Source of the DNA: Clostridia bacterium | GTDB lineage: Bacteria; Bacillota; Clostridia; Oscillospirales; CAG-272 | Length of the DNA: 64,000 bases | NCBI GenBank assembly: GCA_017504995.1 | Contig: JAFVQC010000007.1 | Location: 1,846 to 65,845, forward strand | Direction of reading: 5' to 3' | Shown: piece after piece, positions 1-64,000 of the stretch | Layout: the number at the start of each line of letters is the position of its first letter | How positions within the stretch are numbered: the first letter of the stretch is position 1 | The notes under the pieces: generated by a model | Database searches by the model: none | What the model was told of the DNA's origin: nothing | The model's input: the letters and a program-made list of their open reading frames with translations, nothing else | Program-made: the position numbers and the translations under genes

Positions 1-578
1 GCCGCGATCCGCACCACGTCAATCTCTGTCGCAAAATGCTCGGATACGTATTGAAGCACATCTTGAATATAGAAGGACGGCGTTCCGACCCGAAGGGCGT
101 TCTCCTTGGGGCAAAAATCAAACAGCTTGTGGACGAACAGCAAAAAGATCAACTCCCTTTGCTCCGCGCTCTTCCCGCTTCCCGTCTCCCATACACGAAG
201 CAGGTGGCGAAGCTCCTCCGCCTGCTCCTCGGTCAGCCGAAACAACAGACCCGTGTTTCGCTCCAACAACGCCGAAGGGATAAAGCGGGCATCGAAGGAC
301 TGCAAGGTTTTCTTTCCGAAATAGAAAACATATCGGTCGTACGACTTTGCCGTAGGATCAACGCAGGACATGGAATGCACGGTATAAGGTGTGGAAAGAA
401 TGGCACACGGATAGCGATACACGTATTCCATACCGTTGATCACCGAGTTCTGCTCCACGTTTTCGGGGCAAAAATAAAGCTCGTATTGCGGATGGGTGTG
501 GGTATAAGGCATCACGGAAAGTCCCGTGAAATGATCAATAACCAAATCCATTCCCATATCCGAAAGAAATCCCGACAT
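1..578 (-). CDS. AraC family transcriptional regulator (partial; C-terminal HTH continues past the left edge)
   Basis: Own reverse-strand reading: ATG at 578-576 behind an AGGAAGGAGAG RBS, and the frame stays open to position 1. MSGFLSDMGMDLVIDHFTGLSVMPYTHTHPQYELYFCPENV... is a cupin-like sensor; ...FYIQDVLQYVSEHFATEIDVVRIA is the start of the AraC HTH. It is absent from the ORF track because there is no stop in the window. It supersedes + ORF 36..713. Confidence 0.75.
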   Translation of the reverse strand, partial: MSGFLSDMGMDLVIDHFTGLSVMPYTHTHPQYELYFCPENVEQNSVINGMEYVYRYPCAILSTPYTVHSMSCVDPTAKSYDRYVFYFGKKTLQSFDARFIPSALLERNTGLLFRLTEEQAEELRHLLRVWETGSGKSAEQRELIFLLFVHKLFDFCPKENALRVGTPSFYIQDVLQYVSEHFATEIDVVRIA

Positions 579-827
579 ATCGTCTCTCCTTCCTACCTTA
601 TCATTATAACAAGCTTTTCGTCCGTTTACAATCCAATATCTCGCCATCTTTGGAGCAAACACTGCGATTTTTCGTCATTTTTCAATAGAAACGAAAGAAA
701 AGCAGGATCATAAATACGCTTTTTGTGATTTGATTATAATACATCTCCCATCCAAAGTCAAGAGATTCGCCAAAAAACCGAAAATCTTTTTCAAGAAAAA
801 TAAAATTTAATTTTTTTCAAAAAAGTG

Positions 828-856
828 TTGACAAAGGAATCGCGTTGTGTTATAAT
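828..856 (+). promoter_or_regulatory. SigA-type promoter for the tRNA-Thr/tRNA-Tyr pair
   Basis: TTGACA (828-833), 17-nt spacer, TATAAT (851-856). The first tRNA starts 32 nt downstream. Confidence 0.7.
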
Positions 857-887
857 ATATACCGTTCCGATAAATATCGAGCGAAAT

Positions 888-962
888 GCTGGTGTGGCTC
901 AATGGCAGAGCAGCTGATTTGTAATCAGCAGGTTGATGGTTCGACTCCGTTCACCAGCTCCA
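888..962 (+). tRNA. tRNA-Thr (anticodon UGU)
   Basis: Hand-folded cloverleaf: acceptor GCTGGTG/CACCAGC, D arm GCTC..GAGC, anticodon stem GCTGA/TCAGC with loop TTTGTAA, T loop TTCGACT, encoded CCA. Confidence 0.85.
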
Positions 963-990
963 GCGGTTTCGCGAAGCGGAACCGTAATTT

Positions 991-1075
991 GGGGGATTTC
1001 CCGAGCGGCCAAAGGGGGCAGACTGTAAATCTGTTGTCACTGACTTCGGTGGTCCGAATCCACCATCCCCCACCA
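991..1075 (+). tRNA. tRNA-Tyr (anticodon GUA), long variable arm
   Basis: Acceptor GGGGGAT/ATCCCCC, anticodon loop CTGTAAA, long variable arm, T arm GGTGG-TCCGAAT-CCACC, encoded CCA. Confidence 0.85.
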
Positions 1076-1079
1076 AAAA

Positions 1080-1108
1080 AGCACTTGCTTCTGCAAGTGC
1101 TTTTTTTA
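1080..1108. terminator. Bidirectional rho-independent terminator (tRNA operon / convergent AraC gene)
   Basis: GCACTTGC-TTCT-GCAAGTGC hairpin flanked by an A-run upstream and a T-run downstream. Confidence 0.8.
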
Positions 1109-1115
1109 TCCAAAA

Positions 1116-2078
1116 TTACATCTCGTCCTCCGATACTGCCAAAACCGAATTCTTGTACTCCGTGGGGCTCATACCCGTATACTTGCGAAACACCCGAAAG
1201 AAGTGATGGGAATCGTAAAAATTCAGAACGGCGGCGATCATATTAAAAGTAGATTCGTTATCCGCGATCATACGCTTGGCTGCCTCGATTTTTTTGTAAA
1301 GGATAAAATCCTTCGGCGACATACCAAAAGAGGAAGTAAACATACGGTACAAGGTACTGGAGCTGATGTAAAAATACTCCACAAGATCGGTCACGTGAAG
1401 ATCCAGACAAATATTCTGCTCGATGTAGCGTACGATCCGATCCCGTTGAGACAGAGTATTCACTTCATTTTTTCGCTCTCGGTCGATCAACAAAAACAAA
1501 TCGAGAATCCGTTGCATAATATACGCCAGCATCATCTCGGAATCCGCGGGAGTAGCCGCCCTGATCTTATCGTGGATCGCTTCCATCACCTGACCGCCTT
1601 CCTGTCCGAGGTGAATCACCACGTAAGGGTTGTCCTGAAAGATCAGCGGTGCCATGGCGTTGAGAAACGTACCTCTGACGTTGATCCACTTTTTTTCAAA
1701 GGGATCTTTTTCATCGGCATAATACCGATGGGAATGACGGCAATCCACGAGGTACACGTCTCCATCGCAAACAGGCGTGCGAACGCCCTTGGCTTCGATA
1801 TATCCCTTCCCCGCGGTAACGTATTCGATGACGAAAAGATTGTTATAGGGATTACGGATATCTCCCCTGCGGCTGATCAGATAGTTCTCGTCCGAATAGG
1901 TAATTCCCGCCAGCTCCAAATAAAACAAGGGAAGCTCGTTACAAATAAATTTATTTGCCCAGATCAGCTCTTCTCTGTCGCGGTCGATCCTTGAAATTTG
2001 CCCCTTCACACGAAAATCCGACTGACCCCGCGCCTTTCCCGTAATTCGTTCGGAAAGCGGTTTTTGTTCAAGCTTCAT
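1116..2078 (-). CDS. AraC family transcriptional regulator
   Basis: 320 aa. Cupin-like N-terminus and a C-terminal double HTH (LHVTDLVEYFYISSSTLYRMFTSSFGMSPKDF...YDSHHFFRVFRKYTGMSPTEYK). Confidence 0.85.
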   Translation of the reverse strand: MKLEQKPLSERITGKARGQSDFRVKGQISRIDRDREELIWANKFICNELPLFYLELAGITYSDENYLISRRGDIRNPYNNLFVIEYVTAGKGYIEAKGVRTPVCDGDVYLVDCRHSHRYYADEKDPFEKKWINVRGTFLNAMAPLIFQDNPYVVIHLGQEGGQVMEAIHDKIRAATPADSEMMLAYIMQRILDLFLLIDRERKNEVNTLSQRDRIVRYIEQNICLDLHVTDLVEYFYISSSTLYRMFTSSFGMSPKDFILYKKIEAAKRMIADNESTFNMIAAVLNFYDSHHFFRVFRKYTGMSPTEYKNSVLAVSEDEM

Positions 2079-2084
2079 CTACGC

Positions 2085-2816
2085 TCATTCCTCCATTATC
2101 AGAGGCTCAACAGGCAAATCGAGTTCTTCATTTGCATCTGTTTTTTTCTTTTTCTCTTTTTCCTTCTGCTTATCCTTTTCCTTTTTTTGCTTCTCTTTTT
2201 CCTTGTCCTTGTCTTTTTCCTTTTCTTTCTCTTTATCCTTCTTTTCCTCGGGTTCTTCTTCGGGAACGGGATAGGCTTCGTCGATCATTGCCTGTGCGGT
2301 CTGCCGCAAAAACGCGCTCAAGGAAAGCAAGCTACCCACGGTGAGCATAAAGTCCCGATCGTCAGACACCTCCAAGGAATGCTTTTTCAAAAGCGCATCC
2401 ATGATTTCCACGGCATAGGCGCGATTATCCCGTTTGATCGAAAGATATTCGTCATAAAGACGGATCAGATCCTCTCCGCCAAAGCCCTCGCACGCATACG
2501 CGCCGTCCAGCAACCGTTTGATCTCTCCGATGGACAGGGTATTCTTCAAGGTATAAACCGTCAGCATTTGAACGATCTGCTCCTTGTTGTATTTCTTTCC
2601 CTTCACGGGGGTGATCAAGCCGTCCTTGGAATAGTTGTTGATCATGGTTTTGGTCAACTGTCTTTCACGATACCGCGCAGAACCCTCCTTCTGCTTTTCT
2701 GCCACCAGATTGATGATCTGGTCTACGTACAGATCGATGGCGGGAATGTCGGAAGAACGAAGCTCCTCCTCCCGAACGGCATCTTCGGCAATTTCAAAAA
2801 GTCTTTGACGATCCAT
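2085..2816 (-). CDS. DUF1836-like DNA-binding protein with a Lys/Glu-rich C-terminal tail
   Basis: DLYVDQIINLV...LTKTMINNYSKDGLITPVKGKKYNKEQIVQML resembles DUF1836. The last ~55 aa are low-complexity KEKEKDK repeats. Confidence 0.7.
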   Translation of the reverse strand: MDRQRLFEIAEDAVREEELRSSDIPAIDLYVDQIINLVAEKQKEGSARYRERQLTKTMINNYSKDGLITPVKGKKYNKEQIVQMLTVYTLKNTLSIGEIKRLLDGAYACEGFGGEDLIRLYDEYLSIKRDNRAYAVEIMDALLKKHSLEVSDDRDFMLTVGSLLSLSAFLRQTAQAMIDEAYPVPEEEPEEKKDKEKEKEKDKDKEKEKQKKEKDKQKEKEKKKKTDANEELDLPVEPLIMEE

Positions 2817-2926
2817 GTTTTTCTCCTTGATTTAGTATTTAATACTATTATACACTTTTTTTAAGAGTATGTAAAGTGTTTTTTCATTTTTTCTTTTTTG
2901 TTTTTTAAGGATTCTTGCCCAAGGGC

Positions 2927-2955
2927 TTGCCATATCACCGATTTTATGGTATAAT
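2927..2955 (+). promoter_or_regulatory. SigA-type promoter (extended -10)
   Basis: TTGCCA (2927-2932), 17-nt spacer, TGgTATAAT (2947-2955). Confidence 0.6.
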
Positions 2956-2988
2956 AAAAAAGGATACGAACCGTTCATGGAGGAAGTT

Positions 2989-3540
2989 ATGAATCATTTA
3001 CAAAGCTACGAGAGAATTCTTCCCATTCGCGCAAGGGGCAAGCAGTTGTCCCTCGTGATTTCCCTTCTTCTGCTCTATGCGCTGGTCGCGGCGACGGGAG
3101 GCGTGATCTTTCTGAACACCCTCAATCCATCTGTGGCGCTGTTGACCTTTCTCATCACACTTACCCTCGTGCTGTTTACGAAAAAATATCTACACACCGA
3201 ATACGAGTACGCCTTCGTGGGCGGCAGACTGACGGTTGCGAGGATTTACGGAAAGCGCTCACGAAAAACCGTCGTAGACGTAGATATGTCCCAACTTCTT
3301 TTGGTGGACTACGACGGCAAGCGCGCTCGAGAGGCGGTATTGAGAATGAATCCCGAAGAAACCGTCGTAGCGCTCTCCACCCCCAATGCCTCTCCTACGC
3401 TGCTGTTTTTGTGGGAAGAAAACAAAAAGAAACGAAAGCTGCTTTGTATCGAATCGGATCAGCGAACCGAGGAGCTTCTTCGGCGAAATTATCCTCACGT
3501 CTGTTCCGCCGAACTGCGAAGAGGAATCCAACCATCATAA
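2989..3540 (+). CDS. Hypothetical membrane protein (two N-terminal TM helices)
   Basis: Frame of track ORF 2977..3540. I prefer ATG 2989 because GGAGG (2979-2983) sits 5 nt upstream. The hydrophobic stretches are LSLVISLLLLYALVAATGGVIFL and ALLTFLITLTLVLF. No family recognised with confidence. Confidence 0.6.
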   Translation: MNHLQSYERILPIRARGKQLSLVISLLLLYALVAATGGVIFLNTLNPSVALLTFLITLTLVLFTKKYLHTEYEYAFVGGRLTVARIYGKRSRKTVVDVDMSQLLLVDYDGKRAREAVLRMNPEETVVALSTPNASPTLLFLWEENKKKRKLLCIESDQRTEELLRRNYPHVCSAELRRGIQPS

Positions 3541-3552
3541 AGGAGGCACGCT

Positions 3553-4101
3553 ATGCTGGACTATGAAAACTATCCCATTATCGCCGCAGTAAAAAGCGGC
3601 GCGGATTTCGATGCCGCGCTGGAATCCGAGGTGCAGACCGTCTTTTTGCTCAGCTCCAATATTATGGACATCGACACGCTGGTTGCCCGCGCCCACACCA
3701 AGGGAAAGCTGTTGTTCATTCACATGGATTTTGTAGACGGCTTAAGCAAGGATGCCGCAGGCGTCCGCTATCTTGCCACCAAGGGCGTAGACGGCGTTAT
3801 CAGTACCCGTTCCCACATCGTCGGAACGGCAAAGGAAGCAGGCCTTTTATGCGTACAGCGTTGCTTCATGATCGACTCCCGATCGGTGGATACGGCGCTG
3901 GAAAGCATTCGTCAGTCCAAGGCGGACATGGTGGAGATCATGCCGGGAATTGCCTACAAATCCATTCAGCGAATCCAAAAAAGCGTGAACATTCCCATCA
4001 TCGCGGGCGGACTTGTAGAGTTCCGCGAGGAAATTTATCAAGCCCTCAACGCAGGCGCGTCCATGGTTTCCACAGGCAAAGCCGAGCTTTGGAACGAATA
4101 A
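3553..4101 (+). CDS. glpP: Glycerol-3-phosphate responsive antiterminator GlpP family
   Basis: 182 aa, collinear with B. subtilis GlpP as I recall it: PIIAAV..., FIHMDFVDGL, DGVISTR, MVEIMPG, IPIIAGGL. Confidence 0.8.
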   Translation: MLDYENYPIIAAVKSGADFDAALESEVQTVFLLSSNIMDIDTLVARAHTKGKLLFIHMDFVDGLSKDAAGVRYLATKGVDGVISTRSHIVGTAKEAGLLCVQRCFMIDSRSVDTALESIRQSKADMVEIMPGIAYKSIQRIQKSVNIPIIAGGLVEFREEIYQALNAGASMVSTGKAELWNE

Positions 4102-4174
4102 AAAAGTCCATACGGCAATCTGATATAAGGCAATGTCCGATAAAGAACTTTTTGCGAACGCATCTCTTAAAAAT

Positions 4175-4254
4175 GTAGGGACCGGCGTCCTCGACGGTCC
4201 ATGTTGATTCAATATAAATGCTTCGTTTGGACCGTCGAGGACGCCGATCCCTAC
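4175..4254. repeat. REP-like dyad (two GTAGGG-headed palindromes, heads outward)
   Basis: GTAGGGACCGGCGTCCTCGACGGTCCA (4175-4201) and its inverted copy TGGACCGTCGAGGACGCCGATCCCTAC (4228-4254), 26 bp apart. Confidence 0.85.
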
Positions 4255-4280
4255 AAAAGGTTAAGCGAAAAGTCTAACAA

Positions 4281-4329
4281 GATAGCGTAGCCGTGAGAAA
4301 TTTCTCATAGCTACGCTATCTTTGTTTTA
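4281..4329. terminator. Bidirectional terminator, GCGTAGC-family hairpin
   Basis: GATAGCGTAGC-cgtgagaaatttctcata-GCTACGCTATC followed by CTTTGTTTT. It lies between convergent glpP and the DUF4349 gene. Confidence 0.7.
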
Positions 4330-4381
4330 CTTCACTATTGTCCTTTCTTCCTTATCGCAGGTCGCCGTACGGGTCAATTTT

Positions 4382-5335
4382 TCACTCTGTTTTTTCTTTT
4401 CCTGCGGCTTTTTCTTGTTTCTTCGCTTTGCGCCGTTTTTTACCCCAAAGGATCAGCGTCACGCACGCGCCGCCCAGCAGGGCAAGAACGATCAGCGTGG
4501 GGAAGGCGTACACGAACCAGATCGCCGCATCCTTCCAGAATTCCACGAAGGAATCCCAGCTTTCGCTCACTGCTTTTTTGAAGCGCTCACCAAAGCCGTT
4601 CCCCGCAGGCACAACGGTCAGATCAAGCACCTCGCAAAGCTCCATCGTCACCGTGGAATACGCGACCTTTTTGTCGTACACCTTCAGCATCGTCCGATAG
4701 GACTCGATCTCATAGATCACCTCGTAAAGCCGTTCCTCTACGGTGATCATATTGCTTACGCTGGTAGACTGGGACAGCATCTTTTCCAGCACCTGTCTCT
4801 CGGTCTCCAATACACTGAGGCGCGCTTCAATGTCGTAATATTCCCCGCTGATATCCGAAGCCGTGGTGGAAGATGAGGTCACGTTGACAAGTGTCCCCGT
4901 CACGGAGAGAAATTCGTCCAGCCGATCGGCGGGAATCCGCAAGGAAAGGGTGGCGCGGTGCGTGCCCTGACCGTTTCGGGTATTGTAGTTTCCTTCGCTC
5001 ACGTCCGAGGACTCCACGTAGCCCCCAAGACTCGCCACGTTTTCCTCGATCTGCCCCATCGCCCGATCAAACTCCTTCGTCTCGGCGTAAAGCTTTGCCG
5101 TTCGAATGATCTTCGTCTCGTACGCCTCTCCGCCGTCCTGCAAGGACGAGCCGATCTCATCCTTGTTCATCAAGGAGGGATTGGCAGAGCCGCTTGCCTG
5201 CTCGGCAGACATCGTTTCCGTCGGCAGCTTAAGATCCTCTGCCGCGTCGTTGCTTTTCGCGCAAGAGCAAAGCAACGTCAAGCACAATACAAGCGCCGTC
5301 AAAAAAGCAAATCCCGTTCTCATTCGTTTTTTCAT
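4382..5335 (-). CDS. DUF4349-like lipoprotein
   Basis: Lipoprotein signal peptide (LTALVLCLTLLCSC), coiled-coil middle region, C-terminal TM helix. The overall pattern resembles DUF4349. Confidence 0.7.
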   Translation of the reverse strand: MKKRMRTGFAFLTALVLCLTLLCSCAKSNDAAEDLKLPTETMSAEQASGSANPSLMNKDEIGSSLQDGGEAYETKIIRTAKLYAETKEFDRAMGQIEENVASLGGYVESSDVSEGNYNTRNGQGTHRATLSLRIPADRLDEFLSVTGTLVNVTSSSTTASDISGEYYDIEARLSVLETERQVLEKMLSQSTSVSNMITVEERLYEVIYEIESYRTMLKVYDKKVAYSTVTMELCEVLDLTVVPAGNGFGERFKKAVSESWDSFVEFWKDAAIWFVYAFPTLIVLALLGGACVTLILWGKKRRKAKKQEKAAGKEKTE

Positions 5336-5485
5336 TCTTCTATCCTCCGTTCCTTTGGCGTTTTTTCCGCCTCTACCCCAATAGTCGCCGTTTCCTTGAA
5401 AAGGTTACAAAAAAGCAAAATTTTTCTTCAAAAATTTTTTTGAATAGCTTTTTTCATAAATTTCAAAAAAAATTTCAAAAAGCCC

Positions 5486-5514
5486 TTGACAAAATCCAAT
5501 TCCTTTGGTATAAT
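5486..5514 (+). promoter_or_regulatory. Consensus SigA promoter (extended -10) for tRNA-Thr(GGU)
   Basis: TTGACA (5486-5491), 17-nt spacer, TGgTATAAT (5506-5514). Confidence 0.75.
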
Positions 5515-5533
5515 AACAAAGTCGCATGGCGAT

Positions 5534-5609
5534 GCTGGTATGGCTCAGTCGGTAGAGCACGTCATTGGTAATGACGAGGTCATCAGTTCGATTCTGATTA
5601 CCAGCTCCA
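5534..5609 (+). tRNA. tRNA-Thr (anticodon GGU)
   Basis: Acceptor GCTGGTA/TACCAGC, D arm GCTC-AGTCGGT-AGAGC, anticodon stem CGTCA/TGACG with loop TTGGTAA, T arm ATCAG-TTCGATT-CTGAT, encoded CCA. Confidence 0.9.
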
Positions 5610-5610
5610 A

Positions 5611-5643
5611 AGTCCGAAGATGTCTGTCTTCGGACTTTTCTTT
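5611..5643 (+). terminator. Rho-independent terminator after tRNA-Thr
   Basis: AGTCCGAAGA-tgtctg-TCTTCGGACT followed by TTTTCTTTC. Confidence 0.75.
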
Positions 5644-5654
5644 CAAAAGCATTT

Positions 5655-5920
5655 CACTTGTCAAACGCATAGACGGGGAGTAGTACGAAATCCTCTCGGG
5701 CAAAGAGAACGGACGGTTGGTGTGAGTCCGCGCCGAGAGCTTCGGAAGTCGCCTCCGAGTGGTATGAGTCAAGGAAGCTCCCTTCCCCAGCTCATAACGG
5801 TTGCCGCCGTTATCGGTGTGAATCCGTCACGGATTCCTTGAGATTCTTTTCGCGAGAGAAGAAAAGTCAGGTGGTACCGCGTGCTCCACGCCCTGATACG
5901 GGTGGTGGAGTTTTTCTTTT
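5655..5920 (+). promoter_or_regulatory. T-box leader (tRNA-sensing riboswitch) controlling valS; candidate GUC (Val) specifier
   Basis: Stem I elements GGGGAGTAGTA and AGAGA, plus distal GGTGTGAG. GAA-GTC-G in the putative specifier loop (GTC at 5748-5750). T-box sequence AGGTGGTACCGCG (5869-5881). Terminator CTCCACGCCC...GGGTGGTGGAG + TTTTT (5884-5918). Confidence 0.85.
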
Positions 5921-5955
5921 TGTATTTTATTATTTATGATATATGGAGGTCAATT

Positions 5956-8601
5956 ATGAATTCCTACAACGAACTGCCGAAGGTCTATTCCCCTTCGGAC
6001 TTTGAGGATCGCATCTATCAGAATTGGTGCGACAAAGGATACTTTACCCCCGACGTAAAGAATCCCGCCCCCTCGTTCTCGGTGGTCATTCCGCCCCCCA
6101 ACGTAACGGGTCAACTCCACATGGGGCATGCGCTGGACGAGACCCTACAGGACATTCTGGTGCGCTATAAAAGAATGCAGGGCTTCAACACCCTGTGGGT
6201 CCCCGGTACGGACCATGCGGGAATCGCCACGCAGATCAAGGTGGAGGAGCAGCTCCGTGTCAACGAGGGCTTGACCCGCTACGATCTGGGACGGGACAAA
6301 TTCCTTGAGCGAGTATGGGGTTGGAAGCACCAATACGGCAATCGCATCATCAGCCAGCTCAAAAAGCTGGGCGCGTCCTGCGACTGGACAAGAGAGCGCT
6401 TTACCATGGACGAGGGCTGCTCCCGCGCTGTCCGCGAGGTATTCGTCAATCTCTACGACAAGGGCTTGATCTACCGCGGAAACCGCATCATCAACTGGTG
6501 TCCTCACTGCATTACCGCCCTGTCTGACGCAGAGGTGGAATATGCGGAGCAGGACGGTCATTTCTGGCATATCAAGTATCCCATCAAGGGCGAGGATGGC
6601 TTCGTGGAAGTGGCTACTACCCGTCCCGAAACCATGTTCGGAGATACCGCCGTGGCGGTCAACCCCAACGACGAGGCAACCAAGCACCTCATCGGCAAGA
6701 CCCTGATCCTTCCCATCGTCAACCGCGAGATCCCCGTCATTGCCGACGAGTACGTAGAGATCGGCTTCGGAACGGGCTGTGTGAAGATCACACCCGCCCA
6801 TGACCCCAACGACTTCCTCGTGGGTCAGCGCCATGACCTCGAACAGATCAAGGTCATGAACGACGACGCTACCATGAACGCCTACGCGGGCAAATACGAG
6901 GGTATGGATCGCTATGCCTGCCGCAAAGCCTTGATTGCGGACTTGGAAGCCGAAGGCTATCTCATCAAGACCGTTCCCCACAAGCACAACGTTGGCTCTT
7001 GCTACCGTTGCGGCACGACGGTAGAGCCTCTGACCTCCAATCAATGGTTCGTCAAAATGGAGCCTCTCGCCAAGCCTGCCCTTGAGGTGGTTCGCGACGG
7101 AACGGTGAAGTTCGTACCCGAACGCTTCAGCAAGATCTACGTCAACTGGATGGAAAACGTCCACGACTGGTGTATCTCCCGTCAGCTTTGGTGGGGTCAC
7201 CGTATTCCCGCCTTCTACTGCGACAAGTGCGGCAAGACTACCGTTTCCAAGGAAGATATCACCGTCTGCCCCGACTGCGGCGGTTCGGTCAAGCAGGAAA
7301 ACGACGTGCTTGACACTTGGTTCTCCTCTGCCCTGTGGCCCTTCTCTACCATGGGTTGGCCCGATCAGACCGAGGAGCTTGCCAAATATTATCCCACCAG
7401 CGCTCTCGTCACGGGCTACGATATCATCTTCTTCTGGGTGGCTCGTATGATCTTCTCGGGTCTGGAGCACATGGGAAAAGAGCCATTCTCCACCGTCTTT
7501 ATCCACGGTCTGGTTCGTGATGCCCAGGGACGGAAAATGTCCAAGTCTCTCGGCAACGGCATCGACCCCTTGGAGATCATTGAAAAATACGGCGCGGACG
7601 CCCTTCGTTACGCGCTGGCAACGGGCAACTCCCCCGGAAACGATATGCGCTTCTCGGACGAAAAGATCGAGGCGGCAAGAAACTTCGCCAACAAGCTCTG
7701 GAATGCCTCCCGATTCGTCCGCATGAATCTGACCATTGACGAAATCAAGCTCCCCGCTACCGAGGAGCTGACGGCAGAGGACAAGTGGATTCTCCACGAG
7801 TTCAATAAGCTGACGGCAAGCGTTACCGCGTCGTTGGATAAATACGAGGTTGGCGTCGCGCTGGCTTCGATCTACGACTTTACCTGGGACGTATTCTGCG
7901 ACTGGTATATTGAGCTGACCAAGACAAGACTGAACGATAAAGAATCCGCCTCCAACAAGGTTGCCCAAAACGTGTTGGCGTACGTGCTGACGGGCACATT
8001 GAAGCTCCTGCACCCCTTTATGCCCTTCATTACCGAGGAGATTTATCAGTCCCTTCCCCACAACGACGAAAGCATCATGATCTCCGCTTATCCCAAGTTC
8101 AACGACGCTTTGGTGTTCGAGTCTGACGCCGAGAAAATGAGCCGTGTGATCACGGCGATCAAGGCGATCCGCGCACGCCGCAATGAAATGAACGTGCCCC
8201 CCTCCCGCAAGGCAAAGGTTTATATCGGAACGAAATACACCGACGCCTTCAACGAAAGCACCGCCGTGTTCTTCACCCGTCTGGCTTCCGCCTCCGAGGT
8301 AGAGATCGCCGCCGGCTTTGAGGACGTGCTTTCCGCCGATGACGCCGTGCAGATCGTAACCGAATCCGCCACCATTCTCCTTCCTCTGTCCGATATCGTT
8401 GATACGGAAAAAGAGATCGCCAGACTGGAAGCCGAGCAGAAGAAGCTGACGGGTGAGATCGAGCGCTTGGAAAAGAAGCTTTCCAACGAAGGCTTCGTAG
8501 CAAAAGCGCCTGCCGCCGTGGTTGACGGTGAGAGAGCAAAGCTGGCAAAATACAAGGAAAATCTCGTGGGTGTCGTTGCCGCCTTGGCAAAGATGAAATA
8601 A
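5956..8601 (+). CDS. valS: Valine--tRNA ligase
   Basis: 881 aa from ATG 5956 (RBS TGGAGGT 5944-5950). HIGH-type motif [18 protein letters not shown]-terminal coiled coil. The track start 5881 lies inside the T-box terminator. Confidence 0.95.
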
Positions 8602-8621
8602 TCGACACCTGATAAAAGCAA

Positions 8622-8668
8622 AGAAGCGTAGCCATGAGAAATTTCACGGCTACGCTTCTTTTTTCTTT
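8622..8668 (+). terminator. valS terminator, GCGTAGC-family hairpin
   Basis: AGAAGCGTAGCC-atgagaaatttcac-GGCTACGCTTCT followed by TTTTTTCTTT. Confidence 0.8.
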
Positions 8669-8675
8669 GATTTAT

Positions 8676-8713
8676 GACAAAATCGGCTGTTACCTTAAAG
8701 GGTAACAGCCGAT
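8676..8713 (-). terminator. Terminator of the sugar ABC ATPase gene
   Basis: ATCGGCTGTTACC-ttaaag-GGTAACAGCCGAT. On the minus strand it is followed by TTTTG. Confidence 0.7.
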
Positions 8714-8730
8714 GATTCGTTATGTATGGC

Positions 8731-9846
8731 TTAGTGAAGCACGCAACGCTCGGTATCCTTGTCGAATACGTGCAGTCTGGACATATCGAAAGCAACCTTG
8801 ATCTTGTCGCCTGCTCTGGACTGAGAGCGAGAAGATACGCGGGCGATCAGTCTGGTTTCCTCGCCAACGTTCAGGTACAGATAGATCTCTGCGCCCATCA
8901 GCTCGGTTACGTCAACGTCAACGTCCAAAGAGGAATCGGGAGTTGCGGCAACCACATTTGCCTCGTCGGAAATTGCCTCGGGACGAAGTCCTACGATCAC
9001 TTCCTTGCCGATATAGTCAGCAAGCTCGGGTGCATTTGCCTTGTCTGCGGGGAACTTGACGGAAACGCCGTCGAAGTCGAAGTATACGTCCTCGCCCTTC
9101 TTGTTCAACGTACCGTTGATGAAGTTCATCTGAGGAGTTCCGATAAATCCTGCAACGAAGATGTTGCAAGGAGCGTCGTACAGGTGCTGAGGAGTATCAA
9201 CCTGCTGAATCAGACCGTCCTTCATAACGACGATTCTGGTAGCCATGGTCATAGCCTCGACCTGGTCGTGGGTTACGTATACGAAGGTCGTACCTACGCG
9301 AGCGTGCAACTTGGTCAGCTCGGTTCTCATGGTCGCACGGAGCTTTGCGTCCAAGTTGGAAAGCGGCTCGTCAAGCAAGAATACCTTGGGGTTACGAACG
9401 ATTGCGCGTCCCAGCGCAACACGCTGCTTCTGACCACCGGACAGAGCCTTGGGCTTTCTGTCAAGCAGGTGGGTGATATCCAATACTCTTGCGGCTTCCT
9501 CTACACGGCGCTTGATCTCTTCCTTGGGAGTTTTCTGAAGCTTCAGACCGAAGGACATGTTCTCAAACACGGACATATGAGGATACAGCGCGTAGTTCTG
9601 GAACACCATCGCGATCTCTCTGTCCTTGGGGGCAACGTCGTTTACCAGCGTATCGCCGATGTAAAGCTCACCCTCGGTGATCTCTTCCAAGCCTGCGATC
9701 ATACGAAGCGTCGTGGTCTTACCGCATCCGGAAGGACCGACGAACACGATGAATTCCTTGTCCTTTACTTCAAGGTTGAAGTCAGATACCGCGGTAACGC
9801 CACCGGGGTACTTCTTATAAATGTGTCTGAGTGATAAGCTTGCCAT
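8731..9846 (-). CDS. Sugar ABC transporter ATP-binding protein (MsmX/MsmK/UgpC/MalK type)
   Basis: Walker A GPSGCGKTT, LSGGQKQR, LLDEPLSNLD, and a C-terminal MalK-type regulatory domain. Start moved to ATG 9846 (AGGAGGAG RBS), giving MASLSLRHIYKKY. Confidence 0.9.
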   Translation of the reverse strand: MASLSLRHIYKKYPGGVTAVSDFNLEVKDKEFIVFVGPSGCGKTTTLRMIAGLEEITEGELYIGDTLVNDVAPKDREIAMVFQNYALYPHMSVFENMSFGLKLQKTPKEEIKRRVEEAARVLDITHLLDRKPKALSGGQKQRVALGRAIVRNPKVFLLDEPLSNLDAKLRATMRTELTKLHARVGTTFVYVTHDQVEAMTMATRIVVMKDGLIQQVDTPQHLYDAPCNIFVAGFIGTPQMNFINGTLNKKGEDVYFDFDGVSVKFPADKANAPELADYIGKEVIVGLRPEAISDEANVVAATPDSSLDVDVDVTELMGAEIYLYLNVGEETRLIARVSSRSQSRAGDKIKVAFDMSRLHVFDKDTERCVLH

Positions 9847-9910
9847 GTGGAAACTCCTCCTAATAAACAAATATCAAAATTTAATTTTATACATACTTCT
9901 GTACTCTAAT

Positions 9911-9919
9911 ATTGTACCA
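9911..9919 (-). promoter_or_regulatory. Possible extended -10 (TGgTACAAT) for the ABC ATPase gene
   Basis: Reverse complement reads TGGTACAAT about 65 nt upstream of the start. The -35 is poor (TTTCCT). Confidence 0.35.
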
Positions 9920-10054
9920 AATTTTTATCAAAAAGGAAAGAGGGTAAATTCCCAAACTTTCACCTTTTTATTTGTGCAACATACACAAATCAACAGGTTT
10001 CTCCATTGATTTTCAAAAAAGAAGCAGGGTTTTGTTTTAATAAATTAAAATCGA

Positions 10055-12214
10055 TCACTTTACGCGCTTCATCGTCAGAGAAATCCGCTTCTTTTTCAAG
10101 TCTACCGCAAGCACCTTGACCTTGACCCGATCCCCCACCGACAAGGCTTCCGAGGGGTGGCGAATGAACTTTTCCGAGATCTCCGAGACGTGAACCAAGC
10201 CGTCCTGATGAACGCCGATATCCACGAACGCGCCGAAATCGATCACGTTCCGAACCACGCCGTTCAGCACCATATCGGGCTTCAGATCCTCCATGCTCAG
10301 AACGTCGGCGCGCAATTCGGGAGGCGGCAGGCTGTCCCGCACGTCACGCCCGGGCTTGAGCAGCTCCGCGATAATATCCTGCAACGTGGGAACGCCCACG
10401 CCGCATTGCTCCGCCACGGCAGCGCTTCCCTTTTCCTTGACCTTTAAGGGTAGCTCGGAAAGTCGTCCCTCCGCCACGTCCTTTTCGGTATAGCCGAAGA
10501 TCGAAAGCAACGTATGCGCCGCGGCGTAGGACTCGGGATGCACACCCGTGTTGTCCAGAATCTCCTTGGAATGCGGCACGCGCAAAAATCCCGCGCACTG
10601 CTCGAACGCCTTCGCGCCCACTCTCGGCACCTTCAGAATTGCCGCGCGAGAAGGAAATTCTCCGTTCTCCTCACGGTATTTCACGATATTCTTCGCGCTG
10701 GTGGCGTTGATACCCGAAATATAAGACAGAAGCGCGTGGGAAGCGGTATTGATATCCACGCCCACCGCGTTCACGCAATCCTCTACCACGCCCTGCAAAG
10801 CGCCGTCAAGTCTTGCGGGCTTCATATCATGCTGATACTGCCCCACGCCGATGGATTTGGGATCGATCTTCACTAGCTCCGCCAAAGGGTCTTGCAACCG
10901 CCGCGCGATGGATACCGCGGAGCGTTGCATCACGTCAAAATCGGGAAACTCCTCTGCCGCCAGCTTGGACGCCGAATACACCGACGCGCCCGCTTCGCTG
11001 ATGATGATATACTTACAGTCGTAATTGACGGTTTTCAGCACGTCGGCAACAAACAGCTCGCTCTCCTTCGATGCCGTACCGTTTCCGATGGCGATCACGT
11101 CTACCGAGTATTTCTCCACCATCTTCTTGATGATCCTTGCGGCTTCCTCGGTCTTGAATTTGGACTTCGTGGTGGGATAGACCACCGCCGTATCCAGCAC
11201 CTTACCCGTCTTATCCACCACGGCAGTCTTACAGCCGTTGATGTATCCGGGGTCAAAGCCAAGAACGGTTTTGCCCTTCAGGGGGGACTGCATCAACAGA
11301 TGCTTGAGGTTGTCGGCAAAGAGCTTGATCGCGCCCTCGCTCGCCTCGTCAAAGAGATCGTTGCGAATCTCTCGCTCGATGGACGGCGCAATGAGACGGT
11401 CGTAGCCGTCCACGATCGCCGCCTCTATGTATTTAACGGCGGGAGACGAGGGGCAGGTGATCATTTCATTGCAAAGGTAGTTGAGGATCAGTCCCTTTTC
11501 TACCGACACGCTGACCTTCAAAAAATCCTCCTTTTCGCCGCGGTTGATGGCAAGCACACGGTGGGCGGGAATCTTCTTGATCGGCTCGGAATGATCGTAA
11601 TACTGCGCGTAGACCGAATCCTCCTCCTTGGCGGCCTTGGTGCAAAGCAGACCCGTATCAAAGGTTGCCTTTCTGACGGTCTTTCGGTAATCGGCGTTAT
11701 CGGAAACGCCCTCGGCGATAATATCGCACGCGCCTGCCAGCGCGTCGGCGGCGGTCGCCACCTGCTTTTCCTCGTCCACGTACGCTGCCGCCTGCTCCTC
11801 GATCGATGGCTCATAGGCGGGGTATTGCGCCAAGATCAGCTCGGCGAGAGGCTCAAGACCTCTCTCTCTTGCCACCGAAGCGCGGGTTTTACGGTGAGGA
11901 CGGAAGGGACGGTAGATATCGTCCACCTCGGTAATGGTTTTCGCGCCGTCGATAGCGGTGGCGATCTCGTCGGTCATCTTTCCCATTTCGGTGATGAGAT
12001 TCCGAACCTCCTCCTTCCGCTTTTCGATGTTCCGCAGATAGGTCAGGCGATCGGAAAGATCACGCAGGACGGTATCGTCCAGACTTCCCGTTTCCTCCTT
12101 GCGGTAACGGGCGATAAAGGGAATGGTATTGCCCTCGTCGATCAGCGCAACGGTCTTTTCGACCTGCGCTTCTTTAAGTTTAAATTCTTCTGCCAACTGT
12201 TGAATGATGTCCAT
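10055..12214 (-). CDS. tex: Tex-like transcription accessory protein (S1 RNA-binding)
   Basis: 719 aa. N-terminal IPFIARYRKEETGSLDD, YqgF-like and HhH regions, C-terminal S1 domain (GVVRNVIDFGAFVDIGVHQDGLVHVSE). Confidence 0.9.
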   Translation of the reverse strand: MDIIQQLAEEFKLKEAQVEKTVALIDEGNTIPFIARYRKEETGSLDDTVLRDLSDRLTYLRNIEKRKEEVRNLITEMGKMTDEIATAIDGAKTITEVDDIYRPFRPHRKTRASVARERGLEPLAELILAQYPAYEPSIEEQAAAYVDEEKQVATAADALAGACDIIAEGVSDNADYRKTVRKATFDTGLLCTKAAKEEDSVYAQYYDHSEPIKKIPAHRVLAINRGEKEDFLKVSVSVEKGLILNYLCNEMITCPSSPAVKYIEAAIVDGYDRLIAPSIEREIRNDLFDEASEGAIKLFADNLKHLLMQSPLKGKTVLGFDPGYINGCKTAVVDKTGKVLDTAVVYPTTKSKFKTEEAARIIKKMVEKYSVDVIAIGNGTASKESELFVADVLKTVNYDCKYIIISEAGASVYSASKLAAEEFPDFDVMQRSAVSIARRLQDPLAELVKIDPKSIGVGQYQHDMKPARLDGALQGVVEDCVNAVGVDINTASHALLSYISGINATSAKNIVKYREENGEFPSRAAILKVPRVGAKAFEQCAGFLRVPHSKEILDNTGVHPESYAAAHTLLSIFGYTEKDVAEGRLSELPLKVKEKGSAAVAEQCGVGVPTLQDIIAELLKPGRDVRDSLPPPELRADVLSMEDLKPDMVLNGVVRNVIDFGAFVDIGVHQDGLVHVSEISEKFIRHPSEALSVGDRVKVKVLAVDLKKKRISLTMKRVK

Positions 12215-12256
12215 AACTTCTCCAATATCATAAATTATTTGCGGCTACCGCGAGAT

Positions 12257-12961
12257 TCAGTGGTTTTCCAATGCGTGGATCTCGTCCTCGGTCAGATACC
12301 GCCATTCCCCGCGCGCAAGCGTGGGATCCAACGTCAACGGGCCAAAGGAGATCCGTTCCAAATAGACGATCTTATTCTGCAACGCCTCCAGCATTCGCTT
12401 GATCTGATGGTACTTCCCTTCCACCAGCGTGATCACGCCGCAATCCCCTTCGCCCTCCAAATCAATCTTGGCGGGCTTTGTTTCATAACCGTCCTCTAAA
12501 ACAAGCCCCGACGCGAATCGCGCCGCCTCCGCTTCGGTGATCGGAAACTTGGAGCGAAAATAATACCGCTTTTCTACGTGGCTTTTCGGCGCAAGAAGCC
12601 GATGCCCAAGCGCCCCGTTGTCGGTGAGCAAGATCAACCCCAGCGTGTTTTTATCCAGTCTGCCGCAGGGAAACAGCCCCGCCTTCCGCACGCCGTCGGG
12701 AAGAAGATCCAAAACCGTCCGATCTCTCCCGTCCTCCGTGGCGCTGACCACCCCTTCGGGCTTGTTCATCATAATATAAGTATATTTGCGATAGATCACG
12801 GGCTTTCCGCAATACGCGATCTCGTCCCGTTCGGGATCGATCTGCGCGTCGGAGGACGAAGCGCAGACTCCGTTGACCGTTACGCTTCCGCCGCGAACTC
12901 TTTTTTTCGCTTCGCTTCGCGTACAGCAACCCGTGATCCCCAGAAATTTATCCAGCCGCAC
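12257..12961 (-). CDS. Pseudouridine synthase, RsuA/RluB family
   Basis: S4 domain (MRLDKFL...), catalytic GRLDKNTLGLILLTDNG. GTG start at 12961 behind GAAGGAGGA. Confidence 0.85.
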   Translation of the reverse strand: MRLDKFLGITGCCTRSEAKKRVRGGSVTVNGVCASSSDAQIDPERDEIAYCGKPVIYRKYTYIMMNKPEGVVSATEDGRDRTVLDLLPDGVRKAGLFPCGRLDKNTLGLILLTDNGALGHRLLAPKSHVEKRYYFRSKFPITEAEAARFASGLVLEDGYETKPAKIDLEGEGDCGVITLVEGKYHQIKRMLEALQNKIVYLERISFGPLTLDPTLARGEWRYLTEDEIHALENH

Positions 12962-12976
12962 CTGCGCTCCTCCTTC

Positions 12977-13084
12977 TCATAACCAAAAAAATCCAAAAAG
13001 AATCAACGCAAGCAGTCCCAGCGTGGTAAGCCCCGCAAAAAAGCCTGCCGCGAATTCTTTTTTCGTCCGTTCCTTCCAAGCCAA
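12977..13084 (-). CDS. Possible small membrane protein (35 aa)
   Basis: Own reading: GGGAGG, then 8 nt, then TTG. (M)AWKERTKKEFAAGFFAGLTTLGLLALILFGFFWL, with the stop 15 nt before the downstream GTG start. Below the ORF-track size cut-off. Confidence 0.3.
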   Translation of the reverse strand: MAWKERTKKEFAAGFFAGLTTLGLLALILFGFFWL

Positions 13085-13127
13085 TTCCAACACCTCCCGT
13101 GTTAGTATCGGCTCTCTGCCCCACGGT

Positions 13128-14033
13128 TCATTCAAGGACGTCTTTTTTTCTTTTTCCAGAAATCTGCAATTGGGAGATCACGATCCCCGCAAACATCACG
13201 CCGCATCCGACGTAACCAAGGGGAGAAATACTGTCAATCCCAAACAGAACGCCGCCGACGGCGCTGAACACCGATTCCGTGGAGAACACGATGGCGGCAA
13301 AGGTGGGATCGGCTCTCCGTTGCGCGATCACCTGCAAGGTATACGCCACGCCAACCGACAGCACGCCGCAATACAGGATCGCCCATTTGGCATTCAGAAG
13401 TCCCTCTGCCGTCGGTTCTTCAAACAACGCCATAAACAGAAGCCCCAGAACCGAACAGACCGCAAACTGTCCCCAAGAAAAATGAAGGGGACGGTGATTC
13501 TTTCCCAAACGGTCCACGAGGATCACGTGCGCCGTCCAAAAGAAAGAGCCGATCAGCAAAAGCAGCTCGCCGATCCCGAAGGAAAAGCCCTCCCCTGGGC
13601 GGAAGCAAAGCAGAGTCAGGCCGCAGACCGCGAGGATCGCCCCCAGCCATACGGTCACGCTTGTTTTCTGACGGAACAGAAGGAAGCAGGTCACGGGGAT
13701 CATGACCGTATACAGACCCGTAATAAAGCCCGCGATCCCCGCGCTTCCCGTATATTGAATCCCAAATTGCTGAAAGGTGGAAGCGCAAAACAAAACCGTT
13801 CCCGTGACAAGCGAGGACAAGAGCAGTCCGCGACGATCTTCTTTTTTCGTCCGTCCTCGTTCAAAAAACAGAACCACGGGAATCAGCGCCGCCGTTCCCA
13901 CGGCAAACCGCACTCCGTTCATGGTAAACGCCCCGATATGGGTCACGCCATCCGCCTGCGCCACGAAGGCAAAGCCCCAGATGATCGCGGTCAGAAACAA
14001 CAGCGCCGTCGTAAAAATACCGTTCTTTTTCAT
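13128..14033 (-). CDS. EamA/DMT family transporter
   Basis: 301 aa, ~10 TM helices, duplicated EamA-like halves (LFLTAIIWGFAFVAQ...). Confidence 0.85.
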   Translation of the reverse strand: MKKNGIFTTALLFLTAIIWGFAFVAQADGVTHIGAFTMNGVRFAVGTAALIPVVLFFERGRTKKEDRRGLLLSSLVTGTVLFCASTFQQFGIQYTGSAGIAGFITGLYTVMIPVTCFLLFRQKTSVTVWLGAILAVCGLTLLCFRPGEGFSFGIGELLLLIGSFFWTAHVILVDRLGKNHRPLHFSWGQFAVCSVLGLLFMALFEEPTAEGLLNAKWAILYCGVLSVGVAYTLQVIAQRRADPTFAAIVFSTESVFSAVGGVLFGIDSISPLGYVGCGVMFAGIVISQLQISGKRKKDVLE

Positions 14034-14045
14034 AGCCGTCCGATC

Positions 14046-14762
14046 TTAGGAATTCCCCTCGCCTCGACTCGGGATCATGGCGGCAAACATCTCCTGCTCA
14101 AAGGCATAGGCATCCTCGTCGCTGCTTGCCCCCCAGACCAAGGGACGCATCAGGCAGATCACCGTATCCTCGGGAAGCAAGCGAAGCACCGCGTATTCCT
14201 CGTACAGCTCCGTATCTCCAAGACGAACACCGTAGCCGTCCGCGCTTTTGGCGGCAATTCCTTCCCCCGCCGCCTCGGCAATGGGGCAAAGATAATTTTT
14301 ATCCATCGACTGATACAGCCACGGATCCAATAAGTAGATCGAGCTTTCCCCCGTCTGTTGATAGGTCGTATAAAGCTGATATTGGTCGGAATTGCGAGAG
14401 GTATCGATCCGCTTTTCGCCCGCGCTGTGAATGGCGCGGATCTGCTCCTCAGAGTAGATTTCGTACAAGCTCATCGCCAGATTCTTCTCCCCGTCTCCGT
14501 CAAAATCCCTCGGAACGACCGTCTGCAACGCAAGCGTCAGCTGCTCGGTCTGGGAGGTGGACAAATAGGTCGGACCCGCGTATACCACGATGGTATCCTG
14601 CTTTTCCTTTGAGCAGGTTTGCAGAATACAGACCAGCAATACGATCACCGCAAACGCCACTCCGATGGTGACCCATTTATAATGATACCAAAAATTTTCC
14701 AGCCACGAAAAAGTCTTTCCCTGAAGAACGATCTTTCCCTCCGGCTTTTTTTCCTCATTCAT
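14046..14762 (-). CDS. Hypothetical membrane-anchored protein
   Basis: Start moved to ATG 14762 (MNEEKKPEGK). A single N-terminal TM helix (WVTIGVAFAVIVLLVCIL) followed by a soluble domain. No family recognised. Confidence 0.6.
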   Translation of the reverse strand: MNEEKKPEGKIVLQGKTFSWLENFWYHYKWVTIGVAFAVIVLLVCILQTCSKEKQDTIVVYAGPTYLSTSQTEQLTLALQTVVPRDFDGDGEKNLAMSLYEIYSEEQIRAIHSAGEKRIDTSRNSDQYQLYTTYQQTGESSIYLLDPWLYQSMDKNYLCPIAEAAGEGIAAKSADGYGVRLGDTELYEEYAVLRLLPEDTVICLMRPLVWGASSDEDAYAFEQEMFAAMIPSRGEGNS

Positions 14763-14827
14763 CGTTTCAGTTCCTTTCTTTTTTGAAAAGAAGCAAAAGG
14801 GATGCCCCACGACACCCCTCTGCTCGC

Positions 14828-15298
14828 TTACGCCTTATAAACGTCCAAAACCTTCAAGCTGATCGTGCCCGCGGGAATCTCTACCTGAACCACGTCACCC
14901 TTTCTCGCGCCGATCAGTCCCTTTCCTACGGGGGACATATCCGAAATTTTATTGGAAAAAGGATCAGCCTCGTTAGAACCAACGATCTTATATTCGATCT
15001 CCTTGCCGTTGCGCTCTACCTTCACAGCAGAACCCAAGCCAACCGTCTCCGCGTCAAAATGCGCCTCGTCAACCACGATGGCATGCTGGATCAGCTCATC
15101 CAGCTCCTTGATCCGCGCCTCGTTCTTTGCCTGCTCATTTCTCGCCTCGTCGTACTCGGCGTTCTCGGAAAGGTCTCCGAAGGATCTTGCCTCCGCGATG
15201 GCAACCTTGATCCGTTCCCGTTCCTCTTTGGTGCGGAATTCGTATTCCGCCTTCAGCTTTTCAAATCCTTCTTTTGTATATTTCAAAATTTCAGCCAT
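14828..15298 (-). CDS. greA: Transcription elongation factor GreA
   Basis: 156 aa. GDLSENAEYDEARNEQ coiled-coil finger and a C-terminal FKBP-like domain. Confidence 0.95.
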   Translation of the reverse strand: MAEILKYTKEGFEKLKAEYEFRTKEERERIKVAIAEARSFGDLSENAEYDEARNEQAKNEARIKELDELIQHAIVVDEAHFDAETVGLGSAVKVERNGKEIEYKIVGSNEADPFSNKISDMSPVGKGLIGARKGDVVQVEIPAGTISLKVLDVYKA

Positions 15299-15348
15299 GG
15301 TCTTTTCTCCTTTAATTATTCTAAATTCAAACCGTTCTCCGCACCGCG

Positions 15349-16818
15349 TCAGGCAAGAAGCTCCAACGCTTTTTTCATTTGATCGTCCTCGCCGTCGGGC
15401 AGGGCGTAAATATTTTTACTTGCCGCATCCTCACTCAGCTCTACCACGTGGTCGGGCGTGATCCCCACACCGTCGTAGCCCTCGTTGCTTGCGGGATAAT
15501 ACATTGCCGTGGTCAGCTTCAGCGCGCCGCTGTAGCCGTAATAAGCAAGAGGAAGAATCGACTGCATGCTTCCCTTACCAAAGGTGGTCGTTCCCACGAT
15601 AGGCGCCAGCTCATAGTCGCGGAAGGTAGCGGTAAACAACTCCGCCGCGCTCGCCGTGCTTCCGTTGCAAAGCACGACACAGTCCAGATCCCGATATTTT
15701 CCGATATCCGACCGACTTACGTCACAAGCAGCGTAGCTTCCCTGATAGGATCTCGGCTCTGCCACCGAAACGCTTTCGTCCCCCGACTTGTCACGGGTTC
15801 TTATGATCACGTCGCCTTTATTCAAGAAGTACGAAAGCACCGCCTCGATGGAAGCAAGATCTCCGCCGGGATTGTACCGCACGTCAAAAACGAACTTCTC
15901 ACAGCCCTTGCCCTTCAATTCCTCGATGGCATCGCAAAACTGACTCGGTGTCGTCAGATCAAACTGAATGATCTTCACCACGCCAACCTTGGGGTTCAGA
16001 TCGGACACACGGGAATAAACCGAGGACGCAGTCACCTTTTTCCTCTCAATGGAAAACGGAAGGAAGGACGGCTCCGCGCCTGCGCGATAGACCGTAAATT
16101 CCGCCTTTGTACCCGCCGCGCCCTGCAGCTTGGTCAGCGCCACGTCATAACCGAGGGCGTGAACGGTTTCCGCCATGTCACCGATTCCCACGCCAAAGAT
16201 CACGTCGCCCGCCTTCACGCCCGCCACCTCCGCGGGAGAATCCTTCGACACGTTGATCACGCGGATCACTCGGTATTCCACGCCGCTGATCACCTCGGTA
16301 TCGTTGATCACGTTGATCCCGATCCCCTCCGAGCTTCCCTCGGATGCCGCCTGCAACGCCTCGTATTCCTCTTGGGTATAATACTCCGCGTACTCGTCAC
16401 CCGTGGCATACACGTAGGCTTTCAGCGCCGCCGCCACCATTTCCTCCTCGCTCAGCTCCTCAAAGGAATAGGATTCCAAAAGGAAATCAAACAGCTCAAA
16501 GGGATAGTATTTCTCCCCCTGCGGCATTCCGATAGACGGCGTCTCGGCAAGCTTGTTTTTGTACACGTTGCCGATACAAGCGAAAGTGAGCATCACCGCC
16601 GCCAAAACCAGCGCCACGCTGGAAATGATGAACGTTCCAAGCGAAATTTTCTTGGGCGCTTTCTTTGTTTTTTGCGAATGCGATCCCTCGGGGGGCGTAA
16701 AGCTTTCCTCGAATACGCTACCCTCTCCGACCGCATCCTTCTCCCATTCGGATTCCGACTTGCCGTTCTCCTCAGGGATATCGGGCATCATATCGCCCGT
16801 CTTATTTTCATCCGACAT
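15349..16818 (-). CDS. S41 family C-terminal processing peptidase (membrane anchored)
   Basis: N-terminal TM helix, PDZ-like region (AEVAGVKAGDVIFGV), S41 core ...VVLCNGSTASAAELF...TFGKGSMQ. Confidence 0.85.
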   Translation of the reverse strand: MSDENKTGDMMPDIPEENGKSESEWEKDAVGEGSVFEESFTPPEGSHSQKTKKAPKKISLGTFIISSVALVLAAVMLTFACIGNVYKNKLAETPSIGMPQGEKYYPFELFDFLLESYSFEELSEEEMVAAALKAYVYATGDEYAEYYTQEEYEALQAASEGSSEGIGINVINDTEVISGVEYRVIRVINVSKDSPAEVAGVKAGDVIFGVGIGDMAETVHALGYDVALTKLQGAAGTKAEFTVYRAGAEPSFLPFSIERKKVTASSVYSRVSDLNPKVGVVKIIQFDLTTPSQFCDAIEELKGKGCEKFVFDVRYNPGGDLASIEAVLSYFLNKGDVIIRTRDKSGDESVSVAEPRSYQGSYAACDVSRSDIGKYRDLDCVVLCNGSTASAAELFTATFRDYELAPIVGTTTFGKGSMQSILPLAYYGYSGALKLTTAMYYPASNEGYDGVGITPDHVVELSEDAASKNIYALPDGEDDQMKKALELLA

Positions 16819-16895
16819 TTCAGATTTTTCTCCTTTTTTCTTTTTGAACTTGCATGAAAAAATCCAATGTCACAAAACCGCAATACGCGCACAAA

Positions 16896-16923
16896 CGGAA
16901 TACTCCGCGCGCGGAGTATTCCG
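16896..16923. terminator. Perfect 28-nt palindrome downstream of the PucR-like gene (weak T-run)
   Basis: CGGAATACTCCGCG/CGCGGAGTATTCCG. Confidence 0.45.
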
Positions 16924-16936
16924 CAATGGACTTTCA

Positions 16937-18022
16937 TCAGAATTTCACAGGCTTGGAATCCAGATACTTTCTGACCATCAGCGCAACCTTAAAGGTGATC
17001 GCATGCTCAAACTCACGCAGATCCAATCCCGTCAGCTTACGGATCTTCTCCAGACGGTACACCAGCGTGTTTCTATGTACGAAGAGCTTCCGAGAGGTTT
17101 CGGATACGTTCAGATTGTTTTCAAAGAAGCATTGAATGGTCATCAGCGTCTCGCGATCCAAGGAATCCAGACTTCCCTTCTTGAATACCTCCTGCAAGAA
17201 CATCTCGCAAAGAGTGGTGGGAAGCTGATAAATGAGACGTCCGATGCCGAGGTTTTCGTAACTGATAATATTCTTTTCGGTCTCAAACACCTTGCCGACC
17301 TCAAGGGCGACCTGCGCCTCCTGATATGCCTTGGCAAGATCCTTGATGTTCTCTACCATAGTGGAAATACCGATCACCACCTTGGTGTAGAACTCGGTGG
17401 ACAGCGTGTCCGCGATGTTGATGGCGATCTTTTCGATCTCCTTCATCTCGGTCCCCGCCTTCAGCTCCTTCACCAGCACGATATCGTGCTCGCCTACGCT
17501 GATGACGTAATCCTTGGACTTGTCGGGGAACATATTCTGGAGCATCTCAAAGGGCATCATATCGGTCTTGCCGAAGAACTTAATGAGGAATACCACGCGC
17601 AATTCCTCGGTATTGAAATGAAGCTCCTTGGATTTAATGTAGATGTCGCTGGGAAGAATATTGTCGAGAATGATATTCTTGATAAACGAACCCTTGTCGT
17701 ATTTTTCGTCGTACAGGTTCTTGATGTTTCCAAGGGAAACGGCAAGCATCTTGGACATCTTCTCCGCCATCTTGTCCTCGCCCTCTACGAATACCACGTA
17801 CTCACTCTTCTGACCAACGCCCATATACCGATAGGTATATCCGTCGATTGCCATCGTCTCGTTGGAAAAGGAAAGCTCCTCACGAACGCCCTGACGGATA
17901 TCGCCCATCTTGCCGAGATCCGAGCAGGAAATCACCACGCCGTTCTCGTCAATTACGCCGATCACCCGATCAAAAGCATCCTTCATTTGATAGATCACGC
18001 CTTGAAACAATCTGTTAGACAT
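16937..18022 (-). CDS. PucR/CdaR family transcriptional regulator
   Basis: C-terminal PucR-type HTH (NVSETSRKLFVHRNTLVYRLEKIRKLTGLD). Confidence 0.8.
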   Translation of the reverse strand: MSNRLFQGVIYQMKDAFDRVIGVIDENGVVISCSDLGKMGDIRQGVREELSFSNETMAIDGYTYRYMGVGQKSEYVVFVEGEDKMAEKMSKMLAVSLGNIKNLYDEKYDKGSFIKNIILDNILPSDIYIKSKELHFNTEELRVVFLIKFFGKTDMMPFEMLQNMFPDKSKDYVISVGEHDIVLVKELKAGTEMKEIEKIAINIADTLSTEFYTKVVIGISTMVENIKDLAKAYQEAQVALEVGKVFETEKNIISYENLGIGRLIYQLPTTLCEMFLQEVFKKGSLDSLDRETLMTIQCFFENNLNVSETSRKLFVHRNTLVYRLEKIRKLTGLDLREFEHAITFKVALMVRKYLDSKPVKF

Positions 18023-18193
18023 ACTTTACAATCCTCTCAAAATAGTTTTTCAAAATGAAATTGTATATACTATCCTGTATTGTATACTATTTTTTGTGAT
18101 TTTTCAATAGGTTTTTGAATATTTTTAATAATTTTTAACAATTTTTTTGTATTCATTTGATAAAATACGGGGAAACTCCCGAAAAACAAAGCC

Positions 18194-18955
18194 TCAGCCC
18201 CCAAGCTCGGTCACGAAGGAAAGACACGCCAGCACGAATCCCGACGCGGTTTCGGTGCGCAAGATCCGTTTCCCCAACCCCACGGGATACAAGTCACGCG
18301 CCCTTGCCCGTTCCACCTCGGCAAGAGAAAATCCGCCCTCGCTTCCGATGATCACCGCCACCGAGGGGACTGACGAAGAAGTGAGCGTTGCCTTTTTTTC
18401 TCGGAGCAGCTCTCCCAGCGGGATCGTTCCGTCTCCCTCGTAACAAAACAGTCCCAGCTCGCACGCCGAGGCAAGGTTCAACATCTCGTCAAACTTCACC
18501 GTTCGCTCCACCTTGGGGATCACGCTTCTGCCGCACTGCTTTGCCGCCTCGGTGGCGATCCTCTGCCGCCTCTCGGTCTTTTTCTCCTCCGCCTCGGGCT
18601 TCATGCGAACCACGCAACGCTCGCTTTCAAAGGGCACGATCTCCGTTGCGCCACATTCCACTGCCTTTTGGATCACGGTGTCCAGCTTATCTCCCTTCGG
18701 CAACGCTTGAAACAACACGATCCGACAGGGCGGCTCGTTCTCGGCGTGACGCGTCGAGAGTATCTTCACCCGAACCTCGGCATCCTCCAAGAAAGAAAGG
18801 ATCGAGCAATCGTATTCGTTACCCTGCATATCGCAAACCGTTACGCCGTCTCCCACCGCCATACGCAAGGATCGTGCGATATGGTGAGCATCCTCGCCTC
18901 GCAAAAGGATCTCTCCCTCGGCGATGGCGTCTTGTCTTACAAAAAATCTCGGCAT
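18194..18955 (-). CDS. rsmE: 16S rRNA (uracil1498-N3)-methyltransferase RsmE
   Basis: MPRFFV..., PUA-like N-terminus, SPOUT C-terminus (VIIGSEGGFS..E). Confidence 0.9.
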   Translation of the reverse strand: MPRFFVRQDAIAEGEILLRGEDAHHIARSLRMAVGDGVTVCDMQGNEYDCSILSFLEDAEVRVKILSTRHAENEPPCRIVLFQALPKGDKLDTVIQKAVECGATEIVPFESERCVVRMKPEAEEKKTERRQRIATEAAKQCGRSVIPKVERTVKFDEMLNLASACELGLFCYEGDGTIPLGELLREKKATLTSSSVPSVAVIIGSEGGFSLAEVERARARDLYPVGLGKRILRTETASGFVLACLSFVTELGG

Positions 18956-19121
18956 ATTTCCTCTTTTCTGTCAAGCCGACGAGCCAAAATCTGCCAACCG
19001 ACCCGAACCACCGTTCGTTTTTTTATAGTATACCATTTTTTTCCCTTCCCCGCAACAGTTTTTTTGCAATCGATAAAATTTTTTCGGACAAAAAATCAAA
19101 AACAATAAAATTACGAACACC

Positions 19122-19150
19122 TTGACAATCTTATAAAAACATGTTATAAT
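19122..19150 (+). promoter_or_regulatory. Consensus SigA promoter (extended -10)
   Basis: TTGACA (19122-19127), 17-nt spacer, TGtTATAAT (19142-19150). Confidence 0.7.
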
Positions 19151-19220
19151 GATTTACGTATATGTTGAAAGACCTTCATTTTTATATCAACGACGGAATT
19201 TTTCAGAAAGGATCTTTGCC

Positions 19221-20561
19221 ATGACATCCGAAAATCAGATCGGACGACGCGAAAAATGCAAGCTTTTCCGTGGCGCTGCGTCTCTGTCGCCCGAGCAAAA
19301 CCGTGTCTTGAATATTTTTTCATACAGTATGCTGTTCGGTACCTTCGCGGCTATGCTCGGTATCATTCTGTATTACGTATACGCCTTTGCCTCTCTCTAT
19401 CACGGCAATAGCGATTTCAATTGGCTGCTTGGCATTTTTTCGGACTTCGTTTCGATCATGAACGCGGCGCTTGCGGACAGCCCCTATCTCCTTGAGGACG
19501 GCGCGTCCTATCCCGCTATTGCCATTTTGGTTCTCTATCCCTTCGCGTGGATCTGCCGCAGTGTGTTTTCCTCTTACGCGGGAATCGAGGGCATGGATAT
19601 CGACGAGCTGACCTCTCGCGTGATCCGCCATTCGGAATTTTGGGTTGCGTTGGTGCTCTTCTTCTTGATCTGCATTTCGTCCATTTTGATCATTCTCATC
19701 AAAAAATACAAGCTCGGTCCCATCGCCTCCCTCAAAGCGGCGATCGCGGTGATCACCTCCGCCCCCTTCGTCTATGCGATCATGCGAGGAAACACCATCT
19801 ACTTCGCGCTGATCTTCTTGCTTTTGTTCCTTCTGCTTTACGACAGCCCCAAGGCGTGGGTTCGGGAAATCGCCTACCTTTGTCTTGCGCTGGCAGGCTC
19901 TATCAAGATCTACCCCCTGTTCTTCGGCGTGTTCCTTTTGAGAAAGAAAAAGATCTTCGCGTCCTGTCGCGTGGCGGTATACTTCGGAGCGATCTCCCTG
20001 ATCGCCTTCTACTTCTTCCCTGCGGGAATGGGCGACTTTGACGTATTTTTGGACAATCTTGGCGGCTTTATGTCGGACACGGAGCGACTGCTTTCCATGA
20101 GAAATCTCTCCGCATCCTCTCTGCTCTATAAGCTCGTCTACCTTTTCTCCCCCGCGGCAACCGAAACGACAGCCTTCAACGTTGTCAATCTGGCGATTTT
20201 GATCCTCATTTTCCTTGTAGCTTCTGTCACTGCCGTCGCCTCGCGCTCTCGGTTTTCCCGTTCGGTCATCGCATCCGCCGTGGTCATTCTGATCCCCACC
20301 ATTTCCTACTTCTACGTCCTGATCTTCCAGATCATTCCCTTTATGGAATATCTGATGACCTACGGACAGCTTCCCACGTGGAAAAAGCGGTTGTACGGAT
20401 GCTTGTTTATGTTCCAATTCCTGTCCTTCTTCCTGCTTCCTCAATGCTTTATCCCCCACGCGCTGACCGTCATCGTCATGATGGTTTTGGAGGAAAAGGA
20501 AGCCGTCAGCAAGGATCTCATTCCTTTCTTTCAGAAAAAAGCCTCTGCAAAAGCAGAGTGA
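19221..20561 (+). CDS. Polytopic membrane protein, possible GT-C type glycosyltransferase (DUF2029/GT87-like)
   Basis: 446 aa from ATG 19221 (MTSENQIGRRE). At least 10 TM helices. The motif GSIKIYPLFFGVFLLRKKK is reminiscent of DUF2029, but the family call is tentative. Confidence 0.6.
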   Translation: MTSENQIGRREKCKLFRGAASLSPEQNRVLNIFSYSMLFGTFAAMLGIILYYVYAFASLYHGNSDFNWLLGIFSDFVSIMNAALADSPYLLEDGASYPAIAILVLYPFAWICRSVFSSYAGIEGMDIDELTSRVIRHSEFWVALVLFFLICISSILIILIKKYKLGPIASLKAAIAVITSAPFVYAIMRGNTIYFALIFLLLFLLLYDSPKAWVREIAYLCLALAGSIKIYPLFFGVFLLRKKKIFASCRVAVYFGAISLIAFYFFPAGMGDFDVFLDNLGGFMSDTERLLSMRNLSASSLLYKLVYLFSPAATETTAFNVVNLAILILIFLVASVTAVASRSRFSRSVIASAVVILIPTISYFYVLIFQIIPFMEYLMTYGQLPTWKKRLYGCLFMFQFLSFFLLPQCFIPHALTVIVMMVLEEKEAVSKDLIPFFQKKASAKAE

Positions 20562-20578
20562 TTTCCTCGGATACAAAG

Positions 20579-20622
20579 CAGCGTAGCTACGAGAACACTC
20601 CTCGTGGCTACGCTGTTTTTTG
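20579..20622 (+). terminator. Terminator, GCGTAGC-family hairpin
   Basis: CAGCGTAGC-tacgagaacactcctcgtg-GCTACGCTG followed by TTTTTTG. Confidence 0.8.
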
Positions 20623-20634
20623 TGAAACGAAAAC

Positions 20635-21075
20635 GGGTCGTCGAGGACGTCGACCCCTACCGTCTCTTAAAAAATATTATTTTTCGGTAGCCGTAATGAT
20701 CTTCATTGACCGTTGTTTCAAAAGGACGGTATCCGATGGTTTCCCTCAATCTTGGTAGGGGCGATTCAAGAATCGCCCGCGACAAACGATCGAATTTTTG
20801 CAATCAAACGGCGGGAGACAAGCCCCCGCCCTACGGTAAAACAATCGAATTTTCGCAATCAATCGGCGAACAGGAAAGGCATCGTTTACCGCAAGGTTCG
20901 TCTGTGGGTCATTCGTGAATAACCCCTACAAAAGAAAACACAATCCTTGGTAGGGGCGATTCAAGAATCGCCCGCAAAAATAACAAAATTCCGCAAACAA
21001 ACGGCAAACCAGAAAGGCATCGTTTACCGTAAGCCTTCCCCAATGGGGAAGGTGGATGCGACGAAGGAGCAGACG
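20635..21075. repeat. Cluster of five REP-like palindromes interleaved with modular repeats
   Basis: GTAGGG-headed palindromes at 20635-20660(-), 20755-20780(+), 20810-20834(-), 20906-20929(-) and 20950-20975(+). Between them lie the modules AATTTTCGCAATCAATCGGCGA, GGCATCGTTTACCG(C/T)AAG and CCTTCCCCAATGGGGAAGGTGGATG. Confidence 0.85.
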
Positions 21076-21222
21076 GATGAGGAGAATGGCATAGAACACA
21101 ACAAACGGCAAGCCGAGAACAATAATTTTTAATGTTAATGAAACACGGCAGGGGTCAACGGTCCATTTCGGTTGTCCACAAACAATAGAAATGAGAAATA
21201 CGATTTCCAAGAATTTGCGCGC

Positions 21223-21287
21223 AAGTTCTTGGAAGGGGTTTTAGGGGAAACCTTCTCGAAAGAAGGTTTCCTCTAACGCATCCTAAC
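21223..21287. repeat. Repeat family E copy 1 (hairpin GGAAACCTTCT-cgaa-AGAAGGTTTCC + CGCATCCTAAC), overlapping the ylmC 3' end
   Basis: About 80% identical by eye to 49055-49122. The ylmC stop codon (21273-21275) and its last codons lie inside the repeat. Confidence 0.8.
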
Positions 21288-21530
21288 TTCTAAAGGAGAA
21301 AGGCGAACGAGGATCGCGTCCTCGCCGATGCACTCGATCTTTGCCCATGGGATCGTCAGGTCGTTGGCGTGGCTCAAGCCGAGAAAGCCGCTGGGGCGTG
21401 AGACGACGAGGGCGGTGATCCTTCCGTCAGCGACGTTGAATTCAAAATCCACGGGGGTGCCGAGGCGCACGCCGTCACACAGGTTGATCACGTCCTTTTG
21501 GCGCAAATCGCAGGTGCTGAACCGTTCCAT
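21273..21530 (-). CDS. YlmC/YmxH family sporulation protein (PRC-barrel)
   Basis: 85 aa from ATG 21530 (AAGGAG RBS). MERFSTCDLRQKDVINLCDGVRLGTPVDFEFNVADGRITALVV... Confidence 0.85.
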   Translation of the reverse strand: MERFSTCDLRQKDVINLCDGVRLGTPVDFEFNVADGRITALVVSRPSGFLGLSHANDLTIPWAKIECIGEDAILVRLSPLEVRMR

Positions 21531-21599
21531 AAAAAAGCTCCTTTGCATTCGATATTACTATACCGTATGCAAAGGAGTTTTTCGGTTATTCCTGATTTT

Positions 21600-24299
21600 T
21601 TATTCGTCATTCCTTCTCTTGGGCAAAAGCAGCATCAGCAAGAAAAACAGCGCCGACGGAAGGAGCGCCAAGCCGAGATAGGGCAAGGACGGCAGGGATT
21701 CCACACCGAACAGTCCACCAAAGTCCCGCCACACAAAGCAAATCAGCAAAAACAGAACCAAGCAAAGGATGGTGGCAACGAGGGCTTTGTTTCGATAAAG
21801 CCGCCGATCCTGCGCGCCGTCAAGACCGATGAGGATCATGGCAGAAATCTGTAAGAAAACAAGAGCGATGAGAGAAACCTCTACCTTATCGTGATAGAGT
21901 CCTGCAATGCCTGTGAGGGCAAACAGCTCGGGCAAGATCAACAAGGCGGCAACTGCGCAGAACGACGCGATCAAGAGTACGGAATCTCCGACGAAAAACG
22001 CGCCCACGCTTTCACAGCGGTCGTACCGTTTATGAGAAGTCCGTTTTTCCCCTTGCCTCTTGGAAGCAAAGAACAAGAGAGCAAACAGATCCATCACACA
22101 CCCCAAAAGAACGATATGTCTGGCGTCCAGCGCTTCCTTTCCCAAAAACATGGGAACTGTCACGGCAAAGAGACGCATGATCTGCGTTGAAACCATATAG
22201 CGCAAAAAATCCGATAGATTGCGGGCGGCGCTTCGGGCGCTCGTCCGCGCCAGAGACAAGGAGGCAAGTCCCCCCTTCCCCTCCGAGGGACGAGGAACGA
22301 GACAGCTCGCCTTTCCCTTCACCGTTTGCGTGCAGGAACGGCTATTCTGATGTCCCGCGAGCTCCATTTGATGAATCTCCTCGTCCGCGCCCTTGGCGAT
22401 CCGTCCATGGATCGGCGCGCAAGAAACAAAGCCGTCGGCACGCGCGGCGATGGCAAAGGATTCCTCGGTAAAGCCAACTGCCATCACTCGCTTTCCCTTC
22501 GCGTGAACGTAGTCGATGAGCTTGATAATATCCGCATCCTCAAACTCGGAATAGGCGCGGATCTTTCCAAATTGATAAGTCAAGGGTAGATTGCGCGAAA
22601 GAAGCTCCTGCTTACTTATGGCTCGTCCCGCCAGCAATTCCTTGGGGATCGCAGGCGCGTTGCGCAGAGGGCGGTCAAAGGCAACGATCCGACACCCCTG
22701 CTTCTCCAATCGCGACCAGTTGCGCCCAAGATTGGGGTCTACCCCCTCGCGCAGAACCAAAATGCCAACGAAGCACGCATTGTCGGTTGTCATGCTGCCC
22801 TCGGACAAAGAAAACAGAACGGGCGTCCCGTTGGTGCTTTTATAATGCGCCCAAAGACGCTCCAGCCGCGCGCGGCCTTCGTCACTCAATATCTGCTTGC
22901 TTCCTCCAAGCATGGCGACGCGGCACGCCCCCAGCGCCTCGGGGGAGCAGGAAATATGTAAGGTATAGGGCACGCCTCTATCGGTAAAGCAAACCAGCTC
23001 CTCGGCGTGCTCCAGATTGGCGGGAATATAGGACGAAACCGAGCATCGGATCTGCAATGCTCCCTCGTCCACTCCCGACTGCCGCAGGAATTCGCGGATC
23101 GCCGAAAGATACTCCCCTGCCGTACTGATTCCCGTAGTCAAGGTTTTGGTGGCAGCGGTATGATACAGCGAGACCAGCTCGCACAGCGTCTTGGCGGTGC
23201 CACTCATGTTCTCATAGTTACGAAGCTCTCCGTCGGCGCAGATCGCCTCACCGAAATGAAGCACACCGTCACTCAGAACGCATCCGTCCAGCAAAAAGAG
23301 ATAGTCCGTGTCCTTCCACACCTCAAAGGCTTCGGCAGAACGGAACACCGCGGGGTGCGGCGCGTAAAGCAATTCTCTCGCCCGATGGGCGTAAAAGAGA
23401 CGAAACAGAACGAAGGAAAGCCTTGAGACGGTAGTTGCCGCCAATGCCAGCGCCGTTAGAAAGGCGTTGGACAAAAGCACCGTCCCACCGTCCAAATGGC
23501 TGAACAGCAGGCTCAAAAGGCAAAAGGGCAGAATGGCAAGGAGAAACACGAGATTGAACTTCGAGAAGGTCTTTTTGAGATGTCCGAGAGACGCGGGAAG
23601 TCCATCGCGGAAGGGCAACGGGATTCCACCCGTCATTGCCCCGAGGTAGGTATACTTCCCCACCGCCGTAACGATGGCGCGACCGCTTCCCGACACGACC
23701 TCCGAACCCGCGTGGATCATATTAAACAGCTCCGACGCGCGATGCTCGTTGGGACGGACGGGACCCTCTGCCGTTTTTTTCAGCGAGAGGAATCGTTCCC
23801 GATCCACACGCATCTTCACAGCAAGTCGATCCGAGGTGATCAGTCGGGCGTCGCAACAGATCACGTCGCCCTCCTCCACCAGAATCACATCGCCTACTGC
23901 CAACGCGCGGAAATCGATATGGAACAGCTTGCCGTTCCGAATAACCTTAACCGTGGGATAAAAGCAGGTAGCGAGAGTCTCCGAAAGCCGCCGCGTGCGA
24001 TAATACAGTCCCCATACCGCAAGCAGATTGCCAAGGGTGAGCAGAAGCACCACCCAACCGCTTCGAAACTCCTCAAAAAACAGAGAAAGCACCGCCGCCA
24101 GCAGCAAAAGGATCAAAGAGAAGTCGGAAAGGATCTCGGTCAAGAGGGACAGGGGGGAACGGCGAGGAAGATAAAACACACTCCCCGCCCCCCGATCGAC
24201 ACGAGAACGAGCCGCCTTACGGGAAAGTCCCGAGGCGGCGTTGGTTTTCAGTTTCTTTTCAATTTGTTCGATTGAAAGCGCAAACCATTTTTCGTTCAT
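21600..24299 (-). CDS. P-type ATPase homologue lacking catalytic motifs (degenerate cation ATPase-like membrane protein)
   Basis: 899 aa. Cation_ATPase_N-like start (LSIEQIEKKLKTNAASGLS), an A-domain-like VGDVILVEEGDVICCDARLI, and N- and C-terminal TM bundles. I find no DKTGT (the position reads LFLLDGCVLSDG), no TGES and no GDGxNDxP. Confidence 0.7.
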   Translation of the reverse strand: MNEKWFALSIEQIEKKLKTNAASGLSRKAARSRVDRGAGSVFYLPRRSPLSLLTEILSDFSLILLLLAAVLSLFFEEFRSGWVVLLLTLGNLLAVWGLYYRTRRLSETLATCFYPTVKVIRNGKLFHIDFRALAVGDVILVEEGDVICCDARLITSDRLAVKMRVDRERFLSLKKTAEGPVRPNEHRASELFNMIHAGSEVVSGSGRAIVTAVGKYTYLGAMTGGIPLPFRDGLPASLGHLKKTFSKFNLVFLLAILPFCLLSLLFSHLDGGTVLLSNAFLTALALAATTVSRLSFVLFRLFYAHRARELLYAPHPAVFRSAEAFEVWKDTDYLFLLDGCVLSDGVLHFGEAICADGELRNYENMSGTAKTLCELVSLYHTAATKTLTTGISTAGEYLSAIREFLRQSGVDEGALQIRCSVSSYIPANLEHAEELVCFTDRGVPYTLHISCSPEALGACRVAMLGGSKQILSDEGRARLERLWAHYKSTNGTPVLFSLSEGSMTTDNACFVGILVLREGVDPNLGRNWSRLEKQGCRIVAFDRPLRNAPAIPKELLAGRAISKQELLSRNLPLTYQFGKIRAYSEFEDADIIKLIDYVHAKGKRVMAVGFTEESFAIAARADGFVSCAPIHGRIAKGADEEIHQMELAGHQNSRSCTQTVKGKASCLVPRPSEGKGGLASLSLARTSARSAARNLSDFLRYMVSTQIMRLFAVTVPMFLGKEALDARHIVLLGCVMDLFALLFFASKRQGEKRTSHKRYDRCESVGAFFVGDSVLLIASFCAVAALLILPELFALTGIAGLYHDKVEVSLIALVFLQISAMILIGLDGAQDRRLYRNKALVATILCLVLFLLICFVWRDFGGLFGVESLPSLPYLGLALLPSALFFLLMLLLPKRRNDE

Positions 24300-24302
24300 T
24301 GT

Positions 24303-26615
24303 TTAAATACACTCGACAACAAGCTTGTCTTCTTTCTTTGAATACTTCAAGGCGATGCCCGCGATGCTTCTCGTATAATCCGCCACGATACGCTCCGCGA
24401 TCCGATCCTCCACCTCTCTGCAAATAAACCGACGCATATTCCGCGCGCCGAACTTGTGGGAATAGGACTTTCTTGCGATATACTCCACGGCGGGTTGCGA
24501 ATAGGTGAACAGAATGTTCTTTTCCGAAAGCGCAAGCTTCAGCTCGTCCAGCATGATGGCGGCGATCTTTCCGAAATCGTCCTCGGACAGAGAACGGAAG
24601 GTGATGATCTCGTCCACGCGGTTGATAAACTCGGGGCGAAGGAAGGCAGACAGCGCCTTCATGGTCTTATCCTGATCCACAGCGCCCTCGCTGGTGGCAA
24701 AGCCAACCGTTGCCGCCGCATGATCCGATCCCGCGTTGGTGGTCATGACCAGCACGGTATTTTCAAAGTTGACGGTCTTTCCGTGGGAATCGGTGATGCG
24801 ACCGTCGTCCAGAATCTGCAAAAGAATATTCAACACGTCGGGATGCGCTTTTTCGATCTCGTCAAACAGCACCACCGAATAGGGGCGGCGACGGATCTTT
24901 TCGGTGAGCTGACCCGCCTCGTCGTACCCCACGTATCCGGGGGGCGCTCCGATGATACGGGACACCGAATGCTTCTCCATAAACTCCGACATATCCAGTC
25001 GAATGAGGGTCTCGGGAGAGTGGAACAGATCAGCCGCAAGGGTCTTGACCAGCTCGGTCTTTCCCACGCCCGTAGGACCCGCGAAGATAAAGGACACGGG
25101 CTTCCGCTTATAAGAGATCCCCGCGCGGTTGCGCTTGATGGCTCTCGCCACCGCCTCTACCGCCTCGTTCTGTCCAATGATCCTCTTTTTGAGGCGTGTC
25201 TCCAGCTTATCGATCTGCTCGTATTCGTTCTCGGTGATATCGGTGGCGGGAACACCCGTCCAGACCTCGATCACCGCGGCAATATCTTCTTCTCCAAGGG
25301 TCACCGCCGCGCAGGACGGCTCCAATTCCCTCAGTCGCTCGGAGAGCTTCAGCTCCTTCGCCTTGATCTCGGCGATCTCCTCGTAGCACTTCTGCGCCTG
25401 CTTTTCCTCCGAGGGGGGACTTGCTTCCAAGCCTTCCCTTCTTTCCTTCAAGGTCAAAAGCTCCTCACGGATCTCTTGGGCTTCGTTGAGGGCAGAGCTG
25501 GTAAGCGACAGCTTGGATGCCGCCTCGTCCAGAAGGTCGATCGCCTTATCGGGCAAATACCGATCGGTAATATACCGTTCCGACAGCACCACTGCTCTCT
25601 TTACCACCTCGTCGGGAATCCGTATGGAATGGAATTCCTCGTAATAGTGCTTGATTCCCTCCAGCATCTTCACCGTCTCGTCGATGGACGGTTCGTTGAC
25701 CGTCACGGGCTGGAAGCGGCGCTCCAACGCGGAGTCCTTTTCAATATACTTCCGATATTCGTTGAGGGTGGTCGCGCCAATGAGACGGATCTCCCCGCGA
25801 GACAGGGCAGGCTTCAGAATATTGGCAGCGTTCACGCTTCCCTCCGCGTCCCCCGCGCCTACGATATTATGCACCTCGTCGATGACGAGAATGACGTTCC
25901 CCGCTTCCTTGACCTCACCGAGAAGTCCAAGGATCCTCGACTCAAACTGTCCGCGGAATTGCGTACCTGCCACAAGGGCGGTGAGATCCACAAGATAGAT
26001 CTGCTTTCCACGGAGCTTATAGGGCACGTTGCCGTCGGCGATCCGTTGCGCCAGCGCCTCTGCAATGGCGGTCTTACCCACACCAGGCTCGCCGATGAGG
26101 CAAGGATTATTCTTCTGTCGGCGGCAAAGGATCTGGATCACACGCTCCAGCTCCCGATCCCGTCCGATGATCCGATCCAGCTTCCCATTTGCCGCGCGTC
26201 TGGTGAGGTTACGGCAGTAGGTATCCAAAAATTTATACTTTTTCTTGGGCGCGTCTGACGAGGCGGCACGCTTGCCCTGTCCCTTGGGCGCGTTCTCCTG
26301 CTTCTCGGGCACGCCACCCTCCTTGAAGAGCTGGGGGAGATCGATGGCTGGCGCGCCGCCCTCCTCCAGATCGTCGTTCATGGAAGGGAGATTCTGTGAT
26401 TCGCTGAGGAAATTGTTGATCTCGTCCTCCATGTTCTCCAGCTGATCGGAGGAGATCCCCATCTGGTTCATCATATTCCCCAGCATATTATCCACGGGAA
26501 TACCGACCTCGCGGGCGCACTTGATGCAAAGCCCCTCGCCGATCTTATTTCCGTTTTCAATTTTATTGACGAATACCACAGCCACTCGCTTGTGGCACTT
26601 TGAACACATTACCAT
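24303..26615 (-). CDS. Clp/Hsp100 AAA+ ATPase (ClpC/ClpA-like) with an N-terminal zinc ribbon
   Basis: 770 aa. CSKCHKR...CIKCA at the N-terminus and no Clp_N repeats. Two Walker A sites ([24 protein letters not shown]) and a coiled-coil linker. Confidence 0.85.
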
Positions 26616-26642
26616 ACTGTTTTACTTTTCTCCTAAAAACAA

Positions 26643-27221
26643 TTACTGCTCCTTGCGCATTTGCCGCAACGTGCCCTTGTTGATCTCCTCGTGCTTCAGA
26701 TAGGCGTAATGCTTGATATACGCCGCGAAGGAGAAGATGGCAAAGCCGACGGCGGGCAGGAAGAGCAGAACCTCCAGTACCGCGTGCGCGTCGAAGAAGC
26801 TCTCAAACACTGTGGACAGAACGATGGTAGCGTAGAACAGACAAACCGTCAGCTTGCCGTACCACTTGCTGACCACCGCCACGCTGCGGCGGCGAATCAC
26901 GATCAGACCGATCAGCAGCGTGCAAACCTCTTTGAGGAAAAAGGGAATCACGAACCAAAGGGGGATGATATCCTTCACGCACAGACAGACAAGGACGGTG
27001 CATTGCATCAGCTTGTCGGCAAAGGGATCGAGAATCTTTCCGAGATTGGTGATCCAATTATATTTCCGTGCCAGATAGCCGTCCACCACGTCGGTAGCCC
27101 CCGCCAACAAAAAGACGAACAGCGCGCCGTAGACGTGATCGGTAAAGAACAGAGCCACGAACACGAACACAAGACAGATTCGGATCACGGAAAGAAGATT
27201 GGGAATGTTTTTCAGCTTCAT
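26643..27221 (-). CDS. pgsA: CDP-diacylglycerol--glycerol-3-phosphate 3-phosphatidyltransferase
   Basis: CDP-alcohol phosphatidyltransferase motif DVVDGYLARKYNWITNLGKILDPFADK. Start chosen at ATG 27221 (GAGGAAAAAG upstream, MKLKNIPNLLS). The track start 27251 is also possible. Confidence 0.85.
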   Translation of the reverse strand: MKLKNIPNLLSVIRICLVFVFVALFFTDHVYGALFVFLLAGATDVVDGYLARKYNWITNLGKILDPFADKLMQCTVLVCLCVKDIIPLWFVIPFFLKEVCTLLIGLIVIRRRSVAVVSKWYGKLTVCLFYATIVLSTVFESFFDAHAVLEVLLFLPAVGFAIFSFAAYIKHYAYLKHEEINKGTLRQMRKEQ

Positions 27222-27260
27222 TTTACTTTTTCCTCGCTTTTTCTTTTGCATATCGATGCG

Positions 27261-28559
27261 TTAATGGTTTTTAAATATCAGATATTCCGCCTTGGATTCT
27301 CCACAGACGAGGGCGGTATTCTCGTTATAGATCAGCATTTTGCCGTATCCCGTGGGCAGCTCCTCCCGTATTTCGGTAGACGGATCGAGCCGCGTAATCC
27401 CTCCTTCGGTTTGCAAGAACAGATACCCTCCGCAAACCGCGATATCCGACACGGCGGCGTCAACGGTATCATTATATAACAGACTTCCCGATTTGTCAAA
27501 TGCAAACACATAATTCTTCGACGCTTCGGTAGCGCATACGGCAACGCCTTCTTCGTCAATAGAAAATCCCGTTATCGTTCCATTCCAATAGTCGTCGCTC
27601 AGCTCCACCGTCTCAAGGACGTCGTCCAAGATCCGAATACAGCGATCGGTGACCACGGCAAAACGGTTGTTTTCCAAATAGCAGCACCCCAAGGGGAATT
27701 CCCCCTCGAAGGCCACGCTGTCGATCTGCTCCAGCGTATCGAACGCTCGCACCGAAAGGACGGTCCGCCCCGTTCCGTTTCCTGCGTCGTAATACAAAAA
27801 CGAAAGCAGGTTTTCCTTGGCGTTGATTTGAATGTCAAACACGTAATAGTCCGCGTTAATCTCTCTCAATTCCTTGAATCGCTTATCATACGTACGAATC
27901 ACCGAACGACTGTCGGCGCTTCGGGTCACAATGGCAAAGGAGCCGTCCGATCCAAGACAAGCGTCCGTTATGGGATAATCCAAGGTTTTGTTATACACTC
28001 GCGCGAAGGAATTGTAGATGGAAAAGGTGGTGCCCGAGGTATCGTAGATCAGCAGATACTGATCGGAGCTTATCGCGTAGGGGGAGGAAAAGCCCGAGGA
28101 CTCTCTTAGGGTTCTCCGCCCCGTGGCGGTAAAGATCGAGAGCCTTGAGGGACTCACCGTGGCAACACCGCCGCGATAGAGCGTGAAGGTTTGTCGGGAA
28201 TCCGATTCGTAGGATAGGGTTTCGTAGGTATTATTCCCCGCATCCGCCGCGCTCGTGAAGTCTTTGATCAAATAGAAAAAATTGTCGTAGGTGATCTCCT
28301 TGTAATTGGTGGCGATGGAAAAGACCATGAAAACCACGAAGAACAGCCAAAGAACACGCCCTGCGATCTTATAGCCTGCCGAAACCGTGGCGTAATAGGG
28401 ATCGCCCGCAGCGGTGAAGTCCTCGTGGCGAAGCACCTTTTCCTTTTGCGGCTCGGGATTGAAAAACGAACCGAGCTTGTGGGCAAAGGATTGCTCCGAC
28501 GAATCGGTATTCTCTTGTGCCGGATCGTTTTTCTTCCGACCTTGAAAAGGATGTTTCAT
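27261..28559 (-). CDS. Hypothetical membrane-anchored protein (possible DUF5711-type beta-propeller)
   Basis: 432 aa. One TM helix (VLWLFFVVFMVFSIA) followed by a repetitive beta-rich domain. The family assignment is uncertain. Confidence 0.6.
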   Translation of the reverse strand: MKHPFQGRKKNDPAQENTDSSEQSFAHKLGSFFNPEPQKEKVLRHEDFTAAGDPYYATVSAGYKIAGRVLWLFFVVFMVFSIATNYKEITYDNFFYLIKDFTSAADAGNNTYETLSYESDSRQTFTLYRGGVATVSPSRLSIFTATGRRTLRESSGFSSPYAISSDQYLLIYDTSGTTFSIYNSFARVYNKTLDYPITDACLGSDGSFAIVTRSADSRSVIRTYDKRFKELREINADYYVFDIQINAKENLLSFLYYDAGNGTGRTVLSVRAFDTLEQIDSVAFEGEFPLGCCYLENNRFAVVTDRCIRILDDVLETVELSDDYWNGTITGFSIDEEGVAVCATEASKNYVFAFDKSGSLLYNDTVDAAVSDIAVCGGYLFLQTEGGITRLDPSTEIREELPTGYGKMLIYNENTALVCGESKAEYLIFKNH

Positions 28560-28599
28560 GGTTTTCCTCCTTCCTCATGGATTTTTTGACTCCTCATCC

Positions 28600-28690
28600 A
28601 ACACTTCGTGGTCCCCCTTCTCACACAGGAGAAGGCTTACGGTAAACGATGTCCTCACCGTTCGCCATTTGTTTACGGAAATTTGGTTGT
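28600..28690 (-). repeat. Modular composite repeat (modules 1-2-3, reverse orientation)
   Basis: Reverse complement reads AAATTTCCGTAAACAAATGGCGAACGG..GACATCGTTTACCGTAAGCCTTCTCCTGTGTGAGAAGGGGGACCACG. The module order matches 20976-21075. Confidence 0.75.
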
Positions 28691-28696
28691 TTTTTG

Positions 28697-28842
28697 CGGA
28701 CAGCCGAGGACGTCTGTCCCTACAAGTTGTATAAAAATTGTTTCTCTATATCTCGCCATAAAACAAAGCAAAATCCTTGCGGCTACGATAAAAACAATGA
28801 AATTTTCTCAATCCTGTAGGGACAGACGTCCTCGGCTGTCCG
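28697..28842. mobile_element. MITE-like element, copy 1 (146 bp; REP-type 27-bp terminal inverted repeats)
   Basis: CGGACAGCCGAGGACGTCTGTCCCTAC ... GTAGGGACAGACGTCCTCGGCTGTCCG. The ~92-bp core is conserved with 33965-34111 and, inverted, with 56642-56784. Confidence 0.8.
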
Positions 28843-28871
28843 TTCCCATTCATAAGAATCTTTCCTTTTTC

Positions 28872-28972
28872 GGCGCAAGACAAGCCCCCGCCCTACCGCA
28901 TGAAATATTATGTCGCCGTTTATTTGCGAAATTTCAATCGTTTTTCACGGGCGATTCTTGAATCGCCCCTAC
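28872..28972 (-). repeat. Two REP-like palindromes flanking module 1
   Basis: GGCGCAAGACAAGCCCCCGCCCTAC (28872-28896) and ACGGGCGATTCTTGAATCGCCCCTAC (28947-28972). GTCGCCGTTTATTTGCGAAATTTCAATCG lies between them. Confidence 0.8.
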
Positions 28973-29013
28973 CGTGATTGAGGGGAGCTCGACTTTTCGC
29001 ACACGATTATTCA

Positions 29014-29793
29014 TCATTCATGATTCATTTTCTCTCCGTATTCCACTCGGTCAAGGTAAAGACCGTGGGCGGGGACGGTGATGCCTGCGTTTTTTCTGTC
29101 CTTCGAGGCGGTGATACCGTCGATATCCTCGGGGGAAATCTTCCCTTCCGCCACGGCAACCAGCGTTCCCGTCAAAATCCTTACCATATTGTAGAGGAAT
29201 CCGTTGGCGGATACCCGAAATTCGATGATATCCCCCACTCGGCTAACCTCTGCGCGGTAGACGGTGCGAATCGTATCCGTTACCTTGGAATCCGCCGCCA
29301 TGTATGCCGCAAAATCATGCTCTCCCACGAAATGCTTTGCCGCTTCCTGCATTTGCAAGAGCGCGTCCTCGGTGATCGGTTTGGGATAATGCCACGCCCG
29401 ATCCGCCATAAAGGGATTGCGGGTAGGGGCGTTCCAGATCCGATAGACGTATTCCTTGAAGGCTACGTCGTATCTTGGGTGAAACGCCGACGGCACGACC
29501 TCGGCACGAAATACCCCGATATCCTCGGGCAGAAACCGTGAGATCGCCATGGGGATCCGATGGGTGGGGATCGTCGTCGTCAGCTCGTTTTTTCCCTTCT
29601 CCGACACGGCAACGCAAAAATGATTGGCATGCACGCCGCTGTCGGTTCGGCTACAGCCCACCACATCACAGTCCACGCCGAACAGGGCTTTCGCCGCCTC
29701 GTTCAGCTTTTGTTGAACCGTCACGCCATTGGGTTGAACCTGATAGCCGCAATAATTCGTTCCCACGAAGGAAAGATGCAACAAGATCTTCAT
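29014..29793 (-). CDS. truA: tRNA pseudouridine(38-40) synthase TruA
   Basis: FVGTNYCGYQVQP...GCSRTDSGVHANHF catalytic Asp motif. Confidence 0.95.
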   Translation of the reverse strand: MKILLHLSFVGTNYCGYQVQPNGVTVQQKLNEAAKALFGVDCDVVGCSRTDSGVHANHFCVAVSEKGKNELTTTIPTHRIPMAISRFLPEDIGVFRAEVVPSAFHPRYDVAFKEYVYRIWNAPTRNPFMADRAWHYPKPITEDALLQMQEAAKHFVGEHDFAAYMAADSKVTDTIRTVYRAEVSRVGDIIEFRVSANGFLYNMVRILTGTLVAVAEGKISPEDIDGITASKDRKNAGITVPAHGLYLDRVEYGEKMNHE

Positions 29794-29796
29794 GTC

Positions 29797-30618
29797 TTAC
29801 CTCATCGTATAACCGAAGCCGAGGATATTCAGCAGGATCAGCGACGCGCCAAGCAGAAGCACCAGCGCCAGCGGAATGAAATCGACGAACCGCAGGCGGC
29901 GGACCGTCATGCGAGTCCGTCCCTCTCCGCCGTGATAACACCGACATTCCATGGCGATCGCCAGATCCTCCGCCCGATTGAAGGCGGAAACCACAAGGGG
30001 AATCAGGATCGGGATCAACGCCTTGGCGCGCTTGACGAGGCTTCCCTCAGAGAAGTCCGCCCCTCTCGCCTTTTGCGCCGTCATGATCTTATCGGTCTCC
30101 TCCGTAAGGGTAGGAATGAATCGCAGAGCGATGGTCATCATCATGGCAAAGGAGTGGACGGGCACGTGAAGCTTCTTCAAGGGAGAGAGCAGATCCTCCA
30201 GCGCGTCGGTCAGGGCAATGGGAGTGGTGGTATAGGTCAAAAGCATTCCCGTGCCGATGATGAGGGTCGCGATGCGCACGAGAATGAAGGCGGCGGCGTA
30301 AAGCCCCTCCGCGTAGATCTTGATGAATCTCCACCCGAACAAAAGCGTCTCGCCCTTGGTCCAGAAAATATTCAAAAATGCCGTAAAGATCAAAATGATC
30401 AACACGGGGCGCAAGCCTCGCAGAATGACTTTTAGCGGGATCTTTCCCGCCGCGATCAGCAACAGTGCAGACGCAAGCAGCAAGGCGAAGCTGATGATAT
30501 TTTTGCACAAAAAGGAGCAAACGATATACAGCACCGTCAGGATCACCTTGATCCTCGGGTCCAGTCTGTGCAATATGGAATCGGCAGGATAATACTGCCC
30601 AAACGCAATACTTTTCAT
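29797..30618 (-). CDS. ecfT: ECF transporter transmembrane component EcfT
   Basis: 273 aa, CbiQ/EcfT-type TM protein (ALRFIPTL..., ARGADF). It follows the two EcfA genes. Confidence 0.9.
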   Translation of the reverse strand: MKSIAFGQYYPADSILHRLDPRIKVILTVLYIVCSFLCKNIISFALLLASALLLIAAGKIPLKVILRGLRPVLIILIFTAFLNIFWTKGETLLFGWRFIKIYAEGLYAAAFILVRIATLIIGTGMLLTYTTTPIALTDALEDLLSPLKKLHVPVHSFAMMMTIALRFIPTLTEETDKIMTAQKARGADFSEGSLVKRAKALIPILIPLVVSAFNRAEDLAIAMECRCYHGGEGRTRMTVRRLRFVDFIPLALVLLLGASLILLNILGFGYTMR

Positions 30619-30635
30619 GTCTTAACGCTCAACCA

Positions 30636-31487
30636 TTATCTTCCGTATAGTTTTAACATTTTTTCTACCGCTTGCTCCACGGTATAGATGCCGCCGTCGG
30701 TCTCGACACCCATCTCCTTCAAGCGAAGCATCAGGCGGGTGACCTGCGGAATATCCAGACCGATCTCCGACAGTCGCTCCGAACGGGAAAAGATATAATC
30801 CCGATCGCCCTGCATGACCACCTTGCCGCCATTCATGACCACCAGATTGTCGCAGTAGCGCGCCATATCCTCCATGCTGTGGCTGACGATGACCACCGTA
30901 CTACCCGTGCTTTCCTGATAGCGCACGATATTGGCAAAGATCTCGTCTCTGCCGCGGGGGTCAAGCCCTGCCGCAGGCTCGTCCAGCACCAGCACCTCGG
31001 GACGCATGGCAATGATCCCCGCGATCGCCGCCCGTCTCTTTTGTCCCCCCGAAAGATCGAAGGGAGATTTGTCAAGCAGGGCGCGGTCCAGTCCCGCAAA
31101 GGCGGCGGCTTCCTCCACCCGTACCCGTATTTCTTCTTCTCCAAGACCCATATTCCTCGGTCCGAAGGCGATATCCTTGGCAACGGTCTCCTCAAAGAGC
31201 TGATATTCGGGATACTGCATCACAAGCCCCACCCGAAAGCGAACCTGTCGAATGGTCTTGGGCTTCTCCCAGATATCCACGCCGTCAAGGAGCACCCTTC
31301 CCTCGTCGGGACGAAGCAGTCCGTTGAACATCTGCACAAGGGTGGATTTTCCCGATCCCGTGTGTCCGATCAGACCCGTGATCATTCCCCTCGGAATAAC
31401 CAGATCGATCCCGTCCAACGCCTTGATCTCGTAGGGCGTTCCCTTACCGTGGAAATAGCTCAGATTTTCCAGCTTCAATTCTGACAT
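30636..31487 (-). CDS. ecfA2: ECF transporter ATPase EcfA2
   Basis: GHTGSGKSTL, LSGGQKRR, LVLDEP; second ATPase of the ecfA1-ecfA2-ecfT module. Confidence 0.9.
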   Translation of the reverse strand: MSELKLENLSYFHGKGTPYEIKALDGIDLVIPRGMITGLIGHTGSGKSTLVQMFNGLLRPDEGRVLLDGVDIWEKPKTIRQVRFRVGLVMQYPEYQLFEETVAKDIAFGPRNMGLGEEEIRVRVEEAAAFAGLDRALLDKSPFDLSGGQKRRAAIAGIIAMRPEVLVLDEPAAGLDPRGRDEIFANIVRYQESTGSTVVIVSHSMEDMARYCDNLVVMNGGKVVMQGDRDYIFSRSERLSEIGLDIPQVTRLMLRLKEMGVETDGGIYTVEQAVEKMLKLYGR

Positions 31488-31489
31488 AA

Positions 31490-32356
31490 TTACCGTTCCT
31501 TATTTAGCGACTTCATAATCAATTCGGCGCACTGCTCGGGAAATACGCACGCCCCGTCCAAGGGGATTCCCGCTTCTCGCAAGCGGTGAACAAGCTCGGT
31601 GCATTGGGGAACGGCAAGACCGCAGGAGCGCAGAAGCGCCTCCTCCTCAAAGACCGCCTCGGGCGAGCCGTCCAAAAGCACCCGTCCGTCGTTGAGAACG
31701 ATGATGCGGTCAGCCAGCGCCGCCTCCTCCATATAGTGGGTGATCATGATCACCGTAATTCCCTTTTCCCGATTGAGGCGCACCACCGCGTCCATCACCT
31801 CTTTACGCCCCACGGGGTCAAGCATGGCGGTGGATTCGTCAAAGATGATACAGTCGGGCAGCATGGCGAGAATCCCCGCGATGGCGACCCTCTGCTTCTG
31901 TCCCCCCGACAGGCGGTGAGGCTCATGAGTGGCGTAGTCCGACATACCCAGCTCGGATAGCGCCTCGTCCACTCGACGGCGGATCTCCTTCGAGGGAACG
32001 CCGAGGTTTTCGGGTCCGAACGCCACATCGTCCTCCACGATGGTTGCTACCAACTGATTATCGGGGTTCTGGAACACCATGCCCATCCTTTTCCGAAGGG
32101 CAAGCACTTCCTCGTCGGTCATATTCTCGTCGGTGATATCCTTCCCCATGACGAACACCTTCCCCCCCGTGGGGGTCAGGATCATATTCAACAGCTTCGC
32201 AAAGGTGGATTTTCCCGAACCGTTGTGTCCGAGCACCGCCACGAATTCTCCCTTTCCGATGGTGACCGAAAGGTCACGCAATACGCGAGGCTCTGCCGCG
32301 TCGGCGCTTTCGTACCGATAGGAAAGCTCCCGTGTTTCAACAAAAGGCTCTTTCAT
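31490..32356 (-). CDS. ecfA1: ECF transporter ATPase EcfA1
   Basis: GHNGSGKST, LSGGQKQR, IIFDEST; first ATPase of the module. Confidence 0.9.
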   Translation of the reverse strand: MKEPFVETRELSYRYESADAAEPRVLRDLSVTIGKGEFVAVLGHNGSGKSTFAKLLNMILTPTGGKVFVMGKDITDENMTDEEVLALRKRMGMVFQNPDNQLVATIVEDDVAFGPENLGVPSKEIRRRVDEALSELGMSDYATHEPHRLSGGQKQRVAIAGILAMLPDCIIFDESTAMLDPVGRKEVMDAVVRLNREKGITVIMITHYMEEAALADRIIVLNDGRVLLDGSPEAVFEEEALLRSCGLAVPQCTELVHRLREAGIPLDGACVFPEQCAELIMKSLNKER

Positions 32357-32380
32357 ATTCTTCCTTTTCCGTTTTCGTTT

Positions 32381-33244
32381 TTAGTCAAGATACCAACGGG
32401 CGCTTGCGCCGCAGGGGACGGACAGTCCCGTTGCGGTAACGGGCAAGCCAAGCTCTCCCGACTCAAGGTGTCCTCCGTAGGTCGCGGCGACCTTCAAGCC
32501 AAGGATATACTGCATTGCCATGGGAGACAGTCCCGTGGTATAGGAATTGATCAAGAAAAACAAGGGCTTATCCGACAAGAGACGGGCGCAAAGGCTCACC
32601 AGCTCGTCCACGCTGTCCTCGATCTTCCAAATTTCTCCCGAAGGTCCTCTGCCGTAGGAGGGAGGATCCATGATCACGGCATCGTATCGATTGCCCCGAC
32701 GCAGCTCCCGTTCCACGAATTTTTTACAGTCGTCCACGATATATCGAATGGGCGCGTCCGAAAGCCCCGACAGCGCCGCGTTCTCCTTTGCCTGCGCCAC
32801 CATGCCCTTCGATGCGTCCACGTGAACCACCGACGCGCCTGCCGCCGCCGCGGCTACCGTCGCGCCGCCCGTATAGGCAAAGAGGTTGAGCACCTTGATG
32901 GGTCGCCCCGCCCCCGCGATACGCTCCGAGAACCAATCCCAGTTTGCCGCCTGCTCGGGAAAAAGACCCGTGTGCTTAAAGCCCATGGGCTTGAGGACGA
33001 ACCGCAGCTTACCGTAGCCGATGGTCCAATGCTCGGGCAGATCATTTTTGATCCAGCCTCCGCCGCCCTTGGACGAACGCTTATAGATGCCGTCCGCCGT
33101 CTCCCACGAACGCCTTTTCGCGCTTCCCTTCCAGATGATCTGGGGGTCGGGACGTCTGAGAATATATTCTCCCCAACGCTCCAGCCGTTCCCCGTCCGAA
33201 GCGTCCAGCAATTCATAATCCTTCCATTGATCCGCAATCCACAT
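32381..33244 (-). CDS. Class I SAM-dependent methyltransferase (RlmI/RlmK-like rRNA methyltransferase)
   Basis: VLNLFAYTGGATVAAAAAGA (SAM motif I) and ...DAVIMDPPSY (motif IV). Confidence 0.75.
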   Translation of the reverse strand: MWIADQWKDYELLDASDGERLERWGEYILRRPDPQIIWKGSAKRRSWETADGIYKRSSKGGGGWIKNDLPEHWTIGYGKLRFVLKPMGFKHTGLFPEQAANWDWFSERIAGAGRPIKVLNLFAYTGGATVAAAAAGASVVHVDASKGMVAQAKENAALSGLSDAPIRYIVDDCKKFVERELRRGNRYDAVIMDPPSYGRGPSGEIWKIEDSVDELVSLCARLLSDKPLFFLINSYTTGLSPMAMQYILGLKVAATYGGHLESGELGLPVTATGLSVPCGASARWYLD

Positions 33245-33265
33245 GGTAATCCACCTTTAATCGTC

Positions 33266-33766
33266 TTATTTTTGGTTATAGTAGCTCGCCAGTCTCGACG
33301 TACCCGAATGGGCGTGACAGACCGCGATCGCCAGCGCGTCCGCCGTATCGTCGGGCTTTGGGGGCTTCGGGAGTCCCAAGAACATGGTCACCATGGTAAT
33401 GACCTGCTTTTTCTCTGCCCGTCCGTAGCCCACCACCGCCTGCTTGACCTGAAGGGGGGTATATTCAAAGACCTGAAGTCCCATGCGGTGCGCGCACATA
33501 ATGATCACCCCACGCGCCTCCGCCACGCGGATGCCCGTTGTTTGGTTGGTGTTGAAAAACAGCTCCTCCACCGCGATATGCTCGGGGCGGTAGGTTTCGA
33601 TCAATTGTTTGATCCCGTCGTAGATCAAGGACAGCCTCTCCTCGGTTCTCATGCCCGCGGGAGTCTCGATCGCCCCATAGCCCAAGGTACGAAAATGAGA
33701 TCCGCTATAATCCACCACACCCCAGCCGACGATTGCCAATCCGGGGTCAATTCCAAGTATGATCAT
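33266..33766 (-). CDS. ruvC: Crossover junction endodeoxyribonuclease RuvC
   Basis: 166 aa from ATG 33766 (AAGGAGAG RBS). MIILGIDPG...AVEELFF...EYTPLQVKQAVVGYGRAEKKQV...DTADALAIA. Confidence 0.9.
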   Translation of the reverse strand: MIILGIDPGLAIVGWGVVDYSGSHFRTLGYGAIETPAGMRTEERLSLIYDGIKQLIETYRPEHIAVEELFFNTNQTTGIRVAEARGVIIMCAHRMGLQVFEYTPLQVKQAVVGYGRAEKKQVITMVTMFLGLPKPPKPDDTADALAIAVCHAHSGTSRLASYYNQK

Positions 33767-33871
33767 TTCCCTCTCCTTAAAATATCTCAAATTACATTAT
33801 ATCACATTTCCACCGTGAAGTCAAACACATTTTTCGATTTTATAAAATTTTGATTATATTTTAATTATATA

Positions 33872-33900
33872 TTTACAAAATATTGATTTTGTGGTAAAAT
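33872..33900 (+). promoter_or_regulatory. SigA-type promoter (extended -10) for the DUF951-yfhO operon
   Basis: TTTACA (33872-33877), 17-nt spacer, TGgTAAAAT (33892-33900). Confidence 0.55.
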
Positions 33901-33964
33901 AAATATAATTATAATCAATAGCTTTGTTGAAAATGAGCCGTTTGTTTGCGATTGTCGGTAATTT

Positions 33965-34111
33965 TGGACCGTCGAGGACGCCGGTCCCTACAAGTTTTAA
34001 GAAATTTGTTTCTCTATCTCCCGCCATAAAACAAAACGAAATCCTTACGGCTACAATAAAAGCAATGAAATTCTCTCAATCCCTGTAGGGACCGGCGTCC
34101 TCGACGGTCCA
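33965..34111. mobile_element. MITE-like element, copy 2 (147 bp), in the 5' UTR of the DUF951-yfhO operon
   Basis: TGGACCGTCGAGGACGCCGGTCCCTAC ... GTAGGGACCGGCGTCCTCGACGGTCCA, with a conserved core (GTTTCTCTATCTCCCGCCATAAAACAAAACGAAATCCTTACGGCTACAATAAAAGCAATGAAATTCTCTCAATCC). Confidence 0.8.
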
Positions 34112-34154
34112 TTTTGATTGATTCATCATTCATTTCATTTTTTCTGGTGGTTTT

Positions 34155-34370
34155 ATGGAAATTATCAAGTACAAATTAAACGATATCGTCGAATTAAAAA
34201 AGCCGCATCCCTGCGGCAACAAGCAATTCAAAATTTTACGCGTGGGAAGCGAGATGCGGATCCTCTGCACCGAATGCGGACGGGATCTGGTGATCGACCG
34301 TGTAAAGCTCGAAAAGGCAACCAAAAAGATCTATCCCGCCATTTCCGAGGAAGGAGCGTCAGAAGCATGA
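34155..34370 (+). CDS. DUF951 family small protein
   Basis: 71 aa. DIVELKKPHPCGNKQFKILRVGSEMRILCTECGRDLVIDR, a typical DUF951 zinc-ribbon-like pattern. Confidence 0.8.
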   Translation: MEIIKYKLNDIVELKKPHPCGNKQFKILRVGSEMRILCTECGRDLVIDRVKLEKATKKIYPAISEEGASEA

Positions 34371-37288
34371 GCAACGAACCAATGACAAACTCAAAAAAAA
34401 TCAATTTTGACCGTCTTCGCGCGGCTCTGCTTCGTGTGCAGGAAAGGATCGCGACCTCGCCCTCCTCTTACCTCGCCTACTGCTTTCTCGTGCCCATGGC
34501 GATCATGTTTCTCATCTATTTTGCCATGGAGCTTCACCCCTTTGGCGACGGTTCGGTGCTGGTTCTCGACCTGAATGGTCAGTACGTCTATTTCTTTGAG
34601 GCGTTGCGCAACACGGTCTGGGGCGAGGGCAGTCTGCTTTACTCCTTCTTCCGCGCCCTTGGCGGAGAATTCATGGGAATGTACGCCTACTATCTGGCAA
34701 GTCCGCTGTCCTATATCGTAGCAATCTTTCCGCAGGATCGGATTCTGGAAGCGCTCCTTACCATCATTCTCCTGAAGGTGGGGCTTTGCGGCTTCAGCTT
34801 CGGCTTCTATCTGCACAAAAGCGCTGCCCACCCGAACAAGGTCGTCTCGGTGGCGTTTTCCGTCATGTACGCCCTTTGCGCCTACGCCGTGGTCCACCAA
34901 AACAACATCATGTGGATCGACGCCCTGATCTGGCTGCCCCTTCTGACCTTGGGGATTGAGCAGCTGATCCTCAATCGGCGCTACAAGCTCTTCGTCGTCT
35001 CCCTTGCCATGACCATCATGAGCAACTACTACATCGGCTACATGGTCTGCATTTATACGGTTCTGTATTTCTTCTACTACTATTTCGCCCACTCGAAGGA
35101 CGAGCTGAATCCCCGTGGAGAAAAGCTCTATTTCGTCCGTACCGCCACCCGCTTCGGCTTCTTCGCCCTTTTGGCGGCGGCGATCTCCGCCTTCGTGATC
35201 CTTGGCGCGTACTATTCCCTGACCTTCGGAAAAAACGACTTCTCCAACCCAAGCTGGGCATTGGAGCCGAAGTTCCAATTTCTTGACTTTTTCACGAAAT
35301 TTCTCCCCGGCTCTTACGATACGGTACGCCCCGAGGGTCTGCCCTTCGTCTATTGCGGCGTTCTCCCTCTCATGCTCGTACCCGTCTATTTCCTGTCGAG
35401 AAAAATCAACACGAGAGAAAAGGTCGCCTCGCTCTTGCTGATTTGCGTCTTTATTCTCAGCTTTATCGTCAATCCCCTCGATCTGATCTGGCACGGCTTC
35501 CAGACTCCCAACTGGCTCAACTACCGTTACAGCTTTATGCTCTGCTTCTTCTTACTCACCCTTGCCTACAAGGGCATGGGCAATCTCCGCGCCGTGGGAG
35601 AGCGATTCCTTTTTGGCATCACGGCGCTGATCGTGCTGTTCGTCACGGTTTGCGACAAGCTGGAATTTGAAACTTACGTGGAAAGCAACAAAAAGCTTCT
35701 GACTCTCGAGACGGTCTGGCTGACCATTCTTGCCACGGTGGCGCTTTTCACCGTCCTTTGTATGCTGATCCGCCAAAAGCACCCCCGCAAACGAGAGGGG
35801 CTGGCGGGCATTCTCGCCGCGGTGGTGTGCTTGGAGATCTTTTGCAGCGGTCTTGCCTGCGTGGTACAGTTTGACAACGACGTGGTATACTCGTCCTACA
35901 GCGGCTACAACAACTTCATCGGCGATCTCCGCCCCATCACCGAGCGCGTCAAGGAGCAGGACGACGGCTTTTACCGCATGGAAAAGCTGGTCCACCGCAA
36001 GTTCAACGACAACATGGCGCTGGCGATGCGCGGTCTTTCCAACTCCACCTCGACCCTGAACTCCGATACCATTACCTTTTTACACTACATGGGCTACGCC
36101 TCCCGTTCCCATCTGTCTCAGTACCTCGGCGGAAATCCCGTCAACGATTCTCTGCTCGGCATCAAATATCTGATCGACAAGAAGGAGTCCGACAAGCTGA
36201 CTCACACCTACGAGGAGCTTCTCTCCGACGAGAACTACGCGGCGTACAAGAATCCTTACGCCCTTTCGGTCGCCTACGGTGTGGACGGACAGATCAAAGA
36301 CTTTGACATGACCGATTACGGTTCTTCCTTTGAACGCATGAACGCCATGGTAAGCGCGATGCTCGGAGAGGACAGCCCCACAGAGCTGTTCCGTCCCGTC
36401 ACTGACTATGACACCGCCATTTCCCAATATTGCGCCAAGAGAACCATGGGAACGCAAACCACCTATTCCATCGCTATGGATGGTGGGGAGGCAACCATCA
36501 CCTATACCTTCGTCGCTCCCACCGACGCGGAATATTACTTCTTCCCCTTCAACCGCACGCGAAACGAGGCAAGGCTTTCGGTGAACGACGAGGTTCTGTT
36601 CAACTACTACCTTGGAAGCAACAACACCCATCTTGCTCCCATCGGTCACTTCTCGGAAGGAGAGACGGTCACCGTTACTCTGACGCTTTTGGAGGAGGAC
36701 GTGACACTGTATAATTATTTCGACTATATCTGGTATCTCGACGATTCCACCTTCCAAGATGCTTTCGCGCGCTTGCGGAGCAATCCTCAATTTGTGGTGG
36801 AGCAAACCACGGAGGACCGTCTGACGGGACGGATCGAGACGACCAAGGACGGACAGATGATCCAGACCACCATTCCCTACGACAAGGGCTGGAAGGTATT
36901 CGTGGACGGCGTGGAGATCGAAACCTACGAAACGATGAACGCCTTGCTTGCGTTTGATATCGAGGGGGCGGGAGCGCATTCCTTGGAGCTTCGGTATTTC
37001 CCCACGGTATACCGTCTTGGTTTGATCCTTTCGATTAGCGGAATCCTCACGTTTGCGGTGATCTGTCTTGGCGAATGGGCGATCCGTCGGAAATTGCGTA
37101 AAAATCGCCCTGAGAAAGAACCGATCTCCCTGCCTTGGACTCTTTCGGATTTCGACGAGGACTTCCGCGCAATGGAGGCGCTTCCCGAAAGCGAGCCGAA
37201 GAAAGCCACGACCGTCAAGGATCTGCTCTCATTCTTCAAAAAGAAGGATAAAACGGACAAGGACGACGAAACGAAAAACGAAAAATGA
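34367..37288 (+). CDS. yfhO: YfhO family membrane protein (GT-C type glycosyltransferase)
   Basis: 973 aa from ATG 34367, overlapping the DUF951 stop (ATGA), with RBS GAGGAAGGAG. MSNEPMTNSKKINF..., multiple TM helices, large C-terminal extracytoplasmic domain. The track start 34118 is an artefactual extension. Confidence 0.85.
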   Translation: MSNEPMTNSKKINFDRLRAALLRVQERIATSPSSYLAYCFLVPMAIMFLIYFAMELHPFGDGSVLVLDLNGQYVYFFEALRNTVWGEGSLLYSFFRALGGEFMGMYAYYLASPLSYIVAIFPQDRILEALLTIILLKVGLCGFSFGFYLHKSAAHPNKVVSVAFSVMYALCAYAVVHQNNIMWIDALIWLPLLTLGIEQLILNRRYKLFVVSLAMTIMSNYYIGYMVCIYTVLYFFYYYFAHSKDELNPRGEKLYFVRTATRFGFFALLAAAISAFVILGAYYSLTFGKNDFSNPSWALEPKFQFLDFFTKFLPGSYDTVRPEGLPFVYCGVLPLMLVPVYFLSRKINTREKVASLLLICVFILSFIVNPLDLIWHGFQTPNWLNYRYSFMLCFFLLTLAYKGMGNLRAVGERFLFGITALIVLFVTVCDKLEFETYVESNKKLLTLETVWLTILATVALFTVLCMLIRQKHPRKREGLAGILAAVVCLEIFCSGLACVVQFDNDVVYSSYSGYNNFIGDLRPITERVKEQDDGFYRMEKLVHRKFNDNMALAMRGLSNSTSTLNSDTITFLHYMGYASRSHLSQYLGGNPVNDSLLGIKYLIDKKESDKLTHTYEELLSDENYAAYKNPYALSVAYGVDGQIKDFDMTDYGSSFERMNAMVSAMLGEDSPTELFRPVTDYDTAISQYCAKRTMGTQTTYSIAMDGGEATITYTFVAPTDAEYYFFPFNRTRNEARLSVNDEVLFNYYLGSNNTHLAPIGHFSEGETVTVTLTLLEEDVTLYNYFDYIWYLDDSTFQDAFARLRSNPQFVVEQTTEDRLTGRIETTKDGQMIQTTIPYDKGWKVFVDGVEIETYETMNALLAFDIEGAGAHSLELRYFPTVYRLGLILSISGILTFAVICLGEWAIRRKLRKNRPEKEPISLPWTLSDFDEDFRAMEALPESEPKKATTVKDLLSFFKKKDKTDKDDETKNEK

Positions 37289-37324
37289 TATCGATCCGCA
37301 GGATAAATCAAACTTTTTGATTCC

Positions 37325-37348
37325 GTAGGGCGGGGGCTTGCTCCCGCC
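37325..37348 (+). repeat. REP-like palindrome (variant c)
   Basis: GTAGGGCGGGGGCTTGCTCCCGCC. Confidence 0.8.
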
Positions 37349-37410
37349 GAAAGGAAAGAGCCTTGCGAATGAGAACGGACCGCCAAATTTCCGCAATCAA
37401 TCGGCGAGCA

Positions 37411-37541
37411 ACCAAAGCCTTCCCCTGTGGGGAAGGGGGACCGCTTGCGGTGGATGAGGAGATCGCCGCTTGTTGCAATCTATGCCGATCTCCTCATCTG
37501 TCGGCTTCGCCGCCACCTTCCCCACAGGGGAAGGCTTTGGT
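37411..37541. repeat. 131-bp nested inverted repeat (long composite hairpin) upstream of ruvA
   Basis: Outer arms are ACCAAAGCCTTCCCCTGTGGGGAAGG (37411-37436) and CCTTCCCCACAGGGGAAGGCTTTGGT (37516-37541). Inner perfect arms are GATGAGGAGATCG (37453-37465) and CGATCTCCTCATC (37486-37498). Confidence 0.85.
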
Positions 37542-37626
37542 TACAGGCGAACAGAAAAACACTTCCAACCGTGGGTGGCGTGTATGCCCCCGAAATTCAA
37601 CACGAAGCACAACAAGGAGAATCCTG

Positions 37627-38247
37627 ATGTTTTACTATATCAACGGGCGGCTTGCCCTGCTGGACGGCGGATGCGCTGTCGTAGACGCAGGGGGAGTCGG
37701 CTACAAATTGACCATTTCCGGCACCACCTTCGCCGCGCTGTCTGCCGAGCAAAAGGAAACGGTGAAGCTCTATTCTTATATGGCGGTACGGGAGGACGGC
37801 GTGGAGCTGTTCGGCTTTTACAGCACCGAGGAGCTGGATGCCTTTAAGCTCCTGATTACCGTCTCGGGTGTGGGACCGAAGGCAGCGCTGTCGATCCTCT
37901 CCCAGCTCACCCCAAGAAAGCTGACCGCCGCCATCTGCTCCGAGGACAGAAAAGCGATCTCCCAAGCCAACGGCATCGGGCCGAAAACGGCGGCAAGAAT
38001 CATTCTCGAACTAAAGGACAAGCTCAAAGCCTGCGGCGTATCGGAGAGCCTCGAAGGCGGTTCTCTTTCCAATTTCGATACGGCAACAAGCGCCCCCGCA
38101 TCGGGCAAGCTGTCCGACGCGCAGGACGCCCTGATGGCGCTGGGCTATTCTCGGAATGAGGCGCAAGCCGTCCTTCGCACCATCGACGTGGGAACGCTTG
38201 AGCTGGATGAGATCATTCGTCTGGCTCTGAAAAAGATCATGAAATAA
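37627..38247 (+). CDS. ruvA: Holliday junction branch migration complex subunit RuvA
   Basis: 206 aa from ATG 37627 (AAGGAGAA RBS). MFYYINGRL...GVGYKL..., HhH motifs ([19 protein letters not shown]). Confidence 0.9.
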
Positions 38248-38261
38248 GGAGGACGAGCCAC

Positions 38262-39335
38262 GTGGATATGAACGAAGAATTTGATTTTGAAAACCGAATC
38301 ATGACCACCTCCTACACCCGTGAGGACGGCAACGCCGAGCCATCGCTCCGCCCCAAGCGTCTGGAGGACTATATCGGGCAGGAGAAGGTCAAGGAGAATC
38401 TGAAGATCTATATTGAGGCGGCAAAGCTCCGCGGCGAAAGTCTCGATCACGTACTGCTTTACGGCCCTCCCGGTCTGGGTAAGACCACCCTATCCAATAT
38501 CATTGCCGAGGAAATGGGGGTCAACATTCGGGTGACGTCTGGTCCTGCCATCGAAAAGCAGGGCGACCTCGCCGCCCTGCTGACCAATCTTTCCGAGGGC
38601 GACGTGCTGTTTATCGACGAGATCCACCGCCTTTCCCGTTCGGTAGAGGAAATTCTCTACCCTGCCATGGAGGACGGGGCGCTGGATATCATCATCGGAA
38701 AAGGTCCTGCCGCCAGAAGCATTCGCATCGACCTGCCCCGCTTTACTCTCATCGGCGCGACCACCCGTGCGGGACAGCTGACCACCCCCCTGCGGGATCG
38801 CTTTGGCGTGATGCTGAAGCTGGAGCTTTACACCCCCGAGGAGCTGACCACCATCGTCATTCGAAGCGCGGGGATCTTGGGCTTTGCCATCACCGACGAC
38901 GGCGCGTATGAGATCGCGTCCCGTTCTCGGGGCACGCCCCGTATCGCCAACCGCCTGCTCAAGCGCGTCCGCGATTTTGCGCAGGTCAGCGGAAAAGAGG
39001 TCATCGACAGCAAGATCGCAAACCTTGCCCTCGGTCGCTTGGAGATCGACGCGCTGGGGCTGGACAACACCGACCGCAAGATGCTCGAAACCATTATCAA
39101 ATTTTACGACGGCGGTCCCGTGGGTCTGGAGACCCTTGCCGCCACCGTGGGCGAGGAAGCCATCACCTTGGAGGACGTTTACGAGCCTTATCTGCTTCAG
39201 ATCGGCTTCCTCAGCCGTACCCCCCGTGGCAGATGCGTAACGCGCCTCGCTTACGAGCACTTGGGCATTCCCTACGAGACGGCAAACCGTCCCCGCCCCA
39301 CGGAACAGATTACCCTCTTCGGCGAGGAAGCCTGA
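38262..39335 (+). CDS. ruvB: Holliday junction branch migration DNA helicase RuvB
   Basis: [19 protein letters not shown], Walker [17 protein letters not shown], and a winged-helix C-terminus. Confidence 0.95.
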
Positions 39336-39378
39336 CTCAATTCCCTTTTGACTTTTTTAGGATAGGAGCAATGCTATC

Positions 39379-40476
39379 ATGAACACCATACGAACGAGCG
39401 CGGATATCGCGAAAGCCCTTGAGACGATTAAGGAGCGAGGCGGCTCTGTGTACCTGCCCGCGGGAGAGTACACCGTCAACGAGCCAATCGTCATCGACAC
39501 CCCCTCCTCTCGCTTGCAGGGAGAGGTCTGGGCGTACAATCTTGATCCCAACGGCGTGTTTGAAACGCCCTATGGCACAAAGCTCCGCTTAAAGGGGAAG
39601 GATCACCCCGCTATCTCGGTAGGAGTGAACGGACTCCCCGCGGGGGCAATGGTCTGCGATATCGGCATTCAGGGCGACATCGTTGGCATGGATACCCGTA
39701 CGATGTTTGATATCAAGAACCCAGCCGCGTCGGCAGGCTTGTACTTCGGCTCGAAGCGAGTAGATCAGGGCGAGTTTTCGAAGATCTCCTGCTGCGGACT
39801 TGGCGCGGCGCTTTGCTTTGCCGACGACGGGCAGATCGATGCCTGTAACTTCCGCGGAATCAACACCGACGGCTGTTGCCTTGGCGTTTATTTCGCGCCG
39901 AGGGCGGCGTATTACGTCCACTTCAATCAATGCGTGATGGCGGATAACCCGTCCTACGGCTTCTTTGCGGATGGTACGAGCACCACCGAGCGAAAGCGTG
40001 GAATCCACAACATGGATATTACCAACATTCACTTCGTGAGAAACTGCGGCGCAAGTCCCATCAAGGACGAAGTGCCTGCGGCGGTCTATCTCAAAAACAT
40101 CTCCCGATGTACCTTCCGCGACAACGTCGTGGATTATCCCGGTACGTTTTGGTACTATCCACCTACTGCCACCGACAATCGGGAACGGCAGATTTCCCAA
40201 AATCAAGCCATCGGCTTGTATATCGTAGGCAATGAAAACCGCATTTTCAACAACGTATTTACGCACTCCTCCCGTGAGGCGATCCTCATTCAAGGAAGCG
40301 GTAACGTGATGATGTGCAACGTTGCCGACGGCGACGTGATTATCGAGGGGGAGAACAACGTGGTCAACGCCCTTTCCCTCAGCAAGGAAGGTCGGCTGGT
40401 CCTGAAGGGGGCTGCGGCAAATACCACCCACGTCACCGCCGTAGACGAGCAACGAATCCTCCGCGTAGCGGACTGA
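39379..40476 (+). CDS. Right-handed parallel beta-helix repeat protein (pectate-lyase-superfamily fold), no signal peptide
   Basis: N-terminus IAKALETIKERGGSVYLPAGEYTVNEPIVI is typical of the pectate_lyase_3 / GH28-related cap. Repetitive N/G/I/V-rich coils follow (NRIFNNVF, GSGNVMMCNV, GENNVVN). Confidence 0.7.
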   Translation: MNTIRTSADIAKALETIKERGGSVYLPAGEYTVNEPIVIDTPSSRLQGEVWAYNLDPNGVFETPYGTKLRLKGKDHPAISVGVNGLPAGAMVCDIGIQGDIVGMDTRTMFDIKNPAASAGLYFGSKRVDQGEFSKISCCGLGAALCFADDGQIDACNFRGINTDGCCLGVYFAPRAAYYVHFNQCVMADNPSYGFFADGTSTTERKRGIHNMDITNIHFVRNCGASPIKDEVPAAVYLKNISRCTFRDNVVDYPGTFWYYPPTATDNRERQISQNQAIGLYIVGNENRIFNNVFTHSSREAILIQGSGNVMMCNVADGDVIIEGENNVVNALSLSKEGRLVLKGAAANTTHVTAVDEQRILRVAD

Positions 40477-40502
40477 TCCGTCGGATTGAATGACAAACCA
40501 AA

Positions 40503-40547
40503 AGAGCAAACACGCAAGAAAAAATCTTGTGTGTCTGCTCTTTTTCT
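40503..40547 (+). terminator. Rho-independent terminator
   Basis: AGAGCAAACACGCAAG-aaaaaat-CTTGTGTGTCTGCTCT followed by TTTTCT. Confidence 0.7.
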
Positions 40548-40609
40548 GTTGGTGCGTATATCCGATCTCGCTTCGCGCTGTCACGGAAACGCCTTTTTCT
40601 TCCCGTTTT

Positions 40610-41434
40610 TTAATCCAAGAACTCCTTTTTCAGGTTGTCCAGCGCAAACGCCTTTGCCAGATCCAAGAAATTCTGCTTTTCAATGGTTTGGAGAACGGGC
40701 ATACCCATGGAACGAACCTTTACGTATACCTCTGCGCTCTTTTCTACGGTATGCGCCAAGCCAAAGGTGCTCTCAAAGTCCTCACCGATACAGAAGATGC
40801 CGTGATGCGCCCAAATCAGAACGTCATACTCCTTCATCTTTTCCGCCGATGCTACGGCAATGTCGCGTCCGCCGCAAACCATCCATGGAATCACACCCAC
40901 ACCCGCGGGAAATACCACGGGACACTCGGTCATCGACTCCCACAGCGCGCGGGTAAACACCTTGTCCTCAAGGGGAAGCACGAAGGTCATTGCGATCACA
41001 TTCGCGGGATGGCAATGGTACAGCACGCGGGACTTTCCGCCGCTTGCCAGCTTCTTGACCTCGTGGTTCATCAGATGGGAAGGAAGCTCGCTGGTGGGTC
41101 TGCCCCCCTTGGTCAAGCCCCATACGATACGGTATTCCGTTCCCTTTTCGTCCACCTCAACGATACAGCAGGTCTCCTCGGGGATCCGCTTGATATCGCT
41201 GAAATATTTTCCCGATCCCGTTACCATAAAGAATTCTCCGCCGAGATTGGGAACAGACGTTCCGATCTCCTGCCATTCGCCCGAAAAATCCAGATCCTCT
41301 CTGACCGTTTCGATCTCCTCGTTGGGGATCCGATAGGAAATATTACCTCCGTTTCTCTCGTGGAAGCGAAGCTGCCAGCCATCGTCCGCAAGACGGATAA
41401 AGCTCTGCGCAAATTCCGATTCTAATACTCTCAT
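40610..41434 (-). CDS. rhaD: Rhamnulose-1-phosphate aldolase
   Basis: 274 aa class II aldolase (ERNGGNISYR..., HCHPANVIAMT...HHGIF), last gene of rhaB-rhaA-rhaD. Confidence 0.85.
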   Translation of the reverse strand: MRVLESEFAQSFIRLADDGWQLRFHERNGGNISYRIPNEEIETVREDLDFSGEWQEIGTSVPNLGGEFFMVTGSGKYFSDIKRIPEETCCIVEVDEKGTEYRIVWGLTKGGRPTSELPSHLMNHEVKKLASGGKSRVLYHCHPANVIAMTFVLPLEDKVFTRALWESMTECPVVFPAGVGVIPWMVCGGRDIAVASAEKMKEYDVLIWAHHGIFCIGEDFESTFGLAHTVEKSAEVYVKVRSMGMPVLQTIEKQNFLDLAKAFALDNLKKEFLD

Positions 41435-41458
41435 CTTTTTTCTCCTTACTTTATTGCT

Positions 41459-42706
41459 TCATGATCTTTTCACGAGAACTTCCTTCTCGTAGGTCTTTAC
41501 TTCATCAAACCAAGCCGCATCTTCCTTTACACCGCACCGTCTGCAATATTCACCCCAGACAGCGCCCCAAGGATACGCCTTCAGCTCCTCCTGCATCACC
41601 ATCAGCTCGGTATGGCGACCCTCGTTTTGCAATTGCTTCAAGGACTCGTGAGGCGTCAGCATCGCGATCAGCAACGCCTTTCTGAAATTCCGCAAGCCCA
41701 CGGTCCACGCCGCGATGCGATTGATGCTTGCGTCAAAATAGTCCAGCGCAATGGCAACATCCTCGATCCTGCCGCTTGCCACGATCTCCTTGGCGATCTC
41801 CATCGTCTCGTCGTCCAAACGCACCACGTGGTCGGAATCCCAACGAACGGCGCGAGTCACGTGCAGGGCAAGCTTGGGAGAAAACAGCAGCATGGAGGAG
41901 ATCTTATCCGAAACCATCTCGGTGGGGTGATAGTGTCCGTTGTCCATCAGGGGCACGATCCCGCGGCTGAGCACGTATCCCATGCCGAATTCCGCCGATC
42001 CTACCGTATAAGACTCCAGTCCAATACCAAACACCTTGGATTCCAAGCAAACGAGAACCTTCTGGCGATCGTATCCAATGCCGAGGATTTCGTCCATCGA
42101 CTGCATGAATCTTGCTCTTGGAGAGAAGCGATCCGCGGGGATATCCTTATATCCGTCAGGGATCCATACGTTCATCACGCAAGGGATTCCCGTCTCGGCG
42201 GCGAAATATTCCGCGATCCGCAAGCACGCCTGTCCGTGTCGAACCCAGAAGCGTCGGATCTCCTCGTCGGGAGAGGAAAGTGTCAGCCCGTTTGCCTTGG
42301 GATGGGAGAAGAAGGTGGGGTTAAAGTCAAGTCCCATGCCTCTCTCCTTGGCAAAGGCGACCCATTTGGCAAAGTGCTTGGGCATAAGCGCGTCACGGTC
42401 TGCCCATTCGCCGTCCTCAAAGATGGCGTAGCAGGCGTGAAGATTCAGCTTATGCGCGCCGCCGTCCAAGGAAAATACCCGATCCATGTCCGCCATCAGC
42501 TCCTCGGGCGTTCTCGCCCGCCCGGGGTAATTTCCCGTGGTCTGGATTCCACCACTCAACTCTCCGTCAAAGTCAAAGCCCTTGACGTCGTCTCCCTGCC
42601 AGCAATGCACGGAGATCGGCACGGTTTGAAGGGAGGCGATCACCTGCTCGGTGTCGATTCCCAACGCTTCGTATTTTGCTTTTGCCAATTGATAATCCTG
42701 ATTCAT
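41459..42706 (-). CDS. rhaA: L-rhamnose isomerase
   Basis: 415 aa. SVHCWQGDDVKGFD..., NLHACYA..., HYHPTE, consistent with RhaA. Confidence 0.9.
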   Translation of the reverse strand: MNQDYQLAKAKYEALGIDTEQVIASLQTVPISVHCWQGDDVKGFDFDGELSGGIQTTGNYPGRARTPEELMADMDRVFSLDGGAHKLNLHACYAIFEDGEWADRDALMPKHFAKWVAFAKERGMGLDFNPTFFSHPKANGLTLSSPDEEIRRFWVRHGQACLRIAEYFAAETGIPCVMNVWIPDGYKDIPADRFSPRARFMQSMDEILGIGYDRQKVLVCLESKVFGIGLESYTVGSAEFGMGYVLSRGIVPLMDNGHYHPTEMVSDKISSMLLFSPKLALHVTRAVRWDSDHVVRLDDETMEIAKEIVASGRIEDVAIALDYFDASINRIAAWTVGLRNFRKALLIAMLTPHESLKQLQNEGRHTELMVMQEELKAYPWGAVWGEYCRRCGVKEDAAWFDEVKTYEKEVLVKRS

Positions 42707-42707
42707 C

Positions 42708-44096
42708 TTATTTCACCTCTACTTTTTTAATATCAAAGGAATGGAACACAGCATCTCTTGCCGCCGCCACCGAGGAAAACTCTCCCGTTGCCAGCATCTG
42801 ACACAAAATGTTTCCAATGGCGGTGGCTTCGGTCGGTCCTGTATATACGGGCACGCCGACCGCGCGGGCGGTCAGTCGGTTGAGGTATTCGTCTCGGCTA
42901 CCCCCACCGATAATATGAAGAGCCTCGGGCATCGCGCCCGTCACCTCCTCGATCTCCTTCATGGTTTCCGCATAACAGTCGGCAAGACCGTGATAGACGC
43001 AACACAATACCTCGTCAATGGGCATATCCGCCACACCGCAAGCGGTTCGAACGGCTTCGATCATACTCTCGGGAGCAAAAAACGCGTCGTCGTTGACCGA
43101 AATCCGATAGGGCGTATTGCCCACCGCCTCCGCCATCTCGCTCATCTCGGAGAAGGAATATTTTCCGTTCAATTCCCGTCGGATCGATTGGATCATCCAA
43201 AGTCCCATAATATTTTTCAGGAATCGGTAGCGACGGTCCACGCCGCCCTCGTTGGTAAAGTTATGTAAGCGCGCTTTGGGCGACGAATCGGCAACGAGTC
43301 GCTCCACACCCATCAAGGACCAAGTCCCCGAGCTGATATACGCCACTTGATCCGAATTGGTGGGAACTGCCAATACGGCAGACGCCGTATCGTGAGAGGC
43401 AGGATGAAGAACCGTCAGATCGTAACCGATCTCCTTCACGATCTCGGGGCGAAGCCGTCCTACGGTTTCCTTGGGCATAGAGATCGGTCCGAACAACTTC
43501 GTGGGATAGCCCAACCGTTCGATCAACTCCAGATCCCATTCTCCCGTTTGTACGTCGATCATCTGAGCAGTCGTTCCAATGGTATATTCCTGATGCTTTA
43601 CACCGGTCAAACAGAAATTCAGATAATCGGGCATCATCAAAAAGCTTTCCGCGCGCTCCAGCGCCTCAGGCGATTCCCCGCGGAGCGCCATCAATTGATA
43701 GACCGTGTTGCAGATCTGCTTCTGGATTCCCGTTCTGGCGTAAAGCTCCTCCTCGGGGACGATGGCATAAACCTTCTCGTCCATTCCCGCGGTGCGCCCG
43801 TCACGGTATCCCACCGCGTCACCGATCACCCGATCGCTCCCATCTAACAGTAAGAAATCCACACCCCACGTGTCAATGCCCATATAGGACGGAATCTTTC
43901 CAAGCTCCGCGCACTTTTTCATGCCCGCGATGATCTCCGTCACCAGTCGCTCGTGATCCCAACACAGCCGTCCGTTCTTCGGTGTCATTCCGTTGGAAAA
44001 CCGCCAAACCTCCTCCAAACGGATCTCACCGTTCTCGATCCAGCCCAGCAGATGTCTGCCGCTGGATGCGCCAATATCGACCGCAAGATAATACAT
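42708..44096 (-). CDS. rhaB: Rhamnulokinase
   Basis: 462 aa from ATG 44096 (GGGAGGG RBS). MYYLAVDIGASSGRH..., FGGY kinase fold. Confidence 0.85.
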   Translation of the reverse strand: MYYLAVDIGASSGRHLLGWIENGEIRLEEVWRFSNGMTPKNGRLCWDHERLVTEIIAGMKKCAELGKIPSYMGIDTWGVDFLLLDGSDRVIGDAVGYRDGRTAGMDEKVYAIVPEEELYARTGIQKQICNTVYQLMALRGESPEALERAESFLMMPDYLNFCLTGVKHQEYTIGTTAQMIDVQTGEWDLELIERLGYPTKLFGPISMPKETVGRLRPEIVKEIGYDLTVLHPASHDTASAVLAVPTNSDQVAYISSGTWSLMGVERLVADSSPKARLHNFTNEGGVDRRYRFLKNIMGLWMIQSIRRELNGKYSFSEMSEMAEAVGNTPYRISVNDDAFFAPESMIEAVRTACGVADMPIDEVLCCVYHGLADCYAETMKEIEEVTGAMPEALHIIGGGSRDEYLNRLTARAVGVPVYTGPTEATAIGNILCQMLATGEFSSVAAARDAVFHSFDIKKVEVK

Positions 44097-44197
44097 GGTT
44101 ATCCCTCCCAAACTGCTTTTTTTATATTGTATCATATTTTTTCAGAAAAGATAAGGTCGTTTTTTTACCTGTTTTGTGTCTTTTTTTATCTTTTTTA

Positions 44198-44226
44198 TTG
44201 CAATTCATACAAAACTGTGTTACAAT
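44198..44226 (+). promoter_or_regulatory. SigA-type promoter (extended -10) of the AraC regulator, divergent from rhaBAD
   Basis: TTGCAA (44198-44203), 17-nt spacer, TGtTACAAT (44218-44226). Confidence 0.55.
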
Positions 44227-44253
44227 AAAGAAAAATGAGAGGGGGGGAAACCG

Positions 44254-45240
44254 ATGAAAGAGCATATTTTGGAAACGCTGTCCCAAATCACGCCGGAAGA
44301 AGAGTATATTCTGTTCACCGAAGTACCAACGGTGCATCAATCCTTATACGCCAAAACAGGCCGTTTTCTGGTGGAACGGCGGCATATTTCTCATATCGCT
44401 TTCGGAGAGTCCACCGCGGCGATCTGTATTCGTCCCCACCCCCGTTTTCGGGCGTTCCCCACCCATTCTCACGATTACATTGAAATGATGTACGTTTTCA
44501 ACGGAACGATCACCCACGCATTCGATCAAACCGAGGTTTGCCTGCAAACGAACGACCTGATCCTCATGGGACGAAACGCCCGCCATTCGATCCTTGAGAC
44601 GGGACAGAACGATATCGGGATCAATCTGATCGTTTCCTGCGATCTTTTTGAATCCCTCGTTCATTCCATTCGCTCCAATTCCCAGCTTCCCGTGACGATC
44701 TTGGAAGGCTTGTTGGAGGAAAACGGAATGCCGTTTTGCGTTTTTCACGGCGCGGAAAGCCTTGCCGTACGCAATCTGCTGGAAAGCATGATCGATGCGG
44801 TGATCTGCCGGAAAAGAATCGACGGCTTCGTGCTTCAGCAATCCCTTCATCTGCTTTTGTGCTACGTCTCTTCCCTGTCCACCGCCATCTCGGTATCCGA
44901 TTCGGACAACGCGGAGGAGCAGCTGAAAAAAAAGATCCGAAACTATCTTCGGACCTCCTATAGCACCGCCACGCTGACCGAAGCCGCCGATATGCTGGGA
45001 CTGTCGCCGCCGTATCTGAGCAGGATCATTCGCAAAAGCTTTGGCGTCAGCTTCAAGGAGCTATTGATGGCAGAGCGCTTTGATCTCGCTCGGGAATTGC
45101 TCTGTACTACAAAGCTCCCCATCGGCGAGATCCTTCACCAGATCGGCTATGAAAACAGCAGTTATTTTCACAAGGAATTCAAAAGACGATACGGCATGCC
45201 CCCCATGGCATATCGAAAAAGCAATCGGATCAACCACTGA
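44254..45240 (+). CDS. AraC family transcriptional regulator (likely rhamnose regulator, RhaR/RhaS-like)
   Basis: Cupin N-terminus (FPTHSHDYIEMMYVFNG) and a C-terminal AraC HTH (LTEAADMLGLSPPYLSRIIRKSFG...YENSSYFHKEFKRRYGMPP). Divergent from rhaBAD. Confidence 0.8.
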   Translation: MKEHILETLSQITPEEEYILFTEVPTVHQSLYAKTGRFLVERRHISHIAFGESTAAICIRPHPRFRAFPTHSHDYIEMMYVFNGTITHAFDQTEVCLQTNDLILMGRNARHSILETGQNDIGINLIVSCDLFESLVHSIRSNSQLPVTILEGLLEENGMPFCVFHGAESLAVRNLLESMIDAVICRKRIDGFVLQQSLHLLLCYVSSLSTAISVSDSDNAEEQLKKKIRNYLRTSYSTATLTEAADMLGLSPPYLSRIIRKSFGVSFKELLMAERFDLARELLCTTKLPIGEILHQIGYENSSYFHKEFKRRYGMPPMAYRKSNRINH

Positions 45241-45254
45241 TTTTCAAAAGTAAA

Positions 45255-45276
45255 GCGGAGAGCCAAGGCTCTCCGC
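45255..45276 (-). terminator. Terminator of the Cys-rich protein gene
   Basis: GCGGAGAGCC/GGCTCTCCGC hairpin. On the minus strand it is followed by TTTACTTTT. Confidence 0.6.
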
Positions 45277-45299
45277 GATTCGTTGCTTGAAGCATTCTT

Positions 45300-46139
45300 T
45301 TAACTGCCACAGCCGCACTTTCCGCCGCCGTGATTCCCGCCTTGAGGAAGGTAACCGGGAGGACAGAACTCCGAGGTGGGAAACGCCATGTTGCGGAATA
45401 CGGCGCAGGGATTATCGTCCTCGGTGGAAATGCACTCCTTATCGGGCACGCAATATTCCGTAGCGTGAATGAGATACTGGGCGGGTCGAACGATGCGAAC
45501 GACCGAAAAGATTCCCAAGGAAACCGTCAGGTATCTTCCGTCGCTGTCACTCAGCACGCCGTCAAGCCGTCCGGATACGCTGTCGGGGATATCGCCGCAG
45601 CAACAGCAGCAACAGCAGGGATCGTCCGCCTCACGCACTTTGGAATTGAGAATAATGGGATCTACCACCTCTACGATGGCGATGGGCACGTTTTTCGTAG
45701 AGCAGCAAGGCTCGGGGAGCGCGCAATAGTCCGAGGTGTCGGGATTGCTCTTGAAGATGCTGACGTTGCTTTCGCTTCCGTACAGGATCACCTTCTTCTC
45801 CAGAACCGCCACGCCCTCGAATTCCTGACTCCGTCCGCCGCACAGGCACGCCTCAAATACGATCTTCACGTAAAATTTGATGGTGACCGAATAAAAGCCG
45901 CGGTTGAATCTGACCGGATCGATTCCGATGTAGGTCCAAGTAATGCACGCGCTTTTGGCGCGAATATTGGTGGTATGCTCTAAAATATCGTTTCCGAAAT
46001 CAGTAAGCAGTACCTTTACGTCCTCAAAGCAATCTCTGTCGCGGCAGGAATCCAGAATACGGTTGGTCTCGATACAAACCATTTCGGTTTTTGCCGTGTT
46101 TTTATCAGAATTGCCACAAGAAAATCTGTTCTCTGACAT
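45300..46139 (-). CDS. Hypothetical cysteine-rich protein (279 aa, 23 Cys, CCCCCCC run)
   Basis: ATG 46139 behind AGGAGG. MSENRFSCGNSD...VCIETNRILDSCRDRDCFEDVKV...DDPCCCCCCCGDIPDS...GGNHGGGKCGCGS. Monocistronic, with its own terminator. No family recognised. Confidence 0.7.
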   Translation of the reverse strand: MSENRFSCGNSDKNTAKTEMVCIETNRILDSCRDRDCFEDVKVLLTDFGNDILEHTTNIRAKSACITWTYIGIDPVRFNRGFYSVTIKFYVKIVFEACLCGGRSQEFEGVAVLEKKVILYGSESNVSIFKSNPDTSDYCALPEPCCSTKNVPIAIVEVVDPIILNSKVREADDPCCCCCCCGDIPDSVSGRLDGVLSDSDGRYLTVSLGIFSVVRIVRPAQYLIHATEYCVPDKECISTEDDNPCAVFRNMAFPTSEFCPPGYLPQGGNHGGGKCGCGS

Positions 46140-46273
46140 AGGATCTTTTTCCTCCTGAAGTAATGATCGAAGCATTTGCTCCTTTTCTCTATCAGCATAT
46201 GCGGAAGAACATTTTTTGACAATAAGTGATAGGGACGCTTGGAAAAATTTTAAAAATATATTTGCCGAACTAC

Positions 46274-46302
46274 TTGAAAAAAAGTCGAAAATGTATTAAA
46301 AT
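46274..46302 (+). promoter_or_regulatory. SigA-type promoter for the DUF1846 gene
   Basis: TTGAAA (46274-46279), 17-nt spacer, TAAAAT (46297-46302). Confidence 0.5.
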
Positions 46303-46333
46303 ATATAATGATATTGTTTTTAGTGAGGATAGT

Positions 46334-47821
46334 ATGAATAGAATCGGTTTTGACAATAACAAATATATTCAGCTGCAGTCCCAAAAAATTCAGGAAAGAA
46401 TCTCGGGCTTTGGCGGAAAGCTCTATTTGGAGTTCGGCGGAAAGCTCTTTGACGACTATCACGCCTCCCGCGTGCTCCCCGGTTTTCAGCCCGACAGTAA
46501 GATCCGTATGCTCCTGAGCATGAAGGAGGACGCCGAGGTCATTATCGTCGTATCCGCTACCGCCATCGAGCAGAACAAGATGCGGGGAGATTTGGGCATC
46601 ACCTACGACATGGACGCCCTCCGCCTCATTGATACCTTTGGAGAGATCGGCATTGCCGTAGGCGGCGTGGTCATTACTCAGTATATGCACCAGTCGGCTG
46701 TGGATACCTTTATCAAGCGATTGGAGAATCTGGGGATCAAGGTCTACCGCCACTATCATATCGCGGGCTATCCCACGAACGTGAAAAAGATCGTCAGCGA
46801 GGACGGCTACGGCAAAAACGATTATATTGAAACCACCAAGTCCTTGGTGGTGGTCACCGCCCCAGGTCCGGGAAGCGGCAAGATGGCGGTTTGTCTGTCT
46901 CAGCTCTATCACGACCATCTTCGCGGCATCAAGGCGGGATACGCCAAATTTGAGACCTTCCCCGTCTGGAATCTGCCCTTGAAGCATCCCGTGAACATGG
47001 CGTACGAGGCGGCAACGGTGGATCTGAACGACGTGAACATGATCGACCCCTTCCATCTGGAAGCAACGGGCATTACCACCGTCAATTACAACCGTGATAT
47101 TGAGATCTTCCCCGTGCTCAAGGCGATCTTTGAGAAGATCTACGGCAAATGTCCTTACAAGTCCCCTACCGACATGGGCGTGAATATGGCAGGCTACTGC
47201 ATCACCGACAACGAGGTGGTAGCAAGAGCGTCCAAGATGGAGATCGTCCGCCGCTACTACGACACCGTCAACCGCAAGCGCAACGGTCTTGCCGATGCCA
47301 ACGAGGTGTATCAGGCAGAGCTGATCATGGAGCAGGTGGGCGTGGACGTGAACTTCCGTCAAGTGGTCAAGTACGCCTTGGCGAAAGCCGAGGAAACGGG
47401 CGAGGCTGCCGCCGCTATTGAGCTGCCCGACGGCACGGTGGTGACAGGAAAGACCTCCAATCTGATGGGTCCCTCTGCCGCCGTTCTCATGAACGCGCTG
47501 AAGCAGCTCGGTGGGATCAACGCCGAATTTTTGCTTCTTCCCTCGGTGGTCATCGAGCCTTTGCAAAAGCTGAAGATCGAGAATCTGGGCAACCAAAACC
47601 CCAGACTCCACGCCGACGAGATCCTGATCGCCCTTGCGATCTCGGCAACCACCAACCCCATGGCGGCAATGGCGCTGGAACAGTTGCCCAAGCTACGCGG
47701 CTGTCAGGCGCACGTCAGCGTGAGCGTATCCAACGTAGACAAAAATATTTACCGAAAGCTCGGCATCGATCTGACCTACGAGCCAATCTACGAATCCAAG
47801 AAATTTTATCATAAATCCTAA
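46334..47821 (+). CDS. DUF1846 (UPF0371) family protein
   Basis: 495 aa from ATG 46334 (GAGGA RBS). MNRIGFDNNKYIQLQSQKIQERI...YLEFGGKLFDDYHASRVLPGF is a typical UPF0371 N-terminus. Confidence 0.85.
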   Translation: MNRIGFDNNKYIQLQSQKIQERISGFGGKLYLEFGGKLFDDYHASRVLPGFQPDSKIRMLLSMKEDAEVIIVVSATAIEQNKMRGDLGITYDMDALRLIDTFGEIGIAVGGVVITQYMHQSAVDTFIKRLENLGIKVYRHYHIAGYPTNVKKIVSEDGYGKNDYIETTKSLVVVTAPGPGSGKMAVCLSQLYHDHLRGIKAGYAKFETFPVWNLPLKHPVNMAYEAATVDLNDVNMIDPFHLEATGITTVNYNRDIEIFPVLKAIFEKIYGKCPYKSPTDMGVNMAGYCITDNEVVARASKMEIVRRYYDTVNRKRNGLADANEVYQAELIMEQVGVDVNFRQVVKYALAKAEETGEAAAAIELPDGTVVTGKTSNLMGPSAAVLMNALKQLGGINAEFLLLPSVVIEPLQKLKIENLGNQNPRLHADEILIALAISATTNPMAAMALEQLPKLRGCQAHVSVSVSNVDKNIYRKLGIDLTYEPIYESKKFYHKS

Positions 47822-47828
47822 GGATAGC

Positions 47829-47875
47829 ACAAAAACGGACGATTGAAAAGGGCTGTTCTCTTAAGGACAGTTTTT
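47829..47875 (+). repeat. Left arm of the ~45-bp inverted repeat bracketing the AT-rich island (also a weak terminator of the DUF1846 gene)
   Basis: ACAAAAACGGACGATTGAAAAGGGCTGTTCTCTTAAGGACAGTTTTT. About 37 of 44 positions match the reverse complement of 48977-49020 by eye. Confidence 0.8.
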
Positions 47876-47910
47876 AAACTTAAAAAGAATATCTTATTTA
47901 CTGATAAAAA

Positions 47911-47946
47911 TGACAGAGAACACTTTTTATTCTCTGTCATTTTTTC
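47911..47946. terminator. Bidirectional terminator (GACAGAGAA hairpin family)
   Basis: TGACAGAGAA-cacttttta-TTCTCTGTCA with a T-run on both strands. It directly abuts the stop of the small Cys-rich ORF. The stem is similar to 55936-55962. Confidence 0.75.
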
Positions 47947-48152
47947 TATTTTATAGTATTATCTTTACTTTCAGTAATTTTTTCTTCTTTGATTTGAATA
48001 TCAAATTCGGGAAAACAAAGCAGAAAGTAATCACACTCGTCGCAACAACACTCAAATCCTTGCTCGCCGTTACCAAGACAAACGGTAGGTTTTCCCTGCG
48101 CAAGCTCAATACCTGTAATGTCTATACTCTTTTCTTGAATATTTTTATTCAT
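47946..48152 (-). CDS. Small low-GC cysteine-rich protein (68 aa, six Cys)
   Basis: ATG 48152 behind GGGGGA. MNKNIQEKSIDITGIELAQGKPTVCLGNGEQGFECCCDECDYFLLCFPEFDIQIKEEKITESKDNTIK. About 34% G+C by hand count (70/207). A terminator immediately follows the stop. Alternative starts at 48170 and 48164. Confidence 0.55.
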   Translation of the reverse strand: MNKNIQEKSIDITGIELAQGKPTVCLGNGEQGFECCCDECDYFLLCFPEFDIQIKEEKITESKDNTIK

Positions 48153-48562
48153 ATATTCCCCCATCAGCATATAATAAATATCCACCCGCATAGCGGGGGG
48201 GATTTCAGTTTCGGGCATAGCCCTAATACTACTGGCTGCGCACAAGTGCGCCGTGTATTGGTCTGCCAGCCATGCAATTGTTACTTGCTACCCGTAAACG
48301 GTTCTCCTAAAAGCCTTCCTCCGAGAGGAAGGTGCCGAGCTTGCGAGGCGGAAGGAGCCTGCGACACTTTGGTTTTCATCTCGCCATATTGCAACCGATC
48401 CATGTTTCTTAACGCATTCTCCCCCAGTCACCTTCGGTGACAGCCCCCTCTCGGAGGGAGCCTTTGGCACAAAACATTCTGCGCTTATTTTTCATTTGCA
48501 TTTTGCTTATCGGTAAAGCCTTTTTTGAACCCCGCCACTATGGCGAGGTTTTCATTAGACAA

Positions 48563-48769
48563 CAAAAAAGTGCGCAACCGAAGCCACGCACCGAAAAACG
48601 CCGACTCCAATTGTCGCCAAACAATCTCTTCATAGCATAGGTTCTCTATACAATCAAGCAGGAGCAACGTTTTTACCAAAACGAGTATGCTTAATTGTAT
48701 AGCAAAAAAGTTATAGTTATTCCATAACGAGAAAAAGACCTATAACTATGAATATTAAGATTGTTTGGC
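48563..48769 (-). ncRNA. Candidate small RNA or regulatory leader bounded by a consensus promoter and two intrinsic terminators
   Basis: On the minus strand, the promoter at 48776-48804 is followed by hairpin AGTTATAG...CTATAACT + TTTTTT (48747-48704). Next comes a nested helix CTATACAAT(AAGCA(CGTTTTggtaAAAACG)TGCTT)ATTGTATAG (48702-48646). Then comes the terminator GTGCGTGGCTTCGGTTGCGCAC + TTTTTT (48591-48563). No convincing ORF. Confidence 0.35.
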
Positions 48770-48775
48770 ATAACT

Positions 48776-48804
48776 ATTATATCACAATTTTCGCGGTTTG
48801 TAAA
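48776..48804 (-). promoter_or_regulatory. Near-consensus SigA promoter (extended -10) on the minus strand inside the island
   Basis: Reverse complement reads TTTACA, a 17-nt spacer, then TGaTATAAT. Confidence 0.6.
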
Positions 48805-48976
48805 CATATTTAGTGAAAATTTATCCAATTGCCTTCCGATAGGTAGAAAAATGCCTCGTCAGATTGTCAAGCCTTTTTATGTTCACCTATACCCATCAAA
48901 TTTCCTGACAAGCACCGCATTTGTATCCACAAACGCAAAATACGGCATACCTCTTTCGAGATATACCGTATTCTTG

Positions 48977-49020
48977 CAAAACTGTCCTTTAGAGAACAGC
49001 TCTAATCGTCCGTTTTTTGT
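48977..49020 (-). repeat. Right arm of the inverted repeat bracketing the AT-rich island
   Basis: Reverse complement ACAAAAAACGGACGATTAGAGCTGTTCTCTAAAGGACAGTTTTG matches 47829-47875. Confidence 0.8.
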
Positions 49021-49054
49021 TTTGGATAGTCGATCCACCCTACTCTTTGGTTTT

Positions 49055-49122
49055 AAGTTCTTGAAGGGAGTTTGAGGGGAACTTCTCGAAAGAAGTTCCC
49101 CTCATCGCATCCTAACGCATCC
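49055..49122. repeat. Repeat family E copy 2 (GAGGGGAACTTCT-cgaa-AGAAGTTCCCCTC + CGCATCCTAACGCATCC)
   Basis: Homologous to 21223-21287. It lies 13 nt downstream of the nfnB stop. Confidence 0.8.
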
Positions 49123-49134
49123 TCGCGTCCATCT

Positions 49135-50559
49135 TTATTTCTTAGATAAAATATACTCGTCAATGGCTTTGGCGGCAAGCTTGCCCGCGCCCATGGCGGA
49201 GATCACGGTAGCCGCCCCCGTCACCGCGTCGCCTCCCGCAAACACGCCCTCGCGGGTGGTCGCCCCCGTTGCTTCCTCCACGATGATTCCGCCGTGGCGG
49301 TTGACCTCAAGACCTTCGGTGGTCATTTTGATCAAGGGATTCGGCGACGTACCGATAGACATGACCACCGTATCCACCTCCAGAAGGAATTCGCTTCCCT
49401 CTACGGGCACGGGACGGCGGCGTCCTCGCTCGTCGGGTTCGCCCAGCTCCATTTTGATACAACGGATTCCCGTTACGAAGCCGTTTCTCGGATCGCGGGG
49501 ATCGTCGGGATTGTGATATCCCAAGATCTCCACGGGATTATTCAAAAGGCGGAAATCCACGCCCTCCTCAATGGCGTGCTCTACCTCCTCACGGCGGGCG
49601 GGAAGCTCCTCCATGGAACGACGGTAGATGATATACACCTTCTCCGCGCCCAAGCGAAGGGCGGTTCTCGCGGCGTCCATCGCCACGTTGCCGCCGCCTA
49701 TCACGGCGACCTTGCCCCCCTTCATGATGGGAGTTTCGGGATTCTCATGGTACGCCTTCATCAGGTTCGATCGGGTAAGGAATTCATTGGCGGAATACAC
49801 GCCCTTATAGGATTCTCCCGCAATGCCCATGAAGTTGGGAAGTCCCGCGCCCGAGCCGATAAAGACTGCCTCGTAGCCCGCCTCAAACAGCTCGTCAACC
49901 GTAAGGGTCTTTCCGATAACCATATTGGTCTTGATCTCCACCCCCATGGCAACGAGGTGATCGACCTCTTTCTTGACGATGGATTTGGGCAAACGGAACT
50001 CGGGAATGCCGTAAACCAGCACGCCGCCCGCGGCGTGAAGCGCCTCGAACACCGTCACGTCGTATCCCTTCTTGGCAAGATCACCCGCGCAGGTCAGACC
50101 CGAGGGTCCCGCGCCTACCACGGCGACCTTCCGTCCGTTCTTGGGGGCGGTCACGGGTGTCTCGGAAGAATGGGCGTTATGCCAGTCGGCAACGAAGCGT
50201 TCCAGCCGTCCGATTCCCACAGGCTCACCCTTGATGCCGCGGACACACTTGCTTTCGCACTGCGTCTCCTGCGGACAGACCCGTCCGCAAACGGCAGGCA
50301 GACTGGAGCTTTGGGCGATGATCTGATACGCCCCCTCAAAGTCTCCATCCTTGATCTTGGCGATAAATTCGGGAATATGTACGTTGACGGGACAGCCCGT
50401 CACGCAGGGCATGTTTTTACAGTTCAGGCAACGAAGCGCCTCGTCGATGGCGGTTGCCTCGTCGTAGCCAAGGGCAACCTCCGCAAAGTTCCTTGCCCGT
50501 ACCGATGGCTCTTGGGAGGGCATGGGGTTCTTTTTCGGACTCATATTCGGCATACTCAT
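49135..50559 (-). CDS. nfnB: NfnB-type NADPH-dependent oxidoreductase (GltD/SudA family; often annotated as glutamate synthase small chain)
   Basis: 474 aa. N-terminal 2x[4Fe-4S] cysteine motifs (CLNCKNMPCVTGCP, CGRVCPQETQCESKC), FAD and NADPH Rossmann motifs (VAVVGAGPSGL, VAVIGGGNVAMD). The start overlaps the upstream stop (ATGA). Confidence 0.85.
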   Translation of the reverse strand: MSMPNMSPKKNPMPSQEPSVRARNFAEVALGYDEATAIDEALRCLNCKNMPCVTGCPVNVHIPEFIAKIKDGDFEGAYQIIAQSSSLPAVCGRVCPQETQCESKCVRGIKGEPVGIGRLERFVADWHNAHSSETPVTAPKNGRKVAVVGAGPSGLTCAGDLAKKGYDVTVFEALHAAGGVLVYGIPEFRLPKSIVKKEVDHLVAMGVEIKTNMVIGKTLTVDELFEAGYEAVFIGSGAGLPNFMGIAGESYKGVYSANEFLTRSNLMKAYHENPETPIMKGGKVAVIGGGNVAMDAARTALRLGAEKVYIIYRRSMEELPARREEVEHAIEEGVDFRLLNNPVEILGYHNPDDPRDPRNGFVTGIRCIKMELGEPDERGRRRPVPVEGSEFLLEVDTVVMSIGTSPNPLIKMTTEGLEVNRHGGIIVEEATGATTREGVFAGGDAVTGAATVISAMGAGKLAAKAIDEYILSKK

Positions 50560-51410
50560 TTTCCCTCCTTGGCAAAGAGATTGCAGGTAGCTTCGTAGGC
50601 GTGGCGCTCAAAGTCCCGATAGGTACTGCCCCGCATCATCGCCTCGTCAAAATCCACCTCGTATCCGTTAAAATCGGGACCGTCCACGCAAGCGAATTCG
50701 GTGACCCGCTTACCCTCGCGGAGCAAGGTCAGACGGCAGCCGCCGCACATACCCGTTCCGTCGATCATAATGGGGTTCATGGAGACGGTACAGGGAATTC
50801 CCGTGGGACGCACCGTTTCCGTGACGAATTTCATCATGATCAGCGGTCCGATGGTAATGACCTCGTCAAAGGCTTCTCCCTCGGCAAGCAGACGGGACAG
50901 AGGCATACAGACGTTGCCCTTCTCTCCGTAAGAGCCGTCGTCGGTCATGACGAAAAGGCGCTTCGAAACTTGGGCAAAATCCTTCTCCAGAATCAAGAGA
51001 TCCTTCGAACGGAAGCCGATGATCGAGGTAACCTCACACCCCTGCTCCCAAAGCTTCTTTGCCACGGGAAGGGCGATGGCACAGCCCACGCCGCCGCCAA
51101 CGATACAGACCTTTTTCCGCCCTTCGGTCTCGGTCTTTTTTCCAAGCGGTCCGACGAAATCGCAGATCGTCTCTCCCTCTTTCTTTTGATTCAGCTTTGC
51201 CGTAGTCGCGCCGACGATCTGGAAAATGATGGTGACCGTTCCCTTTTCTCGGTCATAGCCCGCCACGGTAAGGGGAATCCGTTCTCCCTCCTCGTCCACG
51301 CGGAGAATGATAAACTGTCCCGCCTCCGCCTTTGCGGCAACGAAGGGCGCTTCGATCTCCATGCGTGTGACCGTGGGATTCAGTTCTTCTTTTTTTACGA
51401 TTTTATACAT
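50556..51410 (-). CDS. nfnA: NfnA-type ferredoxin-NADP+ reductase-like subunit (SudB / PyrK-like)
   Basis: 284 aa from ATG 51410 (GGAGA RBS). FAD-binding barrel (RIPLTVAGYD), NAD-binding GGGVGCA, C-terminal [2Fe-2S] cysteines (CGGC...C). Confidence 0.8.
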   Translation of the reverse strand: MYKIVKKEELNPTVTRMEIEAPFVAAKAEAGQFIILRVDEEGERIPLTVAGYDREKGTVTIIFQIVGATTAKLNQKKEGETICDFVGPLGKKTETEGRKKVCIVGGGVGCAIALPVAKKLWEQGCEVTSIIGFRSKDLLILEKDFAQVSKRLFVMTDDGSYGEKGNVCMPLSRLLAEGEAFDEVITIGPLIMMKFVTETVRPTGIPCTVSMNPIMIDGTGMCGGCRLTLLREGKRVTEFACVDGPDFNGYEVDFDEAMMRGSTYRDFERHAYEATCNLFAKEGK

Positions 51411-51430
51411 TGATTTCTCCATAAACATCT

Positions 51431-51461
51431 ATTGCACCCCAAACGCCGTTTGAGGTGCAAT
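51431..51461 (-). terminator. Hairpin after tsf (weak T-run)
   Basis: On the minus strand: TTGCACCTCAAAC-ggc-GTTTGGGGTGCAA. Confidence 0.45.
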
Positions 51462-51479
51462 ACTGATATCAATTTGGGA

Positions 51480-52409
51480 TTAGTTACCCGTCAGCTTTGC
51501 GATCTCATCCGCAAAGTTCTCTTCTCTCTTCTGGATGCCCTCGCCCTTTTCAAAGCGGTAGAATCCCGTTACGGCGATCGCTCCGCCCAGCTCCTTTGCG
51601 GTAGCGTCAACGTACTGACCAACCTTCATGTCGTCGTCCTTGACGTACGCCATGTCAAGCAGGCAGTTGTTGTCGTAGAACTTGCTGATACGACCCGTAA
51701 CCATCTTTTCAATGATCTGGGGAGGCTTCTTCGCGTTGGCGGGATCGTTTGCGATCTGCGCCATCAGAATTGCCTTCTCTTCCTCAATCACGGATGCGGG
51801 AACAGACTCCTTGTTCAAGTAAGGCGTGGGGTACGCGCCAACCTGAAGGGCAACGTTCTTCGCGAATGCGGCGAACTCGTCCTTTGCGGCAACTGCCTCG
51901 TCAGCGTCGAAGCTCACGATAACACCGATGGTGCCCGTGCCGTGGATATAGGTGCTGGTCAGACCCTCTGCGATCACGAAGCGGCGGATGCTGATCTTTT
52001 CGCCGATCACGAAGATCATTTCCTTCAGCTTTGCGTCAACGGTTGCACTTCCGTCGATATAGTCGGATGCCAGAAGCGCGTCTACGTCAGCAGGCTTGTT
52101 TGCGATGATGGTCTTGAGCAGGTTCTTTACGAACTCCTGGAAGGATGCGTTCTTTGCTACGAAGTCGGTCTCGGAGTTGACCTCGATCATTGCGGTTACG
52201 TTGCCCTCTTTCATGATGTCAACGATACCGTCAGCCGCAATTCTGGTTGCAGCCTTTGCTTCTGCCTTCAGTTCGCCTCTCTTGCGGAGGATCTTGATTG
52301 CTTCTTCTACGTCGCCGTTTGCCTCTACCAGAGCCTTCTTGCACTCCATCATACCGATACCGGTCTTTGCGCGCAATGCGGCAACGTCTTTTGCAGTAAT
52401 GTTTGCCAT
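51480..52409 (-). CDS. tsf: Translation elongation factor Ts
   Basis: 309 aa from ATG 52409. MANITAKDVAALRAKTGIGMMECKKALVEANGDVEEAIKILRKRG (UBA-like N-terminus). Confidence 0.95.
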   Translation of the reverse strand: MANITAKDVAALRAKTGIGMMECKKALVEANGDVEEAIKILRKRGELKAEAKAATRIAADGIVDIMKEGNVTAMIEVNSETDFVAKNASFQEFVKNLLKTIIANKPADVDALLASDYIDGSATVDAKLKEMIFVIGEKISIRRFVIAEGLTSTYIHGTGTIGVIVSFDADEAVAAKDEFAAFAKNVALQVGAYPTPYLNKESVPASVIEEEKAILMAQIANDPANAKKPPQIIEKMVTGRISKFYDNNCLLDMAYVKDDDMKVGQYVDATAKELGGAIAVTGFYRFEKGEGIQKREENFADEIAKLTGN

Positions 52410-52457
52410 AATTTTTATCGTCCTTTCAGAATGATTCAAAAATAGTGGTATTCGAAA

Positions 52458-53198
52458 TTATTCAGCGTCAGCTGCTTCGGTAGCTTCCTCAGCTGCCTCT
52501 GCCTCTTCCATCTGCTCGCCCTGCTTGCCTTCGATTACAGCGTCAGCCAGCGCGGAGGAGATGAGCTTGATCGCGCGGATCGCGTCGTCGTTACCGGGGA
52601 TGATGTAGTCGGCATCGTCGGGATCGCAGTTGGTGTCAACGATTGCAACAACCGGAATACCCAGCTTCTTTGCCTCAAGCACTGCGTTTCTTTCCTTCTT
52701 GGGGTCTACGATGAAGATTGCTGCGGGCAGCTCGTCCATGGTCTTGATACCGCCGTAGTTCTTCTCAAGGTCGAAGATCTCCTTCTGCTTTGCGGCAACT
52801 TCCTTCTTGGGAAGCAGATCAAAGGTGCCGTCCTCCTGCATCTTCGTCAGGCTGTTCAGACGACCGATGGAACGCTTGATGGTCTTGAAGTTGGTCATCA
52901 TACCGCCGGGCCAACGAACGTTTACGTAGTACATACCGCAACGGGTTGCCTCTTCCTTGATAGCGTCTGCCGCCTGCTTCTTCGTACCAACGAACAGAAC
53001 GTTGCCGCCCTGCGCTGCTACGTCGCGTACGAAGTTGTACGCCTCATCGAACTTCTTTACGGTTTTCTGAAGGTCGATGATGTAGATTCCGTTTCTTTCG
53101 GTGAAGATGTACTCCTGCATTTTGGGGTTCCATCTTCTGGTGTGGTGTCCGAAATGTACACCTGCTTCGAGAAGCTGCTTGATAGAGATAATAGACAT
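52458..53198 (-). CDS. rpsB: 30S ribosomal protein S2
   Basis: 246 aa from ATG 53198 (AAGGAGGA RBS). [27 protein letters not shown]... Confidence 0.95.
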
Positions 53199-53333
53199 GA
53201 TATGTCCTCCTTCGGTTTTTCCACCACGCCACATAGCGATTTTGTTGCCGCATGACAACACCGCGTCGCCCTCTGTCGGCGTGTGTGTATTTTATTTTTT
53301 GCGCCGACTCTCTACATCAACGCAATTGTAAGA

Positions 53334-53362
53334 ATTATACCATATTTTTTCTATGTTCGCAA
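53334..53362 (-). promoter_or_regulatory. SigA promoter (extended -10) for rpsB-tsf
   Basis: Reverse complement reads TTGCGA, a 17-nt spacer, then TGgTATAAT. The ~130-nt leader contains hairpin GTCGGCG...CGCCGAC. Confidence 0.6.
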
Positions 53363-53438
53363 CGGTATTTTCAGGTGTTTACAAAATGTTTACAATTCGT
53401 TTTTGTAACCATGTAGCAAGCATATTCGAAAAAAAGAA

Positions 53439-53468
53439 TTGACTTTTTTTCGGTTTCGTTATATAATG
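53439..53468 (+). promoter_or_regulatory. Candidate promoter for the DUF815 ATPase-mutY operon
   Basis: TTGACT (53439-53444), 18-nt spacer, TATAAT (53463-53468). Confidence 0.5.
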
Positions 53469-53497
53469 TAAGCAACGCTTGCAAGGAAGGAATTTTT

Positions 53498-54814
53498 ATG
53501 TATAAAAAATTATCCCGTTTGATCATTTACCGCGACGTGGAGGGCGACAGTATTCTGTGGACGCTGGGTCGCATCTTCGAGGATTTCGATACCGCCGCGG
53601 ACACCCACGAGCATCTTCGCGCCCGAATCTACGTTCAGGTTCGGCGGCTATTGGAGCTTGCCACGAAATACGGATTTGACAACAATCTTTGGCACAATTA
53701 TCTGACCTTTTTGCTGATCACCGACGAAAATCCCTTTAGCCTGACCTACGAAAAGGCAGGCAAGCAGGAAGGTACGGTCAACCGCTTTGCCCTCAATGAT
53801 TTTCAGGTGTTCAAGGAGCTGTTCGACTTTGATTTTTCCCCCATCGAATCCGCCCTTGGGATCGACTGCTTCTCTACTCTCTCCGACTATCACGCCATCG
53901 CCAAGCGAGAGCAGATCTATAACAAAAACGTCAGTGAAAAGGTGCGTACTCTCAGCCGTGAGCTGGAGAACGCCCCCGATGCCGAAACGGTCTTTGCGGC
54001 TGTCGCGGACTTTTACCGCGCCTACGGCGTGGGTATGTTCGGCTTGAACAAGGCGTTCCGCCTGTCAGGAGACGAGAGAGCGTTCTCGATCCAACCCATT
54101 ACCAATATGGAGCCCATCCGTCTGGACGATCTGATCGGCTACGAGCTGCAAAAGAACCGACTCATTGAAAACACCGAAGCCTTCGTGGCAGGTCGGGGCG
54201 CGAACAACGTCCTTCTCTACGGAGACAGCGGCACGGGAAAATCCACCAGCATCAAAGCCATCGTCAATCGGTATTACGACCAAGGATTGCGCATGATCGA
54301 GATCTACAAGCATCAGTTCTGCCACCTGTCCGCCGTAATCTCCCGCATCAAAAACCGAAACTACCGCTTCATCATTTATATGGACGACCTGTCCTTCGAG
54401 GAACAGGAGATCGAATACAAATATCTCAAAGCCATCATTGAGGGCGGCGTGGAGACCAAGCCCGACAACGTGCTGATCTACGCCACCTCCAACCGCCGTC
54501 ACTTGATCAAGGAGACCTGGAATGACCGTACGGACTCCGAGATCAAAGGCGATATCCACCGTTCGGAGACCATCGAGGAAAAGCTGTCGCTGGTCAACCG
54601 CTTCGGTCTCTCTATTGGCTATTTCAAGCCCTCCCGTCCCGAATTTGACCACATCGTTCTCGCCCTTGCCGCCCGCCATCCCGAGATCAACCTGCCCGAG
54701 GAGCAGATCCTTGCCGAAGCCCACGCGTGGGAGCTGAGAAACGGCGGTATTTCGGGCAGAACGGCGCAACAGTTCGTCAACCATCTGTGCGGAAAAAGCG
54801 AAACGAAGCAATAA
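53498..54814 (+). CDS. DUF815-type AAA ATPase
   Basis: Walker A LLYGDSGTGKST, Walker B FIIYMDDLSF, ...VLIYATSNRRHL. Confidence 0.8.
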   Translation: MYKKLSRLIIYRDVEGDSILWTLGRIFEDFDTAADTHEHLRARIYVQVRRLLELATKYGFDNNLWHNYLTFLLITDENPFSLTYEKAGKQEGTVNRFALNDFQVFKELFDFDFSPIESALGIDCFSTLSDYHAIAKREQIYNKNVSEKVRTLSRELENAPDAETVFAAVADFYRAYGVGMFGLNKAFRLSGDERAFSIQPITNMEPIRLDDLIGYELQKNRLIENTEAFVAGRGANNVLLYGDSGTGKSTSIKAIVNRYYDQGLRMIEIYKHQFCHLSAVISRIKNRNYRFIIYMDDLSFEEQEIEYKYLKAIIEGGVETKPDNVLIYATSNRRHLIKETWNDRTDSEIKGDIHRSETIEEKLSLVNRFGLSIGYFKPSRPEFDHIVLALAARHPEINLPEEQILAEAHAWELRNGGISGRTAQQFVNHLCGKSETKQ

Positions 54815-54826
54815 CGAAGGAGTTTT

Positions 54827-55900
54827 ATGAAGGAACACCCCAACGATTTTTCTCTCATTCCCGCGCTTTTCCCCCCGCTTTTGGATTGGCATCGCGCAAA
54901 CCGCCGTATCCTTCCTTGGCGGGAAAGCAAAGACCCCTATCGCATCTGGCTTTCGGAGATCATGCTCCAGCAAACGCGGATCGAGGCGGTCATTCCCTAC
55001 TATCACCGTTTTCTCGCCGAGCTTCCCACCGTATCGGCGCTTGCCGCCGTTTCCGATGAAAAGCTTATGAAGCTCTGGGAAGGGCTTGGTTATTACAGCC
55101 GCGCCCGCAATCTCAAACGGGCGGCGATCACCGTCATGACCGAATACGGCGGCGAGCTGCCCCGAGCCTATCACGAGCTTTTGCGTCTTTCGGGCATCGG
55201 AGAATACACGGCAGGCGCCATCGCGTCCATCGCCTACGGTCTGCCCGAGCCTGCCGTGGACGGCAACGTGCTTCGGGTCATTATGCGACTGACGGGCAGA
55301 GAGGACGACGTCTCCCTTGCCGCCACGAAAAAGAAGGTCACAGAGGAGCTTCGCGCCATCTACCCCTCGGGAGAGGAAGCGGGGCTTCTCACGGAAGGAC
55401 TGATGGAGCTGGGAGAACAGATCTGCCTGCCCAACGGCACGCCAAAATGCGAGAGCTGTCCGTGGCAGGTCAGCTGTATCGCCTACCGAGAGGGACGCGA
55501 GACCGAGCTGCCGAAAAAAAGCCCCAAGAAAAGCAGACGGATCGAGAACTATACCGTTCTTCTGCTGATCCACGACGGAAGGATCGCCATAAGAAAACGC
55601 CCCGAAAACGGGCTTTTGGCAGGACTGTGGGAGCTTCCCAGCCTTACGGGACACCGATCGGCGGACGAAGCTCTTGCGTGGTTGCGGCAACAGGGACTGT
55701 CTCCCCGCGAAGTATCCCCCTGCCCTTCCGCCACCCATATCTTCACCCACGTGGAATGGCACATGATCGGCATGATCGCCCAATGTGATACCCCCACGGA
55801 CGACTTCGTCTGGGTATCGGCAGAGGAATTGAATGAAACCTTTGCCCTACCCACCGCCTTCCGCGCCTACCGAACCCTGTTTTTGAAAAAGCAACGATAA
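54827..55900 (+). CDS. mutY: A/G-specific adenine DNA glycosylase MutY
   Basis: HhH-GPD (WLSEIMLQQTR, GLGYYSRARNL, GIGEYTAGAI), 4Fe-4S cluster loop (CxxxxxxCxxCxxxxxC), C-terminal NUDIX-like domain. Confidence 0.9.
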   Translation: MKEHPNDFSLIPALFPPLLDWHRANRRILPWRESKDPYRIWLSEIMLQQTRIEAVIPYYHRFLAELPTVSALAAVSDEKLMKLWEGLGYYSRARNLKRAAITVMTEYGGELPRAYHELLRLSGIGEYTAGAIASIAYGLPEPAVDGNVLRVIMRLTGREDDVSLAATKKKVTEELRAIYPSGEEAGLLTEGLMELGEQICLPNGTPKCESCPWQVSCIAYREGRETELPKKSPKKSRRIENYTVLLLIHDGRIAIRKRPENGLLAGLWELPSLTGHRSADEALAWLRQQGLSPREVSPCPSATHIFTHVEWHMIGMIAQCDTPTDDFVWVSAEELNETFALPTAFRAYRTLFLKKQR

Positions 55901-55935
55901 AAAACCGTCTCGTTATAAAAGACACGTACTCGAAT

Positions 55936-55968
55936 GGACAGAGAATTTCAAGTTCTCTGTCCTCTTTA
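55936..55968 (+). terminator. mutY terminator (GACAGAGAA hairpin family)
   Basis: GGACAGAGAA-tttcaag-TTCTCTGTCC followed by TCTTTATATT. Confidence 0.6.
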
Positions 55969-56003
55969 TATTGACAAGTACTGACTGAATGAAACGCAGC
56001 AGA

Positions 56004-56150
56004 CGGGAGGAGCAAGCCCCTCCCCTACCTCGTATGATGGTGTTTCAAAATCCAATTATATCCATTATGTTCGTAAAGCGCTAAAGGAAAAGCGAATGGC
56101 TTCTGTTAAAACAAACAAGAGATCGGTAGGGGAGGGGCTTGCTCCTCCCG
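56004..56150. repeat. REP-like dyad, variant c, heads inward
   Basis: CGGGAGGAGCAAGCCCCTCCCCTAC (56004-56028) and GTAGGGGAGGGGCTTGCTCCTCCCG (56126-56150). Confidence 0.85.
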
Positions 56151-56266
56151 TATCTATTGTCAAAACTAACGCAAAGGCACTTTTGACATTAGCATATCAA
56201 AAGTCTTTCACTTACCTTCCGAAAAGTAATAAAAAGCCTTCCCTTGTGGAAAAAACTGAATAAACC

Positions 56267-56314
56267 GTAGGGGCGTTCTGCGAACGCCCGCGGGCGAACA
56301 CAGTTCGCCCCTAC
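56267..56314. repeat. Abutting REP-like dyad, variant d, heads outward
   Basis: GTAGGGGCGTTCTGCGAACGCCCGC directly joined to GGGCGAACACAGTTCGCCCCTAC. Confidence 0.85.
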
Positions 56315-56413
56315 CGAGTTTTTTGAAAATTTGAGAGATATGTTCTTAATTAAAGCATACGACGAACTGCATTTGCAGACACAAATGCGAATATTATTAA
56401 CAAAAAATAGTAT

Positions 56414-56450
56414 GCCGCCGACGGTTGAATCGTCGGCGGCGTGTTTTTTT
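56414..56450 (+). terminator. Orphan rho-independent terminator with no upstream gene
   Basis: GCCGCCGACG-gttgaat-CGTCGGCGGC, then gtg and TTTTTTT. Confidence 0.7.
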
Positions 56451-56503
56451 GATCCCCAATAAATCCCCCTTAACCGAGCTCACTCGGGATCTTATTACTC
56501 CTT

Positions 56504-56530
56504 GTAGGGACAGGCGTCCTCGACTGTCCG
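56504..56530 (+). repeat. REP-like palindrome, variant a
   Basis: GTAGGGACAGGCGTCCTCGACTGTCCG. It pairs, heads outward, with 56642-56668. Confidence 0.85.
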
Positions 56531-56641
56531 AGAAAAATTATAGATAATAGCTAACCATACGGAAAGAGAGTAAACATTAAGTTACAGTTGATGGGGGAGT
56601 GTCTTGCTGTTCCTGTTTGCGAAAAAAGATTTATGCCCAAA

Positions 56642-56784
56642 CGGACAGTCGAGGACGCCTGTCCCTACAAGATATAAGAGAATTTCATAGTTTTTATCGT
56701 AGCCGCAGGCTTTCTTTTTGTTTTATGGTGAGAAATATAGAAACAAATTTTTGAAAACCGTAGGGACAGGACGCCTGTCCCTAC
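56642..56784. mobile_element. MITE-like element, copy 3 (inverted orientation; right end collapsed to a 25-nt perfect hairpin)
   Basis: CGGACAGTCGAGGACGCCTGTCCCTAC, then a core matching the reverse complement of the 33992-34084 core, then GTAGGGACAGGacgCCTGTCCCTAC (56760-56784). Confidence 0.8.
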
Positions 56785-56835
56785 AAACACACTTTATTTG
56801 TTTTGCCGATATTCTATGGCGGGATTTTCGTGATA

Positions 56836-56867
56836 CAAAAAACGCGCCGTTCCGAGGAACGGCGCGT
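56836..56867 (-). terminator. gap terminator
   Basis: On the minus strand: ACGCGCCGTT-cctcgg-AACGGCGCGT followed by TTTTTTG. Confidence 0.8.
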
Positions 56868-56883
56868 GTAGGACAGAATTCAA

Positions 56884-57900
56884 TTAGTTGAGCTCTGCGA
56901 AGTACTTGATGGTGCGAACCATCTGGCTGGTGTAGGAGTTCTCGTTGTCGTACCAAGAAACTACCTGTACCTGATAGGTATCGTCATCGATCTTTGCAAC
57001 CATGGTCTGGGTAGCATCGAACAAAGAGCCGTAGGTCATTCCGATTACGTCGGAGGAAACGATCTCGTCGGTGTTGTAACCGAAGGATGCGGAAGCGGCT
57101 GCCTTCATTGCTGCGTTGATACCCTCAACGGTAACGTCCTTGCCCTTGACAACGGCTACCAGAATAGTGGTAGAACCGGTGCAGGTGGGAACTCTCTGAG
57201 CAGAACCGATCAGCTTGCCGTTCAGCTCGGGAATAACCAGACCGATTGCCTTTGCGGCGCCGGTGGAGTTGGGAACGATGTTCTGCGCGCCTGCGCGTGC
57301 ACGGCGGAGGTCACCCTTTCTGTGAGGACCGTCCAGAATCATCTGGTCGCCGGTGTAAGCGTGAACGGTGGTCATGATACCACTCTGGATAGGAGCGTAC
57401 TCGTTCAGAGCCTTCGCCATGGGAGCGAGGCAGTTGGTGGTACAAGAAGCAGCGGAGATGATCTTGTCGTCAGCGGTCAGCGTGTTCTCGTTTACGCTGA
57501 ATACGATGGTCTTCAGATCCTTGCCTGCGGGAGCAGAGATAACGACCTTCTTCGCGCCTGCGTTGATGTGAGCCATGGACTTTTCGGTGGAGCAGTAGAA
57601 GCCGGTGCACTCCAGAACAACGTCAACACCCAGCTCGCCCCAAGGACAGTTTGCAGCGTCCTTCTCGGAGTAGATCTTGATGGTCTTGCCGTCAACGGTG
57701 ATGCTGTCCTCGCCTGCAACAACGGTGTCAGCCAGAGCGTACTTACCCTGTGCAGTGTCGTACTTCAGCAGGTGAGCGAGCATCTTGGGAGCAGTCAGGT
57801 CGTTGATAGCGACAACCTCGTAACCCTCAGCGCCGAACATCTGTCTGAACGCCAGACGACCGATACGGCCAAAGCCATTAATAGCAACTTTTACGGACAT
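56884..57900 (-). CDS. gap: Type I glyceraldehyde-3-phosphate dehydrogenase
   Basis: [19 protein letters not shown]..., catalytic SCTTNCLAP. Confidence 0.95.
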
Positions 57901-57988
57901 GGTGAAAATCCTCCATTTTATAAAAAAATTTTTTTGACTTCCTTCAAAGCCGACCGAAACGAATCCAGCCGCGCTTTCTCAATTATAT

Positions 57989-58017
57989 ATTGTAACTCAT
58001 TTTCCTAAAATATACAA
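57989..58017 (-). promoter_or_regulatory. Candidate gap promoter
   Basis: Reverse complement reads TTGTAT, a 17-nt spacer, then TACAAT. Confidence 0.45.
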
Positions 58018-58129
58018 GCATTTTGGCGAAATTTTCTAAAATTCGGAAACTTGTACGATTTTATCGGGTTTTTCCAGAACGAAATCGTTCACTTTTTCAC
58101 AAATCCTTCGGTCAAAACCACCAATTTTC

Positions 58130-58807
58130 TCAGTCAAGAGGAATTTCCCGATAAAATTCTGGAACGATCTTCGGCTCATAGGAAAATCCCGTGGGATCGA
58201 TGGAGTCAAACAGACCGCAATGAAGGGGGATCGCCACAGCGCCAAGCCTCTCGCAAAACCGCGCGCCGTCGGCAAAATTCATATTATTTCCCATTCCGTT
58301 GACGGGAAGAAAGACGTAATCCACGCCCTCGCCCACCTCGTCAAGAATATCGGGACGGTAAAGGGTATCGCCCGTTACGTAATAGGTCTTTCCTTCCGCG
58401 CGGATCAAAACGCCCACGGCGCAGTCGTCGGAATGCTCCGCCCCCACGGCGCGGAAATGAAGCTTGCCCTCGGTCCATTCGGTTCCTCGGTTAAAGCGAA
58501 CGTAATTGTTTTTCACGCCGCCGAATTTCCGAACGGTCTGCCATGCGTTCCCCGATGCCAGCACGCACACCTCCGTATTCTCCCCAAGATAGTGTTCAAG
58601 GGTATCGGGATCGGTGTGATCCAGATGATCGTGAGTCAGCACGATCATATCGGGCTTGATCTTCAAAAATTTCTCCTCCACGGGAACTCTCCGCCAATTG
58701 TTCGGATTGATCTTCTCCACGCTGTCCGACAAATACGGATCAATCAAAACGGTTTTTCCCTCGGTTTCAAATAATAATCCTGCCTGTCCTAACCACGTAA
58801 TTTTCAT
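58130..58807 (-). CDS. MBL-fold metallo-hydrolase
   Basis: MKITWLGQAGLLFE..., metal motif LTHDHLDHTD. Confidence 0.85.
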   Translation of the reverse strand: MKITWLGQAGLLFETEGKTVLIDPYLSDSVEKINPNNWRRVPVEEKFLKIKPDMIVLTHDHLDHTDPDTLEHYLGENTEVCVLASGNAWQTVRKFGGVKNNYVRFNRGTEWTEGKLHFRAVGAEHSDDCAVGVLIRAEGKTYYVTGDTLYRPDILDEVGEGVDYVFLPVNGMGNNMNFADGARFCERLGAVAIPLHCGLFDSIDPTGFSYEPKIVPEFYREIPLD

Positions 58808-58836
58808 GTCCTTCTCCTTTTGTTTTTATTTTGACC

Positions 58837-58859
58837 GACGAATATGGAATTCGCCCTAC
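58837..58859 (-). repeat. REP-like palindrome, variant e
   Basis: Reverse complement GTAGGGCGAATTCCATATTCGTC. Confidence 0.75.
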
Positions 58860-58919
58860 CGTTTTGTCGTTTTTTGTTCACGATTTGACGGTTAATTACA
58901 AAAATTCGTTTGTTTTTTG

Positions 58920-58995
58920 CGGACCGCCGAGGACGTCGGTCCCTACAAAATTCAATAAAATTTCATTGTTTTTATCGTAGCCGTGAAGTTTTCGC
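58920..58995 (-). mobile_element. Partial MITE-like element (one REP end plus about half of the core)
   Basis: CGGACCGCCGAGGACGTCGGTCCCTAC followed by AAAATTCAATAAAATTTCATTGTTTTTATCGTAGCCGTGAAGTTTTCG. This matches the left half of copy 3. Confidence 0.7.
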
Positions 58996-59000
58996 TTTGC

Positions 59001-59040
59001 TTTGCTTTGTTTTCTTTTGTTTTGCTTTGTTTTCTTTTGC
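59001..59040. repeat. Two tandem 20-bp T-rich repeats
   Basis: TTTGCTTTGTTTTCTTTTGT / TTTGCTTTGTTTTCTTTTGC. Confidence 0.8.
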
Positions 59041-59070
59041 TTACTTTTCTTTTGCAAAAGAAAAGTAAGC
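59039..59070. repeat. Perfect 32-nt palindrome downstream of whiA
   Basis: GCTTACTTTTCTTTTG/CAAAAGAAAAGTAAGC. No T-run follows in the whiA direction. Confidence 0.8.
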
Positions 59071-59092
59071 GCGTCCCCCGCGTCCTCGCGTC

Positions 59093-59986
59093 CTATTCCT
59101 CCTCGGCGGCTTCCATCAGCTTGGAAAGACGGCGATTCAGCCCTGATTTGGAGATAGGCGGCTCGTGAAGCAACGCAAGCTCCAAGAGCGAGGCGGAATC
59201 GTTTTCCATACGAAGGGCGGCGGTATACCGAAGCTCGTCGGAAAGGGTATCGATCTTTCTGGTTTCGATCAATACCTCGATCGCCGCGATCTGCTTACGG
59301 GAGGCGTCCACCGAACGGGAAATGTTCCGCGCCACGCAATTGGTCGCGCGATTCTCGTTGTTGCGGATATCCCTCTCAATGCAAACGTTGGCAAGATCAA
59401 AGCTGGTGGCGGAGCAACCGATAAAGTAGAGCAGATCGGAAATGGCTGCGTTGTTTTTGTAGTACAGACCGATCCGATCCTTTCGCCGCGTCCGACCCAC
59501 ACGCCCGAAGGTGGTATTCAAATATTCGCCCAACAGATCGGCGCGCCCATCGGTGGGCAAGGAAAATTCCAAATGATAGCCCTTGTGAGGATCGTTCACC
59601 GTTCCCCACGCCAAAAACACACCCCGCAAAAACTCCTGTCCGCACAAGGCGCAACGGAAGCCCGCGGCTTTGTGAAGCATCGTCTCCCTACCGCTGTCAA
59701 CCGCCGCCAAAAACGAGGAGATCCCCGTCGCCCGAACCGAAAGGATCGACGTCCTTCGCCCCGCGCGAACCGTCTCGCTCACCGCCGCCTCGGCGTGATA
59801 AATCTTTTGAAGCAGCTCCTTGGCAAGGCTCGCCGTTCCCTTGCTGTAAAGATACAGCGTCAACGTCCCGTCCTCGCTCTGCTCCCGACACCCGAAAAAC
59901 AGTCCCAGCAAGAGCGCCTTCCGACAACAGGTTTTTTTCAGAGGAAGCCGCAGCAGCTCCTCGGTCACGTCCATGGTAAACGACAT
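59093..59986 (-). CDS. whiA: DNA-binding protein WhiA
   Basis: 297 aa. N-terminal TCCRKALLLGLFFG, degenerate LAGLIDADG-like middle, C-terminal HTH (LELALLHEPPISKSGLNRRLSKL). Confidence 0.9.
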   Translation of the reverse strand: MSFTMDVTEELLRLPLKKTCCRKALLLGLFFGCREQSEDGTLTLYLYSKGTASLAKELLQKIYHAEAAVSETVRAGRRTSILSVRATGISSFLAAVDSGRETMLHKAAGFRCALCGQEFLRGVFLAWGTVNDPHKGYHLEFSLPTDGRADLLGEYLNTTFGRVGRTRRKDRIGLYYKNNAAISDLLYFIGCSATSFDLANVCIERDIRNNENRATNCVARNISRSVDASRKQIAAIEVLIETRKIDTLSDELRYTAALRMENDSASLLELALLHEPPISKSGLNRRLSKLMEAAEEE

Positions 59987-60002
59987 TTTTTCTCCTTTGC
60001 GG

Positions 60003-60902
60003 TTATCCGATAAACCGCACTTCCCTCTCTAACGTTACGCCAAACCGACGGTATACCTCGCCTCGCGCAAGCTCCTCCAAGCGGAGCACGTCAGACGCCG
60101 TAGCGTTTCCGATATTGATAATAAATCCCGCGTGCTTACGGGAGATCTGCGCGCCACCGACGGTGTATCCCTTCAGTCCGCAGTCCTCGATCAGCTTCCC
60201 CGCGAAATGCCCCTCGGGTCGTTTGAAATAGCTTCCCGCGCTGGGGACTTCCAAGGGTTGCTTTTCCTTCCGTTGCGCCGCAAAGCAACGCATGGTCTCC
60301 ATGATCTTCGCTTTGTCTCCTTCCGACAAAGCGAACGCTCCGCCAAGACAGATCAGCGACCCATTCGACAAATATACGCTTTTCCGATAGCCGTAGCCGT
60401 GATCGGTAAGCTCCGATATCTCTCCCGTTTCGACGTTCAGCGCAAGGCTTTTTACGGTCACGTCAGCCATCGCGCCGCCGTACGCCCCCGCGTTCATCAC
60501 AAGAGCGCCCCCCACCGTTCCGGGGATTCCGCGGGCAAACTCCAAGCCCGTCAAGGCGGCTTGCGCCGCCGTTCCCGCAAGGGTCGCAAGACTGACCCCC
60601 GCGTCGGCGATCAAGGTATTCCCCTCTGCGCGGCAGGTATTCATTTTTTGGGTCAGGATCAGCGCGCCCTCAAAAAGTCCGTCGCAAAACAACAGATTCG
60701 AGCCGTTTCCGATCACCTCAAACCGAAGTCCGTCCTGACGAAGCAGTCTGACCGACTCGGCAAGCTCCTCCGCGGAATCGGGATACAGCGCAAGCGCCGC
60801 CTCTCCCCCGATACGGAAGGTAGACAAGGACTTTAAGGAGACGTTCTCCTCATACGCCACGCCAAGGCGAGCCAGCGATTGCAACAGATGCTTTGAAATC
60901 AT
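60003..60902 (-). CDS. murB: UDP-N-acetylmuramate dehydrogenase
   Basis: 299 aa from ATG 60902, overlapping the upstream stop (ATGA). TFRIGG..., GNGSNLL, ...SAGSYFKRP. Confidence 0.9.
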   Translation of the reverse strand: MISKHLLQSLARLGVAYEENVSLKSLSTFRIGGEAALALYPDSAEELAESVRLLRQDGLRFEVIGNGSNLLFCDGLFEGALILTQKMNTCRAEGNTLIADAGVSLATLAGTAAQAALTGLEFARGIPGTVGGALVMNAGAYGGAMADVTVKSLALNVETGEISELTDHGYGYRKSVYLSNGSLICLGGAFALSEGDKAKIMETMRCFAAQRKEKQPLEVPSAGSYFKRPEGHFAGKLIEDCGLKGYTVGGAQISRKHAGFIINIGNATASDVLRLEELARGEVYRRFGVTLEREVRFIG

Positions 60903-61609
60903 ACCTTGTCTCCCCGTACGATCCAATCGTAAATTTCCTCCAAGCTACCCGCAATATAGGTGATCTTCCCCGAAAGATTCGGGGAGACCTCTTTCCCTTG
61001 GGGATTATACCAGCAGGTATCGATCCCGAAATTCACACCACCCTGCATATCCGAGGTCAGGGAATCCCCCACGATCAAGGTGCGCTCCCGCCGAAAATCG
61101 GGGATCTGCTCCGCGACCCTCTCAAAAAAAGTCACGCTTGGCTTCTCCGCGCCGATCACGTCGGAAATGAAGGTGTCCTCAAAGCAGTCCGACAGACCGC
61201 TTTTCGCATACCGTCCCCGCTGAATGAATTCGGTTCCGTTGGTCACAATATATAGGCGAGCCACTTCCCTCAAGCGCAAGCAAAGCGCCCTCGCGCCGTC
61301 CAATAAATATCCCTTCTCCGCGAGACGCTCCATGTACCGATCCGCCATCTCGTGAGGGTCGGCGATGATCCCATAACGCTCGAAAAACACCTCAAAGCGG
61401 TGGTAAAACAAAACCTTTTTTTCGATCTCACCGCGCTCCAAAAGCTTCCACATGCTCCCGTTGATCTCGCTGTAAACGCGGAGCATCTCCTCATCCGCCT
61501 CCACGCCAATGCTTCGAAACGCTTCCGCCACGGCTTCTCGCTCGCTTCGCTTAAAATCAAAAAGGGTTTCGTCCGCATCCAATAAAATCGTATCGTATCG
61601 CAAAGCCAC
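60899..61609 (-). CDS. HAD family hydrolase, YjjG-like nucleotidase
   Basis: ILLDADETLFDF (DxDxT-type motif I), TNG (motif II), GDSLTSDMQGG (motif IV). Confidence 0.8.
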   Translation of the reverse strand: MALRYDTILLDADETLFDFKRSEREAVAEAFRSIGVEADEEMLRVYSEINGSMWKLLERGEIEKKVLFYHRFEVFFERYGIIADPHEMADRYMERLAEKGYLLDGARALCLRLREVARLYIVTNGTEFIQRGRYAKSGLSDCFEDTFISDVIGAEKPSVTFFERVAEQIPDFRRERTLIVGDSLTSDMQGGVNFGIDTCWYNPQGKEVSPNLSGKITYIAGSLEEIYDWIVRGDKV

Positions 61610-61725
61610 CGTTCCTTTTCACCTCGCTCAAAACCAATTCGGGTTCATCTATCTATCATTATACTATCTTTTTTCTTTTTTTTCAACCGTTTCTGAAAAA
61701 TATTGTGAAATTCATGAAATATCTC

Positions 61726-61754
61726 TTGAAAAAAAAGAACAAATGCGATATAAT
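61726..61754 (+). promoter_or_regulatory. SigA-type promoter
   Basis: TTGAAA (61726-61731), 17-nt spacer, TATAAT (61749-61754). Confidence 0.55.
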
Positions 61755-61799
61755 AATACGTATATATTTATTTGTACGAAACGGAACGGAGAACGGGAA

Positions 61800-62933
61800 A
61801 TGAAACAACACATTGGAATCGGTCTGTGCGGCTTTGGTTCAATGGGAAAGGTGCACGCCTTTTGCGTCGATAATCTGAAATATTATTACGGCGCTCTTCC
61901 CTTTGAAGCGTCGATCAAGGGCGTATGCACCACCACCGAGGGAAAATCCCGTCAGGTGGCAGATACCTACGGATTTGAAATCGCCACCGCAAGCGAGGAC
62001 GATCTGATCCATGACCCCAGCATCGACGTTATCGATATCTGTACCCCCAATATCTTCCATTATGAAACCGTCAAAAAGGCGCTGGCGGCGGGCAAGCACG
62101 TTTATTGCGAAAAGCCCCTTTGCGTCAGCGCGGCGCAAGCGGAGGAGCTTGCGGAGCTGGCAAAGAAAAGCGGAAGGATCTGCACCGTAGTGTTCAATAA
62201 CCGCCACCTCGCCCCCGTTCTTCGGGCGGCGGAGCTTGTGGCAGAGGGACGGATCGGACGTGTCCTCTCCTTTGAGGCGAGGTATCTCCATAACAGCTGT
62301 ACCGACGTCCTTCGCCCCGCGGGCTGGAAGCAAAACAGCGAGATCTGCGGCGGCGGCGTGCTTTTTGACCTCGGCTCTCACGCCATCGATCTGATCTATT
62401 CCCTTTGCGGAGAATTTGAAAGCGTGTACGGCATGCCGCAGATCGCCTATCCCCAAAGAACGGGAAGCAACGGCGGTCTTTGGCAGACCAACGCCGACGA
62501 GGCGTTCTATCTGCTTTGCCGACTGAAAAGCGGCGCTATGGGAACGATCACCGTCAGTAAGCTGATCAACGGCGCCAACGACGACCTTTCCTTTGCTATC
62601 TACGGCGAGGGCGGCTCGCTCCGATTCTCGCTGATGCAACCGAATTTTCTCTATTTTTACGACGCTACCACGCCCCCCTCTACCCTCGGTGGAGAGAACG
62701 GATATAAGGCGATCGAATGTGTGGGCCGTTATCCCGCCCCCGGCGGAAGCTTCCCCGCCCCCAAAACCCCTGCCGATTGGATTCGCGGGCACGTGGGCAG
62801 TATGTACAGCTTTTTGAACTCGGTCTATACGGGCAAGCAAGCCGCCCCCGATTTTGGAGACGGCGCCCACGTGCAGGCGGTCATGGAGGCGGCGTACCGT
62901 TCGGCAAAGGAACGGAAAGAGATTCATATTTAA
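61800..62933 (+). CDS. Gfo/Idh/MocA family oxidoreductase
   Basis: 377 aa from ATG 61800 (GGAGAA RBS). IGIGLCGFGSMGKVH Rossmann motif and the conserved YCEKPL. Confidence 0.85.
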   Translation: MKQHIGIGLCGFGSMGKVHAFCVDNLKYYYGALPFEASIKGVCTTTEGKSRQVADTYGFEIATASEDDLIHDPSIDVIDICTPNIFHYETVKKALAAGKHVYCEKPLCVSAAQAEELAELAKKSGRICTVVFNNRHLAPVLRAAELVAEGRIGRVLSFEARYLHNSCTDVLRPAGWKQNSEICGGGVLFDLGSHAIDLIYSLCGEFESVYGMPQIAYPQRTGSNGGLWQTNADEAFYLLCRLKSGAMGTITVSKLINGANDDLSFAIYGEGGSLRFSLMQPNFLYFYDATTPPSTLGGENGYKAIECVGRYPAPGGSFPAPKTPADWIRGHVGSMYSFLNSVYTGKQAAPDFGDGAHVQAVMEAAYRSAKERKEIHI

Positions 62934-62969
62934 AAAACAACGAAAAAACCACGAAAAGGAGGAATGAGC

Positions 62970-63575
62970 ATGACCATTATCGGCATTACCGGTCCGACGG
63001 GCGCGGGAAAAAGCCTGCTTGGCGAGCAGCTTGCCGCAAAAGGGATTCCCGTCATCGACGCGGACGCGGTCTATCACGCCCTGCTGATTCCCCCCTCGCC
63101 CTGCCTTGACGCCCTTCGCCGCGCCTTTGGCAACGACATTTTTTCCCCAAACGGCGAGCTGAACCGACAAGCGCTTTCGGAAATCGTGTTTCACGACGAG
63201 GAAAAGCTGGCGCTCTTGAACCAAACGGTATTGGATATCGTGCTGGATAAAATTCGCAAGCAGATCCGCCGTATGGCAAAGGCAGGAAAAACCGTAGTGG
63301 CGGTAGACGCTCCCACCCTCATCGAATCGGGCTTCGATCGGGAATGTACCGTGGTGATATCGGTCCTCTCCCCCTCGGAGATCCGCATCAAGCGGATCAT
63401 GCGACGCGATCACCTTGACGCTGACCGCGCCCGCGCCAGAGTGCAGGCGCAACGGAAGGACGCCTTCTACCGCGCCCATTCCGACCACGTCCTCGTCAAC
63501 GGGGGCAACCGAGAGGAATTCAAAAAAGACGTTGACGGTCTGCTTCGCGCGCTGAAGCTCCCCGTCCAAGATTGA
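62970..63575 (+). CDS. coaE: Dephospho-CoA kinase
   Basis: 201 aa from ATG 62970 (AGGAGGA 7 nt upstream). MTIIGITGPTGAGKS...IDADAV. Confidence 0.9.
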   Translation: MTIIGITGPTGAGKSLLGEQLAAKGIPVIDADAVYHALLIPPSPCLDALRRAFGNDIFSPNGELNRQALSEIVFHDEEKLALLNQTVLDIVLDKIRKQIRRMAKAGKTVVAVDAPTLIESGFDRECTVVISVLSPSEIRIKRIMRRDHLDADRARARVQAQRKDAFYRAHSDHVLVNGGNREEFKKDVDGLLRALKLPVQD

Positions 63576-63597
63576 GTGTTCTACGAAAGGACTCCAT

Positions 63598-64000
63598 ATG
63601 CAAAAAATCAAGCAACCACTCGCCATTCTGCTGATCGTTGCCTTCTTCCTCGGCATCGGCTTTCTGACCGATCTCGTTTGGGACAAGATGGAAAAAGCCA
63701 CCCATCCGCAGGATTTTGGCGACATCGTCAAAAAATACGCGGCGGAATACGGCATTCCCGAGCACGTCCTCTTTGCGGTGATCAAAACCGAAAGCGGCTT
63801 TGACCCAAACGCCACCTCTCGCGCAGGTGCCATCGGGCTGATGCAAATGACCGCTATCGCCCACGAGGATACCGTGGCAAGACTGAAGGACGGCACCGCC
63901 TTCCGTGACCTATATGATCCCGACGTAAACGTCCGTCACGGCGCGTGCTATCTTCAAATGATGTACGAGCTGTTCGGCGACTGGGAGCTGGCGCTTGCGG
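63598..64000 (+). CDS. Lytic transglycosylase (SLT) domain protein, partial (runs off the right edge)
   Basis: Own reading: ATG 63598, signal/TM region LAILLIVAFFLGIGFL, SLT motifs AVIKTESGFDPNATSRAGAIGLMQM. No stop in the window. Confidence 0.8.
   Translation, partial: MQKIKQPLAILLIVAFFLGIGFLTDLVWDKMEKATHPQDFGDIVKKYAAEYGIPEHVLFAVIKTESGFDPNATSRAGAIGLMQMTAIAHEDTVARLKDGTAFRDLYDPDVNVRHGACYLQMMYELFGDWELALA

Follow-up and report, generated by a model that had tools for sequence, protein, structure and literature searches.

GTAG-type REP elements, very probably partners of RAYT (TnpA-REP) proteins, in the intergenic DNA of a Clostridia genome

The window analysed here, a 64-kb stretch of DNA from a MAG named 'Clostridia bacterium', carries short hairpins with a GTAGGG head near a G3P-antiterminator gene and in the spacers truA-DUF5711, ruvC-yfhO, yfhO-ruvA, mutY-gap and lactamase_B-whiA. 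The earlier note on this DNA had listed 23 copies, all of them intergenic, each consisting of GTAGGG followed by a palindrome, and a check against the sequence agreed with it at all positions. GTAG stands at the start of all 23, but two copies are degenerate and the so-called variant e is doubtful as a REP. Our grading is 21 solid, two degenerate (4229-4254 and 28872-28896) and one doubtful (variant e), a density of about 0.36 copies per kb in the 64-kb window. The copies, named by stem variant, and the modules around them are as follows.

4175-4200 (+) and 4229-4254 (-, two stem mismatches): heads-out doublet of variant a with a 28-nt tail linker between the copies
20628-21166: mosaic block of 539 bp with five REPs
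20635-20660 (-, variant a), 20755-20778 (+, variant b), 20810-20834 (-, variant c), 20906-20929 (-, b-like), 20950-20973 (+, variant b): the REPs of this block
28698-28972: mosaic of four REPs in the truA-DUF5711 spacer
28698-28723 (-, variant a), 28816-28841 (+, variant a), 28872-28896 (-, variant c, degenerate), 28949-28972 (-, variant b): the REPs of this mosaic
33966-33991 (-) and 34085-34110 (+): heads-in unit of variant a with a 93-nt spacer, between the divergent genes ruvC and yfhO
37325-37348 (+): single variant-c REP between yfhO and ruvA
56005-56028 (-) and 56126-56149 (+): heads-in doublet of variant c' with a 97-nt spacer
56267-56289 (+) and 56292-56314 (-): variant-d pair, heads out and nearly abutting
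56504-56529 (+) and 56643-56668 (-): heads-out pair of variant a, with the 113-nt segment 56530-56642 between the copies
From 56669: head-side spacer module of 91 nt, of the same family as 28724-28815 in reverse complement
56760-56784: 'double-foot' REP of the GTAG...CTAC form, GTAGGGACAGGACGCCTGTCCCTAC, -10.8 kcal/mol
58839-58859 (-): 'variant e', a GTAGGG head with a weak, out-of-register hairpin
58921-58946 (-): variant-a REP in the lactamase_B-whiA spacer, with part of the head-side module at 58947-58983

The motif is strongly over-represented in the window, as the earlier note had supposed. GTAGGG occurs 35 times on the two strands, a 2.6-fold excess over the 13.51±3.90 (maximum 27) found in 100 dinucleotide-preserving shuffles. 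A strict scan for GTAG immediately 5' of a stem of 6 bp or more containing no more than one mismatch returned 28 sites, where 200 first-order Markov simulations gave 4.97±2.10 (maximum 13); 21 of the 28 are GTAGG-type elements, the solid GTAG-plus-hairpin copies, and the other seven, inside genes, look like chance matches. When hairpins were counted after every possible 4-mer head, terminators and other hairpins proved common, which made that control uninformative. None of the copies falls within an ORF of 150 aa or more, in keeping with their being described as intergenic, and Pfam gives no match for the short ORFs overlapping them. At Rfam gathering thresholds only a T-box and tRNAs were found and the REP copies matched no RNA family, while a permissive Rfam search of two clusters gave only meaningless microRNA-like hairpin matches.

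The elements share one plan, in which a G+C-rich hairpin of 7-9 bp has an unpaired GTAG guide at its 5' foot. In single-stranded DNA folds of the variants (-5.6 to -10.8 kcal/mol) GTAG stays unpaired, and the final GG(G) of the GTAGGG 'head' is the foot of the stem, forming its first G-C pairs: three in variants b, c' and d, two in a and c. Thus, of the invariant head originally described, GTAG is indeed constant and unpaired, but the rest belongs to the stem. Likewise, four of the five stem variants proposed, a to d, are real; the stem of variant e has only 6 bp, out of register, at -3.6 kcal/mol, and strain L001 reads ATAAGG in place of its GTAGGG. The claim that stems covary so as to preserve pairing was borne out by 45 different variant-a 26-mers, taken from the window and the retrieved loci (about 120 genome blocks among the matches listed). 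At each of the three stem positions that the search pattern left free there are 17-20 double-sided compensatory changes, and the covariation score is 0.346 as opposed to 0.077 in shuffles, with none of 500 shuffles reaching 0.346; slid stem registers score at most 0.077. One purine-purine mismatch is kept in 38 of the 45 sequences. The head is also conserved outside the window, since the variant-a element occurs in at least 120 genome blocks, mostly of gut or rumen Clostridia, and the GTAG-GG foot, which the search did not impose, recurs in 68 of 80 RAYT loci.

Copies are arranged as inverted doublets, which are REPIN-like, and as mosaics with conserved linkers, which are BIME-like; the heads-out and heads-in dyads reported earlier were mapped in the window, as was a nearly abutting pair. 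Orientation mostly alternates within the clusters 20635-20973, 28698-28972 and 56005-56784, with two same-strand neighbours, and most doublets either span 48-80 bp or have the heads-in form. Three full copies of the head-side linker and a partial one show 85-90% conservation, and the tail linkers are partly conserved between copies. The stretch 28698-28841 is a heads-in unit with a conserved 92-nt spacer, and it is 86-90% identical over its whole length to the unit 33966-34110; at two distant sites, 4174-4209 and 34084-34119, copies and flanks together are 97% identical. The 20628-21166 block also contains conserved tail linkers and a hairpin of a second repeat family (21034-21052), and 3' of 37325-37348 come a tail linker sequence and then a long inverted repeat of that second family (37404-37540). 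The mutY-gap spacer is less completely built from copies than had been claimed ('almost entirely'): of its 983 bp, about 17% is hairpin and about 48% belongs to REP-bounded composite units, the rest including three ordinary terminator hairpins.

No RAYT gene was found in the 64-kb window by tblastn with E. coli RayT and four Clostridial RAYTs, in agreement with the earlier note; the only matches were to hairpin-encoded residues, at E>=0.2. None of ten RAYT candidates has an accession in the series of the window's MAG proteins (MBR2292735 to MBR2292765), and the cognate enzymes are thus known only from other organisms. The spacers were also tried as remnants of RAYT genes and this was rejected, their local alignments to six RAYT genes being no better than shuffled controls. 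RAYT-like genes do exist in genomes and metagenomes of related Clostridia, and they carry the hairpin variants a, b, c and d of the window. Using E. coli RayT and then the newly found proteins as tblastn queries, Y1 genes were found in L009, L025 (two genes) and L110, with partial ones in L036 and L069; related genomes yield 6311 and 5236 such proteins at E<=1e-10. The Clostridial proteins match Pfam Y1_Tnp and reach 61-68 bits with NCBIfam REP_Tyr_transpos, below its equivalog cut-off of 80, and about 18 bits with the IS200 model, whose cut-off is 55, so that they do not class with IS200/IS605. In a single-protein search the best solved structure was E. coli TnpA-REP (4ER8); a profile search of solved structures with alignment A2 is not independent, as A2 contains E. 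coli RayT. Invariant in A2 are HuH, WQ, the catalytic Tyr and the positions W, Q, H and R that contact GTAG in E. coli, and the motifs PNHIH, IWQ and YID(T/E/N)N(V/P) occur in A2 and in seven further genes.

The link between hairpins and enzymes comes from inside these genes, where the hairpins lie in frame. The RAYT of L131, a MAG different from that of the window (accessions MBR1969xxx to MBR1970xxx), carries GGACAGGCGTCCTCGACTGTCC and GGACCGGCGTCCTCGACGGTCC, each identical to window copies; exact variant c is found in the RAYT genes of L206 and L171, exact variant d in that of L161, and variant b, differing in the loop, in those of L145 and L205. Each of the variants a, b, c and d therefore matches a separate RAYT gene in other genomes. 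Of the 80 RAYT loci, two internal GTAG hairpins are present in 52, one in 14, three in two and none in 12. The pair is heads-out, its copies about 170-200 bp apart, and its placement of one copy before the HuH motif and one after it is near-constant (52 of the 80 genes). Double-foot copies sit inside the RAYT genes of L196, L198, L203 and L207. The two REP-encoded peptides covary, VGDGVLDVP going with GTSRTPSPT and VGAIHESP with RAIRESPLQ, and at many loci with flanking REPs the flanking copies share the variant of the internal hairpins. The two RAYT genes whose surroundings were inspected, in L131 and L132, sit among housekeeping genes. MAG assemblies break at these repeats.

The polymorphism between strains that the earlier note had anticipated is present, as strains 98-99% identical differ at REP sites by absence, replacement and inversion. 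The 539-bp block 20628-21166 is missing from strains L223, L224 and L225, with flanks 98.2-99.4% identical in a strain that lacks it, and the variant-a REP 58921-58946 is absent from L003. The heads-in variant-c' doublet 56005-56149 is shared by the window, L002 and L004, and a different heads-out doublet occupies its position in L001, L003 and L006; at the position of 33966-34110, L225 has a variant-c' heads-in doublet instead, and synteny breaks there. In L005 the segment 56530-56642 has the opposite orientation, the inverted stretch reaching exactly from one of the two inverted REPs around it to the other, and this is the one inversion among seven strains. The cluster 28698-28972, kept in L225 apart from 3 SNPs, is almost identical in two strains, indicating that not every copy is in flux. 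No direct insertion event was caught among the strains compared, and no transposition footprint or target-site rule was found at the polymorphic sites. Unrelated short sequence stands in place of the polymorphic blocks, which fits deletion or recombination as well as transposition.

Taken together, the anatomy, the covariation, the hairpins inside RAYT genes of other genomes and the strain polymorphism support the REP/BIME/RAYT reading proposed in the earlier note, and of the refuting conditions which that note had named none turned out to speak against it. It is very probable that the elements are GTAG-type REPs, non-autonomous partners of an HuH/Y1 RAYT (TnpA-REP), the role of the RAYT being argued by analogy. 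They are a known kind of element in gut Clostridia as host group, and no description of REPs in Oscillospirales or Clostridia was found in the literature searched. Each stem variant would have a RAYT paralogue of its own. By analogy with E. coli TnpA-REP, the only enzyme for which sequence-specific cleavage of REP single-stranded DNA has been shown (Quentin et al. 2018, PMC6006769), the RAYT would recognise the folded hairpin plus GTAG on single-stranded DNA and would then cut and rejoin the DNA. This would spread, delete or rearrange copies, so that the clusters would behave as hot spots of strain-level insertion, replacement and inversion. The window's genome probably has RAYT genes of its own, RAYT catalysis rather than ordinary recombination is the probable cause of the polymorphism, and the elements may bring some benefit to the host.

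By motifs rather than phylogeny, the Clostridial RAYTs fit the TnpA-REP subclass 2.4 of Quentin, Siguier, Chandler and Fichant 2018, which is Group 4 of Bertels et al. 2017. In that subclass the stem foot has three G-C pairs, double-foot forms are known and REPs occur in frame within tnpA-REP; its hosts are Cyanobacteria, Bacteroidetes and 'various phyla' (Quentin et al. 2018, PMC6006769). Shared with it are the GTAG foot with G-C pairs at the stem base, the double-foot GTAG...CTAC form (here at 56760-56784), the in-frame REPs (here within the genes of related genomes), the motifs NH[IFV]H, WQ and YIxxNP (YIxNNP), and several REP families per genome, each with its own RAYT, as is probable here. 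However, the hosts here are gut and rumen Clostridia, the proteins have 160-175 aa as opposed to a published median of 194, and the published in-gene insertions lie generally between HuH and Y, whereas here one lies before HuH and one after.

The E. coli REP/BIME system with RayT (YafM, 4ER8) has the same extragenic 5' GTAG beside an imperfect palindrome, alternating orientation, conserved linkers and a Y1 HuH enzyme whose GTAG-contact residues are conserved. It differs in that protein identity is only about 27%, the E. coli REP stems are longer and bulged, and the E. coli gene is flanked by REPs whereas the Clostridial genes contain them; binding of IHF, gyrase and Pol I is known for BIMEs. 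As in Pseudomonas REPINs (Bertels and Rainey 2011), an inverted REP pair and its spacer may be duplicated as a unit and the copy population is linked to a RAYT gene, but here the conserved unit has the heads-in form, with a spacer of 91-97 nt that makes no obvious single long hairpin, and up to five REP families are interleaved per cluster. The Y1 HuH fold and the recognition of single-strand DNA hairpins are common to IS200/IS605 and its hairpin-ended derivatives; in contrast, the scores given above favour the RAYT model, the two RAYT genes inspected have housekeeping surroundings, and there are no IS ends and no tnpB.

The most serious alternative is that these are true REPs that are now inert relics, the strain differences arising without RAYT activity through homologous recombination, replication slippage between repeats and allele exchange. 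The lack of a RAYT in the window agrees with it, as does the stability of 28698-28972 between strains; ordinary recombination could act on the 26-bp inverted repeats at the ends of the inversion, and the 539-bp difference resembles a block indel. Simple deletion, however, does not yield the exchange of a doublet for another variant or architecture seen at two loci, related genomes have plenty of intact RAYT genes whose hairpins match, and copies and flanks are near-identical at distant sites (4174-4209 and 34084-34119); we regard this alternative as unlikely, though with appreciable weight. The copies could instead be mainly RNA elements, intrinsic terminators or 3'-end stabilisers, whose repetition reflects convergent function and not mobility, and Di Nocera et al. 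2013 have argued that many REPs act as RNA elements. Most clusters do lie between convergent or co-directional genes, and the doublet 4175-4254 is probably transcribed, since the G3P-antiterminator gene has its stop codon (4101) ahead of it and a terminator hairpin (4283-4325) comes after it. Against this, the copies do not have the form of intrinsic terminators (a G+C-rich hairpin with a T-run): almost none of them has a T-run after it, much as the earlier note had said of most copies, and of eight terminator-like sites in the mutY-gap spacer one overlaps a REP (56130-56149), weakly. Several copies are found past the true terminators of mutY, gap and the GT87 gene, one unit occupies the promoter region between divergent genes, both orientations are seen, the same hairpins recur within RAYT genes, and near-identical strains can do without whole clusters, all of which makes a mainly RNA role highly unlikely.

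That the intergenic copies are debris of decayed RAYT genes with their in-gene hairpins is suggested by the resemblance of the in-gene heads-out pair to the 165-bp heads-out pair 56504-56668, and by the 5' flank CTCAATCC of several copies, readable as L-S-I-P where the matching hairpin follows L-S-x-I in RAYT proteins. Yet the tblastn matches of four RAYT proteins to the window stop at hairpin-encoded residues and most doublets measure 48-80 bp or are heads-in, and we find this origin scarcely credible. Equally, it is extremely unlikely that a site-specific invertase flips the REP-bounded segments as regulatory switches (phase-variable invertons). The inversion of 56530-56642 between inverted repeats in L005 recalls such a switch, and a weak promoter-like match (9 of 12 positions) overlaps the edge of this segment, but promoter-like matches in the mutY-gap spacer are no commoner than in shuffles, the segment lies between two convergent genes and so has nothing to drive, no gene for an invertase was noticed beside it, and a single inversion was seen among the seven strains. 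Within the REP-RAYT reading itself, the inverted in-gene pair around the HuH segment could be a functional core and not a tolerated insertion. Each gene would then be its own REPtron, the enzyme inverting or excising its own catalytic segment as a self-limiting on/off switch, with the in-gene copies seeding each intergenic family and the 56530-56642 inversion being the same reaction at a non-coding site. We consider this improbable; the HuH segment was on the opposite strand in no RAYT gene, among few loci biased towards intact genes.

To our knowledge, work on REP-RAYT systems has dealt almost exclusively with Proteobacteria, apart from surveys of Cyanobacteria and Bacteroidetes. The elements as read here, GTAG-type REPs with RAYT partners, extend the host range to Clostridia that abound in gut and rumen, where at least four to five REP families occur together. 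They have practical consequences, since short-read assemblies break at REPs and split RAYT genes across contig ends, and gene callers produce spurious ORFs from REP hairpins. The repeats are a candidate source of strain-level variation in gut bacteria. Moreover, the hairpin inside each gene allows a REP variant to be matched to a RAYT paralogue by sequence comparison only, and this pairing would offer a clean case for the co-evolution of an enzyme and its DNA substrate.

The proteins encoded in the window are identical in every residue to MBR2292735 to MBR2292765, from an NCBI metagenome-assembled genome (MAG) labelled 'Clostridia bacterium'. Both strands of the window (G+C content 52.5%) together carry 35 occurrences of GTAGGG, against 13.5±3.9 in dinucleotide-preserving shuffles, and in 23 of the 35 a palindrome follows directly on the 3' side, at every position where the earlier note had placed one. 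A strict scan, which required a stem of 6 bp or more directly after GTAG and tolerated a single mismatch, gave 28 sites, compared with 5.0±2.1 in Markov simulations; 21 of these are the elements in question, and two further copies are degenerate. All copies lie outside ORFs of at least 150 aa, in agreement with their reported intergenic location. The head had been described as an invariant GTAGGG. The hexamer does occur, but not as one unit, because single-stranded DNA folds of the variants (-5.6 to -10.8 kcal/mol) leave GTAG unpaired and begin the stem at the next G, the remainder being the stem foot. Variant e is doubtful as a REP copy: it has the GTAGGG head, but this is not kept in a sister strain, and the hairpin that follows is both weak and out of register.

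Arrangement of REP units in the window
4175-4254, 20755-20834 and 28816-28896: heads-out doublets of 80 bp
56267-56314: heads-out doublet of 48 bp
56504-56668: heads-out doublet of 165 bp
heads-in units: spacer of 91-97 nt
56760-56784: 'double-foot' REP, GTAG...CTAC, a single case

Single clusters interleave different stem variants. A conserved module (...ACGGCTACGATAAAAACAATGAAATTTTCTCAATCCT-GTAGGG; 85-90% identity among three full and one partial window copies) forms the head-side spacer; it was found in none of 120 blocks of other species. Tail-side linkers are conserved in part. The mutY-gap spacer (983 bp) had been held to consist almost entirely of these elements; REP-bounded units do make it up, but only for about half, and it also contains three ordinary terminators. 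In the middle of this spacer, at 56409-56445, a hairpin of 17 pairs forms a strong bidirectional terminator; no gene is annotated on either side of it, and it may be the sign of a small transcript, missed by annotation, between the REP units.

Other repeats and features of the window
21034-21052, 28608-28640 and 37404-37540 (hairpins 37418-37436 and 37516-37534): second repeat family
4283-4325, 8623-8665 and 20577-20620: intrinsic terminators of common stem AGCGTAGCC...GGCTACGCT with a T-run
888-959, 991-1072 and 5534-5606: tRNA genes
5661-5898: T-box leader, upstream of a 906-aa ORF (5881-8601)
2119-2266: low-complexity T/C-rich repeat within an ORF

The second repeat family (GCCTTCCCC-loop-GGGGAAGG, then gggaCCGCttgcGGTGGATGAGGtG) frequently has a GTAG REP as a neighbour, some tens of bases away, and its conservation extends to several Clostridia genomes (also present in L011, L016, L039, L046, L061, L075, L083, L090, L092 and L126); a long inverted repeat of this family, of about 135 nt, stands just upstream of ruvA in the window. 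No Rfam family matched it. Owing to their shared stem, the three terminators all contain GTAGC...GCTAC; half of their motif (CGTAGCCG) also occurs in the head-side spacer module, and CGTAGCYR is found 17 times in the window against 4.1 expected. They may be REP-derived or represent a third repeat family.

The window has no gene for a RAYT (TnpA-REP transposase): in tblastn, E. coli RayT and four Clostridia RAYTs matched nothing in it but hairpin-encoded residues. E. coli RayT from MG1655 did recover Y1 genes in the related loci L009, L025 (two) and L110, with partial ones at contig ends in L036 and L069. The Y1 proteins of these Clostridia loci match Pfam Y1_Tnp and score 61-68 bits with NCBIfam REP_Tyr_transpos, below its cut-off of 80, and about 18 bits with the IS200 model; their nearest solved structure is 4ER8, E. 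coli TnpA-REP. The family is large: at E<=1e-10 the two L025 paralogues, used as queries, find 6311 and 5236 proteins. The alignment shows no variation in HuH, WQ, the catalytic Tyr or the positions that in the E. coli structure contact GTAG (residue roles in E. coli RayT from PMC6006769). Housekeeping genes surround the RAYT genes of L131 and L132, the two surroundings inspected. Directly upstream of the RAYT gene, on the same strand, there is a small gene in L131 (9754-9999; HTH_3/HTH_26, XRE-type by Pfam) and in L025 (5527-5865; known as an ORF alone). One NCBI MAG has the two parts of its RAYT at the ends of different contigs, and contigs built from short reads stop at REP clusters; since assemblies break at REPs, a RAYT missing from a MAG is weak evidence.

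The RAYT genes of these Clostridia loci themselves contain REPs: each gene has an in-frame, heads-out pair with the HuH motif between the two copies. The sense REP encodes VGxGVLDxP and the antisense REP GxSxTPxPT; both peptides are insertions relative to E. coli RayT, and they covary exactly as predicted from reverse-complement coding. Among 80 further metagenome RAYT loci, 52 have an internal hairpin at about +110 (sense) and a second at about +280 (antisense); 14 have one, 2 have three and 12 have none. Many of the loci that possess flanking as well as internal REPs have a single variant in both places, and each window variant from a to d has a counterpart.

RAYT genes with counterparts of the window variants
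variant a: L131, L140 and L141; their 22-nt hairpins match copies in the window exactly
variant b: L145, L205 and the VGAIHESP clade
variant c: L206 and L171, with the predicted peptide VGRGLAPA present
variant c': L182, a near match
variant d: L161, peptide VGANCVRP

The variant-a pattern (18 specified bases) was present in at least 120 blocks of species-representative genomes, and among the matches listed the great majority come from Clostridia of gut and rumen (Oscillospiraceae, Acutalibacteraceae, Ruminococcus flavefaciens, Gemmiger formicilis). About 17 chance matches are expected (596 Gb, two strands, divided by 4^18), so that some of the matches in other phyla may be accidental. Among those listed are gut MAGs L072 and L125 (Kiritimatiellaeota), L041 (Opitutales), L115 (Verrucomicrobia) and L017 (Opitutaceae), with a doublet in L072 and four copies in L041; the system may have spread horizontally, the contigs may be mis-binned, or the matches may be due to chance. 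The listed blocks hold 0.37 GTAGG-hairpins per kb, window variants b, c, c' and d among them. Across 45 distinct variant-a sequences, each of the three unconstrained stem pairs showed 17-20 compensatory double changes; the covariation score was reached by 0 of 500 shuffles and collapsed in slid registers. One purine-purine mismatch is kept in 38 of the 45.

Related strains, taken as contigs with identical GAPDH or with flanks 98-99% identical to the window, differ at REP sites. The 539-bp block 20628-21166 (five REPs and one second-family hairpin) is missing in L223, L224 and L225, where 14-20 unrelated bases take its place; a different heads-out doublet occupies 56005-56149 in three strains; the copy at 58921-58946 is absent from L003; and upstream of ruvC a variant-c' doublet in L225 stands against a variant-a doublet in the window, with a shift of gene order. 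Cluster 28698-28972 is stable, with three SNPs between the window strain and L225. Segment 56530-56642 has the opposite orientation in L005, flipped precisely between the inverted REPs on its two sides; to regard REP-bounded segments as invertons is a weak alternative. Some of the polymorphism could have arisen by ordinary recombination between the repeats. Flanking genes of the clusters are convergent in three cases, co-directional in three and divergent in one, several copies are placed beyond the true terminators of these genes, and the proposal that the hairpins are terminators is likewise weak. Short ORFs running through the copies matched nothing in Pfam, and debris of RAYT pseudogenes is a poor explanation of the intergenic copies.

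Other differences were seen among these strains. At 33790-34210 the window has yfhO followed by ruvA, and L225 (1-540) has a DUF951 gene, to whose start the first ~90 nt of the yfhO ORF are 86% identical; this resemblance points to a rearrangement or fusion at the REP unit that precedes ruvC. A 10-nt tandem repeat, GTTAGGATGC (window ~21265-21285; L215 5512-5530), is present three times in L223 and L224 and once in the window strain. The T-rich short tandem repeat (TTTTGCTTTG-like) at 58985-59060, upstream of a lactamase_B gene, varies in length among strains, L001 being 74 bp longer than the window.

The evidence best supports a reading of the window elements as REP/REPIN/BIME-type. The REP/BIME/RAYT interpretation of the earlier note is supported, with element identity, covariation, variant-to-enzyme pairing (in other genomes) and strain polymorphism shown here. 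By analogy with the E. coli enzyme, a cognate RAYT would recognise the hairpin together with its GTAG guide in single-stranded form, and RAYT catalysis would generate the strain polymorphism at REP sites.

TnpA-REP subclass 2.4, equivalent to Bertels Group 4, is characterized by its protein motifs (NH[IFV]H, WQ, YIxNNP) and by its REPs, which are long, have a foot of three G-C pairs, include double-foot forms and also occur in frame within tnpA-REP; its hosts are given as Cyanobacteria, Bacteroidetes and various phyla (Quentin et al. 2018, PMC6006769). These features recur here, with three G-C foot pairs in variants b, c' and d and two in a and c, the class being assigned by motifs; however, the hosts are gut and rumen Clostridia. 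A catalogue of GTAG REPs spans over 80 species from 8 phyla, the main text naming neither Firmicutes nor Clostridia (Di Nocera et al. 2013), and Group 1 RAYTs have been noted in Clostridia (Bertels et al. 2017). In the limited library searched, no paper described REP or BIME arrays in Oscillospirales. As in-gene REPs were already published (Quentin et al. 2018), two things are new here: the host group, and the regularity with which in-gene REPs form a pair, one before and one after HuH.
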